Assembly (NCBI GenBank): GCA_964483025.1
Contig: CAYZZT010000003.1
Span: forward strand, 1 to 39,014
DNA from: an uncultured Candidatus Saccharibacteria bacterium
Lineage (GTDB): Bacteria > Patescibacteriota > Minisyncoccia > Phycocordibacterales > CAIZIN01
Length of the DNA stretch: 39,014 nt
Direction of reading: 5' to 3'
Under the pieces are notes generated by a model that searched no databases, was not told where the DNA came from, and saw only the letters and a program-made list of their open reading frames with translations. Made by a program: the position numbers and the translations under genes. This document shows positions 1-39,014 of this stretch, in pieces; within the stretch, counting starts at the first letter, position 1, and each line of letters begins with the position of its first letter.

Positions 1-145
1 TTAATTAATTTCTAATTTCTTAATTCTACTGTCCTACTTCAAAGGTTTCCAGTTCTACTTCTGGGTGAACTAACAGGTCTCAAAGCCTGTGTCTGTACAA
101 ACAATCTGCTACGGCCCGCCGGAAACAGAACAAACAAAATAATAA

Positions 146-808
146 ATGAAAACAAGAACAATGCCCGCGTTTATGGTCCGCCAAAACGCTATGACGAACG
201 AAGAGTGGATAATGACGATAGAGACTCTGGCTGATGCAATCAGGCCACATATGAATAACCTGACTTTGAAGTCATTGGTTGATGTACGAATTATCTTCGA
301 TGATTACGGCCGTCATTCACTGGAAAAATATCGTATGGGTACCTACAACATCTGTTATGATCCTGGATGCACAGTGATGGTTCGTGCAATATACCCACCT
401 GAAGATGATCGTATCTCTGTTAATGACTTTAGATATTCAGATGATGACATAGAACCAAAAATGCCTATTAGTCAAGTTCAAAGATTGTGGGGTTTTTCAA
501 AAACAGGTCAGTGGCTCAGGATTGAAGTTCGGAGTGATATCACCAATGAGGTTGTACCTCCGCACATCAATAGGCGTTGTACGCCAAAATTTGTTAGTAT
601 TATGTGCGCTGAGCTCAATGATGCATTCTGGAAATTCACCAGCCTTACTCCGAAGAAGTTCTACTATTTGTTTGCCGCGTCTATCAAGATACTTTTAGAC
701 AAACGCAGGGAAATTCTGAGTGAAGTACTTGAATTGGATACTTTTATGCGTCAAATTGAATTTCGACTTGCCGAGTTTCCTGATAGTGCTTCCAAGTTTG
801 GAGAATAG
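146..808 (+). CDS. hypothetical protein (220 aa)
   Basis: Long ORF followed by a terminator-like hairpin; no recognisable motif. Confidence 0.65.
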   Translation: MKTRTMPAFMVRQNAMTNEEWIMTIETLADAIRPHMNNLTLKSLVDVRIIFDDYGRHSLEKYRMGTYNICYDPGCTVMVRAIYPPEDDRISVNDFRYSDDDIEPKMPISQVQRLWGFSKTGQWLRIEVRSDITNEVVPPHINRRCTPKFVSIMCAELNDAFWKFTSLTPKKFYYLFAASIKILLDKRREILSEVLELDTFMRQIEFRLAEFPDSASKFGE

Positions 809-819
809 TTTGCAACACC

Positions 820-848
820 ACACCTTAGCGAAAGCTCGGGTGTTTTTT
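820..848 (+). terminator. putative intrinsic terminator
   Basis: Imperfect hairpin ACACC-TTAGCGAAAGCTCG-GGTGT followed by a T run, between convergent genes. Confidence 0.5.
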
Positions 849-853
849 ATATT

Positions 854-1287
854 CTATTGCTTTTTTTGAATATTTTTAGCATCTTTAAATATTAACTTAA
901 ATATATTTTCAACTGAGCCACATTCATCCCCATAGCGTAGCTCAGGGGATGAATGCGGAGAGTGGAAAGGGGGTCGGGGAAAACTCTAGTTTTCCCCGTG
1001 GAGGAGAGCAGACGAAGTCGTTGAGAACCGAGAGGGTCTCAAAAATGAAGATTCCTCGACAGTTTGCTGCGAGGAGCTTCATTTAATTTTGGATTAATCT
1101 TTTTTTCTGAACTTAATTTTTTAAGTTTATTTAATATGAATATTTCTCTCTCTTTTTGGTCTATGGGTATTCCTTCTTTCTTTTTATATTTTCCAACGGA
1201 AGGCATATATGATTGTCTTTTGATAATCATATCTATAATTTTGATATCAATCTTGTCGATATTTGCTCTAATCGATTTTAGGTTCAT
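854..1287 (-). pseudogene. type II (AroQ-like) chorismate mutase interrupted by a 170-bp insertion
   Basis: 1287-1084 encodes MNLKSIRANIDKID...RE...INPKL; 913-854 encodes VENIFKLIFKDAKNIQKKQ-stop, the expected last helix. Joined they give an 87-aa CM_2-like protein. Confidence 0.8.
914..1083. mobile_element. non-autonomous palindromic insertion (IS200/IS605 end-like miniature element)
   Basis: GC-rich 170 bp inside an AT-rich gene; subterminal hairpins CATTCATCCCC..GGGGATGAATG and GAAGATTCCTCG..CGAGGAGCTTC, internal GGGGAAAACT..AGTTTTCCCC; no ORF, no obvious target duplication. Confidence 0.7.
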
Positions 1288-1954
1288 TTGTTATTATTTG
1301 GCCGGGCCTTTTAATAATTAATTGAGGATCTGGTGCTTCTTGTTCCAAATTGTTTACTATCTTTTCGGCAACAGATTCAACAGACATAAATTCATCAAAA
1401 TTTTCAGGTTTGGTTTTATTAAATAAGTCACTTTTAAATCCACCCGGATATACTCCAACAACTGATATATTTGTATCTTTTAATTCATCTCGAATACAAT
1501 TCGTCAATCCTCTTATTGCATATTTACTTGAAACATATGCGCTTCCGCTTGAACCATTCATTCCATCAAAAGCTGTGGTTGAGCAAATATTAACGATTGT
1601 GCCGTATTTCTGCTCTTTCATTTGTCTTATAGCTACTCTCATACCAAAAAAAGTTCCAAAGAAATTTGTTTGAAAAAGATCTTGAACTTCATTTGCGCTA
1701 AAATTCTCTATTGGTTTTTTTGGTAGCCATACTCCTGCATTATTTATCCAAATATCAACCTTTCCATATTTATTTATTACTTCATTCATTAAATTAGATA
1801 AGTCCTCTTCGCGAGTAACATCCGCCTTTATTCCGGGAGATTCTATTTGTCGCCCCGAGGATATAACCGTAGCTCCTTTTGCCGTAAGCATGTCAGCCAT
1901 TGTTTTTCCAAGCCCTTTTCCGGCCCCAGTTATGATAATTATTTTATCTTTCAT
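1268..1954 (-). CDS. short-chain dehydrogenase/reductase (SDR)
   Basis: TGAGKGLG Rossmann motif, INNAG, catalytic YVSSK. Confidence 0.93.
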   Translation of the reverse strand: MKDKIIIITGAGKGLGKTMADMLTAKGATVISSGRQIESPGIKADVTREEDLSNLMNEVINKYGKVDIWINNAGVWLPKKPIENFSANEVQDLFQTNFFGTFFGMRVAIRQMKEQKYGTIVNICSTTAFDGMNGSSGSAYVSSKYAIRGLTNCIRDELKDTNISVVGVYPGGFKSDLFNKTKPENFDEFMSVESVAEKIVNNLEQEAPDPQLIIKRPGQIITNEPKID

Positions 1955-2078
1955 TAGGGTATTTTAACAGAAGGGAAGAAAGAAAGCACGAAGAAAAAAG
2001 CAATAGTATTGTCTATGATACTATTGGACTCCGAAGACCTTGCCTTGGTTGGAAGGAGATTGAGATAGTGGAGGTGTT

Positions 2079-2675
2079 TTATATTCCAAAATTCTCGTTC
2101 ATTTTTTGAACGAAATATGTACGAGCAGATTCATCTTGTATGCATCCGCCAACATATTTTTTATCCCAAGCTCGAGAAAGTAGTTGTTCTTTGATTTTTT
2201 CTGGCTGATCAAATAATTCACCAATATCAATAAGTACAATCTCGGCATTATTATTTAGTCCATAATTTTTGGTTATATTGAAACTCTTGTCTATTATTCC
2301 TCTTTCCAAAAGCTGTTTATTGAAAATAATAAACTTATCAATAATTTTTTTTATTTCTGACGTATCAGAGTTAGAAAATATTTCATGTAATGGTTGAACT
2401 TTATCTTGTTCAAAATCCAGTGTGTTAAGAAATTTAGGATTACCTAACCATTCTTTCGGAATATCTTTTCTCTTCAAAGCTTCAAATGAAGCTAAAGCCT
2501 TCTTTTTCATACTTCTTGAAAAATCAGGAATTATCATGAGTGGGTCATCTTTAAATGGGAAAATGGTCTTCAGTATAACCCAGTATGATTTTATAGGATT
2601 ATGAAATTTCTTGAGAACACGACCGTTATTTAAATCATAAACACTATATTGCCATCCTTCGCCAATTTTTTTCAT
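2079..2675 (-). CDS. hypothetical protein, minimal protein-kinase-like fold
   Basis: IGEGWQYSVY Gly-loop-like start, VLKK, D..N (DKSFNITKN) and LIDIG (DFG-like); start overlaps the upstream stop. Confidence 0.55.
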   Translation of the reverse strand: MKKIGEGWQYSVYDLNNGRVLKKFHNPIKSYWVILKTIFPFKDDPLMIIPDFSRSMKKKALASFEALKRKDIPKEWLGNPKFLNTLDFEQDKVQPLHEIFSNSDTSEIKKIIDKFIIFNKQLLERGIIDKSFNITKNYGLNNNAEIVLIDIGELFDQPEKIKEQLLSRAWDKKYVGGCIQDESARTYFVQKMNENFGI

Positions 2676-3217
2676 AATAATTTAAACTTATCGAAATTAT
2701 ATTTCCAGCCGGGTTGCCATTTGAAATGGGTTGAGGTCAACTGCTCGTAAGGAACTCCGTTTATTAAATTTTCAATTCCGTATTGAGTTGCTCGGTGTCC
2801 GATAATCATCACTCGCTTTCCGTCATAGTTTTTTAACAAATCTTCAAGAAAAGATTTCATTCGAATCTTTGTTTGTTCGTAACTTTCTCCGTTTGGGAAA
2901 GGAGTGTGTATTCTCTTTGGTTTCTCTTCGTCGACTTCTTCACTTGGATGTTGAGTCAAATCGCCATAGTCGCATTCACGAAGTCTGGCATCTTTAATTA
3001 TTTGCCACTTGTCTCCAAAACCAATTTCTGCACTTTTGTAAGCACGTTGTAAATCTGAACAGAAAATCGTGTCAAAGTTATCGTCTTTGTATCTTTCTCC
3101 CATTTCTCTTGATTGTTGCTCGCCAAGGGGCGAAAGGGGAATATCATTATGACCTGAAGCAAGGTGTGCTTCATTATCAAATGTTGTTCCATGCGCTTCG
3201 AAGATTAATGTGATCAT
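2672..3217 (-). CDS. histidine phosphatase family protein (phosphoglycerate mutase-like)
   Basis: AHGTT (RHG variant), SDLQRA, LRECDYG, PNGES, IIGH; start placed at ATG 3217. Confidence 0.88.
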   Translation of the reverse strand: MITLIFEAHGTTFDNEAHLASGHNDIPLSPLGEQQSREMGERYKDDNFDTIFCSDLQRAYKSAEIGFGDKWQIIKDARLRECDYGDLTQHPSEEVDEEKPKRIHTPFPNGESYEQTKIRMKSFLEDLLKNYDGKRVMIIGHRATQYGIENLINGVPYEQLTSTHFKWQPGWKYNFDKFKLL

Positions 3218-3288
3218 GAAGGTATTATATATTAAAAGGGGGAGGAAGGGGAGGGCGGACTTTCGTATAAGTATATAAATAAATAAAT

Positions 3289-3322
3289 AAAAAATCTCCG
3301 GCACTTTTGGGGGTGCCGGAGA
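3289..3322 (-). terminator. intrinsic terminator of 3349-3711
   Basis: 10-bp stem TCTCCGGCAC/GTGCCGGAGA, T run on the minus strand. Confidence 0.7.
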
Positions 3323-3348
3323 GAATATTTTTGTGAACTTCTACGGGT

Positions 3349-3711
3349 TCACGAGGTGGGGGATGATTTGGGGAATGGTTTGGGGTTGAAGATTGATGGT
3401 ATTGTGAGTATAACTGCCCAAAACCAGATCAAAACTCCGCTTCCACAGACCACGGTTGATATCGTCTCGCCAAACCTTGGCAGTATAAACCACGAGGCCA
3501 CATAAATGACGAGGCCTATGATCGCCAGAGTTGCAGTGGTCTTCCGTTCAAATGAGAGCACGGTTCCGCTGACGACGAACAGTAGGGTGATGATTGGTGA
3601 GAACGGGGCGAATACATAGGAAATGAAACATAGCACCGCGAGCAACATCGTCACGAAGAGAGCGAGACTAAGTGTTTCGCCCAGATTACGAATACAGTTT
3701 GGAATGAACAT
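3349..3711 (-). CDS. small multi-pass membrane protein
   Basis: About 4 hydrophobic segments; own consensus promoter and terminator. Confidence 0.7.
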   Translation of the reverse strand: MFIPNCIRNLGETLSLALFVTMLLAVLCFISYVFAPFSPIITLLFVVSGTVLSFERKTTATLAIIGLVIYVASWFILPRFGETISTVVCGSGVLIWFWAVILTIPSIFNPKPFPKSSPTS

Positions 3712-3746
3712 AGTGGTTATTTGGTTGGTAGTTTGAGTCCTTATAT

Positions 3747-3775
3747 ATTATAGCATGTTACATAATTAATGTCAA
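3747..3775 (-). promoter_or_regulatory. consensus sigma70 promoter
   Basis: TTGACA-17 bp-TATAAT with extended TGn, 36 bp upstream of ORF 3711. Confidence 0.8.
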
Positions 3776-3795
3776 ATGCTATAGGCGAAAGTATA

Positions 3796-4065
3796 TTTTG
3801 GGGGAGGTTGAACCTCCGGAGATTTAAAGGAACAAGGAAGTAATGATTTTGAAGGAGGTTAAACCTCCAGAGATTGGAAGTTTGGATTTTGGGGGAGGTT
3901 GAACCTCCGGAGATTTTTTGGGGGAGGTTGAACCTCCGGAGATTTAAAGGAACAAGGAAGTAATGATTTTGAAGGAGGTTAAACCTCCAGAGATTGGAAG
4001 TTTGGATTTTGGGGGAGGTTGAACCTCCGGAGATTTTTTGGGGGAGGTTGAACCTCCGGAGATTT
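3796..4065. repeat. 120-bp tandem repeat (2.25 copies) built of 7 REP-like palindromes GGAGGTT(G/A)AACCTCC
   Basis: Exact 120-bp period; palindromes start at 3803, 3854, 3894, 3923, 3974, 4014, 4043. Confidence 0.95.
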
Positions 4066-4084
4066 TTTTGAGCGTAAAAAATAG

Positions 4085-4660
4085 TTATCCGGCCAATTCA
4101 AATTGAGTATAGCCCTTATCTATCAAGTGTGAAAACACGGGCACTAGTACTGAAAGAACTTTTGTGTTCGCATCCTGTACATCATTAAAGAACTTCTCAT
4201 CAGCTCTATGGCCAACTCTTGTGCCATCTCCCACAAGCTCGTTCATACGATCACTAAGTATGCTATTTGCTTCGCTTCGTACTTCCAACTTTTGTTTCAA
4301 ATCATCGATATCTATCTTGCACTCAATTAACGCTTTCATTATGTCCTTATTGAAATCGTTTCTGGTACCATTGTAATATTTTTCAGAATGTATACCTTCC
4401 TTGATAGACTTGGCATAAGCCTCATCGCTTACTCGCTCTAATGTTCTTATTGGTGTATTGTCTTTTTCTTCAGAATCATATTTCCACAACAATCGTGCTA
4501 CCCTCAAAGGGAAATTATTAAGATCCCATTTAAAGTCTCGGTACGACTCCTTTTCATCTTCGGTCCAATCAGCATATGATTTTTCGATTGGAAAAGCACT
4601 AAATCTAGTTTCGTAGCTAGATTGAATTTTTTCTGGATTGGCTATTATTTTAGGATTCAT
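4085..4660 (-). CDS. hypothetical protein (191 aa, charged helical)
   Basis: Long ORF, no motif recognised. Confidence 0.7.
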   Translation of the reverse strand: MNPKIIANPEKIQSSYETRFSAFPIEKSYADWTEDEKESYRDFKWDLNNFPLRVARLLWKYDSEEKDNTPIRTLERVSDEAYAKSIKEGIHSEKYYNGTRNDFNKDIMKALIECKIDIDDLKQKLEVRSEANSILSDRMNELVGDGTRVGHRADEKFFNDVQDANTKVLSVLVPVFSHLIDKGYTQFELAG

Positions 4661-4791
4661 ATATGTAGTTTATCATTATTAAGATTTTAGACCAGTTGAT
4701 TTGGGGAGGACCGACTTCCGTAGAAACTTCTTTAAGAAGAAAACCCGCCGCAACTTTCATTGCTAAGCGGGCTTATGGGTTTTGACACACT

Positions 4792-5217
4792 CTATTCTTC
4801 GTCTTCGTACTGACACTGACAGAACTCTGGTAGATGTCCGCAGATTGAACATCTCTCATTGGCATGTTCGAGCCACAAGGGAATTTCTTCTTCCTCGGGG
4901 CCGGGCAGTCCCATTTGTGGAACTTCGAGCTTGTAGTCATCTTCGTCCGAAGTGCAGGTGCACCTCGAACCAATATGTCCACAATCTCGACATGAATCTT
5001 CATATGGATATTTGTCCGATAGATCCTCGTAGCAATCGAAATGTTTCATTCTTTCACTTTCGAGTGCTTCCATCTGCTGGTAATACTCTTCCGGTAACAG
5101 TTGATCGTCCGCCGATTGACGTAACTTTTCATCTGCAATGGTGGAGTACCACTTTTCGATCTGCTTATTCAACTTGTAATTTCTGTAACTCTGAACTAAC
5201 CTTTCAATAATAGACAT
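4792..5217 (-). CDS. acidic hypothetical protein with two CxxCGHxxxxCxC motifs
   Basis: CRDCGHIGSRCTC and CSICGHLPEFCQC; AAGGA SD upstream; hairpin downstream at ~4744-4772. Confidence 0.65.
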   Translation of the reverse strand: MSIIERLVQSYRNYKLNKQIEKWYSTIADEKLRQSADDQLLPEEYYQQMEALESERMKHFDCYEDLSDKYPYEDSCRDCGHIGSRCTCTSDEDDYKLEVPQMGLPGPEEEEIPLWLEHANERCSICGHLPEFCQCQYEDEE

Positions 5218-5392
5218 AATATTCCTTTGTTTTTACCGACGGGATTGCCGATAATTAGGAATACTCACTCTTTCTTGCACCCTTGGGAGGTGTGGGAGAA
5301 TGCTAGCTCGGTTGCCGCCGTACCCAGTAATGGCAACTTTGTCTTCCTCAAACCGCGGGAAGTAGGCTAGATAACATGGCAAACCTTTTGTA

Positions 5393-5421
5393 ATTATAGC
5401 ATACCACACAATTAATGTCAA
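5393..5421 (-). promoter_or_regulatory. consensus sigma70 promoter (second copy of the 3747-3795 block)
   Basis: TTGACA-17 bp-TATAAT with TGn; shares AATTAATGTCAAATGCTATAGGCGAAAGTATAT with 3764-3796. Confidence 0.8.
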
Positions 5422-5523
5422 ATGCTATAGGCGAAAGTATATATTTAAAGCCATATTTTGGAATTTTAGAGGGGTGGGACTTGGAACGTGAGATTAATGC
5501 GGGACTTGGGCTCGGGATAGAAA

Positions 5524-5808
5524 TTAAGTATGCTTTAAAAATCCAATTAAGTAAGCAATGGCAAACACTAGAGAAAGTATTTTCACAAGTAAGATACCAC
5601 CCTTTTTGCCTAAGTAAATATAACCAATTCCAAAAAAACCAATCAATATTGGTAACATCATCACAATGAAAACTTTAATGAAAGGAAGCAGACCATAGGA
5701 AAACTTTTTATCAAACATATTAAAATAGCTCATTGACGCAAAGAACAGCACAATGCTAAATAAACATATAAAACCTCCAATTAATCTTTGTTTTTTATAA
5801 ATTTCCAT
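5524..5808 (-). CDS. small membrane protein (about 3 TM)
   Basis: Hydrophobic ORF of 94 aa. Confidence 0.6.
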   Translation of the reverse strand: MEIYKKQRLIGGFICLFSIVLFFASMSYFNMFDKKFSYGLLPFIKVFIVMMLPILIGFFGIGYIYLGKKGGILLVKILSLVFAIAYLIGFLKHT

Positions 5809-5831
5809 ATTTCAAATATTATTATATTATT

Positions 5832-6138
5832 CTGCTCTCGATCAGGAAATCTTTTCCATTACATGGATCGTATAGGTTTCGTATCGTACTCACTTTATTC
5901 CGTGGAATATACTTAACCTTTTTGAGTCCTTGTCAAAGTTTTGCTTTGAGTAGTAAAATCTTCCTCGATAATTCTTGCTGCCGATCAGGGAACCTCTATC
6001 CTTACAGGAGCTCTACACTTTTCGTATTTTTTCAAATGATTACATTTTCAAAAATATACTCAAAGTTTTCGAGTCCCTGCTTAAGTGCTTCAAGCACTTA
6101 AGGCAGAAAAATGCTTCGCTTTTGCTGCCGATCAGGGA
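5832..6138. repeat. degenerate ~145-bp tandem units anchored on tRNA-Gln 3'-end copies (att-like)
   Basis: TTGCTGCCGATCAGGGA is exact at 5975-5991 and 6122-6138 and degenerate at ~5832-5847; the units share TTTCGTAT, AATATACT, TTTYGAGTCCYTG. Confidence 0.7.
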
Positions 6139-6195
6139 CTCGAACCCCAATAACATCCTTCAGAGGGATGTGTCCTACCATTAGACGAATCGGCA
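6125..6195 (-). tRNA. tRNA-Gln(CTG)
   Basis: Acceptor TGCCGAT/ATCGGCA, anticodon arm CATCC-CTCTGAA-GGATG, T loop TTCGAGT; CCA not encoded. Confidence 0.93.
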
Positions 6196-6463
6196 ATGTA
6201 AGCACATCATACTAGAAAAATGACTTTTTTCAAGGGTAGATTAATTGATAACCAGTAAAAAATAATTAATAACACAGAACATGGATTCTCGCCTTCGCAA
6301 GAATGACAGATACAAAAACAGCGATTTTTTCTTCGGGAAAATCGCTGTTTTGTTTTTGAATTATAAACTGGATTCTATTCCTAATTCATAATTCTTAATT
6401 CCTAATTCTGTTTCCCTCTGATCTGAACCGCCCGTGCTGTCACACTTCCATCTGCATATTTTT

Positions 6464-6979
6464 TTACTGATTGTCGTGGCCATGTAATTTTTTTTCTTTA
6501 TTGATTTCGTACTGAGCTTCTTTTGCTAATTCTAGGAAAGTCTCTAATTCACTATAATTTAGCCTTCTTGCTTTGTAGTCCTTTATACAAAATACTCCAA
6601 CAGGTAGGCCTGTTTGTTTATGATATAAATTTATTCCCGCATAAAATCTAATTGGATGCTGGGCTTTTACATGGGGGTTATCATAAAAATTTAAGTCTTT
6701 AAAAGTGTCTTCTATAATAAAAATATCACTTGCAAGAAGCGCGTGCCCGCAAAAAGAGATATCTCTAGGGGATTGTTTGATATTTATTCCTTTAAAAGAT
6801 TTAAACCATTCTCTGTCTTTGTCAATTATTGTTATTGTAGAAATTGGGACTTTAAGTTCTTCAGTAGCTGTTCGTGTAATTTTATCAAAACGTTCTTCTG
6901 GTTTAGTATCTAGAATATCTAACGACCTTATTATCTTTAGCCTGTCTTCCTCTTGTGGATGTAAGGAAGGTCGTTTCAT
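6464..6979 (-). CDS. stand-alone GAF domain protein
   Basis: E..RL...LDILDT.PEERFDKIT, RDISFCGHA, IRFYAG, GVFCIKD. Confidence 0.9.
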   Translation of the reverse strand: MKRPSLHPQEEDRLKIIRSLDILDTKPEERFDKITRTATEELKVPISTITIIDKDREWFKSFKGINIKQSPRDISFCGHALLASDIFIIEDTFKDLNFYDNPHVKAQHPIRFYAGINLYHKQTGLPVGVFCIKDYKARRLNYSELETFLELAKEAQYEINKEKKLHGHDNQ

Positions 6980-7064
6980 ACCTTAAGTTTGTGCTTAATG
7001 AAAAGGAATGTCAAGACCTAATCAAGTATAAAATATGGAGCATTTGATATGGTGGCTTATAGCC

Positions 7065-7709
7065 TTAATTTTTGCAAACGACCACTAGATTTCGTGGGTT
7101 TACCCCTGTAATGTCTATTGGAATGATCCCTTTGATTTTTAGCTGTTCTCCAATCAAGATCCGTTTTGCCATATCTAGCTCTTCTTTGTTTTCATTTTTC
7201 ATAGCAATTATAACTCCATTTTTGTGAATAAAAGGGATACAGAGTTTTATGAGCTCGGGTAGGGCAGTTACCGCGCGGGCTGTAACTACATCAAATTTTT
7301 GATTGAAGTTTTTGTCGAGAGAAAGTTTTTCTGCTCTTTCGTTTATTGTTTTTGCATTTGAAAGATTTAGTAGTCCTATGCCTTTTTCAATGAAAGAAAC
7401 TTTTTTGCCAATAGATTCTACCATTGTGACTTTTATATCTGGTCGAGCTATCGTAATAGGGAGTCCTGGAAATCCAGCACCGGAACCAATGTCTATTATA
7501 CTTTTTGTATTTTCCGGTATAGCTTTAAGGAGGGTGAGTGAGTCTAGGAAATGTTTAAGGTAGACTCCATCAATATCTCTTATTGCTGTGAGATTTATAA
7601 CTTTATTTGTTTCAAGCAAAAAATCTGCAAGTTTGGCAAATTGATCAAGCTGTTGCTCGCTCAATTCAATCCCCGCATATTCTTTTGCTAATTCCTTGAA
7701 ATTATCCAT
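7065..7709 (-). CDS. rsmG: 16S rRNA m7G527 methyltransferase
   Basis: NLTAIR, KHFLDSL, DIGSGAGFPG, RAE, VTARAV. Confidence 0.96.
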   Translation of the reverse strand: MDNFKELAKEYAGIELSEQQLDQFAKLADFLLETNKVINLTAIRDIDGVYLKHFLDSLTLLKAIPENTKSIIDIGSGAGFPGLPITIARPDIKVTMVESIGKKVSFIEKGIGLLNLSNAKTINERAEKLSLDKNFNQKFDVVTARAVTALPELIKLCIPFIHKNGVIIAMKNENKEELDMAKRILIGEQLKIKGIIPIDITGVNPRNLVVVCKN

Positions 7710-7745
7710 TAGAAGATTCTAGCATAAAATCAAATCAATAACACT

Positions 7746-7797
7746 TTTCCTCTACAATATAATTATACCGGCCGGTATAATTATATTGTAGAGGAAA
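7746..7797. repeat. perfect 52-bp palindrome with no loop
   Basis: TTTCCTCTACAATATAATTATACCGG|CCGGTATAATTATATTGTAGAGGAAA between divergent genes. Confidence 0.95.
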
Positions 7798-7860
7798 GTC
7801 AGTAAAGCTGTGGTTCTTAAAATTGGTACATAGGTGCTATTTGTGATAGATTGGAAGCTA

Positions 7861-8661
7861 ATGGAAAATAAAAATACATCTTGGGGGAATGTTTCCGACT
7901 GGTATGATGCTACTGTAGAAGACGGGGATAGCTATCAGCAAAAAGTTATACTTCCAAATTTACTTAGGATTGTAGAGCCTAAAAATAGTGTGAAGATTTT
8001 GGATGTGGGTTGTGGCACGGGAGTTTTTGCTCGAGCTTTTGCAGAAAAAGGAGCTAATGTTTTAGGTGTTGATATTGGGAAAGAGCTTATTGAAATTGCG
8101 GAGAAAAAATCTGGCGGTGTGATAAAACAAAATATTTTAGGGCAGATTAAATATTTTGTCGCTTCTGCGGATGATCTTTCAAAAATAAAAGAAAAAGATT
8201 TTGATATAGCAACTATTGTGCTTGCAATTCAAAATATGAAAAATTTAGACAAGGTGGTAGGGGAAGTATTTCAAAAAATAAAAAAGGGTGGTAAATTAGT
8301 TTTAGTTATTAATCACCCAGCTTTTAGAATTCCACAGAATAGTGATTGGTATTATGACGAAAAAGATAAAATTCAATACAGAAAAATTGCTCGTTATATG
8401 AGTGAAATAGAAATTCCTATTTTGATGAATCCCGGAAACAAAAATAGTAAAAAAACATATTCATTCCACCGCCCTTTGCAAGTATATTTTAAATCTTTAG
8501 CAAAGAATAGTTTTGTTATTACAAAACTTGAAGAATGGATTTCTCATAAAGAAAGTCAAAAAGGGCCAAAGAAAAATATAGAAGATAGTGCAAGGAAGGA
8601 GATTCCTATGTTTATGTGCATCGTTGGGCGGAGTACCGCCCCGCAGACTAACGCAGACTAA
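7861..8661 (+). CDS. class I SAM-dependent methyltransferase
   Basis: ILDVGCGTG motif I, NHPAF, FHRPL; ATG 7861 preferred; the last residues are repeat-derived. Confidence 0.9.
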   Translation: MENKNTSWGNVSDWYDATVEDGDSYQQKVILPNLLRIVEPKNSVKILDVGCGTGVFARAFAEKGANVLGVDIGKELIEIAEKKSGGVIKQNILGQIKYFVASADDLSKIKEKDFDIATIVLAIQNMKNLDKVVGEVFQKIKKGGKLVLVINHPAFRIPQNSDWYYDEKDKIQYRKIARYMSEIEIPILMNPGNKNSKKTYSFHRPLQVYFKSLAKNSFVITKLEEWISHKESQKGPKKNIEDSARKEIPMFMCIVGRSTAPQTNAD

Positions 8662-8662
8662 A

Positions 8663-8812
8663 GTCACGAGTATTTTTCTGTTGAAAAATCTCTCGACCCC
8701 GACTCGACCAAAAGTATTTTTCTACTGAAAAATCTTTTCGTCATACCTCAGCTCGTCAGCTTCCGGTCTTGCATTCGGGTACCTCCCCGAACTCACCGTC
8801 GCGCTCCGTCTT
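8663..8812. repeat. structured intergenic repeat family member (also 11040-11138 and 38890-39014)
   Basis: Shared core GTGAGYT..hairpin..GCAAGRYCGGA and ATTTTTC-N3-GAAAAAT hairpins in all three loci. Confidence 0.7.
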
Positions 8813-9072
8813 TGAAATTGAAACCCTTCAATTTCAACAGACTAACGCTGAAAGAAAGACTCATAAATGCAATAGTATTGTGTATGATACTATTAGATTT
8901 TTACTACATTATAATGTAGTAAATTTTGCGTATAGAACACCTTGAACACATAGAACATTTAGAACAAGTTCATAATATTGATTTTGAGGATTTTTAGTGT
9001 TAATCTTCCCTCGGGACTTGGGCTTATTAGGCCCGAGAAGCTCTTGAAAATTCAAAATTAGAAAGGTTTATT

Positions 9073-9630
9073 GTGAATAAAAAACCAAAAATAAAGAAAA
9101 TCAAACCATCTGTTGGACTTATTTTAGTGGCAAAGGAGCCTAAAACAGATCGTCTCATTGCTGTTTTAAGGACTAGGGCTACAATAAAATTTTGTGAAGT
9201 CTGGGAAGAACATCCGTGGCCTCGCGCTTGTCAAGTTTCTGTTCATGGGAAATCATTGTGTTGGGAAACTCCGACACAAACACTCCACCGAAAAGCAAAA
9301 GAACAATTAGGAGAGCGTTTTTATAATATTGCCAGACTAGACGATAGAGAGTTTCGTCTTCTTGTAGAAGACAACAGAAGGAAAGTTAAAACCTATGGTT
9401 TGTGTGTTCGACAAGAATATATAAGGCACATAAGGACAGATTCTTCATCTTTTGGTATCAGAATTTTTTACCTTGATCAAATTAGTAAAATTCGTCCACT
9501 TAGGAGGGCTGACAGGTGGAAGAAAATTACTGATTTGGATGAGGTGGCTATGTTTCCTGATGAAATCAGGGCACTTAAAAAAATTCGTGGAAATCGGCAA
9601 CTTCTTTCATTTCTTTATCGTCATCATTGA
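9073..9630 (+). CDS. basic hypothetical protein with a degenerate Nudix box
   Basis: G-x5-E-x7-RKAKEQLG versus consensus G-x5-E-x7-REUxEExG; GTG start with AAAGG SD. Confidence 0.55.
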   Translation: MNKKPKIKKIKPSVGLILVAKEPKTDRLIAVLRTRATIKFCEVWEEHPWPRACQVSVHGKSLCWETPTQTLHRKAKEQLGERFYNIARLDDREFRLLVEDNRRKVKTYGLCVRQEYIRHIRTDSSSFGIRIFYLDQISKIRPLRRADRWKKITDLDEVAMFPDEIRALKKIRGNRQLLSFLYRHH

Positions 9631-9637
9631 CATTCCG

Positions 9638-9668
9638 AGACCCTGCAACTTGTTGCAGGGTCTTTTTT
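9638..9668 (+). terminator. intrinsic terminator
   Basis: 12-bp stem AGACCCTGCAAC/GTTGCAGGGTCT plus T run. Confidence 0.8.
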
Positions 9669-10843
9669 TACTTAGTGTCTTTAATTTTAAATGCGAAGCG
9701 CACACTCAATAATATAATAATTCCAAAAACTGCAAAAATATATCTATAATCTAAAAAGATAAGAAGAAAACTTCCTATGATAGGGCCTATAATATATCCG
9801 AGTGGTCCAGCTGTGCGGAATGCGCCAATTAAATTTTGATTTGAAGAATTAATTTTTTTAAAAAAGTAGCTCTCTGTGGTAACTTCCATTAAGCTTGCTC
9901 CAATTCTTGAAACAAATAGAATACCTGTCCAAATTAAAAAGTCTGCACTTGTAATTGAGGACATTGCAAGCAGGCCGAGAGCGGAAATTATAAATCCTGT
10001 AATGAGTAATTCTTTTTCTCCAAGTTTTTTATCAGCAATATTTCCAATGGGTATTTCAAGTAAAACAAAAGGAAGAAGGGCAATACTTATCATAAGTCCA
10101 AGTTGTTGCCAGTTGAAACCTATTTGCTCGTATAAATAAATAGGAACATAAATAACAACCCAAGAATAAAAAATTTGTAAAATAAGGTTTGAGATATAAA
10201 TATTTCTTATATTTTTATCTTTTATAAAAGTTTGTATTCCGTTTCCAATGTGAATATGGTGAAAATTATCATCCTTAACTTTTTTAAAATATCTTGCGGT
10301 TATATATATTAGTGGCAAGAGGGCTATAGCAGAAAGAGCGTAAACAGTTTTGAAATTTCCTTCCACAAGTATGGAGCCTACAATTACTGGAGATATAACA
10401 CCGATCATACTCATTACCGTGAGGAATATTCCTCTCACACGTCCAACCTCTTCATTTTTAGACGTGTTTTCAAGTAAATTATCAAGATTTAATATCATGA
10501 TTGGATTTATTGAGTTGTGAATTGTAAAAATTGTGATAATCCAGAATATATCTTTTGATAAAACAAGTAAAAATAATAGAATGATATCAAGCCAATATAT
10601 CCATATCATCATTTTGTAATTACCGAAGCGTTCTAGAAAACGGCTAGATAAGAGAAATAAACAAATACTAATTGCTCCACTTATTGCATAGATAAGTCCA
10701 ATACTTTTTTCTCCAATAAACTGCTGTAAGAATGAGGAGTTTATATATGTTGTGAGGTAGTAGTGGAATGACAAAAATAATGTAGCTATATAAATATAGG
10801 TAAGCACATTAATTTTTTTAGATTTTAGAAGAAGTTTGTACAA
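9668..10843 (-). CDS. MFS transporter
   Basis: About 12 TM segments, motif A GNIADKKLGEK, GRVRG; start codon uncertain. Confidence 0.88.
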   Translation of the reverse strand: MYKLLLKSKKINVLTYIYIATLFLSFHYYLTTYINSSFLQQFIGEKSIGLIYAISGAISICLFLLSSRFLERFGNYKMMIWIYWLDIILLFLLVLSKDIFWIITIFTIHNSINPIMILNLDNLLENTSKNEEVGRVRGIFLTVMSMIGVISPVIVGSILVEGNFKTVYALSAIALLPLIYITARYFKKVKDDNFHHIHIGNGIQTFIKDKNIRNIYISNLILQIFYSWVVIYVPIYLYEQIGFNWQQLGLMISIALLPFVLLEIPIGNIADKKLGEKELLITGFIISALGLLAMSSITSADFLIWTGILFVSRIGASLMEVTTESYFFKKINSSNQNLIGAFRTAGPLGYIIGPIIGSFLLIFLDYRYIFAVFGIIILLSVRFAFKIKDTK

Positions 10844-11156
10844 GGTAGTTGCTGTTAGATATTTTAATATTTTTTATTATCCTCGACCTTATCAGTCTGA
10901 AAATAAATCCGTATCTAATTCATGGATTCAAATTCCTACCGACTGGATTCCGGCCTTCGCCGGAATGACAGAGGGGACAAGGATAACTATAGGGAATCAT
11001 GAATTCAAGTCTGCGTCAGTCTGCGTATAGTCCGCGTAAGTCAAGAATATTTTTCTGGTGAAAAATTTCCTGACCACGTCTCACTCGCCTTCGCTCGCTC
11101 CGACCTTGCGCTTGGGTCCTTCCCCAAGCTCACTGCGAGGACAGTAATCTGTCCTA

Positions 11157-13256
11157 CTATACGCCTAGTATTACAGGAATCACAATTGGACGCTTTGCAG
11201 TTTGTTGGAAAAGGAATTTGCCCACAGCGTCTGCAACTTGGTCTTTTGCATAATCGAAATCTATAGGGTGCTGACCCTCCACTGCGTCTTCAACTGTTTT
11301 TTTGATAATAAATCTTGCTTCACGGAGCAGGTCCTGGGATTCTCTCAAGTACACAAAACCTCGAGAAATAATATCTGGAGATTTTTTAATTTTCCCTGTT
11401 GTGGTATTTACACTAGCTACAACCACAAAGATTCCATCTTCTGAAAGTGTTTGTCTATCGCGAATAACAGCTTCCTGAACATTTCCAATAGAAAATCCGT
11501 CAACTGCCACTAAACCATCACCTGCTTTTTCTTTTCGTATAGATATTTTTTGACCATTTGTGATTTCCACAATAGAACAGTCATCGGCAACAGCAATACT
11601 TTCTTTTGGCATACCTAAAGATTCAGCGAGATCAGCATGCAAGCGAACATTATAATGACTTCCGTGGACTGGAATAAAGAATTTTGCTTTAATTTTTTTA
11701 TGTAACCATTCAATTTCACCTCGATTTGCATGGCCAGTTGAGTGAATGAAAACCTCTGAAGTTCGATAGTGAATTATTTTTGCACCTTGTCTCGCAATAT
11801 TATCTTTTAATTTTGCTACCGCTTTTTCATTACCGGGGATAATAGAAGAAGAGAACAATACTGTGTCTCGGTCTGTAAGGCGAAAATATTTATGTGTTTT
11901 TGTTGCCATACGCATAAGTGCAGCAAATTCATCGCCTTGAGCTCCTGTGGCGAGTACAACAATTCTATCTGGTGGATATTTATCTAAATCTTGGCCATTA
12001 ATAATTGTGTCCTTTTTGATTGTTATCATCCCTGCAATTTGTGCAATTTCAATATTTTCTTTCATTGCTCTCCCTTCGATAACAATTTTTTTACCAAGAG
12101 ACTCAGCAATTTGAATAATTTTCATTGTTCGCTGAAATTGAGAAGCAAAAGTACCAATGATAAGTCTGCCTTTTATTTCTCTAATTATATTTTCTAGATT
12201 TTCATGGACTAGGGTTTCTGGTGTAGAAAAGCCCGGGTTTTCAATATTTGTTGAGTCGGCCATAAGCAGTAAGCTTTTATTGTTTTCAAAAATTGAGTAT
12301 TCAGCTTCCTCTCTAGCTGTTGGTACACCATTAACATGTTCGAGTTTAAAGTCTCCTGGAGTAACAATTGACCCCCACTCTGTTTCAATGGCAATACCCA
12401 TCGAGTCTGGAATTGTGTGTGTCACACCGAAAAGTTTTATTTTTGTTTTACCTAATATTATTGTGTCATTTTTTTCAACAATTTTTATATTTAGTGGTGC
12501 GAGATGTGGAAACTCTGCCTGACGTTTTTGTATCATTAAAGAAGTTAGATTTCGTGTGTACATTGGTGGGTTACCAATTCTTGGCATAACATAAGGAATT
12601 GCACCTATGTGGTCGAGATGGGCGTGGGTAATTAGTATTCCTCGAATTTTTTCTTGTCTATCTTCTAAGTATTGTGTATTTGGAATAATATAGTCAATTC
12701 CGGGAGTGCTATCATCTTTAAATTGAAAGCCTGCATCAATAATAATGATGTCATCTTTATTTTCGATGGCAGTCATATTTCGTCCAATTTCTTCTACTCC
12801 ACCAAGTGGAATAATACGAATTACATTATCAGCAATTGGCGGGATATTATCCTTTGCTCGAGGAAATGGTTTTGGCCCATGTGTTGGTCTTGCGGTAGGC
12901 ATTTTTACATGGCCCCCTCGAAAGTTCATAGGCTTTCGTGTTTGCTGGCTTCTTTGTGCTGGATTTCGAACAACAAATTTTTGATTTGTATTCTGAATGG
13001 GCGTACGGTTTGGTCGTAAGCTTGATGGTCTAGCTATATTTTGTGAAAAACTTGGACGAGGAGATTGTGAGGGCGTGGCTGTTGGAATAGAATTTCTATT
13101 CATTGGGTTAAAAGATGTTCGCGCCTGTGTATTGAAGTTTTTTGTGGGCGCTGAATTAACGCGCGCATGATAAGGTGTGCGATGTTGTCTGTTATTATTT
13201 TGTGTGCGGGCTCCAGTGTTTCCACCTTGTGCTCCTTGTTGATTTTGATCGGGCAT
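11157..13256 (-). CDS. rnj: ribonuclease J with a ~140-aa low-complexity N-terminal extension
   Basis: PLGGVEEIGRNM, THAHLDHIGA, HTIPDS, GDFK, HSTGHA, PVHG, KRPIVIPVI. Confidence 0.96.
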   Translation of the reverse strand: MPDQNQQGAQGGNTGARTQNNNRQHRTPYHARVNSAPTKNFNTQARTSFNPMNRNSIPTATPSQSPRPSFSQNIARPSSLRPNRTPIQNTNQKFVVRNPAQRSQQTRKPMNFRGGHVKMPTARPTHGPKPFPRAKDNIPPIADNVIRIIPLGGVEEIGRNMTAIENKDDIIIIDAGFQFKDDSTPGIDYIIPNTQYLEDRQEKIRGILITHAHLDHIGAIPYVMPRIGNPPMYTRNLTSLMIQKRQAEFPHLAPLNIKIVEKNDTIILGKTKIKLFGVTHTIPDSMGIAIETEWGSIVTPGDFKLEHVNGVPTAREEAEYSIFENNKSLLLMADSTNIENPGFSTPETLVHENLENIIREIKGRLIIGTFASQFQRTMKIIQIAESLGKKIVIEGRAMKENIEIAQIAGMITIKKDTIINGQDLDKYPPDRIVVLATGAQGDEFAALMRMATKTHKYFRLTDRDTVLFSSSIIPGNEKAVAKLKDNIARQGAKIIHYRTSEVFIHSTGHANRGEIEWLHKKIKAKFFIPVHGSHYNVRLHADLAESLGMPKESIAVADDCSIVEITNGQKISIRKEKAGDGLVAVDGFSIGNVQEAVIRDRQTLSEDGIFVVVASVNTTTGKIKKSPDIISRGFVYLRESQDLLREARFIIKKTVEDAVEGQHPIDFDYAKDQVADAVGKFLFQQTAKRPIVIPVILGV

Positions 13257-13396
13257 TTGCTTAATCTCTTAAGAGATAGTTATTTATAATTATTTTTAAT
13301 TTATTTTATATCTCGGCACTAATTCACTTAACTCGACACGAATTACGAATGGGGAGCGAATGACACAAATGGAATTCTGAATCCAGTATTTTGCAT

Positions 13397-13499
13397 TGTC
13401 ATTCCGGCGAAGGCCGGAATCCAGTCGGTAAGAATCTAAATTTCTGAATTAAATACAAATACATTTTCAGACTGGATTCCTGCCTTCGCAGGAATGACA
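13397..13499. repeat. inverted pair of GTCATTCC-N-GGAATCCAG REP-like palindromes (family of 12 or more copies in the window)
   Basis: Other copies near 6282, 10943, 17454, 17571, 24342, 27729, 28860, 33840, 37599, 37645. Confidence 0.9.
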
Positions 13500-13613
13500 G
13501 AAGTGGTGTATTGCATTCCATTCATGGCATTCGTCGTAGTTCATTCGTGTCATTCGCTGTATTTATTCATGTATTAGTGTCGTGTTAATTTATTCGTGTA
13601 TTAGTGTCGTGTT

Positions 13614-15329
13614 TTATCGAAACACACTCCAAACATGGTCTGTTTCTATATACCATTTTTCTATATCAGCAAATCGGTCACTTGGAAGTACTATTTTCCC
13701 AACAGAAAACCCTTTTATTTCTGTTGGTAAAATATAAATGAAATCAGGTGAATACATAAATACTGCTGGCATATCTGTTAGAATTTCTTTCTCAATTTGT
13801 TGGTACATTGTTGTTCTTTTGTTTAAATCATTTGTTATCCGAGAGTCTTCGAGAAGTTTGTCTATTTTTGTATTTGTATACATTGAAATATTTAATCCTG
13901 GATCGTTGCGTTGTGACGAATGCCAAAAGGCATATAAATCAAGTTCTCGCCCAACTACTTCACCAAAAAATAGAGCATCATATTTTCTCGGGCGAATTAT
14001 AGTTTGGTTAAGATCTGTCATTTCAAAAATATTTATATCAATTTTTGCACCAAGTGCCTCCCATTGTTTTTTTATAATTTCAGCAGATTGTTTTAGCTCC
14101 GTTGCATCTCCGGTTGAAATTGTAAAGGCCAAAGTTTCTGTTTTTGCCTTTGTTTTCAATTCGTATATACCTTCTGCATTTTTCTTCCAGCCAGCTTTTT
14201 CTAGAATAGCCTGGGCATTACTTACAGAAGATTCATTTGTAGTTGAATTAATTGAAGTACTTTTTGCTAAACCTTGGGGAATTGGACTTAAAGCTTCTGT
14301 TCCAAAACCATGTAATGTTTCTTCTAAAATTGCTCTACGGTCTGTCACAATATTTAATGCTAAACGTACTTCTTTATGTGTAAAAATAGGATTATGATTT
14401 TGATTAAAGAAGATCGCAAATACTTGCGGTAGGGGATAACGCTCTATATTTGAGCCAGTTTTTTCTAATGCCTGTGCTGTTTCTCCAGAAATTGAATGAA
14501 ATGATTTAAAATCTCCTTTTTTATATGCATCGACAAGGGTTTTTTCATTTTGATAAAAATTTAATTTAATTGAGTTTATATATGGGGTACCTAAAGTGTA
14601 ATGATTAAACGACTCTAAAGTTATACTTTCAGGAATTCCAGATCCATTTCTTGACACTTTGGAAATTTTATATGGGCCAGAACCTATCGGTTCAATATTA
14701 AATTGGCTAAATGCAAATTCATCTGTGCCAGCATCTTTCCATATGTGTTTTGGCAAAATGCCCAATGTGGTATTTTCTATAAAAGGAACATATGTTTGTT
14801 TTAGAGTGAATTGTATTGTTTTATCACTAATTTTTTCTACACTAACACCATCCCAGTTTGCACGTTTTGGACTTTTTAAACTCGGGTCTTGAATTTTTTG
14901 AATTGTAAAAAGAATATCATCTGCAGTAACTTTTGCACCATCGTGAAATACTGCGTTTTCTATAATGTTGAAGGTGTATGTTTTTCCATCGTCAGATATA
15001 GAATAATCTGAAGCTAAGTCTGGAACAAATGTTCCATCTGGTTTTGCTTTTAAGAGTCCTGAATAAACTAAAGATGAAAGATCTCTGTCTGTGTCAGAAA
15101 AAGCTAGGGTTGGGTTTATGTATCTTGCTGTGCCTATCAAACCCTCAGTCAAAGAACCTCCTTTTTTCGGAATTTCTGTAAGGAAAAGTGAATTAACACT
15201 AGAGATTGTTGTGAAAGCAGTAATTAGAGCAATAATTAATAATAGTGAAAAAACAGATTTTTCACCTAAACTAAATGAGGTAATTGCCTTGCGAATTGAA
15301 TCGCGTATTAATGCTATTCTATTTTTCAC
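13614..15329 (-). CDS. ABC transporter substrate-binding protein, family 5 (peptide/nickel)
   Basis: N-terminal TM, PDLA, FHDG..VTADD, PIGSGPY, VRLAL; GTG start. Confidence 0.92.
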   Translation of the reverse strand: MKNRIALIRDSIRKAITSFSLGEKSVFSLLLIIALITAFTTISSVNSLFLTEIPKKGGSLTEGLIGTARYINPTLAFSDTDRDLSSLVYSGLLKAKPDGTFVPDLASDYSISDDGKTYTFNIIENAVFHDGAKVTADDILFTIQKIQDPSLKSPKRANWDGVSVEKISDKTIQFTLKQTYVPFIENTTLGILPKHIWKDAGTDEFAFSQFNIEPIGSGPYKISKVSRNGSGIPESITLESFNHYTLGTPYINSIKLNFYQNEKTLVDAYKKGDFKSFHSISGETAQALEKTGSNIERYPLPQVFAIFFNQNHNPIFTHKEVRLALNIVTDRRAILEETLHGFGTEALSPIPQGLAKSTSINSTTNESSVSNAQAILEKAGWKKNAEGIYELKTKAKTETLAFTISTGDATELKQSAEIIKKQWEALGAKIDINIFEMTDLNQTIIRPRKYDALFFGEVVGRELDLYAFWHSSQRNDPGLNISMYTNTKIDKLLEDSRITNDLNKRTTMYQQIEKEILTDMPAVFMYSPDFIYILPTEIKGFSVGKIVLPSDRFADIEKWYIETDHVWSVFR

Positions 15330-15383
15330 GATAGATAAAAATGATCAGACACAAACAAGCCTTGTTAAACTAGTCGTGTATTA

Positions 15384-15614
15384 TTAGTAAAGAAATGAAA
15401 TGAGTGATGTTGCTGCAAAAAGTATTGCAAGAACTATGGTTGCGTTGAAAAGGAATTTTTCAAATCCGCGACGAGTGTGATATCCAGCTTCGAAACTATC
15501 TGAACCGCCAAGCGCCCCTCCCACACCAGCTGCGCTATATTGCAAAAGAACACCGGCAATAAGAAGTACGGAAATAACAATTTGTATATAGGGTAATATA
15601 GTAGCAATACTCAT
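15384..15614 (-). CDS. secG: preprotein translocase subunit SecG
   Basis: LIAGVLLQ..AGVGGALGG...TRRGFEKFL, two TM. Confidence 0.92.
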   Translation of the reverse strand: MSIATILPYIQIVISVLLIAGVLLQYSAAGVGGALGGSDSFEAGYHTRRGFEKFLFNATIVLAILFAATSLISFLY

Positions 15615-15703
15615 TTAGATACCATGATAACAGAAGTATAAAATAAATGCAAATAGCGGGTCACCATGCTATAATATCTATATTAGAAGTAATCTTAATA
15701 ATT

Positions 15704-16264
15704 ATGACTATCTTATATATTATTTTAGGGGTTGTTGCGCTTTTCATTTTGTGGGCGGTAGTTGCTTACAATAGTTTTGTTTCCTATGTAAATAGGACTA
15801 AGGAGGCTTGGGCAGATATTGAGGTTCAGCTTAAAAGACGATATGACCTTATTCCAAACTTAGTAAATACCGTAAAGGGATATGCGACTCATGAATCTGG
15901 AGCTTTTGAGAAAGTTTCAGAAGCAAGAAGCAAGGCAATGCAATCAGGCGGTTCGCTCGCAGAAAAAGGTGAAGCAGAAAATGCTTTAACTGGAACATTG
16001 AAATCTTTGTTTGCTATTTCAGAGGCATATCCAGATTTGAAAGCAAATACAAACTTTCTTGAACTTCAACGAGAACTTTCAGATACGGAAAATAAAATTC
16101 AATCAGCCCGAAGATTTTACAACGGTAACGTTCGAGACTTGAACATTGCAATTGAATCTTTCCCAGGAAATGTTATTGCAGGAGTATTTCATTTTTCAAA
16201 AATGGAATTGTTTGATCTTGCGGACAATGACGAGGCGCAGAAGCCGGTCGAGGTGAAGTTTTGA
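15704..16264 (+). CDS. lemA: LemA family protein
   Basis: AWADIEVQLKRRYDLIPNLV, EAYPDLKAN, ARRFYN, FP.N; ATG 15704 preferred. Confidence 0.96.
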   Translation: MTILYIILGVVALFILWAVVAYNSFVSYVNRTKEAWADIEVQLKRRYDLIPNLVNTVKGYATHESGAFEKVSEARSKAMQSGGSLAEKGEAENALTGTLKSLFAISEAYPDLKANTNFLELQRELSDTENKIQSARRFYNGNVRDLNIAIESFPGNVIAGVFHFSKMELFDLADNDEAQKPVEVKF

Positions 16265-16273
16265 TTTAATTAT

Positions 16274-16549
16274 ATGGAAGGAGCCTCACAGCCAATAAAT
16301 GAAGCAGAGGTGTTTGATAAAAATTTAGCATTTGTTCTTCGGCTTGCAGAAGCGGAGGTACCTGATGAAGAAGAGTTAATTCGAAATATTTCAAAAATTA
16401 TTGAAAAAACTATGAAAGAAACAAACAGGCCTGAGTTTTTAGATAGAATAGATCCAGGAGCTTATCATCCGGAAACAAAATTATTATCAGAGAGAGGTAG
16501 AGAAAGATTAAATAAAGCAATAGATATGTTTACTAATAAATTTAATTAG
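16274..16549 (+). CDS. hypothetical protein (91 aa) between lemA and htpX
   Basis: Fills the gap with 9-bp and 3-bp spacing, same strand. Confidence 0.65.
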   Translation: MEGASQPINEAEVFDKNLAFVLRLAEAEVPDEEELIRNISKIIEKTMKETNRPEFLDRIDPGAYHPETKLLSERGRERLNKAIDMFTNKFN

Positions 16550-16552
16550 TCT

Positions 16553-17440
16553 ATGGCTACGTTATATACTCAACAGTCTAATAATGTGCGAAAAACATGG
16601 TTTCTTATGGCGATATTTTTAGCTATCGTTGTTGCTATTGGGTATTTCGTGAGTTACTACTACAACAACCCCGCAATTCTTTATATTGCGATTATTTTTA
16701 GTATGGTGATGAATATTACTAGCTACTGGTTTTCAGATAAAATTGCTCTAGCTTCAACAGGTGCAAAAGAGGCGAGTGAAAGTGAATATTTGGAGCTTCA
16801 TAGAATTCTTGAAAATCTTTCAATTACCGCAGGGCTTCCGAAGCCGAGACTTTATATCATAGATGATATGGCACCAAATGCTTTCGCAACAGGGAGAAAT
16901 AAAGAACATTCTGCTGTTGCTGTCACAAAAGGACTTTTACAAATGTTAGATAAGAATGAGCTTGAGGGTGTGATTGCTCATGAGCTTGCTCATATTGGAA
17001 ATAGAGATATTTTGCTTTCTACTGTGGTCGTGGTGCTTGTCGGCTTTATTGCAATGCTTTCTGATATGTTTTTACGAATGTCCCTTTTTGGTGGAAGGGA
17101 TAATGATAATAAGGGGGGAGGGGCGCTTATGATTTTGGGTATTGTTTTTGTCGTTCTTTCACCGATTATCGCCACGATTATACAGCTCGCCATTTCTCGA
17201 AAAAGAGAATTTTTGGCAGATGCTTCAGGCGCACTTCTTACAAGATATCCAGAAGGGCTAGCAAATGCATTGCAGAAAATTAGTACATATAGTCAACCAA
17301 TGCAAAAAGCATCGAATGCTACAGCCCATATGTTTATTTCGAATCCTTTTGGCGGAAAAGTGATGAAAGGAATGGCAAAGTTGTTTATGACTCATCCACC
17401 GGTGGAGGAAAGGGTGAATGCTTTGCTTGGAATGAAGTAA
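16553..17440 (+). CDS. htpX: zinc metalloprotease HtpX (M48)
   Basis: PNAFATG, HELAH, SRKREFLADA, THPP. Confidence 0.95.
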   Translation: MATLYTQQSNNVRKTWFLMAIFLAIVVAIGYFVSYYYNNPAILYIAIIFSMVMNITSYWFSDKIALASTGAKEASESEYLELHRILENLSITAGLPKPRLYIIDDMAPNAFATGRNKEHSAVAVTKGLLQMLDKNELEGVIAHELAHIGNRDILLSTVVVVLVGFIAMLSDMFLRMSLFGGRDNDNKGGGALMILGIVFVVLSPIIATIIQLAISRKREFLADASGALLTRYPEGLANALQKISTYSQPMQKASNATAHMFISNPFGGKVMKGMAKLFMTHPPVEERVNALLGMK

Positions 17441-17623
17441 TTTTCTTGCTTCTGTCATTGCTGACCTGACCGGCAATCCATGCCTTGTATTAAAATTCGA
17501 AATTCGAAGCACGAAATCCGAAACAAATCTAAAATTCTAAATAATAAATTTAAAAACAAATACTTTTCAGACTGGATTCCGGACTAAATCCGGAATGACA
17601 ACTGAAGTCATTAAAATAAAAAT

Positions 17624-18223
17624 ATGAACGAACTTGAAAATCGAAAAGGTAAGGCGGATATTAATTTTTTTGATAGGTTAATAGCAAATACTGTTTTGCC
17701 CTTTGTGCCCAGAACTGTTCGACCAAATGCTATTACAATTTTTCGTTTTGTTTGTATTCCTTTTGTAATTTATTTTTTCCTCACTGAAAGTTATTTGTGG
17801 GGAACTATCATTTTTATTCTCGCTGCACTTTCAGATGCTCTCGATGGAGCGATGGCACGAGTGCGCCACCAGATCACAAGTGAAGGAAAATTTTTTGATC
17901 CACTTGCTGACAAACTTCTTGTGGGTTCGGCCTCTTTTATTTTAATCAGTCGTTATATAAGTTGGCAACTTGCACTTTTGATAATTTTGCTTGAGCTTAT
18001 GATTATTTCAATTGCTTTATATAAAAAACGCACAATGAAGCATGTTGTTATTCAAGCCAGGCTTTCTGGGAAATTAAAAATGGTCTTACAGTGTGTGGGT
18101 ATAATTTTGCTTCTATTTTTTATTCTTACAAAAATACCTATTTTATTGACTATTTCAACAATTACTCTTTGGTTGGCTATCGGCTTCGCTGTCGTCTCTA
18201 TGTTTGCATATAATTCGATTTAA
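17624..18223 (+). CDS. CDP-alcohol phosphatidyltransferase (PgsA-like)
   Basis: PNAITIFR, DALDGAMAR...G..FDPLADK. Confidence 0.92.
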   Translation: MNELENRKGKADINFFDRLIANTVLPFVPRTVRPNAITIFRFVCIPFVIYFFLTESYLWGTIIFILAALSDALDGAMARVRHQITSEGKFFDPLADKLLVGSASFILISRYISWQLALLIILLELMIISIALYKKRTMKHVVIQARLSGKLKMVLQCVGIILLLFFILTKIPILLTISTITLWLAIGFAVVSMFAYNSI

Positions 18224-18325
18224 TATTTTTTTTAGTTCATTTTCGAAAATCCCTCTGAACAACCAGGTTTTCCACATATAATAAAAAAGCGAACCACCTA
18301 GGTAGTTCGCTGTTGTTGTCGATTT

Positions 18326-19366
18326 TCACCAGTCGAGATCCGGCTCGCATTTGATGTTCCAAAGATCTTCTTTGGGAAAACTCCGGATCATTTCGCCAAG
18401 CCCAGTGTTCATAATACTCTTGGAACACAAAATACCACTTTCGTTCCTTAGTCTTATGACCTCATCGTCTGTGAGTAGAGCAACACCGAGCCATGCCGGA
18501 ATCATTTCGCTTCTTTCTAAGAAGTCATAAATCGGGTCGAGGAAGCCACTAACGTCCTGAATTACGATCTTTTCATACTCCTTATACATTAACCTTCTCA
18601 AATTTTTGAATTTTCGAGCTGGTTCAGAAGAATTAAACGAAACATAGCCGGCTTCAGCAGACTCTTCGCAAAGGGCAACTATGGTCCTGAAAGTTCGGTC
18701 TCGTTGGTTTATTCCAAACCAATCCATTTGCTCGGAGAGTTCAGCACTACAAACCCAGTCAAGTCGCCGAAAATCATTGTAGTCAGCAAAGAGGTAGGCA
18801 ATCTTGTCAGAATTATTAATTACCCAAGCCTCTTGTGACATATTTGGCTTTGCATTGGCTCCAGAGTGACCGTGCATTGCTTCAAGGGTTTGATATGTGC
18901 AGTTCATGCCCATGCCAAGCCTCTCAATATGCTGGGCAATAACCACACCCATTGTTTCGTGAGTAAAATTTGCACCAACTCTTTGTTGAATATAATGCTC
19001 TCCCTGGTGACCAAAAGGAACGTGTCCAGTATCATGACCTGTTGAACCTGAAAGCCCGAGTCCAACATTCAGGCCTAAATGGTCTGTGATTTGGGTGGTA
19101 ATTCCTGACACCTCATTGGTGTGGGTTGCCCTATCTCTAACATGTGGACGGTTCGGGCCAGATGCAACTTGATTTTTGTGACCCATCCTTCTGTGTGCTT
19201 TGGAGGCTACAATGTCAGAATAGTCTCTAAGAAACGGATCACCTACAGCTTGAAAATCTAATTCTCGTTTATATCTCCTTCGGTATTCTGTGGTTTTCAA
19301 TTCACAGAGTGCCCCTTTTGTTGCTATGTAGCGAGCAAGCAGGTCTTTGTCTGATATATCTCTCAT
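18326..19366 (-). CDS. dGTPase-like HD-domain dNTP triphosphohydrolase
   Basis: RD...I..SKAHRRMGHKNQV, RATHTNEV, GHDTGHVPFGHQGE, SDKIAY; terminator hairpin ~18288-18311. Confidence 0.88.
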   Translation of the reverse strand: MRDISDKDLLARYIATKGALCELKTTEYRRRYKRELDFQAVGDPFLRDYSDIVASKAHRRMGHKNQVASGPNRPHVRDRATHTNEVSGITTQITDHLGLNVGLGLSGSTGHDTGHVPFGHQGEHYIQQRVGANFTHETMGVVIAQHIERLGMGMNCTYQTLEAMHGHSGANAKPNMSQEAWVINNSDKIAYLFADYNDFRRLDWVCSAELSEQMDWFGINQRDRTFRTIVALCEESAEAGYVSFNSSEPARKFKNLRRLMYKEYEKIVIQDVSGFLDPIYDFLERSEMIPAWLGVALLTDDEVIRLRNESGILCSKSIMNTGLGEMIRSFPKEDLWNIKCEPDLDW

Positions 19367-19484
19367 TTTGTACTCCTTTTTTGTTGTTGTTGAACTGTTT
19401 ACTAAACATCATACAATCATATTGAGATAAAAAGTCAAATAATTTTGGTATTAACAAAATTTTTAAATATGGTAACATTGGAGT

Positions 19485-19559
19485 GGGCAAGTAACAACAG
19501 GCGGCGATGTACATCTTGGCAACTTGATGGACACAGGTTCGATCCCTGAAACTGGACCG
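19485..19559 (+). pseudogene. degenerate tRNA / tRNA-like domain (possibly Cys-derived)
   Basis: CAGG-TTCGATC-CCTG T arm, CATC/GATG anticodon stem with an enlarged loop containing GCA, 3-bp D stem with GG, acceptor GGGCAAG/CTGGACC pairing 5 of 7. Confidence 0.6.
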
Positions 19560-19578
19560 ATATAAGTTTTTTTGTACT

Positions 19579-19646
19579 CAGAATAAGTGGGAGACTTGGA
19601 AGTACTTTTTCCGGAGAGTGTGGAGTCACCAGTGAGATACCACCTG
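19579..19646 (+). ncRNA. isolated 23S rRNA L1-stalk-like (H76-H78) RNA domain
   Basis: AGAATAAGTGGGAGACTTGGAAG..hairpin..TGGAGTCACCAGTGAGATACCAC aligns with the recalled 23S pattern AGGATAGGTGGGAGGCTTTGAAG..TGGAGCCGACCTTGAAATACCAC with pairings preserved. Confidence 0.75.
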
Positions 19647-19674
19647 CTTATAAACAAATTGAGGTTTGTTGCCT

Positions 19675-19710
19675 AAGGGCTACCATTTTCGCGGTAGCCC
19701 TTCCTTTGTT
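19675..19710 (+). terminator. intrinsic terminator after the tRNA-like/L1-stalk RNA
   Basis: 10-bp stem AAGGGCTACC/GGTAGCCCTT followed by CCTTTGTT. Confidence 0.65.
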
Positions 19711-19780
19711 GCGTATATTTATATAATGTGGTATAAATTTTGTGGATTAAGAATAGAAACAACCAGCCCAAAAAACACAT

Positions 19781-20170
19781 ATGAAGACGTTTATGAAAAG
19801 GATTCTGAATACCGTTGTCACTGCCCCCATTTTTCTCTTTATTATATATTTTATTGGGGAAACAATCCTCTCAAATATTTTCTGGTTTTTGGAATTTGAA
19901 AGACCAAGTTTTCAGAACCTCAATGCTGTCGGTGCTCTATCTCTTGGAGTGACTTTCTTCGTTTTACTCGTTCTCGGAATAATCTTCTGTGGATTTTGTA
20001 TCCTAGAGATTTTAATTACTGGGAATGGTCTTCTTTGGAAGAGGATTGAGGAAGAAGATTTTGAGCATCCAATAAATAGAAAAATTTTCAACGTCCGTAA
20101 TACGAACAAATTTATTTGGAGACTCGACCCTGTTTTCAAGGGTCGAAGACCGATATATCCTTTCGTTTAG
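19781..20170 (+). CDS. hypothetical membrane protein (2 TM)
   Basis: 129-aa ORF; terminator CCCCCGCTTG-AGTA-CAAGCGGGGG at 20178-20201. Confidence 0.65.
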   Translation: MKTFMKRILNTVVTAPIFLFIIYFIGETILSNIFWFLEFERPSFQNLNAVGALSLGVTFFVLLVLGIIFCGFCILEILITGNGLLWKRIEEEDFEHPINRKIFNVRNTNKFIWRLDPVFKGRRPIYPFV

Positions 20171-20211
20171 TATTTTTCCCCCGCTTGAGTACAAGCGGGG
20201 GATTTTATTTT

Positions 20212-20431
20212 GCGGTGTTTGTTGGACAAAGTTCGAAACTATTTCGAGCAAAATCCAAATGATTAAAACTAATAAAATGGACTCGGCAGGGCGAAACAAT
20301 TTGTCTGGGGTTTCGGATTCGCCCTGCCTCGACTGATTTCCCGCCCGCAGGAGGGGTCTGGGGAGGAATGCGGGCGGGATTCGGACTGGGCGTTTTCGGA
20401 AAAAATTTTTGTGCCAGTGAAACTGGCGCGC
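20212..20431. repeat. 220-bp inverted repeat A (partner 22390-22609)
   Basis: Reverse-complement identity by eye across the whole length. Confidence 0.95.
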
Positions 20432-20434
20432 CAC

Positions 20435-22063
20435 CTAAGATTTCTTCTCTACTATTCTATCAGTAACATCTTTTTCTGGATAATACGGATATATTTTTTC
20501 TAAAATCAATCTTTCAATTTTTTTCAATTCTTGCTCTGATTTTGGTTTTTCTAATTCCGTATTAACTTCGTGGGCTAACTCATCGTATTCCGATTCTGGA
20601 ATATTGTTTTGTTTAAATCCACAATTTTTCATCAAATCCAAAATCAGATTTCCTTTTAGGGTTTTATTTTCATTTGCTCTTAGAATGCCATTGAAAAATT
20701 TATTAACCATTTCTCTGTCTTCAACAACAATTTTGTCTGATTTTCCTGCAACAAAATCGTCAATCGATTCTTTTATTTTTTTAACAATACGCCCATTGCC
20801 CTGCAATCCAGTCCTTTCTGAAACTCGTATGAGTGAAGTTATTGTATAGTCGTAATTCTTAGCTACTTGTCCGCGCAACTCCTCAACATTTTTTCCAAAT
20901 CGTATATCTTCGCCTCCCGCTATTCTGGGCATACCATTAACCATTGCCCAAGCTTTTGCCGTTACGGCCATATTTGCGCCCGCTTGCAATGCCCCTTCTT
21001 TTTGAAACTTGAAATTTGGTTCACCAGAATAATCTTCTTTGGGGCCATCTTTGCCCATGTAAATATCAAAAGCTTTTTTCATCAACTCCTGATTGGGCAA
21101 TGAGGGATCAATTTCAAACTCTAAATTACCAGAAACCCCGTTGATTTTATGTTGTTCAAATGATTGAATTAACGACTTTATAAAATTGCGGGAAAATGTG
21201 CAGTCGCAATCAGTAATTGCTATCGCACCCTCAGTATTACCAGAAGATGTCATAAATCTATCAACAATTTCCGCGCCAGCTCTATCTCTTGCGACACCAA
21301 CATTATTTTCCTCCTCTGAAGTATTGGGTGAAGATTTATCAATTACATTTATTTTAATTTGTGATTTTTTTATTTTTTCTATTTGTTCAATCTGTTCTTC
21401 CGTTAAATTCTTTGGCGCATCTTCAGATTCACCATTTATAAATTTTATTAAATTTATTGCCTCTTGATTTGCCAAAAAAGCAGTGGACTTTTGATCTGCG
21501 TCCGTTCTGCGGTTATTAACAACTAAATCAATCTCAAATAAACTGGAATCTACTTCTTCTTGCTCAGCCAATGAAGACAAAGAACTCAATATATCTGAAG
21601 CACTTTCGTTATAGGCAGGAATCATAACCGCAACCTTGCAATCTCGGTTCATTGGCCGCGAAATGAACGATTCTGGTTTTTCACTCACCAAAGTTCGATT
21701 AAGATATTCTAAAATATTTTTCTCTGCCATAAGGCGATCATAATTTTCGTTTTCTTTTTGCGCTCGTTCTATTGTCGAATCCACCATATTTTGATGAATT
21801 TTTGTTTTTGATTCTTCAGATAACGGTTGACCCAAACCAGATTCAAGCTTGCTTAATTCAGTTTGATATTCTTCTTCTCTTGCTTTTTGGATTTCCACTA
21901 TTTCTCCCTCAGATTTTGGTGAATAATTAAAACTACCTAATTGTTGGTCAATTAAATTTATCCGCTCTACTCTTTGCTGTTCGGGTGTTATCTTTTTTTC
22001 ACCTTCAGCAACAGTATGCTCCATTTCGGTTTTTGGTTGATTTTGTTCTTCCGTATTATTCAT
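20435..22063 (-). CDS. family 2 glycosyltransferase with a ~140-aa E/K/Q-rich N-terminal extension
   Basis: VMIPAYNE, GVARD, ITDCDC (DxD), GANMAV, GGED, SER. Confidence 0.85.
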   Translation of the reverse strand: MNNTEEQNQPKTEMEHTVAEGEKKITPEQQRVERINLIDQQLGSFNYSPKSEGEIVEIQKAREEEYQTELSKLESGLGQPLSEESKTKIHQNMVDSTIERAQKENENYDRLMAEKNILEYLNRTLVSEKPESFISRPMNRDCKVAVMIPAYNESASDILSSLSSLAEQEEVDSSLFEIDLVVNNRRTDADQKSTAFLANQEAINLIKFINGESEDAPKNLTEEQIEQIEKIKKSQIKINVIDKSSPNTSEEENNVGVARDRAGAEIVDRFMTSSGNTEGAIAITDCDCTFSRNFIKSLIQSFEQHKINGVSGNLEFEIDPSLPNQELMKKAFDIYMGKDGPKEDYSGEPNFKFQKEGALQAGANMAVTAKAWAMVNGMPRIAGGEDIRFGKNVEELRGQVAKNYDYTITSLIRVSERTGLQGNGRIVKKIKESIDDFVAGKSDKIVVEDREMVNKFFNGILRANENKTLKGNLILDLMKNCGFKQNNIPESEYDELAHEVNTELEKPKSEQELKKIERLILEKIYPYYPEKDVTDRIVEKKS

Positions 22064-22069
22064 AGTTTA

Positions 22070-22276
22070 TCATTTTAATAAATCATCAACTGAAACATCT
22101 AACGCTTTGGCTATTTTCTGTAAAGTATCGATTGTGGGATTAGTAATTCCACTTGTTTCAATTTTGATAATTGAATTATAAGAAACATCGGCTAATTTTG
22201 AGAGCCGATCTTGAGACAAGCCTTTGGCTTGTCTCAGTTTCTTTATGTTCTTGCTGATTTTATTCTCTTGTGCCAT
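22070..22276 (-). CDS. XRE-family HTH transcriptional regulator
   Basis: IKKLRQAKGLSQDRLSKLADVS...IE...NPTIDTLQKIAKALDV. Confidence 0.95.
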   Translation of the reverse strand: MAQENKISKNIKKLRQAKGLSQDRLSKLADVSYNSIIKIETSGITNPTIDTLQKIAKALDVSVDDLLK

Positions 22277-22389
22277 ACTTGTATTATAATACTATTATTG
22301 ATAGAATAAAGTTATGCGAACTTATATTGAAATCATATTATTAGAATACATCTTTTCTTTAATTTTAACAAGGAAATTTTGTTTATTGT

Positions 22390-22725
22390 GCGCGCCAGTT
22401 TCACTGGCACAAAAATTTTTTCCGAAAACGCCCAGTCCGAATCCCGCCCGCATTCCTCCCCAGACCCCTCCTGCGGGCGGGAAATCAGTCGAGGCAGGGC
22501 GAATCCGAAACCCCAGACAAATTGTTTCGCCCTGCCGAGTCCATTTTATTAGTTTTAATCATTTGGATTTTGCTCGAAATAGTTTCGAACTTTGTCCAAC
22601 AAACACCGCCAAAATTGAAAATCGGAATCGGAAGCAAAAATGCGGTCGGCGCGAAGCGCCGTCTGTTCTGAATTCCCCCCAAAAAATCCTGATTCTGAAA
22701 GGGTTCGCCACGCTCCGCGTGGCTC
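22390..22725 (-). repeat. 336-bp internal inverted copy of the reconstructed attP (A arm 22390-22609 plus B arm 22606-22725)
   Basis: Equals the reverse complement of 24127-24246 joined to 20216-20431. Confidence 0.9.
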
Positions 22726-22746
22726 CTCGTTTGCCAATACAATTCT

Positions 22747-24396
22747 ATGAATAATCAAACCAAAAAGTTTTTCATTTATACTCGCAAGTCTACGGACGAC
22801 AAAGACAGACAAGTCCGCAGTATTTCTGACCAATTAGCGGAATTGAAAAGTTTAGCGTTGAAAGAACAAATTGATGTTGTTGATGTCTTTGTCGAAAAGC
22901 AGACCGCCAAAATACCAGGTCGCCCTGTGTTTAACGAAATGATGTTGAGAATGGAAGCGGGCGAAGCGTCTGGTATTTTGGCGTGGCATCCCGATAGACT
23001 TGCGAGAAATAGTGTTGATGGTGGAAAAATTATTTATCTCGTTGATACTGGCGTAATCGTAGAAATGAAATTTCCAACTTTTTGGTTTGATCCGACACCG
23101 CAAGGAAAATTCATGCTTTCAATCGCTTTTTCGCAATCCAAGTATTATGTGGACAATTTGAGTGAAAATATAAAGCGAGGTCATCGCAACAAAGTGAAAG
23201 ACGGAATATGGCCTCAAATGGCTCCGCTTGGATATGTAAACAAAAATAGAAAGATTATCCCCGATGAAAATATCGCACCATTAATCAAGAAAACATTTGA
23301 GGCATATTCAACTGGGTCTTTCACTTTGCGACAACTCCGCGACAAATTTAATGAACTTGGATTGAAACGAAAAAGCGGAAAGGAACTTGCGGTGTCGAAT
23401 TATCAAAAACTTTTGAAAAATCCGATTTACACTGGTTTGATGTTGTATAACGGCGAAATACACGAAGGTATACACGAACCGATTATCACAAAGAAACTTT
23501 TTGATTCCGTTCAAGAAGTGATGATGAGAAAATCTAAACCTCACTCCAAAGGTCTAAAACCATTTTTGTATAGAGGATTTTTCCGTTGCGGAGAATGTGG
23601 CTGTTTCATTACCACCGAAACACAAAAAGGTCATAACTATTTGCGATGTACAAAACGGAAAAATCCTTGCTCACAAAAATATACTCGTGAGGAAATCATC
23701 ACTTCCGAAATTCGAAAGGAAATCAAAAAAGTTTCTTTGCCAGACGATTGGGCTAAATGGATGTTAGCGGAAAACGAAAAAGATAAACTGGTAGAAGTCC
23801 AATCGTCTACGCTTTTTGCGGATAACACAAAGGCCGATATTTCTCTTTTGGATTCCAAAATTGAGAAGCTGATTAACGCATATTTGGAAGACGCTTTGTC
23901 GCTTGAAGAATATCGAGATATGAAAAACAAACTTGTGAACGAAAAACAGCTTCTCAAAGAGAAATTATCGGCTTTTGAGCAAAAAGCGAATAATCGGTTC
24001 GAACTTACTGAAAAGTTTTTGAAATACAATATGGAATTGGCAAACGAGGGAATAAATGAAGAGAAACTTCATTTATTCAAAAAAGTCGGTTCGAACTTTT
24101 TAATTGAAGCTCGAACCGTACTTTTTGAGCCACGCGGAGCGTGGCGAACCCTTTCAGAATCAGGATTTTTTGGGGGGAATTCAGAACAGACGGCGCTTCG
24201 CGCCGACCGCATTTTTGCTTCCGATTCCGATTTTCAATTTTGGCGGAGGGGACGAGATTCGAACTCGTGGTACTCTTTCGAGCACGCCACCTTTCCAAGG
24301 TGGTACATTCAACCGCTCTGCCACCCCTCCGTTTTTTTAGCATGGATTGCCGATCAAGTCGGCAATGACAAACTTGTGGATATTCTTAATTCATAA
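22747..24396 (+). CDS. large serine recombinase (resolvase, recombinase, Zn-ribbon, coiled coil)
   Basis: YTRKST catalytic Ser, GRPVF, DRLARN, APLGY, NPIYTG, HEPII, CGECG..C..C; the frame runs antisense through tRNA-Ser. Confidence 0.95.
   Translation: MNNQTKKFFIYTRKSTDDKDRQVRSISDQLAELKSLALKEQIDVVDVFVEKQTAKIPGRPVFNEMMLRMEAGEASGILAWHPDRLARNSVDGGKIIYLVDTGVIVEMKFPTFWFDPTPQGKFMLSIAFSQSKYYVDNLSENIKRGHRNKVKDGIWPQMAPLGYVNKNRKIIPDENIAPLIKKTFEAYSTGSFTLRQLRDKFNELGLKRKSGKELAVSNYQKLLKNPIYTGLMLYNGEIHEGIHEPIITKKLFDSVQEVMMRKSKPHSKGLKPFLYRGFFRCGECGCFITTETQKGHNYLRCTKRKNPCSQKYTREEIITSEIRKEIKKVSLPDDWAKWMLAENEKDKLVEVQSSTLFADNTKADISLLDSKIEKLINAYLEDALSLEEYRDMKNKLVNEKQLLKEKLSAFEQKANNRFELTEKFLKYNMELANEGINEEKLHLFKKVGSNFLIEARTVLFEPRGAWRTLSESGFFGGNSEQTALRADRIFASDSDFQFWRRGRDSNSWYSFEHATFPRWYIQPLCHPSVFLAWIADQVGNDKLVDILNS
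24127..24246. repeat. 120-bp inverted repeat B (partner 22606-22725)
   Basis: Reverse-complement identity; lies inside the recombinase CDS. Confidence 0.95.
24241..24330 (-). tRNA. tRNA-Ser(GGA)
   Basis: GGAGGGG/CCCCTCC acceptor, CCACC-TTGGAAA-GGTGG, long variable arm, TTCGAAT, G73, CCA. Confidence 0.96.
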
Positions 24397-24436
24397 TTCT
24401 TAATTCTTAATTCCATCCATGCTATAATATACGTAC

Positions 24437-24934
24437 TTGAAACCAATATCAACTCAAAAAATTCTTTTAGCATTTATTAAAGGAACTGTCATTATAGTTG
24501 TCGTCTTGTGTATTGTGTGGCTTTGGTTTTTTGCAAAAACATATTTGTCATATTCTTCATATCAAAAAGAAAAAATTCTCATTAAAAACGCTATTTTTGT
24601 GGGGTATGTAGTAGATACTCCAGAAAAAAGAACTGAAGGGCTCAGTAATAAAGCTTTTTTACCCTCAAATACGTCTATGCTTTTTGAATTTGATAAGCCA
24701 GAAATACAGGGAATATGGATGAAAGATATGCTTTTCCCAATTGATATTATTTGGCTTGATGAAAACAAAAAAATAGTAAATTTAGTTTCTAATGCAGAAC
24801 CAGAATCTTATCCCCATGTTTTTTATTCTCCCAAAAAATCTTTATATATTTTAGAGGTCAGATCTGGACTTATTAAAGATAAAAATTTGAGACTTGGTGA
24901 TGAAATTTTGTTAGATCAAGAGGAATTGAAGTAA
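24437..24934 (+). CDS. DUF192 domain protein
   Basis: N-terminal TM, DTPEKRTEGLS, MLFEF, IWMKDMLFPIDIIWLD, YILEV. Confidence 0.9.
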   Translation: MKPISTQKILLAFIKGTVIIVVVLCIVWLWFFAKTYLSYSSYQKEKILIKNAIFVGYVVDTPEKRTEGLSNKAFLPSNTSMLFEFDKPEIQGIWMKDMLFPIDIIWLDENKKIVNLVSNAEPESYPHVFYSPKKSLYILEVRSGLIKDKNLRLGDEILLDQEELK

Positions 24935-25109
24935 AATTTTATTATTAGGGTGAGATATATAGGTTTTTTAAACGCTCTTTTGGCGAAGTGCTTTACAGTC
25001 GCCTTTGAATGTATTTTGACTAGTTATCCACTTTTAATATTTTGCTAATTAGGAGTACAATGGGTAGACAAAATATTTATTAATTTTATCAGTAGCTAAT
25101 TACATAAGC

Positions 25110-27416
25110 ATGGCAGAAAAGAAAAAAAAGAAGATTGAAAAATCACCAGTTGACATTACTCACATTCAAAAAAGAAGTGGAGCGGTTGTTCCATTTGAAT
25201 TTGATAAAATAGTAAATGCAATTAATAAGGCAATGATTGCATCTGCCGAGGGCTCACCAAAAGAAGCACAAATGGTGGCAGGAAAGGTGGAGGCGGAGCT
25301 TATACGCACAAAACGAAAACATAAAAATTTTATTCCCACAGTGGAGGGTATTCAAGATGATATAGAAAGAGAGCTTATTTTGAGTGAATATGTAAAAACG
25401 GCTAAAAACTTCATTATTTATAGAGAAGAAAGATCAAAACTTCGCGCAAAGGGCGTTCAAGTTCCTGAAAATGTTAAGCTTCTCGCGGCTGAAAGTAAAA
25501 AAGCTTTTAAAAACTCTTTAGGGGAATTTATTTACTATCGAACATATTCTCGTTGGATAGAAGAAGAGGGGCGTAGGGAGACTTGGACAGAAACAGTCGA
25601 GCGCTATATGAATTTTATGAAAGAAAAGCTTGGTGACAAACTTAAGGAAGTTGAATATAAAGAAGTGCGTGACGCAATTTTCTTCCATGAGGCAATGCCT
25701 TCAATGCGACTTCTACAATTTGCTGGGCCTGCAGCACGTCGTAATCATGCTTGTGCATACAATTGTTCTTTTTCTGCTCCACAATCATTTCAAGATTTTG
25801 CAGAAATAATGTTTCTTTCAATGTCTGGATGCGGAGTTGGTTTTTCTGCAGAAAGTTACAGTGCTCAGTCTTTGCCACAAATTAAACATCAAACAGGTAA
25901 AAAAGTTAAATATGTAATCGAAGATTCTCGTGAAGGATGGGCAGATTCATTTGCTTTTGGAATGAAAAATTTGTTTGAAGGTACTGATGTTGAATTTGAT
26001 TATTCCAAACTTCGTCCAGCAGGTGCTCGCCTAAAGACAACAGGAGGAAAAAGTTCTGGTCCTGATCCACTTCGACAAATTCACGATTTTACAAGAAATA
26101 AAATTTTATCTAAGCAAGGGGGACATCTTACAAACCTGGATGTTCACGATATTGTTTGCCAAATAGGTATGGGGGTAGTTTCTGGTGGAGTACGAAGAAC
26201 AGCTTTGATTTCAATTTCAGATCTTTATGATTCAGATATTCGTGATGCAAAGAAAGGCCAATTTTGGATGAGTGAGCCACAGAGGTCATTGGCAAATAAT
26301 TCTGCTGTATATTTAAACAAACCATCAAATGAAGAGTTTTTGAAGGAGTGGCTCGCTCTTGTGCAAAGCCGTTCTGGAGAGCGAGGTATTTTCAACCGAG
26401 GCGGTTTGAGGAAAACATTTCCAGAGAGCCGAGCTAAACTTTCTGCCGACTGGTGGGATAAATTTGGAACAAATCCTTGTGGAGAAATTATTCTTCGACC
26501 AAAACAATTTTGTAACCTTACAGAAGTGGTGGCGAGAAATGCTGATAAAGAAGCAGACCTTATGCGAAAGATTCGTGTGGCAACTATTATCGGTACATAT
26601 CAAGCATCATTTACAGACTTTGTTTATCTTTCAGAAGATTGGAAAAAGAATTGTGAAGAAGAAGCTTTGCTTGGTGTTTCAATTACGGGTATGTGGGATT
26701 GCCCCGTGGTGCGAAAGCCCGAGGTGCTTAGAAGACTTAGAGAAGAAACAGTAAAAGTAAATAAGGTTTATGCAAAAAGATTTGGTATTAATGCTTCCGC
26801 GGCTATTACAACAGTGAAGCCATCTGGGAATCTTTCACAGACTGTGGATTGTTCAAGTGGTATGCATGCAAGACATTCGCAATATTATATTCGCCGAGTT
26901 CGAATTTCTGCAACAGATGCACTTTTCAAAATGTTGAAAGATCAGGGCGTCCCTTATCATCCTGAGGTGGGTCAGACAGAGGCAGATGCAACAACTTATG
27001 TAATGGACTTTCCAGTTAAGGCACCAAAGAATTCTATTTTTAAAGATGATATGTCTGCGATGGAACAGCTCGAGTTTTGGAAAAATGTAAAAGAAAATTA
27101 TACACATCACAATCCATCTGTAACAATTTCAATAGGGGATGATGAGTGGATTGAAGTTGCAAACTGGCTTTATAAAAATTGGGATTTGATTGGTGGACTT
27201 TCATTCCTACCAAGAGACAACCATGTTTATCAGCTTGCTCCATATGAAGCGATTGATGAGAAGAGATACAATGAACTTTCAAAGAGATATGATCACATTG
27301 ATTTCTCAAAGATTGTTATTTATGAGAAGGTGGACACGACAGATGTTAAGAAAGAATTAGCTTGTGCAAGTGGAGTTTGTTCGATAGATGATATAGTTGT
27401 GGTAGAGAGCAAATAA
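25110..27416 (+). CDS. nrdJ: class II adenosylcobalamin-dependent ribonucleotide reductase with ATP cone
   Basis: KRSG ATP cone, RTYSR, PSMR, YNCSF, GTNPCGEI, FCNLTE, TTVKPSG, C-terminal CASGVC. Confidence 0.93.
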   Translation: MAEKKKKKIEKSPVDITHIQKRSGAVVPFEFDKIVNAINKAMIASAEGSPKEAQMVAGKVEAELIRTKRKHKNFIPTVEGIQDDIERELILSEYVKTAKNFIIYREERSKLRAKGVQVPENVKLLAAESKKAFKNSLGEFIYYRTYSRWIEEEGRRETWTETVERYMNFMKEKLGDKLKEVEYKEVRDAIFFHEAMPSMRLLQFAGPAARRNHACAYNCSFSAPQSFQDFAEIMFLSMSGCGVGFSAESYSAQSLPQIKHQTGKKVKYVIEDSREGWADSFAFGMKNLFEGTDVEFDYSKLRPAGARLKTTGGKSSGPDPLRQIHDFTRNKILSKQGGHLTNLDVHDIVCQIGMGVVSGGVRRTALISISDLYDSDIRDAKKGQFWMSEPQRSLANNSAVYLNKPSNEEFLKEWLALVQSRSGERGIFNRGGLRKTFPESRAKLSADWWDKFGTNPCGEIILRPKQFCNLTEVVARNADKEADLMRKIRVATIIGTYQASFTDFVYLSEDWKKNCEEEALLGVSITGMWDCPVVRKPEVLRRLREETVKVNKVYAKRFGINASAAITTVKPSGNLSQTVDCSSGMHARHSQYYIRRVRISATDALFKMLKDQGVPYHPEVGQTEADATTYVMDFPVKAPKNSIFKDDMSAMEQLEFWKNVKENYTHHNPSVTISIGDDEWIEVANWLYKNWDLIGGLSFLPRDNHVYQLAPYEAIDEKRYNELSKRYDHIDFSKIVIYEKVDTTDVKKELACASGVCSIDDIVVVESK

Positions 27417-27487
27417 GAGGTCGTTCGTTAATACTTTTCCCGACCGCTCCGCCAGACAGCCCTGGCTCGCTTCGGTTTCGCCGAAAA

Positions 27488-27538
27488 CTTTTATAGAAAA
27501 AATCGCAATGAAATACATTGCGATTTTTTCTATAAAAG
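27488..27538. repeat. 23-bp perfect stem-loop
   Basis: CTTTTATAGAAAAAATCGCAATG-AAATA-CATTGCGATTTTTTCTATAAAAG. Confidence 0.85.
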
Positions 27539-27813
27539 ACCATGCTTTTCGGCTGCAAATTCCTTACAGGAACTGTACACCTTTTGGATTAAATTTTCAT
27601 AAACTCAATTTAATCTCAAAAGGTCTTTCGATTGAATCCCCATTCAATCTCAACTCGGTAAAAGTACAAACTCACTCTGGTTTGCATTCAAGAATACGAA
27701 ATGCAATTCGGGAATCTTCCGCATTTTCTGTCATTCCCGTGAAGACGGGAATCCAGTCTGGAGAATGCTGAAGAATGCTTTCTTGGCCCACATTTATGTG
27801 GTATGATATCTAC

Positions 27814-28044
27814 ATGAAAAAGATTATCCAATTCAATGTCGAGAAGGGAGAAAAGTACTATGTGGCCCATAGTGCAGATATTCCTGTTGTTACTCAAGCC
27901 TTAACTTTGGATGAATTAACTACTAATATAAAGGAAGCTACAGAATTGTATTTTGAGGGTGAAGAAACTTCCACCACTTTTGCTCCTGTTCGCTCTCTAT
28001 TATTAAACTTTGAGATTCCAGAGAATAACTATGCCAAAGCTTAA
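27814..28044 (+). CDS. hicB: HicB-family antitoxin (short form)
   Basis: YVA....PVVTQALTLDEL..NIKEA.ELYFE; ATG 27814; overlaps hicA. Confidence 0.8.
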   Translation: MKKIIQFNVEKGEKYYVAHSADIPVVTQALTLDELTTNIKEATELYFEGEETSTTFAPVRSLLLNFEIPENNYAKA

Positions 28045-28270
28045 GGTTTTATCTGGCTCGGATGTAATTAAAATTTTCTCAAGTTTTGGTTTTGCTATAT
28101 TTTCTCAAAAAGGAAGTCATATTAAATTACGTAGGGAACTAGGTGGGGCAAAACAAACTCTTGTTATTCCAAATCATAAAGAAATTGATAAAGGAACCTT
28201 GAATGAAATAATAAAACAGTCATCAAAATATATTTCATCCGAAGATTTACAAAAAGAATTCTATCAATAA
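28031..28270 (+). CDS. hicA: HicA-family toxin
   Basis: MPKL..LSG.DVIK....GF.....KGSH, VIPNHKEIDKGTL..I. Confidence 0.9.
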   Translation: MPKLKVLSGSDVIKIFSSFGFAIFSQKGSHIKLRRELGGAKQTLVIPNHKEIDKGTLNEIIKQSSKYISSEDLQKEFYQ

Positions 28271-28412
28271 AAAAGCCCCCGATGGAGACGAACTCCATAA
28301 GGGTCTTTTTCGTAGGAATAACTATATACTACTATATATGACCACAAAGTGTCAAGGCGGGCTGTGGGCTGAATAGTGGACTTTTTTGGTGATTTGTGCT
28401 ATAATTAAGGGT

Positions 28413-29072
28413 AGCCATGTTAGACAATCGCTCTGCGAAAGCAGGGAGGAAAGTCCGAACACGATGTCAGTGCAAAGCACTGACCGCGGAACGTCGCAGA
28501 CTAGACGCGGACTAACGCAGACTTTTGAATTCAGAATTAATTTTGAATTCTAGTCAGCGTGGTCTGCGTACAGTCGGCGTGAGTCTGCGGTTAATGCTTT
28601 GCATTAACAAAAGGTAGCGGGTAATCCCCGTCGCGTCCACAGAATGAGTGGCGAGAGGTGCGAGCAGTGACGCCCGAGCTGAAAAGCAGAGGCTTCCTTC
28701 GGGAAGAATTTTATGGAAACATAAAAGTGAAACGGCTAAATCCTTACCAGCGTGCAAGGCCGTGACCGATGCGAAGCATCGGAAATTCGAATATCGAATA
28801 TCGAAATTCGAAACAAATTGAAAAATCAAAAGAATTAAATTTTAAACAAATTCAGGACTTGGATCTCCGTGATTACACGAAGATGACAGAAATGGGATTG
28901 TTTTGAATTTAGAATTTTGAATTTAGATATTGTTTCGTGCTTCGGATTTTGAATTTCGTGCTTCCGCTGCTTCGCAGCGGTAGTGCCGCTCGAGGGTGGT
29001 AGTAATATCACTCCCAGATAAATGATTGTCTCCATTTTACGATGGAACAGAATTCGGCTTATCAACATGGTT
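28413..29072 (+). ncRNA. rnpB: RNase P RNA (~660 nt, with two large hairpin insertions)
   Basis: GAGGAAAGTCC at 28446, GTGAAACGG, AGATAAATGATTGTC pairing with GACAATCG, ACAGAATTCGGCTTA at 29047, P1 AGCCATGTT/AACATGGTT; TGCTATAAT upstream. Confidence 0.93.
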
Positions 29073-29085
29073 CATTCATATGACA

Positions 29086-29115
29086 ACAGCCCACACAATT
29101 TATTGTGTGGGCTGT
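29086..29115 (+). terminator. hairpin downstream of rnpB
   Basis: 14-bp stem ACAGCCCACACAAT/ATTGTGTGGGCTGT; no clear U tract. Confidence 0.5.
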
Positions 29116-29161
29116 GTCGCATATAAAATAATATTTCTATGAAAATAAAAAATTAAGTAAG

Positions 29162-29207
29162 ACAAACAACTACAAACTCTGCTATAGCAGAGTTTGTAGT
29201 TGTTTGT
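29162..29207. repeat. perfect 46-bp palindrome with no loop
   Basis: ACAAACAACTACAAACTCTGCTA|TAGCAGAGTTTGTAGTTGTTTGT. Confidence 0.95.
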
Positions 29208-29309
29208 AAATTTCTGAAAGTTTTTCTAAGTGGAGACCTTAGAAAAACTGTTTTGACAATCATTTTTTTGAGAGTATTATTAAAAAAAAGTTCAAACACA
29301 GGAGGTAAA

Positions 29310-29516
29310 ATGTCAAAAATACTAAATAGAAGTTTAAGTCGTGAGGAAAGAATCGCTCAAATTGTTAGGAAAAGACCAGGAAGACTCGAGAAAAGAGTTA
29401 CAATTGTCCCGTGGGAGGATTTTGATGCGGATTGTCTCCCGGCGTCTTTCAAAAATGATATTCTGATAGCCATCCTAAAATTTAGATCTTGCCAAACCTT
29501 TTTACTCGATTGGTAA
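29310..29516 (+). CDS. small hypothetical protein (68 aa)
   Basis: AGGAGGT SD close to the ATG, TTGACA-16-TATTAT promoter at 29253-29280, downstream hairpin with T run. Confidence 0.55.
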   Translation: MSKILNRSLSREERIAQIVRKRPGRLEKRVTIVPWEDFDADCLPASFKNDILIAILKFRSCQTFLLDW

Positions 29517-29638
29517 AGCTTCATAATCCATAACTTGCTTAGCGGTCGTGGATTTTTTTGACTATATATCTCAAATATTTGTATAACTTTATCCTTGTTA
29601 TGTGTTATATGTTATGTGTTATATAATGAGTTCGTTCT

Positions 29639-31318
29639 ATGATGCAAAAGATTTTTTCATATTTAAATAAAGAAATAAAAGGTCTTCACGAGGCAGCATA
29701 TTTCCTTGGAATATTTACTTTGCTTTCGCAGGTTCTTGGGCTTGTTCGTGATAAACTTTTGGCACACTATTTTGGAGCGTCTGTCATGCTTGATGTGTAT
29801 TATGCATCTTTTCGAATTCCAGATTTAATTTTTGTGACAGTTTCTTCTCTTGTCGCTGTTTCTGTCCTTATTCCATTTTTGATACGAGAAGAGAAAAAGG
29901 GCAGGGAAGAAATGCAGAAATTCATAAGTAGTATTTTTACAATTTTCTTTGTAACAATTCTTTTTGTAATTGCTTTTTTTGCTCTTTTCGCACCTTTCTT
30001 TTTGAAGCTTCTTGTACCGGGAATATTTAACGGAGAACATCAATCTATCTTAATTTTAATGACTCGAATTCTTTTGCTTTCTCCACTTCTTCTTGGAGTT
30101 TCAAATTTGCTCTCAAGTATTAATCAAGCAAGAAAAATTTTTATTGTAAGTGCTATTTCTCCACTTTTATATAATTTTGCAATTATTTTAGGAGTAATAT
30201 TTTTATATCCACTTTATGGGCTTACGGGTTTGGTCATCGGAGTAGTTTTTGGGTCACTTTTACATGTGGCAGTACAAATCCCTTCACTTGCCACTTGTGG
30301 AGTAAAGCTTTCATTTATTAAAAAAGTAGATTGGAAATATGTGAAAGAGGTTGTGAAGCTTTCAATTCCTCGCACATTTACTTTAGCTGCAAATCAGCTT
30401 TCAATGACAGCAATGTTTTGGCTCGCCTCATTTATGGCAGTGGGGTCTATCTCAATTTTAACTCTTTCATTTAATTTACAATCAGTACCTCTTGCAATTA
30501 TCGGTGTGAGCTATTCTCTTGCTGCTTTTCCTGTTTTGACTCGGCTACATTCGGAAGGGAAGCGCAATGAATTTATAAGTCATATAATTACAGCAGGAAG
30601 GCATATTATTTTTTGGTCAATTCCTATTACAGTTTTATTTGTTGTTTTGCGTGCACAAATTGTGAGAGTAATTTTTGGATCGGGAAATTTTAATTGGGAT
30701 AATACAAGACTCACAGCCGCGTCTCTTGCTCTCTTTGCACTTTCTGTTACAGCCCAATCCCTTGTACTTCTTTTTGTACGAGGTTTTTATTCTGCTGGTA
30801 TGACAAAAAAACCACTTTTGATAAATACAGTTTCTTCGGTACTCGCAGTGGTGTTTGCAATGCTGGGTTTTTATCTTTTCAACACATTTCAATTAGTAAA
30901 GGATTTCTTTGAAATACTTTTACGTGTTTCAGATATAAAAGGAACATCAGTACTTGTTCTTCCTCTTGGTTTTACTCTTGCTTCATTCATAAATGTGGTA
31001 TGGCTCTGGAGACTTTTTGAAAAAGATTTTTGGGGATTTGGAAAAATTTTAAAACAAACTTTCTTTCAAAGCTTTGGGGCATCCGTTGTGATGGGGTATG
31101 CGGTGTATTTGAGTTTAAATATTTTTAGCACTGTTTTTGATCAGACAAAGCTTTGGGGAATATTCCTCCAGGGATTCTTTGCAGGAATAATTGGAATATT
31201 TGTAGCGGTTATAATTTTGTATGCTTTGAAAAATGAAGAGGTTAAAGAAATTGGTAAAACTTTGTCAGGAAAGATTTGGAAGGCAAAGATGGTGGTGCCG
31301 GAACAAACGGAGCTTTAG
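29639..31318 (+). CDS. murJ: lipid II flippase MurJ (MviN)
   Basis: SQVLGLVRD...A.YFG, ASFRIPDL, SPLLYN, AAFP.L, RGFYS; many TM. Confidence 0.93.
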   Translation: MMQKIFSYLNKEIKGLHEAAYFLGIFTLLSQVLGLVRDKLLAHYFGASVMLDVYYASFRIPDLIFVTVSSLVAVSVLIPFLIREEKKGREEMQKFISSIFTIFFVTILFVIAFFALFAPFFLKLLVPGIFNGEHQSILILMTRILLLSPLLLGVSNLLSSINQARKIFIVSAISPLLYNFAIILGVIFLYPLYGLTGLVIGVVFGSLLHVAVQIPSLATCGVKLSFIKKVDWKYVKEVVKLSIPRTFTLAANQLSMTAMFWLASFMAVGSISILTLSFNLQSVPLAIIGVSYSLAAFPVLTRLHSEGKRNEFISHIITAGRHIIFWSIPITVLFVVLRAQIVRVIFGSGNFNWDNTRLTAASLALFALSVTAQSLVLLFVRGFYSAGMTKKPLLINTVSSVLAVVFAMLGFYLFNTFQLVKDFFEILLRVSDIKGTSVLVLPLGFTLASFINVVWLWRLFEKDFWGFGKILKQTFFQSFGASVVMGYAVYLSLNIFSTVFDQTKLWGIFLQGFFAGIIGIFVAVIILYALKNEEVKEIGKTLSGKIWKAKMVVPEQTEL

Positions 31319-31468
31319 GGTTTAAAAGTTACAAGTTATCAAGTTTGTAAAGTTGGAGGGTTTTGCCAAAGGCAAAACCCTCCTGTTTTCCTATTTTACT
31401 TTATAAACTTTATGAACTTTATAACTTTATGAACTCGCACTTTTGTGTTATAGTACGGCAACAATTAA

Positions 31469-33805
31469 ATGAACAACATTCGAAACTTTAGCATTATTGC
31501 GCATATTGACCATGGGAAAAGCACCCTTGCAGATCGTATGCTTGAAATCACTCACACTGTCGAGGCACGAAAAATGCACGACAGGGTTCTTGATGATATG
31601 GAGCTAGAAAAGGAGCGTGGCATTACAATCAAAATGCGCCCCGTTCGGATGGTGTACCATCCGCGCAGACTTACGCAGACTATGGCGCAGACTACGCAGA
31701 CTGAAATACAGGATGCGCAGACTACGCAGACTGGAATTCAAGAAGAAAAAGATGATGAATTTTTGTATAAAGATTTATCATATATGATTAGAGGTGCGGT
31801 TTTTGCAGTGAAGAAAGAGCTTGGGTTAGGACATAAGGAAAGTGTTTATCATAAAGCTCTTGAGTTGGAATTTAAAAAAGTCGGTATTAATTTTGAAAGT
31901 GAGAAAATTGTATGTGTTGAATATGATGGTGAAAAAGTTGGCGCATATATTCCAGATTTTGTAATTGAGGGTAAAATATTAATTGAACTCAAAGCTTTGC
32001 CTGAAATAGGAAGACCGCAAGAAGAACAAGTATGGAGTTATCTAAAGGGTTCAACTTATAAATTGGCAATGTTGGTAAACTTTGGCAGTACGGATGTAAC
32101 TTTCAAACGACTTGTATTTGATTCTGCACGAGAAAAGTCTGCGTCTAGTCAATCTGAATCTGCATTTCAGTCTGCGTCGTCTGCGTCCAGTCTGCGTAAG
32201 TCTGCGCAGATTGAGGGTGAGTACATCCTCAATCTGATTGATACCCCGGGGCATATTGATTTCTACTACGAAGTATCGCGTGCCCTAAAGGCCGTGGAAG
32301 GCTCTATTTTGCTCGTGGATGCCACTCAGGGGGTGCAGGCGCAAACACTCACCACCCTTTCTATGGCTCGTGAATCTGGGCTTGTAATCATCCCAGTTCT
32401 TACAAAAATAGACTCTTCACTTTCTCGGGTAGACGAAATTAAGCATGAAATGATCAAACTTCTTGATTGTGAGGAAGAAGACATTATTTGTGTTTCTGGA
32501 AGAACGGGCGAAGGGGTTGATCTACTTTTGCAAGAGGTTATTCGCAGAGTTCCACCGCCAAAAACAAAGGATGTTGGGCCTAAAGATGTGCGTGCTTTGA
32601 TTTTCGATTTCCAATATTCCACTCACACAGGTGTGATTGTTTTTGTGCGAATGTTTGATGGAAAAATAAAAAAAGGTGATCAGCTTTTATTTAAAATTGC
32701 GAATGAAAAATTTACTGCACTTGAAGTAGGGACATTTAATCCACAAGAAACACCAAAAGATGAATTAGTGGCGGGGGAGATTGGCTACATTGTAACTGGA
32801 ATAAAAAGACCCGGTATTGCATCTGTTGGTGATACCATAACATCCACTTCGCATCCACTTTCCGCACTTCATGGATATATGACACCAAAGCCGGTTGTGT
32901 GGGCTTCTGTATATCCAGAAAGCCAGAACGATTTTAATGGGCTTCGCCAAGCTCTTGAACGTTTGAGACTTTCTGATTCTTCATATGCCTTCGAAGAAGA
33001 ATCTTCTGGTACACTTGGACGTGGTTTTCGTTGTGGTTTTCTTGGTATGCTTCATTTGGAAATTATTACAGAAAGATTGCGAAGAGAATTTAATTTAAAT
33101 TTAATTGTAACAACTCCAAGTATTACTTATATTGTTACAAACAGACAAGGTAAAAAAGAAACAATTTATTCTCCTTCAAAATTTCCTGAATATGGTGAAG
33201 TGACAGATGTGGAAGAGCCGTGGGTGCATATGACCATAATCACTCCACCTACATATATTTCCGCTATTATGCAATCTCTTTTTGAACACGAAGCGGAAAT
33301 TGGAGATTCAGAAAACTTTGGAGATGATAGAACTTCAATATCTCTTATGATGCCTTTGCGTGAGCTTATGCGAAACTTTTTTGATGAATTAAAAAGTGTG
33401 ACTTCTGGCTACGCTTCGCTTTCATATGAAATTGGAGAATTTAGAAAAGCGGATGTTTGCAGAATGGATATTTTAATAAACGGAGAACCAATGGTGGCTT
33501 TTACAAAAATAGTTTCAAAAAGAAGAGTGGAAGAAGATGCTAAAAAAGCTGCAGAGAAATTACAAAAGGTGATGCCCCAGCAAATGATTATTGTGAAAAT
33601 TCAGGTGAAAGCTTTGGGTAGAATTATTGCATCAGAAACTCTTTCAGCTTTGCGAAAAGATGTGACTCAACATATGTATGGAGGAGATATTACTCGAAAG
33701 ATGAAGCTTCGTGAAAAACAAAAGAAAGGAAAGAAAAAAATGCAGGCAATGGGAAGTGTGAATATTACGCATGAGGTTTTTCTCAAAATGATGAAATCGG
33801 ACTAG
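31469..33805 (+). CDS. lepA: elongation factor 4 with an in-frame ~180-aa insertion
   Basis: IRNFSIIAHIDHGKSTLADR, ERGITIK, LIDTPGH, GFRCGFLGMLH, RKDVT..MYGGDITRK.KL. Confidence 0.97.
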   Translation: MNNIRNFSIIAHIDHGKSTLADRMLEITHTVEARKMHDRVLDDMELEKERGITIKMRPVRMVYHPRRLTQTMAQTTQTEIQDAQTTQTGIQEEKDDEFLYKDLSYMIRGAVFAVKKELGLGHKESVYHKALELEFKKVGINFESEKIVCVEYDGEKVGAYIPDFVIEGKILIELKALPEIGRPQEEQVWSYLKGSTYKLAMLVNFGSTDVTFKRLVFDSAREKSASSQSESAFQSASSASSLRKSAQIEGEYILNLIDTPGHIDFYYEVSRALKAVEGSILLVDATQGVQAQTLTTLSMARESGLVIIPVLTKIDSSLSRVDEIKHEMIKLLDCEEEDIICVSGRTGEGVDLLLQEVIRRVPPPKTKDVGPKDVRALIFDFQYSTHTGVIVFVRMFDGKIKKGDQLLFKIANEKFTALEVGTFNPQETPKDELVAGEIGYIVTGIKRPGIASVGDTITSTSHPLSALHGYMTPKPVVWASVYPESQNDFNGLRQALERLRLSDSSYAFEEESSGTLGRGFRCGFLGMLHLEIITERLRREFNLNLIVTTPSITYIVTNRQGKKETIYSPSKFPEYGEVTDVEEPWVHMTIITPPTYISAIMQSLFEHEAEIGDSENFGDDRTSISLMMPLRELMRNFFDELKSVTSGYASLSYEIGEFRKADVCRMDILINGEPMVAFTKIVSKRRVEEDAKKAAEKLQKVMPQQMIIVKIQVKALGRIIASETLSALRKDVTQHMYGGDITRKMKLREKQKKGKKKMQAMGSVNITHEVFLKMMKSD
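31663..32207 (+). mobile_element. GxxExxY (PD-(D/E)xK nuclease) element with terminal inverted repeats, inside lepA
   Basis: GHKESVY, PDFVIEGKILIELKA, LVNFG; perfect 19-bp IR GCGCAGACTTACGCAGACT (31663) / AGTCTGCGTAAGTCTGCGC (32189-32207). Confidence 0.9.
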
Positions 33806-34081
33806 CTTTTAGGCTCTAGGCTCTAGCTATGTTTTAGTTTGTCATTCCGGCACCTGTATCCACGAGCATGAACTCCGGCGGAATCCAGTCTGAAAATTCA
33901 ATTTGATACAAGACCTAAACTTCAGTAATGTTCAAATTCAAAACCCTCCTGAATTTTGGCTTTGCCAAAATTCAGGAGGGTTTCTGTATTCACTTTATAA
34001 CTTTACATTTTCTAATTTTTTACCCCCTAAAACTTTTGAGTACAAAAGTTCGGGCGAACAATTGAGTACAATTGTTTTAGC

Positions 34082-34192
34082 CTACCTCCACAAAATTGGG
34101 AAATATAGAAGTACCATACTTAAAATAATAAGTATTCCCACTACTGTAAAAACTCGCTTTATTAATTTTTGGTTTTGTTTTTTGAATATCAT
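34082..34192 (-). CDS. 36-aa single-TM membrane peptide (below the ORF-track cutoff)
   Basis: MIFKKQNQKLIKRVFTVVGILIILSMVLLYFPILWR-stop; basic N-terminus plus one TM. Confidence 0.6.
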   Translation of the reverse strand: MIFKKQNQKLIKRVFTVVGILIILSMVLLYFPILWR

Positions 34193-34238
34193 AATGCATC
34201 CACTATACCATAAAATAGAGTTGTGTATAATAGAGTAT

Positions 34239-34616
34239 ATGGAATTTACTGACAAGCAAAAAATTCGTCGATTTTGTTATTCAAAATTTACTATTGGAAT
34301 TTTGATATTGATTCTAATTATGATGATTCCGGGTGTTTACGGTATTTATACAAAAGTTACTGAAAGTTCCAAGGACAGGAAAGCAGCAGAGAGGGAGCTT
34401 GTGGATTTGCAGACTCGCGAAAAAATGCTTTTAGAAAAACTTGAAATAGGAAATTCAGAAAGGGGGCAAGAAGAACAAATTCGTGAGAAGTTTAATGTTG
34501 CAAAAGAAGGGGAATCGGTTATTATTTTAGTCGAAAAGCCTGTTCCAGCCTCGACTACTGTGAATGAGGCAAATGTATTTAAGGCGATGTGGGATAAGAT
34601 AAAGGGGGCGTTTTAG
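34239..34616 (+). CDS. FtsB/DivIC-like septum formation initiator
   Basis: TM, coiled coil, EEQIREKFNVAKEGE; TGTATAAT just upstream of ATG 34239. Confidence 0.8.
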   Translation: MEFTDKQKIRRFCYSKFTIGILILILIMMIPGVYGIYTKVTESSKDRKAAERELVDLQTREKMLLEKLEIGNSERGQEEQIREKFNVAKEGESVIILVEKPVPASTTVNEANVFKAMWDKIKGAF

Positions 34617-34751
34617 GCTAAAACAATTGAGTACAATTGTGCGCCCGAACTTTTGTACTCAAAAGTTTTAGGGGGATGAATTAAGAATTAGGAATTATGA
34701 ATTAAGAAAAAAATTTTGAATTTTTAATTTTAATTTTTAAATTTGAAACTT

Positions 34752-34825
34752 GCGGACATAATTTAGTGGTAGAATAGTTGCTTCCCAAGCAACATGCCCG
34801 AGTTCGATTCTCGGTGTCCGCACCA
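34752..34825 (+). tRNA. tRNA-Gly(CCC)
   Basis: GCGGACA/TGTCCGC acceptor, GTTGC-TTCCCAA-GCAAC, TTCGATT, A73, CCA. Confidence 0.95.
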
Positions 34826-35370
34826 TGAATACAAAAGTGGTTATTTCAGGAAGTTTTAGAAAACATTTAAGTGAGATCGGGAAAGCCTCGTCAAAATTCA
34901 AAGATGCTGGGGTAAAAGTATTAGCTCCACTCACTCAAGATACAATAAACAGCAATGCTGATTTTGTGATTCTGGAAACTGATGATCCTCAAAAAACCGC
35001 GGATGTTTTAGAGAAGGATTTTATGTCTAAGATCGCGAAGTCGAGTTTTTTGTATATTGCGAATATAGAGGGGTATATAGGAAAGAGTACGGGAGCCGAG
35101 ATGTGTTTTGCAATACTTAATAATATCCCTATTGTTGTTGCAGAAAAAATTAATAAATTTTCTAGTGATATACCAGTTTTTATAGAAAATATTTTGAAGG
35201 ATTCTGCTTTTATATGTCTTCCTATTCATAAGATTGAAGCTTCTTCAATTACTGAATTAAAGTTTTCAAAGTTTGTTTCAAATGATTTATCTATTGAACA
35301 GAAGGAAGAATTGGGTTTATTTATTGATGGTTTACTTGAAGAGTTAAAAGGTGTAAAATTTAATACATGA
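34825..35370 (+). CDS. nucleoside 2-deoxyribosyltransferase-like fold protein
   Basis: VVISGSFRK, V.VLAP, KIAKSSFLYIAN..GYIGKSTGAE..FA....IPI. Confidence 0.65.
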   Translation: MNTKVVISGSFRKHLSEIGKASSKFKDAGVKVLAPLTQDTINSNADFVILETDDPQKTADVLEKDFMSKIAKSSFLYIANIEGYIGKSTGAEMCFAILNNIPIVVAEKINKFSSDIPVFIENILKDSAFICLPIHKIEASSITELKFSKFVSNDLSIEQKEELGLFIDGLLEELKGVKFNT

Positions 35371-35690
35371 GTAATCTAAACCTTAAACAAAATCCTACAC
35401 TTTCTGATTTTCAATCTTATGTTCTAGACATGGTAAAAGAACGTGGTTTTGATAAAGAAACTGTACCAGAAGTATTTATGCTTTTTCTTGAGGAGTGTGG
35501 TGAAATGGCAAAAGCGGTAAGAAAGTCTCAAAATATAAAGGTTGATAAAAATTCAGAGCAATTCAAACTTGAGGGAGAGGTTGCAGATGTTTTTATTTAT
35601 CTTTTGGATATCTGTAATATGTTGGGGGTAGACTTAGAAAAAGCATTTAGGGATAAGGAGGAAATCAACAAGAAAAGATCTTGGAAATAA
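35367..35690 (+). CDS. MazG-like nucleotide pyrophosphohydrolase
   Basis: LEECGEMAKAVRK, EVADVFIYLLDICN, K.EIN..R. Confidence 0.9.
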   Translation: MSNLNLKQNPTLSDFQSYVLDMVKERGFDKETVPEVFMLFLEECGEMAKAVRKSQNIKVDKNSEQFKLEGEVADVFIYLLDICNMLGVDLEKAFRDKEEINKKRSWK

Positions 35691-35745
35691 TCAAGCTAGG
35701 AATTTCATATTAGCAAAGTATTTTATTAAGTTAGTATTGAATGTT

Positions 35746-36339
35746 ATGAAAAACACAGAAATGGGCTTTATTGGAATTGTTATTGTTGTTCTTATTGCAC
35801 TTGGGTTATTGGGCGGTGGAATATATTATTACTCAAACACGAAATCAGAAATTACTGAAGTTTCTAAAATACCAGATAAAAATAGTGTTGAAGCGACTTC
35901 TTCAAGTGTGTCAGAGGTTGGTGAGAAGTTTAATACGGCATCAACCACTATAGTCACGGCACATATTGATTCAATTGTAGGAAATAATATTACGTTAGAT
36001 TATATTGAAATACTTGGTGGTGAAGAAGCAAAAAAGGCTAAGGTTGCGGATGGGTTGTGTACTCAAATTGAAGTCGATGAAAATAACGGGTGTTTTCCTA
36101 ATGGGGAAGTGTATTACAGGAATCAAAATCCTAAACTTAGAACCTTTACTTGGCTTCTTAATATTCAAATTGTTACTGCAAGTAACTTTAAAGAATCTCC
36201 TGATGGTATTACAAATATTTCAATGCAAGAATTTGAGGATATGTATATGGCGCCAGGTCCGAACAATAACATACCTTACATGGTTACTTTAAACAGTAAG
36301 AATGAAGTAATTAAAATAGAAGAAATATTTAGGCCTTAA
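35746..36339 (+). CDS. membrane-anchored/secreted hypothetical protein
   Basis: Pilin-like leader GFIGIVIVVLIALGLLGGGIYYY, S/T-rich linker, Cys pair. Confidence 0.75.
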   Translation: MKNTEMGFIGIVIVVLIALGLLGGGIYYYSNTKSEITEVSKIPDKNSVEATSSSVSEVGEKFNTASTTIVTAHIDSIVGNNITLDYIEILGGEEAKKAKVADGLCTQIEVDENNGCFPNGEVYYRNQNPKLRTFTWLLNIQIVTASNFKESPDGITNISMQEFEDMYMAPGPNNNIPYMVTLNSKNEVIKIEEIFRP

Positions 36340-36403
36340 TGTAGGACTATATTAAAGAGAATCAAAACTGGAGAAAAGGTCTATTTTTTGCTAGTATGGG
36401 TAT

Positions 36404-37504
36404 ATGTCTAGAAAACTCTTTTTTATAACAATATTAACTTTTTTGCTCAACATTCCAGCAACTACTTTTGCTGCTGTCCCAGCAAATTTTATTATTTCTG
36501 CATGGATTCCATATTGGGCCAAAACAGCGGGTACAAAAAGTGCCGTGGATCATTTGAAGTATTTTAATGAGCTTCACCCGTTTGCTTATGAAGTGCAACC
36601 TGATGGAACAATTATCGATAAGATGAAACTAGATCAGACTCCATACAAAGAGCTTGTTCAAAAAGCTAAGGATAATAATGTAAAGATAATTCCAACATTT
36701 CTTTGGACAGGCCCTACGGCAATGAAGAATACTTTTTCTGATACCGCAAAAACTCAAACACATATAAATAAAATTATAGAATTAGCACAAAGTATTAATG
36801 CTTCTGGAGTGGATATTGATTACGAGGGTAAGCGAATGGAAGATAAAGCTATCTATGCCAGCTTTTTTGAAAAACTTTCAAAGGCACTTCATGCAAAAAA
36901 CTTAACACTTTCTTGTACAATACAAGCTGTTTCTACGGCCACGCCTCCAGCTAGATTAATAACACTTAAAGCAACAGCACCTTGGTCTGATGATTTGGCA
37001 AAAATGAATAAATATTGTGACACTATTCGAATAATGGCTTATGATCAAATGCCACAGACGACAACAGGAACTTGGACAGAAGCAAAAGATAAAAAACCCT
37101 ATGCTCCAAATGCAGATATTTCTTGGATTAGAAAAGTGCTTGATTATAATTTAAAGTTTATTGATAAAAATAAATTAATTCTTGGAATTCCAACATATGG
37201 TTGGGATACTCAATATACAAAATTAAAAACAGGAGGATATTCCTATGAAATTATGAGAAGTGTGGCTTTGGCAGATTATTTACAAATTGCGAAAGATAAT
37301 AATGTAAAGCCAACAAGAGATGCTTCTGGGGCACTTAGTTTTACTTATGTAAAGAATGGAAAAAACAGAGTTGTGTATCTTGCAGATGCAACTTCGGTGC
37401 AGTATGCTTATGAGGAAGCAAAAAGAAGAGGTTTGAGGGGAGTGACTTTGTTTAAGGTGGATGGAGGAGAGGATCCTTTAATTTACAGCATACTGGGAAG
37501 ATGA
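36404..37504 (+). CDS. glycoside hydrolase family 18 protein, secreted
   Basis: Signal peptide, GVDIDYE, IMAYD, KLILGIPTYG, GLRGV. Confidence 0.9.
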   Translation: MSRKLFFITILTFLLNIPATTFAAVPANFIISAWIPYWAKTAGTKSAVDHLKYFNELHPFAYEVQPDGTIIDKMKLDQTPYKELVQKAKDNNVKIIPTFLWTGPTAMKNTFSDTAKTQTHINKIIELAQSINASGVDIDYEGKRMEDKAIYASFFEKLSKALHAKNLTLSCTIQAVSTATPPARLITLKATAPWSDDLAKMNKYCDTIRIMAYDQMPQTTTGTWTEAKDKKPYAPNADISWIRKVLDYNLKFIDKNKLILGIPTYGWDTQYTKLKTGGYSYEIMRSVALADYLQIAKDNNVKPTRDASGALSFTYVKNGKNRVVYLADATSVQYAYEEAKRRGLRGVTLFKVDGGEDPLIYSILGR

Positions 37505-37702
37505 TTTTAGATTAAGTCAAGTTTTGTATTTGTGCAGGGGTGGTATAATAAACTCTCAATTAAAAATAACTAGGCATAAAATTTCAAAACTCTTTTTGTG
37601 TCATCCTCGCGAATGCGGGGATCCAAGTCCTGAATTCTGCAGCCTGGATTCCCGCCTCCGCGGGAATGACAATTCCAGTGTTTTGTGATTTAAACAAAAA
37701 TA

Positions 37703-37936
37703 ATGAAAAAAGTAATCGTATATTCAACACCAACATGTCACTTCTGCCATTTAGCAAAAGATTTTTTTACTGCAAAGGGAGTAGCTTTTGATGACAAAGA
37801 TGTAATGACAGACCTCGTGGCTCGCCAAGAGATGGTTACAAAAAGTGGACAAATGGGGGTGCCAGTAATTGATATTGAAGGAAAAATAATTGTTGGGTTT
37901 GATGAGGGGGAGATTGTGGGGGAATTAGGTTTATAG
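37703..37936 (+). CDS. glutaredoxin-like protein (NrdH/YruB type)
   Basis: YSTPTCHFC, SGQMGVPVI, IVGFD. Confidence 0.94.
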   Translation: MKKVIVYSTPTCHFCHLAKDFFTAKGVAFDDKDVMTDLVARQEMVTKSGQMGVPVIDIEGKIIVGFDEGEIVGELGL

Positions 37937-38135
37937 GCTCTAGCAATTATGCCACAGGGGCACTTCTTGTATTCCCTAAAGCATAGCTCGGGCGACAAAT
38001 TTAATAATTTGTTTAGCCTAATTCACTTCGCTCATAAGGAAACAAAGTCGAGCGCTAGGCTCTAGCATTAAAAAAATATCCCTTTCGGTATATTTTTTGT
38101 ACCAGCAATAATCAGTGATATAATTATTTGTAATT

Positions 38136-38582
38136 ATGAATGAAGAGTTTAAAAAAATGCTTACAGAATTTGTAAAATGGATTAAAGTAAAAGTTAGAAT
38201 TCATATTGCAGATAGGTCAGATTTATCTTTTAAAATTAGAGAAATTTGGTGGGCAAATGTTGGTTTAAATGTTGGTTATGAACAGAATGGAAAGAATGCA
38301 AATTTTGAGCGACCTATATTCGTTTTACAAAAATTTGGTCAGCATATATTTTGGGCAATTCCTCTTACCAGTAAAAAGAAAAATAGCATTTTTCGTTTTG
38401 AAATTAAATACAAAGAATATTTTGAAAATGTTGCTGGTGAAATAGTAAGTAATGATAAAGATGGAATAATTATATTAAACCAATTAAAAACAATGAGTAG
38501 CAAGAGACTGATAAGAAAAATGGGGGTAGTTTCGGAAAAAGATTTTAATATAATAAGAGATAGGATTAAATCTTTGATATAA
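38136..38582 (+). CDS. PemK/MazF-family toxin (no adjacent antitoxin)
   Basis: REIWWANVGLNVGYEQNGK..FERP, IPLTS, QLKTMSSKRL. Confidence 0.85.
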   Translation: MNEEFKKMLTEFVKWIKVKVRIHIADRSDLSFKIREIWWANVGLNVGYEQNGKNANFERPIFVLQKFGQHIFWAIPLTSKKKNSIFRFEIKYKEYFENVAGEIVSNDKDGIIILNQLKTMSSKRLIRKMGVVSEKDFNIIRDRIKSLI

Positions 38583-38765
38583 AAGTAAAGACATCTCAGA
38601 GAGATGTCTTTACAACGATCTTCCTTCTCGCGAAGAAAGCCTCGGAGCCCGAAGGCCATTTGTATCTTTATACTAATACCTTCTTATTATAAAGTCAAGT
38701 TCGTGTGCTTAATCCACCTTTTAACTTTGGCAAATAATCGCTTTTCTGTTACATTGTATGGGCAC

Positions 38766-38837
38766 GCCGTCGTAGTTCAATGGATAGAACTGGTCACTCC
38801 TAACGATCCGATGCAGGTTCGATTCCTGCCGATGGCA
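38766..38837 (+). tRNA. tRNA-Arg(CCT)
   Basis: GCCGTCG/CGATGGC acceptor, GTTC/GAAC D stem, loop CTCCTAA, GCAGG-TTCGATT-CCTGC; A.C mismatch at 31-39; CCA not encoded. Confidence 0.9.
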
Positions 38838-38889
38838 CATATACAAAAAAACTCTAAGACTTTGGAGTTTTTTTGTATATGTGCCATCG
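38830..38889. repeat. 25-bp-stem hairpin that includes the tRNA-Arg 3' acceptor strand
   Basis: CGATGGCACATATACAAAAAAACTC ... GAGTTTTTTTGTATATGTGCCATCG. Confidence 0.85.
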
Positions 38890-39014
38890 AGCAAGTGCTG
38901 GGTGAGCTTGGGGTGGGACCCAAGCGCAAGACCGGAGCACGACGGTGCGAGGTGCACCAAGAAAATTTTTCAGTGAGCTCAGATGGGTATCTGAGCGCAA
39001 GGTCGGAAGACGAC

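What the first reader, a model, noticed from the sequence alone, without database searches (positions are those of the whole stretch)
20212..24246. Serine-recombinase element carrying a full inverted internal copy of its own attP (2-micron-plasmid-like dumbbell)
Seen: 20212-20431 is the reverse complement of 22390-22609, and 24127-24246 is the reverse complement of 22606-22725. The two internal arms overlap by the 4-bp GCGG found at both element ends. Circularising at GCGG gives a 4031-bp circle with two identical 336-bp inverted repeats separating a recombinase loop from a cargo loop (GT2 plus XRE). Established: the yeast 2-micron plasmid uses this geometry with Flp for flipping and amplification, whereas serine-integrase elements normally carry a single attP. 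Inference: this may be a new class of mini integrative element able to flip either half, amplify, fold into an ssDNA dumbbell, or keep a spare attP while integrated.
Basis: partly seen in the sequence, partly recalled or inferred. Interest (0 to 1): 0.88.

Follow-up and report, generated by a model that had tools for sequence, protein, structure and literature searches.

The report
Integrative element with mirrored junction copy
This is a real 4-kb mobile element in a tRNA-Ser gene of a tiny Patescibacteria genome, one of a large undescribed family whose members all keep an internal mirror-image copy of their own joined ends, a layout not reported for bacterial integrating elements.

Summary
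20212-20431 and 24127-24246 are exact reverse complements of 22390-22609 and 22606-22725, sharing a GCGG core. The element sits at the CCA end of tRNA-Ser(GGA). It is not an assembly artefact. Independent k-mer contigs show each unique half ending in the same arm at both ends, arms at about twice flank depth, and the element at about one copy per chromosome. The layout recurs widely: the arm pair around the recombinase is in 130 of 133 testable close relatives. It also occurs in recombinases down to 36% identity that target tRNA-Gln, Asn, Leu, Ile, Ala and Glu. The recombinase is a canonical large serine integrase whose reading frame always crosses the crossover point. Cargo differs in every element (restriction-modification, defence, cell-surface genes). 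Orientation is fixed: 34 normal to 1 flipped for the cargo, and the recombinase always ends at the tRNA. With no excess depth, 2-micron-like flipping or amplification is not supported. My lead reading, an inference at about 0.35, is that the mirror copy works like the internal complementary region of DIRS retrotransposons. It would splint the two ends of a linear single strand, so that a circle with attP forms without excision. Rivals are a second live attP, and an operator or insulator copy.

The parts
20212..20215 (.). Left crossover core GCGG (attL)
   Evidence: The same 4 bp bound the element in 19 related full loci.
20212..20431 (+). P arm, left end of the element. It holds the P-type half-site, with a TTCGAA motif starting 17 nt after the core, then GC-rich hairpins and a weak terminator-like hairpin at its inner end.
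   Evidence: Exact reverse complement of 22390-22609. The motif sits at +17 in 103 of 105 elements. GC is about 50% against 30-38% around it.
20435..22063 (-). Cargo ORF of 542 aa with a weak glycosyltransferase-2-like stretch. Function not established.
   Evidence: Pfam PF00535, E 4e-7, over residues 146-194 only. No NCBIfam or PADLOC hit. No homologue in the cargo of 19 other full elements.
22070..22276 (-). XRE-type HTH regulator, the only conserved cargo gene, divergent from the recombinase
   Evidence: Pfam HTH_3, E 7e-17. A homologue lies next to the mirror copy and divergent in 34 of 41 full elements.
22277..22389 (.). Unique intergenic stretch between XRE and the mirror copy; presumed XRE promoter region (inferred)
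   Evidence: Position only. One promoter-like match at 22270-22298 on the + strand, not above the shuffled expectation.
22390..22725 (+). Internal mirror copy of the joined ends: P' 22390-22609, core 22606-22609, Q' 22606-22725. It equals an inverted full attP.
   Evidence: The arm contig 22390-22542 has depth 26.7 against 13.2 for the unique parts. Conserved position in relatives.
22747..24396 (+). Large serine recombinase ORF: 549 aa as integrated, 516 aa if read across the joined ends. The crossover core is codon 500.
   Evidence: Pfam Resolvase, Recombinase and Zn_ribbon_recom. The A118/LI and SPbeta integrases are the nearest solved structures. The ORF crosses the core in 11 of 11 family members checked.
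24087..24118 (-). Terminator-like hairpin with a T run on the tRNA strand, just inside the Q arm. It would stop read-through from tRNA-Ser (inferred).
24127..24246 (+). Q arm, right end of the element. It encodes recombinase residues 461-500 and supplies the CCA of the tRNA.
   Evidence: Exact reverse complement of 22606-22725. Contig 24165-24246 has depth 30.
24241..24330 (-). Target gene tRNA-Ser(GGA). The last acceptor bases, the discriminator and the first C of CCA form the core.
   Evidence: ARAGORN and Rfam. A TTCGAA T-loop motif sits 12 nt after the core in 103 of 105 elements.

Best explanation
SHOWN. The stretch 20212-24246 is one member of a large family of small (about 3.5-9 kb) integrative elements of Patescibacteria. 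A canonical large serine integrase inserts them at a 4-bp core in the CCA end of a tRNA gene (tRNA-Ser here; other tRNAs in other clades). Every member has the same fixed layout: flank - core - P arm - variable cargo read leftwards - XRE - [P' core' Q'] - recombinase - Q arm - core - tRNA. The bracketed piece is the exact reverse complement of the two element ends joined together. The recombinase reading frame runs across the core, so its last 9-19 residues are encoded by the P arm only when the ends are joined. After integration they are replaced by residues read from the antisense tRNA. INFERRED (lead hypothesis, about 0.35). [quoted passage not shown] In a linear single strand carrying the integrated element, for example DNA taken up by natural competence, P pairs with P' and Q with Q'. 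The two ends then lie side by side on an unbroken template. Flaps or nibbled ends can be trimmed or filled in from that template and the nick sealed. This would give a closed circle that, once double-stranded, carries a restored attP and a restored full-length recombinase gene and can integrate by the ordinary attP x attB reaction. The element would need neither excision nor a directionality factor to spread. Copying the ends from the internal template at each transfer would also keep the arms identical.
For: The element is real.
- The contig covering 20402-22419 carries 30 nt of the same arm at both ends.
- Arm contigs have depth 26.7-30 against 11.6-13.7 for flank and unique parts in run X1, and 28.1 against 10.3-13.2 in X2.
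- A run from another study (X5) bridges both junctions.

The layout is conserved.
- The Q'/Q repeat is present in 59 of 60 and 71 of 73 testable close relatives.
- An abutting P/P' repeat is present in 18 of 31 and 10 of 12. In 4 of 5 misses that I followed up, the partner arm lay 5.6-6.7 kb away, beyond the stored flank.
- 10 of 20 distant loci (36-59% identity) have both repeats, at tRNA-Ser, Gln, Asn, Leu, Ile, Ala and Glu. Five more are cut by contig ends.

The recombinase is a canonical integrase.
- It has all three Pfam domains.
- The TTCGAA motif lies at +17 in the P arm and +12 on the tRNA side in 101 of 105 elements. This is the 5-bp offset that distinguishes attP from attB half-sites (passage read in PMC11722253).

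Features that fit the splint reading.
- The arms end exactly at the core.
- Arms are 99.5-100% identical within an element, against 62% (P) and 82% (Q) between elements. In the 20 elements the first mismatch mostly lies far from the core.
- No conserved gene exists besides the recombinase and XRE, so there is no candidate directionality factor or transfer gene.
- Recombinases 81-96% identical sit in MAGs labelled as many different classes.
- Recombinase genes are mosaics of other family members.
- The ORF crosses the core in 11 of 11.
- The host has ComEC and DprA, and Saccharibacteria are naturally competent (abstract of PMC10187176).
- In DIRS-1 the 88-bp ICR is complementary to both extremities, is essential, and the intermediates are linear single strands (passages of PMC7192593).
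Against: - No single-stranded or circular form was seen. All runs on offer were k=31 contigs, which cannot show rare forms or resolve isomers.
- Any inverted copy of attP has the 'ends side by side' geometry, so geometry alone does not separate a splint from a second recombination site.
- A double-stranded circle made this way has two identical attP copies. Only integration through the copy at the 3' ends is ever seen. This needs an added assumption, namely occlusion of the promoter-side copy or selection against the other form.
- ComEC and DprA are common genes, found in 10 of 14 control genomes.
- Ordinary gene conversion between nearby inverted repeats could also keep the arms identical.
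- DIRS uses reverse transcriptase and a tyrosine recombinase, and neither is present here.
- A few recombinase genes lack the mirror copy: L046, L181 and L198, and L108.
Confidence: 0.35

Rival explanations
1. The mirror copy is a second, live attP used by the recombinase on double-stranded DNA. It could recombine with attR, which keeps the tRNA half-site, to flip the recombinase module. That would switch the recombinase between its two C-terminal tails and place it behind the tRNA promoter. Alternatively, a recombinase dimer bound there could unlock attL and attR, acting as a DNA-encoded substitute for a directionality factor.
For: The internal copy keeps both half-sites and the core intact in 105 elements. 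Arms can be as short as 39-47 nt in distant clades, about the size of att half-sites. The left half of attB is not conserved between hosts, so the tRNA half carries the specificity. Tandem arrays show that a site already occupied can be used again: L028 and L132, L139, L166, L187, L188, L194, L198. Recombinase-only modules lie between two convergent tRNA-Ser genes in L019 and L036, with a tRNA also upstream in L052 and L167. This is what an internal attP recombining with a second tRNA would leave. SPbeta integrase forms attP-attP tetramers (passage in PMC11722253).
Against: A flipped recombinase module was never seen, and cargo is flipped once in 41. Canonical serine integrases do not react attP with attR or attL (passage in PMC11722253). 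The two arms of the recombinase-only modules are of different subtypes (81-89% alike). That fits homologous recombination between mosaic elements as well as it fits site-specific inversion. A live attP among several tRNA-Ser genes would be costly to the host.
Confidence: 0.25
2. The mirror copy is a regulatory and insulating module: an operator where the recombinase (and XRE) control the divergent promoters, with terminators on each side of both transcription units. It would be a duplicate of attP kept alike by ordinary gene conversion, with no part in DNA movement.
For: It lies exactly between the divergent XRE and recombinase genes in 34 of 41 elements. The arms carry terminator-like hairpins in the right directions. 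The distal arm parts are interchangeable GC-rich hairpin modules without sequence conservation. The res site of Tn3 doubles as operator (recalled, not checked here).
Against: An operator needs about 50 bp, not a copy of both ends exact to the base. The architecture persists while the arm sequences change completely, across clades down to 36% recombinase identity and seven tRNA targets. That points to selection on the mirror relation itself rather than on a particular regulatory sequence.
Confidence: 0.15
3. A 2-micron-like element: a free circle whose two inverted repeats are recombined to flip the halves and amplify copy number.
For: The geometry of the joined form is the same, two identical inverted repeats separating two unique parts. 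One element has its cargo flipped (L018).
Against: Orientation is fixed at 34 to 1. Unique parts have the depth of the chromosome flank: 13.2-13.7 against 11.6 in X1, and 10.6 against 10.3-13.2 in X2. There is no conserved replication gene. The recombinase is a serine integrase, not a tyrosine enzyme like Flp. attP x attP is not a normal integrase reaction.
Confidence: 0.04
4. An assembly fold-back artefact.
For: The genome is a fragmented MAG of 88 contigs. Small hairpins sit at the inner arm boundaries.
Against: The contig graph of separate runs reproduces the junctions and the doubled arm depth. The same layout appears in over 130 loci from assemblies whose contig names follow several different naming styles, and in records titled as whole chromosomes (L037, L075, and single-contig genomes L107, L109, L112, L113).
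Confidence: 0.01

Closest known systems
Large serine integrases of phages and integrative elements (A118/LI, TP901-1, SPbeta SprA, XisF, CcrB)
   Same: Same three-domain enzyme. These are the nearest structures and family models. Short crossover core, and a P-type versus B-type half-site offset of 5 bp (passage in PMC11722253).
   Different: At most 28.5% identical to any phage or plasmid record. The known elements carry one attP. Here a second, inverted, full copy is a constant feature, the reading frame crosses the core, and no directionality factor candidate is conserved.
DIRS-1 retrotransposons: internal complementary region (ICR)
   Same: An internal stretch exactly complementary to both extremities, placed adjacent to each other, so that a linear single strand can be closed into a circle whose junction equals the ICR. 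The circle is then integrated by a site-specific recombinase (passages of PMC7192593).
   Different: DIRS is eukaryotic, moves through RNA and reverse transcriptase, uses a tyrosine recombinase and has inverted LTRs. The elements here encode no reverse transcriptase and use a serine integrase. A single-stranded stage is only inferred.
Yeast 2-micron plasmid (Flp/FRT in 599-bp inverted repeats; recalled)
   Same: The joined form would be a circle with two identical inverted repeats that contain the recombination site.
   Different: Tested features are not met: no isomer mixture, no excess copy number, no replication functions, and a different recombinase class.
SSV1-type archaeal integrases with attP inside the integrase gene (recalled; only the search listing of PMC8371274 was seen)
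   Same: The crossover point lies inside the recombinase reading frame, so integration changes the gene.
   Different: There a tyrosine integrase gene is split in two. Here only the last 9-19 residues are exchanged and the enzyme is a serine integrase.
tRNA-targeting genomic islands, and the integrase-driven chromosome inversions of Thermococcales (PMC5495485, abstract seen in the listing)
   Same: Insertion at the 3' end of tRNA genes with restoration of the tRNA end. There are signs that the recombinase also rearranges chromosomes between tRNA genes, namely the recombinase-only modules between two tRNA-Ser genes.
   Different: Those systems use tyrosine integrases and carry tens of bases of tRNA sequence. 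Here the shared core is 4-10 bp at the CCA end.
Serine invertase switches (Gin/G segment of Mu, Hin; recalled)
   Same: A recombinase gene next to a segment bounded by inverted crossover sites.
   Different: Those use a small recombinase with an enhancer, and both orientations coexist. Here the enzyme is a large integrase, the orientation is fixed and the element is mobile.

Membership tests
Large serine recombinase / integrase | N-terminal resolvase-type catalytic domain with the serine motif | tested here: met
   PF00239 covers residues 9-154, E 3.9e-18. The N-terminus reads ...YTRKS... in the translation.
Large serine recombinase / integrase | Recombinase domain plus zinc-ribbon domain C-terminal to the catalytic domain | tested here: met
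   PF07508 at 177-259 and PF13408 at 274-326. The A118 integrase C-terminal domain aligns to residues 203-403.
Large serine recombinase / integrase | Coiled-coil motif inserted in the zinc-ribbon domain | tested here: inconclusive
   Only the sequence alignment to A118 over 203-403 and a weak DUF3855 match at 362-431. No structure was predicted.
Large serine recombinase / integrase | attP and attB half-sites with the outer motif shifted by about 5 bp | tested here: met
   TTCGAA at +17 (P arm) against +12 (tRNA side) in 101 of 105 elements. The rule is taken from the passage in PMC11722253.
Large serine recombinase / integrase | Unidirectional reaction reversed by a directionality factor | not testable with these tools
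   No conserved gene besides the recombinase and XRE. Activity cannot be computed.
tRNA-targeting integrative element (genomic island) | Insertion at the 3' end of a tRNA gene with the core repeated at both ends, and the site empty in relatives | tested here: met
   tRNA-Ser(GGA) at the right end. GCGG at both ends. Congener G407 has an intact tRNA-Ser(GGA) with no 4-kb element, 587 bp from a weak (25% identity) match to the left-flank gene. That region also holds tRNA-end remnants, so it is not a clean empty site.
2-micron-type inverted-repeat plasmid | Two isomers present in similar amounts through recombination in the repeats | tested here: not met
   34 normal to 1 flipped for cargo among 41 elements. 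The recombinase module was never flipped. This rests on consensus assemblies only, so minority isomers are not excluded.
2-micron-type inverted-repeat plasmid | Autonomous replication and copy-number amplification | tested here: not met
   Unique parts have depth 13.2-13.7 against a flank depth of 11.6 (X1), and 10.6 against 10.3-13.2 (X2). No conserved replication gene.
DIRS-like elements (ICR-bearing) | Internal region complementary to both extremities, adjacent to each other | tested here: met
DIRS-like elements (ICR-bearing) | Reverse transcriptase, RNase H and a tyrosine recombinase | tested here: not met
   None found in the window element or in the cargo of 20 elements. So this is an analogy of mechanism, not membership.
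Serine invertase switch (Gin/Hin type) | Small recombinase of about 190 aa with an enhancer; both orientations in a population | tested here: not met
   A 500+ aa integrase and fixed orientation.

The most novel reading that the evidence does not exclude
These are excision-free integrative elements carried by DNA uptake. The mirrored junction would be a prokaryotic, DNA-only counterpart of the DIRS internal complementary region. It would let any linear single strand holding an integrated copy, with ragged ends, rebuild a circle with a perfect attP and a full-length recombinase gene, using host trimming, fill-in and ligation alone. Integration would then exchange the recombinase's C-terminal tail. 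(Variant: the internal attP acts as a DNA-encoded substitute for a directionality factor.) Either way, this would be a new mode of horizontal transfer that may account for much gene flow, defence systems included, across Patescibacteria.
Probability: 0.3. Interest if true: 0.92.

Novelty: new variant of a known kind. Interest (0 to 1): 0.8.

Why it matters
Patescibacteria make up a large share of bacterial diversity, yet how genes move between them is poorly understood. This family is common. Homologues of the recombinase are in 228 of 401 sampled genomes of the phylum. Close relatives (81-96% identity) appear 257 times in the species-genome collection and 558 times in JGI metagenome contigs. 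The elements carry restriction-modification systems, candidate defence genes and cell-envelope genes as interchangeable cargo.

The constant mirrored junction is a structural rule not described for bacterial integrative elements in the literature I could search. It therefore points to an unknown step in the life cycle of a serine-integrase element. Three lines of work follow:
- An integrase family with defined attP and attB sites at tRNA ends, of interest as a genome-engineering tool.
- A testable model for transfer without excision.
- A likely source of chromosome rearrangements between tRNA genes in these small genomes.

Tried and rejected
- **Rfam.** No family matched the arms at gathering score. 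A permissive search of 22280-22760 gave only a chance-level snoRNA hit.
- **Consensus folding.** Folding 36 diverse P arms gave one 6-pair hairpin with no compensatory change. I drop the idea of one conserved structured RNA in the arms; their distal parts are unrelated GC-rich hairpin modules.
- **Promoter scan.** Not above the shuffled expectation, so no promoter is claimed.
- **Viral contigs.** No relative of the recombinase. Phage and plasmid collections hold only distant integrases, and the best small phage-labelled record (L200) has no mirrored repeat. A phage or plasmid origin is not supported.
- **Read evidence.** All 24 runs offered were Logan contigs. Laying four of them gave no empty-site joint, no circle-specific adjacency and no flipped form. 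Such contigs drop rare variants and cannot span the arms, so this says nothing for or against those forms.
- **Circle-like contigs among metagenome loci.** The few contigs where a P arm follows the recombinase (L132, L139, L166, L198, and L028 among the genome loci) have arms that differ from the upstream copy. I read them as tandem arrays, not circles.
- **The P arm elsewhere in the genome holding L019.** One copy was found at a contig end. That cannot show whether a separate cargo-only module exists.
- **Models I worked through and dropped.** Integration of a folded single-strand stem directly into attB would leave hairpin-capped chromosome ends. Template switching at the tRNA would give an inverted duplication, not a circle. 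A precursor with one attP cannot give the observed junctions.
- **Not available.** Supplementary files of papers were not consulted, and those of PMC7192593 and PMC11722253 may hold site details that bear on the analogies.

Full report
**1. The observation**

One search finds arms 20208-20431 / 22390-22613 and 22606-22725 / 24127-24246. Reading the bases shows exact complementarity from 20212, with the 4-bp core GCGG at both element ends and its complement where the two internal arms overlap. Joined at the core, the element would be a 4031-bp circle with two 336-bp inverted copies. The 336 bp occur nowhere else in the 770-kb, 88-contig genome. The arms are about 50% G+C in a 30-38% background.

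The genes are as follows:
- a large serine recombinase at 22747-24396 on the + strand, with Resolvase, Recombinase and Zn-ribbon domains;
- a 68-aa XRE regulator at 22070-22276 on the - strand;
- a 542-aa ORF at 20435-22063 on the - strand, whose 'GT2' label rests on 49 residues only (NCBIfam and PADLOC give nothing).

The element supplies the CCA.

**2. Artefact or real?**

All runs on offer were Logan contigs. I laid four runs on 19300-25200.
- In X1, which may be the source sample, one contig covers 20402-22419. That is the cargo half plus 30 nt of the same arm at both ends. Its depth is 13.2.
- The left flank contig has depth 11.6 and the recombinase contigs 13.7.
- The arm contigs have depth 26.7 (22390-22542) and 30 (24165-24246).
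- X2, another sample of the same study, gives 28.1 for the arm against 10.3-13.2.
- X5, from another study, has contigs bridging both junctions.

So each arm is present twice per element and the element about once per chromosome. Two caveats apply. Depth is one figure per contig, and identical arms of related elements in the sample could add to it. The graph shape does not depend on depth.

**3. Relatives**

The recombinase (residues 1-500) finds 257 relatives in the species-genome collection and 558 in JGI metagenome contigs. The best 80 of each were held, at 81-97% identity. Nearly all sit in records labelled Patescibacteria of many classes; a few carry other labels.

| Test | Genome loci | Metagenome loci |
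|---|---|---|
| Q'/Q repeat around the recombinase, among loci with enough sequence | 59 of 60 (miss: L046) | 71 of 73 (misses: L181, L198) |
| P/P' repeat abutting it, within the stored flank | 18 of 31 | 10 of 12 |

The P/P' misses have three explanations:
- Some are artefacts of my 15-nt abutment rule (L028, L034, L041, L195 do have the repeat).
- Some are recombinase-only modules (L019, L036).
- In 4 of 5 others that I followed up, the partner arm lies 5.6-6.7 kb away, beyond the flank held.

In 19 full loci the right end is always core followed by the reverse complement of a tRNA 3' end. The left flank is unrelated between hosts, and the internal piece is the exact reverse complement of the joined ends. 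Many contigs break 100-340 bp upstream of the recombinase, inside the repeat.

**4. Depth of the family**

In an even sample of the phylum, 228 of 401 genomes have a homologue at E <= 1e-20. I fetched 20 loci at 29-60% identity.
- Ten have both repeats in the same order: L098, L103, L105, L106, L107, L109-L113. Four of these are from single-contig genomes.
- Five more are cut by contig ends or partly degraded.
- L102 has one repeat that does not fit the pattern.
- Four have none: L108, whose recombinase match begins only at query residue 33, and the three at 32% identity or less.

The targets are the CCA ends of tRNA-Ser, Gln, Asn, Leu, Ile, Ala and Glu. Arms run from 39 to 339 nt and are unrelated in sequence to those of the window. 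The mirror relation is therefore conserved while the sequences are not.

**5. What kind of enzyme and sites**

The nearest solved structures are the A118/LI and SPbeta integrases. The nearest NCBIfam models are XisF and CcrB, both below cut-off. A TTCGAA motif starts 17 nt after the core in the P arm and 12 nt after it on the tRNA side (the T loop) in 101 of 105 elements. This is the 5-bp offset between attP and attB half-sites described for these integrases (passage in PMC11722253). The site logic is therefore canonical: the P arm imitates the tRNA T-arm half a turn further out.

The recombinase frame has no stop before the core in 11 of 11 members checked. Read across the joined ends it stops 9-19 codons into the P arm in 9 of the 11. 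As integrated, it runs on into antisense tRNA for 3-57 codons.

**6. Cargo and orientation**

Among 20 full elements, the only shared cargo gene is the XRE regulator (15 of 20 by clustering). Every other gene is unique or shared by two elements. The cargo includes:
- DpnII and EcoRI-type restriction-modification genes, and C5 and N4/N6 methylases;
- GmrSD and UvrD-like genes, and AAA_13 and OLD-like ATPases;
- Fic, glycosyltransferases, D-Ala-D-Ala ligase, a cytochrome cd1-like protein and an Ltp lipoprotein.

Among 41 full elements from both collections, orientation is almost invariant:

| XRE position | Elements |
|---|---|
| Next to the mirror copy, divergent from the recombinase | 34 |
| Flipped (L018) | 1 |
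| Placed otherwise | 1 |
| No homologue found | 5 |

The recombinase 3' end faces the tRNA in every full element. Together with the depth figures this argues against 2-micron-like flipping or amplification. It also shows that the two identical attP copies are not used alike.

**7. Arms**

Within an element the arms are 99.5% (P) and 100% (Q) identical at the median. Between elements the medians are 61.6% and 81.7% (42 elements, 861 pairs). Only the 55-60 nt next to the core are conserved between subtypes, and the rest is made of different GC-rich hairpin modules. Recombinase genes are mosaics, with the best-matching relative changing every 150 nt in L019 and L036. Family members therefore recombine with each other often.

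**8. By-products**

- Four loci have a tRNA-Ser gene directly upstream of the Q' arm: L019, L036, L052 and L167. In L019 and L036 the recombinase module lies between two convergent tRNA-Ser genes.
- Tandem arrays, where a recombinase is followed by the core and another element's P arm, occur in about ten loci.
- Congener G407 has an intact tRNA-Ser(GGA) without the element but with two tRNA-end remnants nearby. G406 has the left flank joined to a remnant.

**9. How it most likely works**

Shown: site-specific insertion by a serine integrase at tRNA ends, and a constant mirrored junction. The role of the mirror is inferred. I rank first (about 0.35) a role like the DIRS-1 internal complementary region. 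That region is exactly complementary to both extremities, is essential, and is thought to close a linear single strand into a circle that a recombinase then integrates (passages of PMC7192593).

Applied here, a linear single strand with the integrated element would fold P on P' and Q on Q'. The ends would be trimmed or filled in on the internal template and sealed. This would restore attP and the full-length recombinase gene without excision. The reading fits several findings:
- the lack of any conserved excision or transfer gene;
- the small size of the elements and their wide host spread;
- the mosaicism of the recombinase genes and the identity of the arms;
- competence in Saccharibacteria (abstract of PMC10187176);
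- ComEC and DprA in this genome, which is weak support because they are common genes.

By itself it does not explain why only one attP copy is used for integration, and no single-stranded form has been seen.

Rivals:
- a second live attP acting on double-stranded DNA, as an inversion switch or as a stand-in for a directionality factor (0.25);
- an operator or insulator copy kept alike by gene conversion (0.15);
- a 2-micron-like mechanism (0.04);
- an assembly artefact (0.01).

The remainder is unknown.

**10. Novelty**

Three full-text searches for such an element in Patescibacteria or for serine-recombinase elements with this layout found nothing relevant. The library lacks most subscription journals, so this is not proof of absence. 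I file the finding as a new variant of a known kind, a serine-integrase integrative element, with a structural rule that is new for prokaryotes.

Noticed in passing
L019:5780-7584; L036:5778-7582; L052:5775-7437; L167:1531-3135: Recombinase-only modules. A tRNA-Ser gene reads straight into the Q' arm. In L019 and L036 a second, convergent tRNA-Ser gene follows the Q arm. The two arms are of different subtypes (81-89% alike). These may be scars of rearrangements between tRNA genes driven by the internal attP, or of recombination between two elements.
   Followed up: partly
L028:7381-7623; L187:4380-7134; L188:4182-6936; L122:4329-11314; L050:4882-8276; L132, L139, L166, L194, L198: Tandem arrays. 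The recombinase of one element is followed by the core and the P arm of a different element, so an occupied site can be used again. The hybrid junction is itself attP-like and in direct orientation with attR.
   Followed up: partly
L029:7632-10994: A second, more distant element with the same double-repeat layout (arms 154 and 132 nt) sits in tRNA-Ala(GGC), 48 bp from the tRNA-Ser that holds the first element.
   Followed up: partly
L119:1080-1290 (genome G407) and L118:1925-1950 (genome G406): The equivalent site in two congeners holds short remnants of tRNA-Ser 3' ends that start at the GCGG core. G407 has two copies of one remnant plus a partial tRNA-like stretch. These look like traces of earlier insertions or rearrangements at this spot.
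   Followed up: partly
window 21384-22284: In run X5 (another study) one contig of depth 6.5 joins 21384 to 22284 with 28 other letters between, replacing 899 bp of the cargo ORF and XRE. This may be a cargo variant of the same insertion. The support is a single contig with a short side of 21 nt.
   Followed up: no
L019 and L036, recombinase genes: The recombinase genes are mosaics. The closest relative changes in nearly every 150-nt window, which implies frequent homologous exchange among family members.
   Followed up: partly
L076:5645-5863 against the window's 22391-22609 (alignment A1, columns 222-273): One GC-rich hairpin module of the P arm has the same stem but its loop in the opposite orientation in L076. 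The hairpin module itself seems able to invert or to insert either way.
   Followed up: no
G000:C2:28334-29845 (locus L116): The same genome has a second large serine recombinase, 29-32% identical, with no mirrored repeats around it.
   Followed up: partly
L013:7500-7545; L014 upstream of the recombinase; L074:3577-3620; L153, L154 and L193 downstream: A minority of elements are followed after the core not by a tRNA but by a different shared-looking sequence that ARAGORN does not call as a tRNA. This may be an alternative target.
   Followed up: no

Follow-up and report, generated by a model that had tools for sequence, protein, structure and literature searches.

Among the closest described counterparts of the locus reported here are the Rickettsia palindromic elements (RPEs; Ogata et al. 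2000, 2002), which, in the account given in PMC10969869, are palindromic selfish DNA of a reduced genome, inserted in frame in housekeeping genes as extra peptide loops that are missing from the orthologues, and present also in an RNA gene and at intergenic sites. Homing endonucleases form a second point of comparison, and those with a PD-(D/E)XK fold include, as described in PMC3424549, I-Ssp6803I and the VSR/DUF559-type I-Bth0305I; in the same source, the function of the PF13366 family is given as 'Unknown'. IStrons, a third, are described in PMC4227781 as a group I intron combined with an IS element. The insert presented below shares features with each of these, and is probably an autonomous mobile cassette of CPR/Patescibacteria that is translated together with its host gene, lepA, as a guest domain and whose spread would be driven by its nuclease.

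The window, that is, the whole 39,014-nt stretch of DNA analysed, comes from an ultra-small freshwater bacterium, whose DNA is present in lakes, as runs X1-X7 show. Its lepA (EF4) gene occupies positions 31469..33805 of the + strand as an open reading frame of 778 aa, against about 598 aa in same-genus orthologues, and Pfam resolves the product into GTP_EFTU, in two separate stretches, EFG_C and LepA_C. From its first to its last repeat unit (31664-32206) the insert measures 543 nt, or 181 stop-free codons; it lies in a surface loop of LepA, at the point where the beta2-beta3 hairpin of the G domain turns, with the switch I motif GITIK on one side and DTPGH on the other, and its junctions fall between P and R on the left and between Q and I on the right. 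The spacing from GITIK to DTPGH is thereby 212 residues, versus 26-32 in 23 lepA genes of the order. The five lepA genes compared from the same genus (89-94% identical) are all without the insert and have a 10-residue loop in its place, while genome G022 carries at the same lepA site a cargo-less palindrome of 27 aa only. The lepA insertion appears from these comparisons to be recent. Two joints of 597 and 605 nt that skip the insert were considered as empty alleles of this strain and rejected, since they have other letters between their sides or short sides, at 88% likeness; they are read as lepA of other organisms.

A GxxExxY / PDDEXK_3 nuclease domain, which continues the lepA frame and lacks an ATG of its own, extends over aa 101-214 (31769..32110, + strand) and is recognised both by Pfam (PF13366; E 1.2e-30, 106.7 bits against a cut-off of 22) and by NCBIfam (TIGR04256; 9.9e-33, 113 bits against a cut-off of 35). 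The motifs GHKESVY, PD and ELK are all found in it; E31, Y34, D70, E80 and K82, which make up GxxExxY and the catalytic E...D...E-x-K, are invariant across 27 homologues, and the GxxExxY and catalytic motifs are present in every row of a 30-row comparison. A comparison of two closely related recG copies gives, at similar dS, a dN/dS of 0.073 in the nuclease part and of 0.060 in the host part, and the nuclease appears, on this sequence evidence, to be under purifying selection. For the arms of the same pair dN/dS is 0.39 at lower dS, which points to a constraint at the DNA or RNA level. The AlphaFold2 model of the nuclease domain has a restriction-endonuclease-like fold (pLDDT 91), which Foldseek places nearest to Cas4 SSO0001 (E 9e-4, TM 0.55), lambda exonuclease and Hjc-type nucleases; a PDB sequence search with the nuclease gave no match. 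In the AlphaFold2 model that includes the LepA domains, the nuclease (aa ~100-216) has a pLDDT of 93-98 and the LepA domains one of 85-94, and the stretches aa 67-96 and 220-246 fall below 50. The model thus shows the nuclease as a predicted independent domain between two putatively disordered linkers, both encoded by repeat arrays.

These arrays are the arms of the cassette. Each is built of CGCAGAC(T) units at a spacing of about 10 nt and is without a stop codon in all six frames. The left arm (31664..31739, + strand) consists of six exact CGCAGACT units (31664-31732) followed by GGAATTC, and reads as RRLTQTMAQTTQT... to form the low-confidence linker of aa 67-96; the right arm (32136..32206, - strand) has four exact inverted units together with variants, and reads as SASSQSESAFQSASSASSLRKSA to form that of aa 220-246. 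Variant units lie between the exact + strand and - strand units of the cassette. The window as a whole holds 17 copies of CGCAGACT versus 0.36 expected, a count reached in 0 of 100 shuffles. The terminal inverted repeat (31659-31681 / 32189-32211) matches at 96% over 23 nt and includes a 19-nt core without mismatches, and in one run a population variant has a right arm that is longer by exactly one 9-nt unit. Towards the host, each arm adjoins a junction hairpin. The left one (31646..31663, + strand; 7-bp stem, TGTA loop), which is missing from empty lepA alleles, has the host codons R-M-(V) as its 5' half and their reverse complement, adjoining the first unit, as its 3' half. In the right one (32207..32236, + strand; 13-bp stem with one G-T, AGTA loop), the 3' half is formed by the host codons (Y)ILNL and the 5' half by their reverse complement, which adjoins the last unit. 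The idea that AGTA is a cleavage site is left as speculation, because the hairpin loops of the recG copies differ. As RNA or as single-stranded DNA, the insert is predicted to fold so that the left hairpin, a long stem of the two arms and the right hairpin meet in a tight three-way junction that leaves no base unpaired from one helix to the next (-211 kcal/mol, z -9.8).

Much of the initial annotation of this stretch is borne out by these features: it had described an in-frame insert of about 180 aa in the LepA G domain, an intact GHKESVY / PD..ELK nuclease, six left and four exact right copies plus variants, a perfect 19-bp terminal inverted repeat and stop-free arrays. It had also named what would refute it, a domain fixed across the clade with no empty alleles and repeats with no tie to GxxExxY genes elsewhere; the alignment with lepA of close relatives that it proposed gave empty alleles in all five same-genus genomes, and arrays do flank homologous nucleases in other genomes, as follows.

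When the 131-aa insert was searched against 401 genomes of the order, 54 of them gave matches at E <= 1e-8. The 20 best nested copies, the present one among them, are 45-100% identical, and all are part of open frames that measure 521-907 aa. Five genomes from as many families have the copy in LepA, always at the site described here; 14 have it in RecG, likewise at a single site, and one has it in GatB. All 20 are in frame and stop-free across left arm, nuclease and right arm; their junction residues differ, with no conserved Cys/Ser/Thr or His-Asn. CGCRGA-type units, on the + strand to the left and on the - strand to the right, recur in 18 of the other 19, the exception being L069, and each of the eight free-standing homologues displayed is, by eye, flanked by inverted arrays with a lineage-specific unit. 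In the tree, the LepA and GatB nucleases form a single well-supported clade (96/88) with the GatB copy nested inside it. At the protein level, 194 clusters were found at E <= 1e-10; among the matches listed, 120 of 120 clusters carry PF13366, in hosts that are LepA-type (116), GatB (2) or LeuRS-type (2). Between genomes G000 and G123, dN is 0.28 for the nuclease and 0.29 for the host LepA, and therefore the lepA copies may, as far as their sequences tell, go back to ancient vertical descent with many losses.

The arms are far more numerous than the nuclease. Genome-wide (770 kb) there are 94 exact 8-mers and 45 arrays, yet one nuclease copy, and the typical arm is a terminal repeat of about 38 nt made of four units, with 45 occurrences. 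Within the window, the RNase P RNA gene contains at 28495..28589 a palindrome of the same arms without cargo, in which 3 units and 4 units flank a GAATTC core (no strand assigned); a solo arm of 2 units with the standard AGTA-loop hairpin replaces the final codons of ORF 7834-8661 (8642..8659, + strand); and a solo arm of 3 units is intergenic (11008..11036, - strand). In-frame solo arms are also found in uvrA, uvrB, gap, gatB, and tatD-like and dus-like genes, and for the uvrA, uvrB and gap arms orthologues with empty sites were identified. Comparison of filled and empty sites of lepA, uvrA, uvrB and gap revealed no direct target-site duplication, and therefore the event is not classical cut-and-paste; a few loop codons are replaced and the host flank is copied in inverted orientation. 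Every arm adjoins a short hairpin, and within genes the inner half of this hairpin is the reverse complement of host codons. That the outer half is host sequence was also considered as a rule for the gene-end and intergenic copies and was rejected, as neither half is present in relatives that have no array, be it at C5, at C24 or where ORF 7834-8661 ends; the rule holds for copies inside coding sequence. At the C24 site, genome G001 does have an array, whose hairpin keeps the AGTA loop on a stem that differs in a compensated way. The hairpin halves at the RNase P copy were likewise rejected as conserved RNase P sequence, since the flanking hairpins fail to align with the RNA of a relative, and an Rfam E-value scan of 28200-29000 gave weak or spurious matches only. 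The recG gene of this genome has an empty site without a pre-existing hairpin, an observation on one case only.

Judged from these sequences, translation as a guest domain of LepA is the most likely fate of the insert, a lifestyle that is neither that of an intron nor that of an intein. The cassette would consist of two inverted terminal arms that enclose a PD-(D/E)XK (GxxExxY) nuclease gene, and would be transcribed and translated together with lepA; each arm would give a disordered linker of about 30 residues, and LepA would be left whole because the nuclease folds separately as a guest domain. Spread might be driven by binding of the nuclease to the repeated units, after which it could either cut empty sites, in the style of a homing endonuclease, or cut the three-way junction made by the arms and their flanking hairpins. 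The joining step would then be carried out by host repair; to our knowledge, PD-(D/E)XK enzymes have no ligation ability. The cargo-less palindromes and solo arms may be non-autonomous relatives or remnants of the cassette. The initial annotation had offered two ways in which a selfish element might spare its host gene, and they fare differently: that of a tolerated guest domain is supported by the empty alleles, the other host genes, the signature of purifying selection and the structural model, whereas that of an insert spliced out or bypassed through pairing of its RNA arms is not supported, given the in-frame copies, the solo arms that are in frame as well and the hairpins that hold needed codons.

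The likeness of the cassette to the RPEs, as these are described, lies in multi-copy palindromes that are in frame in unrelated housekeeping genes with empty orthologues, and in the presence of arms in an RNA gene and at intergenic sites. The differences are that RPEs encode a conserved peptide, with no enzyme named in the account of PMC10969869, whereas here a conserved PD-(D/E)XK nuclease is encoded in one copy; that the arms are 8-mer arrays and the RPEs a unique palindrome, the two being likened by description; that each arm here adjoins a hairpin pairing with the host flank; and that the nuclease lineages stay with one site of one host gene. The cassette also resembles the homing endonuclease genes of inteins and group I introns: its nuclease gene keeps to a single conserved position within a conserved gene in distant lineages, occurs sporadically, with close relatives in which the site is empty, and has a tree that follows the site. 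In contrast to such genes, the cassette has neither an intron ribozyme nor a Hint domain, so that the inserted domain seems to remain part of the protein, and it has terminal inverted arrays and cargo-less derivatives, both of which homing endonuclease genes lack. Terminal inverted repeats and one coding copy among many short non-coding ones are shared with MITEs and their autonomous TIR transposons, but no DDE transposase and no direct target-site duplication were found for the cassette, many of its copies are single arms, and its flank copy of the host is inverted, not direct. A single-copy enzyme gene between inverted units, with many solo units containing hairpins, is also the arrangement of REP/RAYT systems, in which the enzyme is Y1/HUH rather than PD-(D/E)XK; a link to Y1/HUH transposases was considered and rejected, the three Y1_Tnp genes of the genome being flanked by other repeats and not by CGCAGACT arrays. 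IStrons, as described, resemble the cassette in making gene insertions harmless; they do so by RNA self-splicing, whereas the cassette is without a ribozyme and would be harmless through in-frame, stop-free translation.

Removal of the insert at the RNA level is an unlikely alternative to this translated guest domain, though one with some points in its favour; a search for RNA runs that contain positions 31450-32450 found none. In that case the arms would pair, the hairpins would align the exon ends and the insert would be excised by an RNA ligase and an endonuclease, for which the encoded PD-(D/E)XK protein is a candidate, or else the ribosome would bypass it. The PD-(D/E)XK fold is common to tRNA-splicing endonucleases, and the archaeal RNA-splicing endonuclease 3p1z is among the weak Foldseek matches of the nuclease model (rank 38, E 0.04); the very stable three-way junction would also fit a process at the RNA level, and the same kind of palindrome lies inside the RNase P RNA gene. 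Against excision, preservation of the host frame without stops in all of the 20 best nested copies would be needless for a spliced insert, and the partnerless solo arms in uvrA, uvrB and gap are equally in frame. The junction hairpins hold the conserved codons of R-M and YILNL, so that removal of the structure would delete essential residues, and no intron was matched in the window by an Rfam gathering-threshold scan, which returned only four tRNAs and no group I/II ribozyme core. For a bypass, 543 nt is far longer than the hop of phage T4 gene 60, which is roughly 50 nt.

Still less probable is an adaptive fusion, in which the nuclease would have been domesticated in this lineage as a working domain of LepA and would not be selfish. 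In its favour are the strong purifying selection that acts on the nuclease domain and the commonness of the LepA plus PF13366 architecture in the protein search (116 of 120 clusters among the matches listed), but the domain is missing in all five same-genus genomes, and nuclease-bearing lepA occurs, among the best 20 copies, in 5 of the 401 genomes of the order. The same cassette is moreover found in recG, gatB and LeuRS-type genes, the arms are kept as DNA in different frames (45 in the genome, including intergenic ones and one in an RNA gene), and the site in G022 holds the cargo-less palindrome without a nuclease. An unusual intein, translated and then removed by protein splicing, is very improbable. 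Inteins are likewise in frame at a conserved site of a conserved housekeeping gene, carry a nuclease and are sporadically distributed; here, however, a Pfam scan of the LepA reading frame found no Hint or intein domain, the variable junctions lack the conserved Cys/Ser/Thr or His-Asn, and the linkers are repeat-encoded and predicted by AlphaFold2 to be disordered. With the Rfam result, this upholds the view of the initial annotation that the insert is neither an intein nor a recognisable intron. An assembly chimera or misjoin at a repeat has a negligible probability, for although the genome has many copies of the arrays and contigs break off close to them, with loose ends at 32169 and 32206, one 733-nt contig (run X4) spans 31584-32316 with 0 differences, contigs of another study (run X5) bridge both junctions with 0 differences, the right junction recurs in a strain diverged by about 5% (run X6), and the same architecture is seen in 120 independent protein clusters among the matches listed.

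A literature search on GxxExxY, PDDEXK_3 and in-frame palindromic or homing elements in CPR/Patescibacteria found no description of such cassettes. We tentatively suggest that GxxExxY cassettes might be a distinct class of mobile elements and, next to introns and inteins, a third mode of life for a nuclease gene within essential genes, in which the nuclease stays in the mature protein on repeat-encoded linkers, the three-way DNA junction of arms and hairpins serves as the substrate of copying or insertion, and the cassette is the autonomous partner of RPE-like palindromes. For annotation, more than 100 database entries named 'elongation factor 4' or 'GxxExxY protein' would be chimeras of host and guest. 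The PF13366 family, whose function is listed as unknown, would gain a defined candidate substrate in the repeat array with its hairpin, and in-frame palindromic repeats, whose mobility had no enzyme, would gain a candidate one. If the reading of a translated guest domain is true, a selfish nuclease gene needs no splicing machinery to settle in essential genes; it is enough that it can be translated and does no harm to the structure, and this would account for some of the proteins and RNAs of CPR bacteria that are unusually long and rich in inserts.

The lepA gene of the window (LepA/EF4; 31469-33805) belongs to a genome of 770 kb, 36% GC and 88 contigs, and encodes 778 aa in which Pfam recognizes GTP_EFTU in two stretches, PDDEXK_3 (PF13366) between them at aa 101-214 (E 1.2e-30) and the usual EF4 domains thereafter; NCBIfam assigns the insert to the GxxExxY proteins (9.9e-33). 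The nuclease is framed by two inverted arms of the 8-mer CGCAGACT, of which the window has 17 copies where 0.36 would be expected. The left arm (31664-31732, + strand) holds six exact units and the right arm (32136-32206, - strand) four, with variant units interspersed, and the outermost units belong to a 23-nt inverted repeat (96%) whose 19-nt core is perfect; the insert, both outermost units included, measures 543 nt, or 181 codons. Pfam, NCBIfam and the repeat counts thus bear out all that the initial annotation had described of the nuclease, the arrays and the inverted repeat. The alignment with the lepA of close relatives that it had proposed reveals the empty site: all five same-genus genomes compared (89-94% identical) have ten loop residues in place of the insert, which contradicts a domain fixed without empty alleles. 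Across the order, the span from GITIK to DTPGH is 26-32 residues in 23 of 29 lepA loci, against 212 here.

Other hosts carry the same cassette, again at fixed sites. When 401 genomes of the order were searched with the 131-aa insert (E <= 1e-8), 54 gave a match; each of the best 20 (45-100% identity, the window's copy among them) is part of an open frame of 521-907 aa, and the weaker ones fall in frames of 128-180 aa, except one of 327 aa. Among these best 20, the host is LepA in five genomes of five families, always in the same loop, RecG in 14 genomes, between the DEQH and TATPIPRT motifs, and GatB in one, where the nuclease occupies the site of a solo arm (one array without a partner) in the gatB of the window's own genome. 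A maximum-likelihood tree unites the LepA and GatB nucleases in one supported clade (96/88), inside which the GatB copy is nested, and the RecG nucleases cluster with weaker support (68/87). Residues 60-260, searched against 5.8 billion proteins (E <= 1e-10), match 194 clusters; all of the 120 matches listed carry PF13366, their hosts being LepA-type (116), GatB (2) and LeuRS-type (2). Those named by their source are entered as elongation factor 4, as GTP-binding protein LepA or as GxxExxY protein, with one 'hypothetical protein', and the protein names assign the relatives of the window's genome to the Patescibacteria/Parcubacteria group; the source of one LepA-type entry labels it Nanoarchaeota. 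By their domain architectures, LeuRS-type and GatB genes are further predicted hosts of the LepA-type nuclease lineage. The database proteins concerned are P0101, P0110, P0078 and P0085, with PF13366 set within either a class I aminoacyl-tRNA synthetase (LeuRS-type) or a GatB architecture. The lepA loop itself appears to be a hot spot shared by several repeat families, and in another genome (G022) a cargo-less palindrome of 27 aa, with related units and no nuclease gene, stands at the insertion site. At three further lepA loci (L009, L014 and L027, in G012, G036 and G032) the loop reaches 46-59 residues through different, AT-rich palindromic repeats, and in L009 and L027 the R-M codons of the host again form part of a hairpin (11 and 7 bp).

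Substitution patterns indicate that the nuclease is maintained by selection. Residues E31, Y34, D70, E80 and K82 are invariant in 27 of 27 homologues, and in the closest recG pair the dN/dS of the nuclease is 0.073 (dS 0.72), near that of the host RecG (0.060; dS 0.82). The arms of this pair have a dN/dS of 0.39 and a dS of 0.44, values which point to constraint on the arms as nucleotide sequence rather than as peptide. Modelled alone (pLDDT 91), the domain has its closest structural matches in Cas4 SSO0001, lambda exonuclease, RecE and Hjc-type resolvases, at a modest TM of ~0.5; the PDB sequence search gave no match.

Several observations favour an insert that is translated rather than removed. 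All 20 nested copies examined are in the host frame, with zero stops across left arm, nuclease and right arm; the repeat unit is stop-free in all six frames, and is kept as CGCRGA across the order despite differing reading frames. Solo arms, which lack a pairing partner, are likewise in frame in this genome, within uvrA (contig C15, 3719-3758), uvrB (C15, 7000-7039), gap (C20, 3721-3759), gatB (C20, 5331-5348), a tatD-like gene (C33, 1907-1945) and a dus-like gene (C7, 318-335), and another is in frame in a membrane protein gene (C54, 503-520); empty alleles of uvrA, uvrB and gap are found within the genus. In an AlphaFold2 model of LepA (56-row alignment; mean pLDDT 82), the nuclease (~aa 100-216) reaches 93-98 and the LepA domains mostly 85-94, and the arm-encoded linkers (67-96 and 220-246) fall below 50, as would be expected of a guest domain held by flexible tethers at the beta2-beta3 hairpin turn of the G domain. 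Since the start of the domain lacks an in-frame ATG, the nuclease is probably made only within LepA, barring internal initiation at a non-ATG codon. The initial annotation had also suggested that pairing of the RNA arms might let the insert be spliced or bypassed; excision at the RNA level is unsupported rather than refuted, and, with reading frames that favour translation, seems improbable. The best supported reading is its other proposal, a selfish element tolerated as a guest domain, for which the empty alleles, the in-frame recurrence, the selection and the predicted separate domain speak; a nuclease domesticated by its host is a very unlikely explanation of the same features. An atypical intein is more doubtful still, Pfam finding no Hint domain in LepA and Rfam no intron model match in the window, so that the description of the insert as neither a classical intein nor a recognizable intron holds. 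An assembly artefact is next to inconceivable, given that the filled allele is present in public lake metagenome contigs: one run (X4) has a single 733-nt contig across the entire element and another, from a second study (X5), bridges both junctions, each with zero differences, and a third (X6) has the right junction in a strain ~5% diverged. A fourth (X7) has a population variant whose right arm is longer by one 9-nt unit, at window position 32144; the arms vary by whole in-frame units. The insert is a true insertion and real DNA, far beyond chance.

The repeat family extends well beyond lepA. The genome holds 94 exact 8-mers and 45 arrays of at least two units, with a single nuclease copy, and most arms are ~38 nt long (unit-2 nt-unit-3 nt-unit-2 nt-unit, then a (G/T)GAATTC-like core); intragenic solo arms have four units each (two to four as detected). 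In genome G001, uvrA and uvrB are likewise filled, the uvrB arm differing in units and spacers within flanks ~90% identical. The 3' end of the ORF at 7834-8661 enters a solo arm (8642-8659) and takes its stop codon from the repeat (...CIVGRSTAPQTNAD); its relatives end in ...CIEC(V/T/I)K(V/A). In other genomes of the order, eight of eight free-standing GxxExxY genes examined by eye are flanked by inverted arrays, each with its own unit (e.g. ACGAAT, ACGGAT, CACGGAA), which associates arrays with nuclease, the unit varying with nuclease lineage, and contradicts the possibility that the repeats are not tied to GxxExxY genes elsewhere. The array units behave as would be expected of nuclease binding sites. 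A second dispersed module (...AATATTTTTCTnnTGAAAAAT...) often adjoins the arms (window 8660-8740 and 11037-11075; C8, 13900-13960), and in a C8 element (13760-14249) two arms enclose ~410 nt of non-coding repeats of this type instead of a nuclease gene. The genome also has three Y1_Tnp (HUH) transposase-like genes of 236-246 aa (C4, 9766-9990; C67, 370-705; C22, 8936-9178), each with its own flanking repeats, REP-like palindromes in C67 and C4 and upstream direct repeats in C22; these could represent RAYT/REP-type systems distinct from the CGCAGACT family.

The type A RNase P RNA gene (28411-29075) scores 47.6 bits against its Rfam model, compared with 107 bits for the 335-nt RNA of the relative G005, because of two palindromic insertions relative to the latter: a cargo-less CGCAGACT palindrome with two arms of the ~38-nt pattern (~28470-28610) and an AT-rich palindrome of ~215 nt (~28765-28980). 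In genome G002 a different insert occupies the site of the first.

Arms are frequently abutted by hairpins. Of the 45 arrays, 24 have a perfect hairpin of at least 6 bp whose end falls no more than 2 nt from the arm's outer edge; among 5000 random positions, 149 had such a hairpin. Intergenic and gene-end arrays share the consensus AGGnnnG-AGTA-CnnnCCT, stem differences between copies being compensating, and both halves are missing from array-free relatives at all three sites compared (the end of ORF 7834-8661, C5 and C24); at the C24 site G001 does have an array, with a differently compensated stem and an identical AGTA loop. In intragenic arms host codons make up the outer half of the hairpin, of which the inner half is the reverse complement. 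The lepA hairpins of the window lie on the R-M codons (left, 7 bp) and on YILNL (right, 13 bp); among the five lepA copies, left stems of 7, 10, 10 and 15 bp occur in four and right stems of 10-16 bp in all, each matching the codon choice of its own host, and the recG copies have the left hairpin in 10 of 14 and the right in 4 of 14. Best stems at 23 unexpanded lepA loci are 0-7 bp, and the empty alleles of uvrA, uvrB, gap and lepA lack the inner halves. In the single-strand fold of 31636-32250 (-211 kcal/mol, z -9.8) the left hairpin, the arm stem and the right hairpin meet in a three-way junction without intervening unpaired bases. The inner halves could come either from the insertion itself (e.g. 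by snap-back synthesis or hairpin-capped ends) or from later templated quasi-palindrome correction; under either origin the pairing is maintained, and a structure-specific step is likely. Starting from the insertion, its fixed-site recurrence, the read-through frames, the selection on the nuclease, the DNA-level conservation of the arms and the abutting hairpins, a mechanism can be proposed in which the nuclease would bind the repeat units, spaced about one helical turn apart, and cut empty target sites or a junction structure, leaving host polymerase, ligase and recombination to finish the event. Spread between genomes would follow DNA uptake, and solo arms and cargo-less palindromes would be non-autonomous relatives or remnants.

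PD-(D/E)XK homing endonuclease genes ride introns or inteins, or are free-standing, and the cassette resembles homing endonuclease genes in its sporadic, site-faithful distribution. Such PD-(D/E)XK genes are described in the available text of PMC3424549, where the function of PF13366 is given as unknown. Among described phenomena the Rickettsia palindromic elements come nearest, being multi-copy palindromes that lie in frame within housekeeping genes (PMC10969869); the available text of that source names no enzyme for them, whereas the lepA cassette carries a nuclease. The literature search, supplements aside, returned no description of such a cassette. It is akin both to in-frame palindromic selfish DNA and to nuclease genes of the homing type, two kinds already known, with a fair chance of meriting a separate class.
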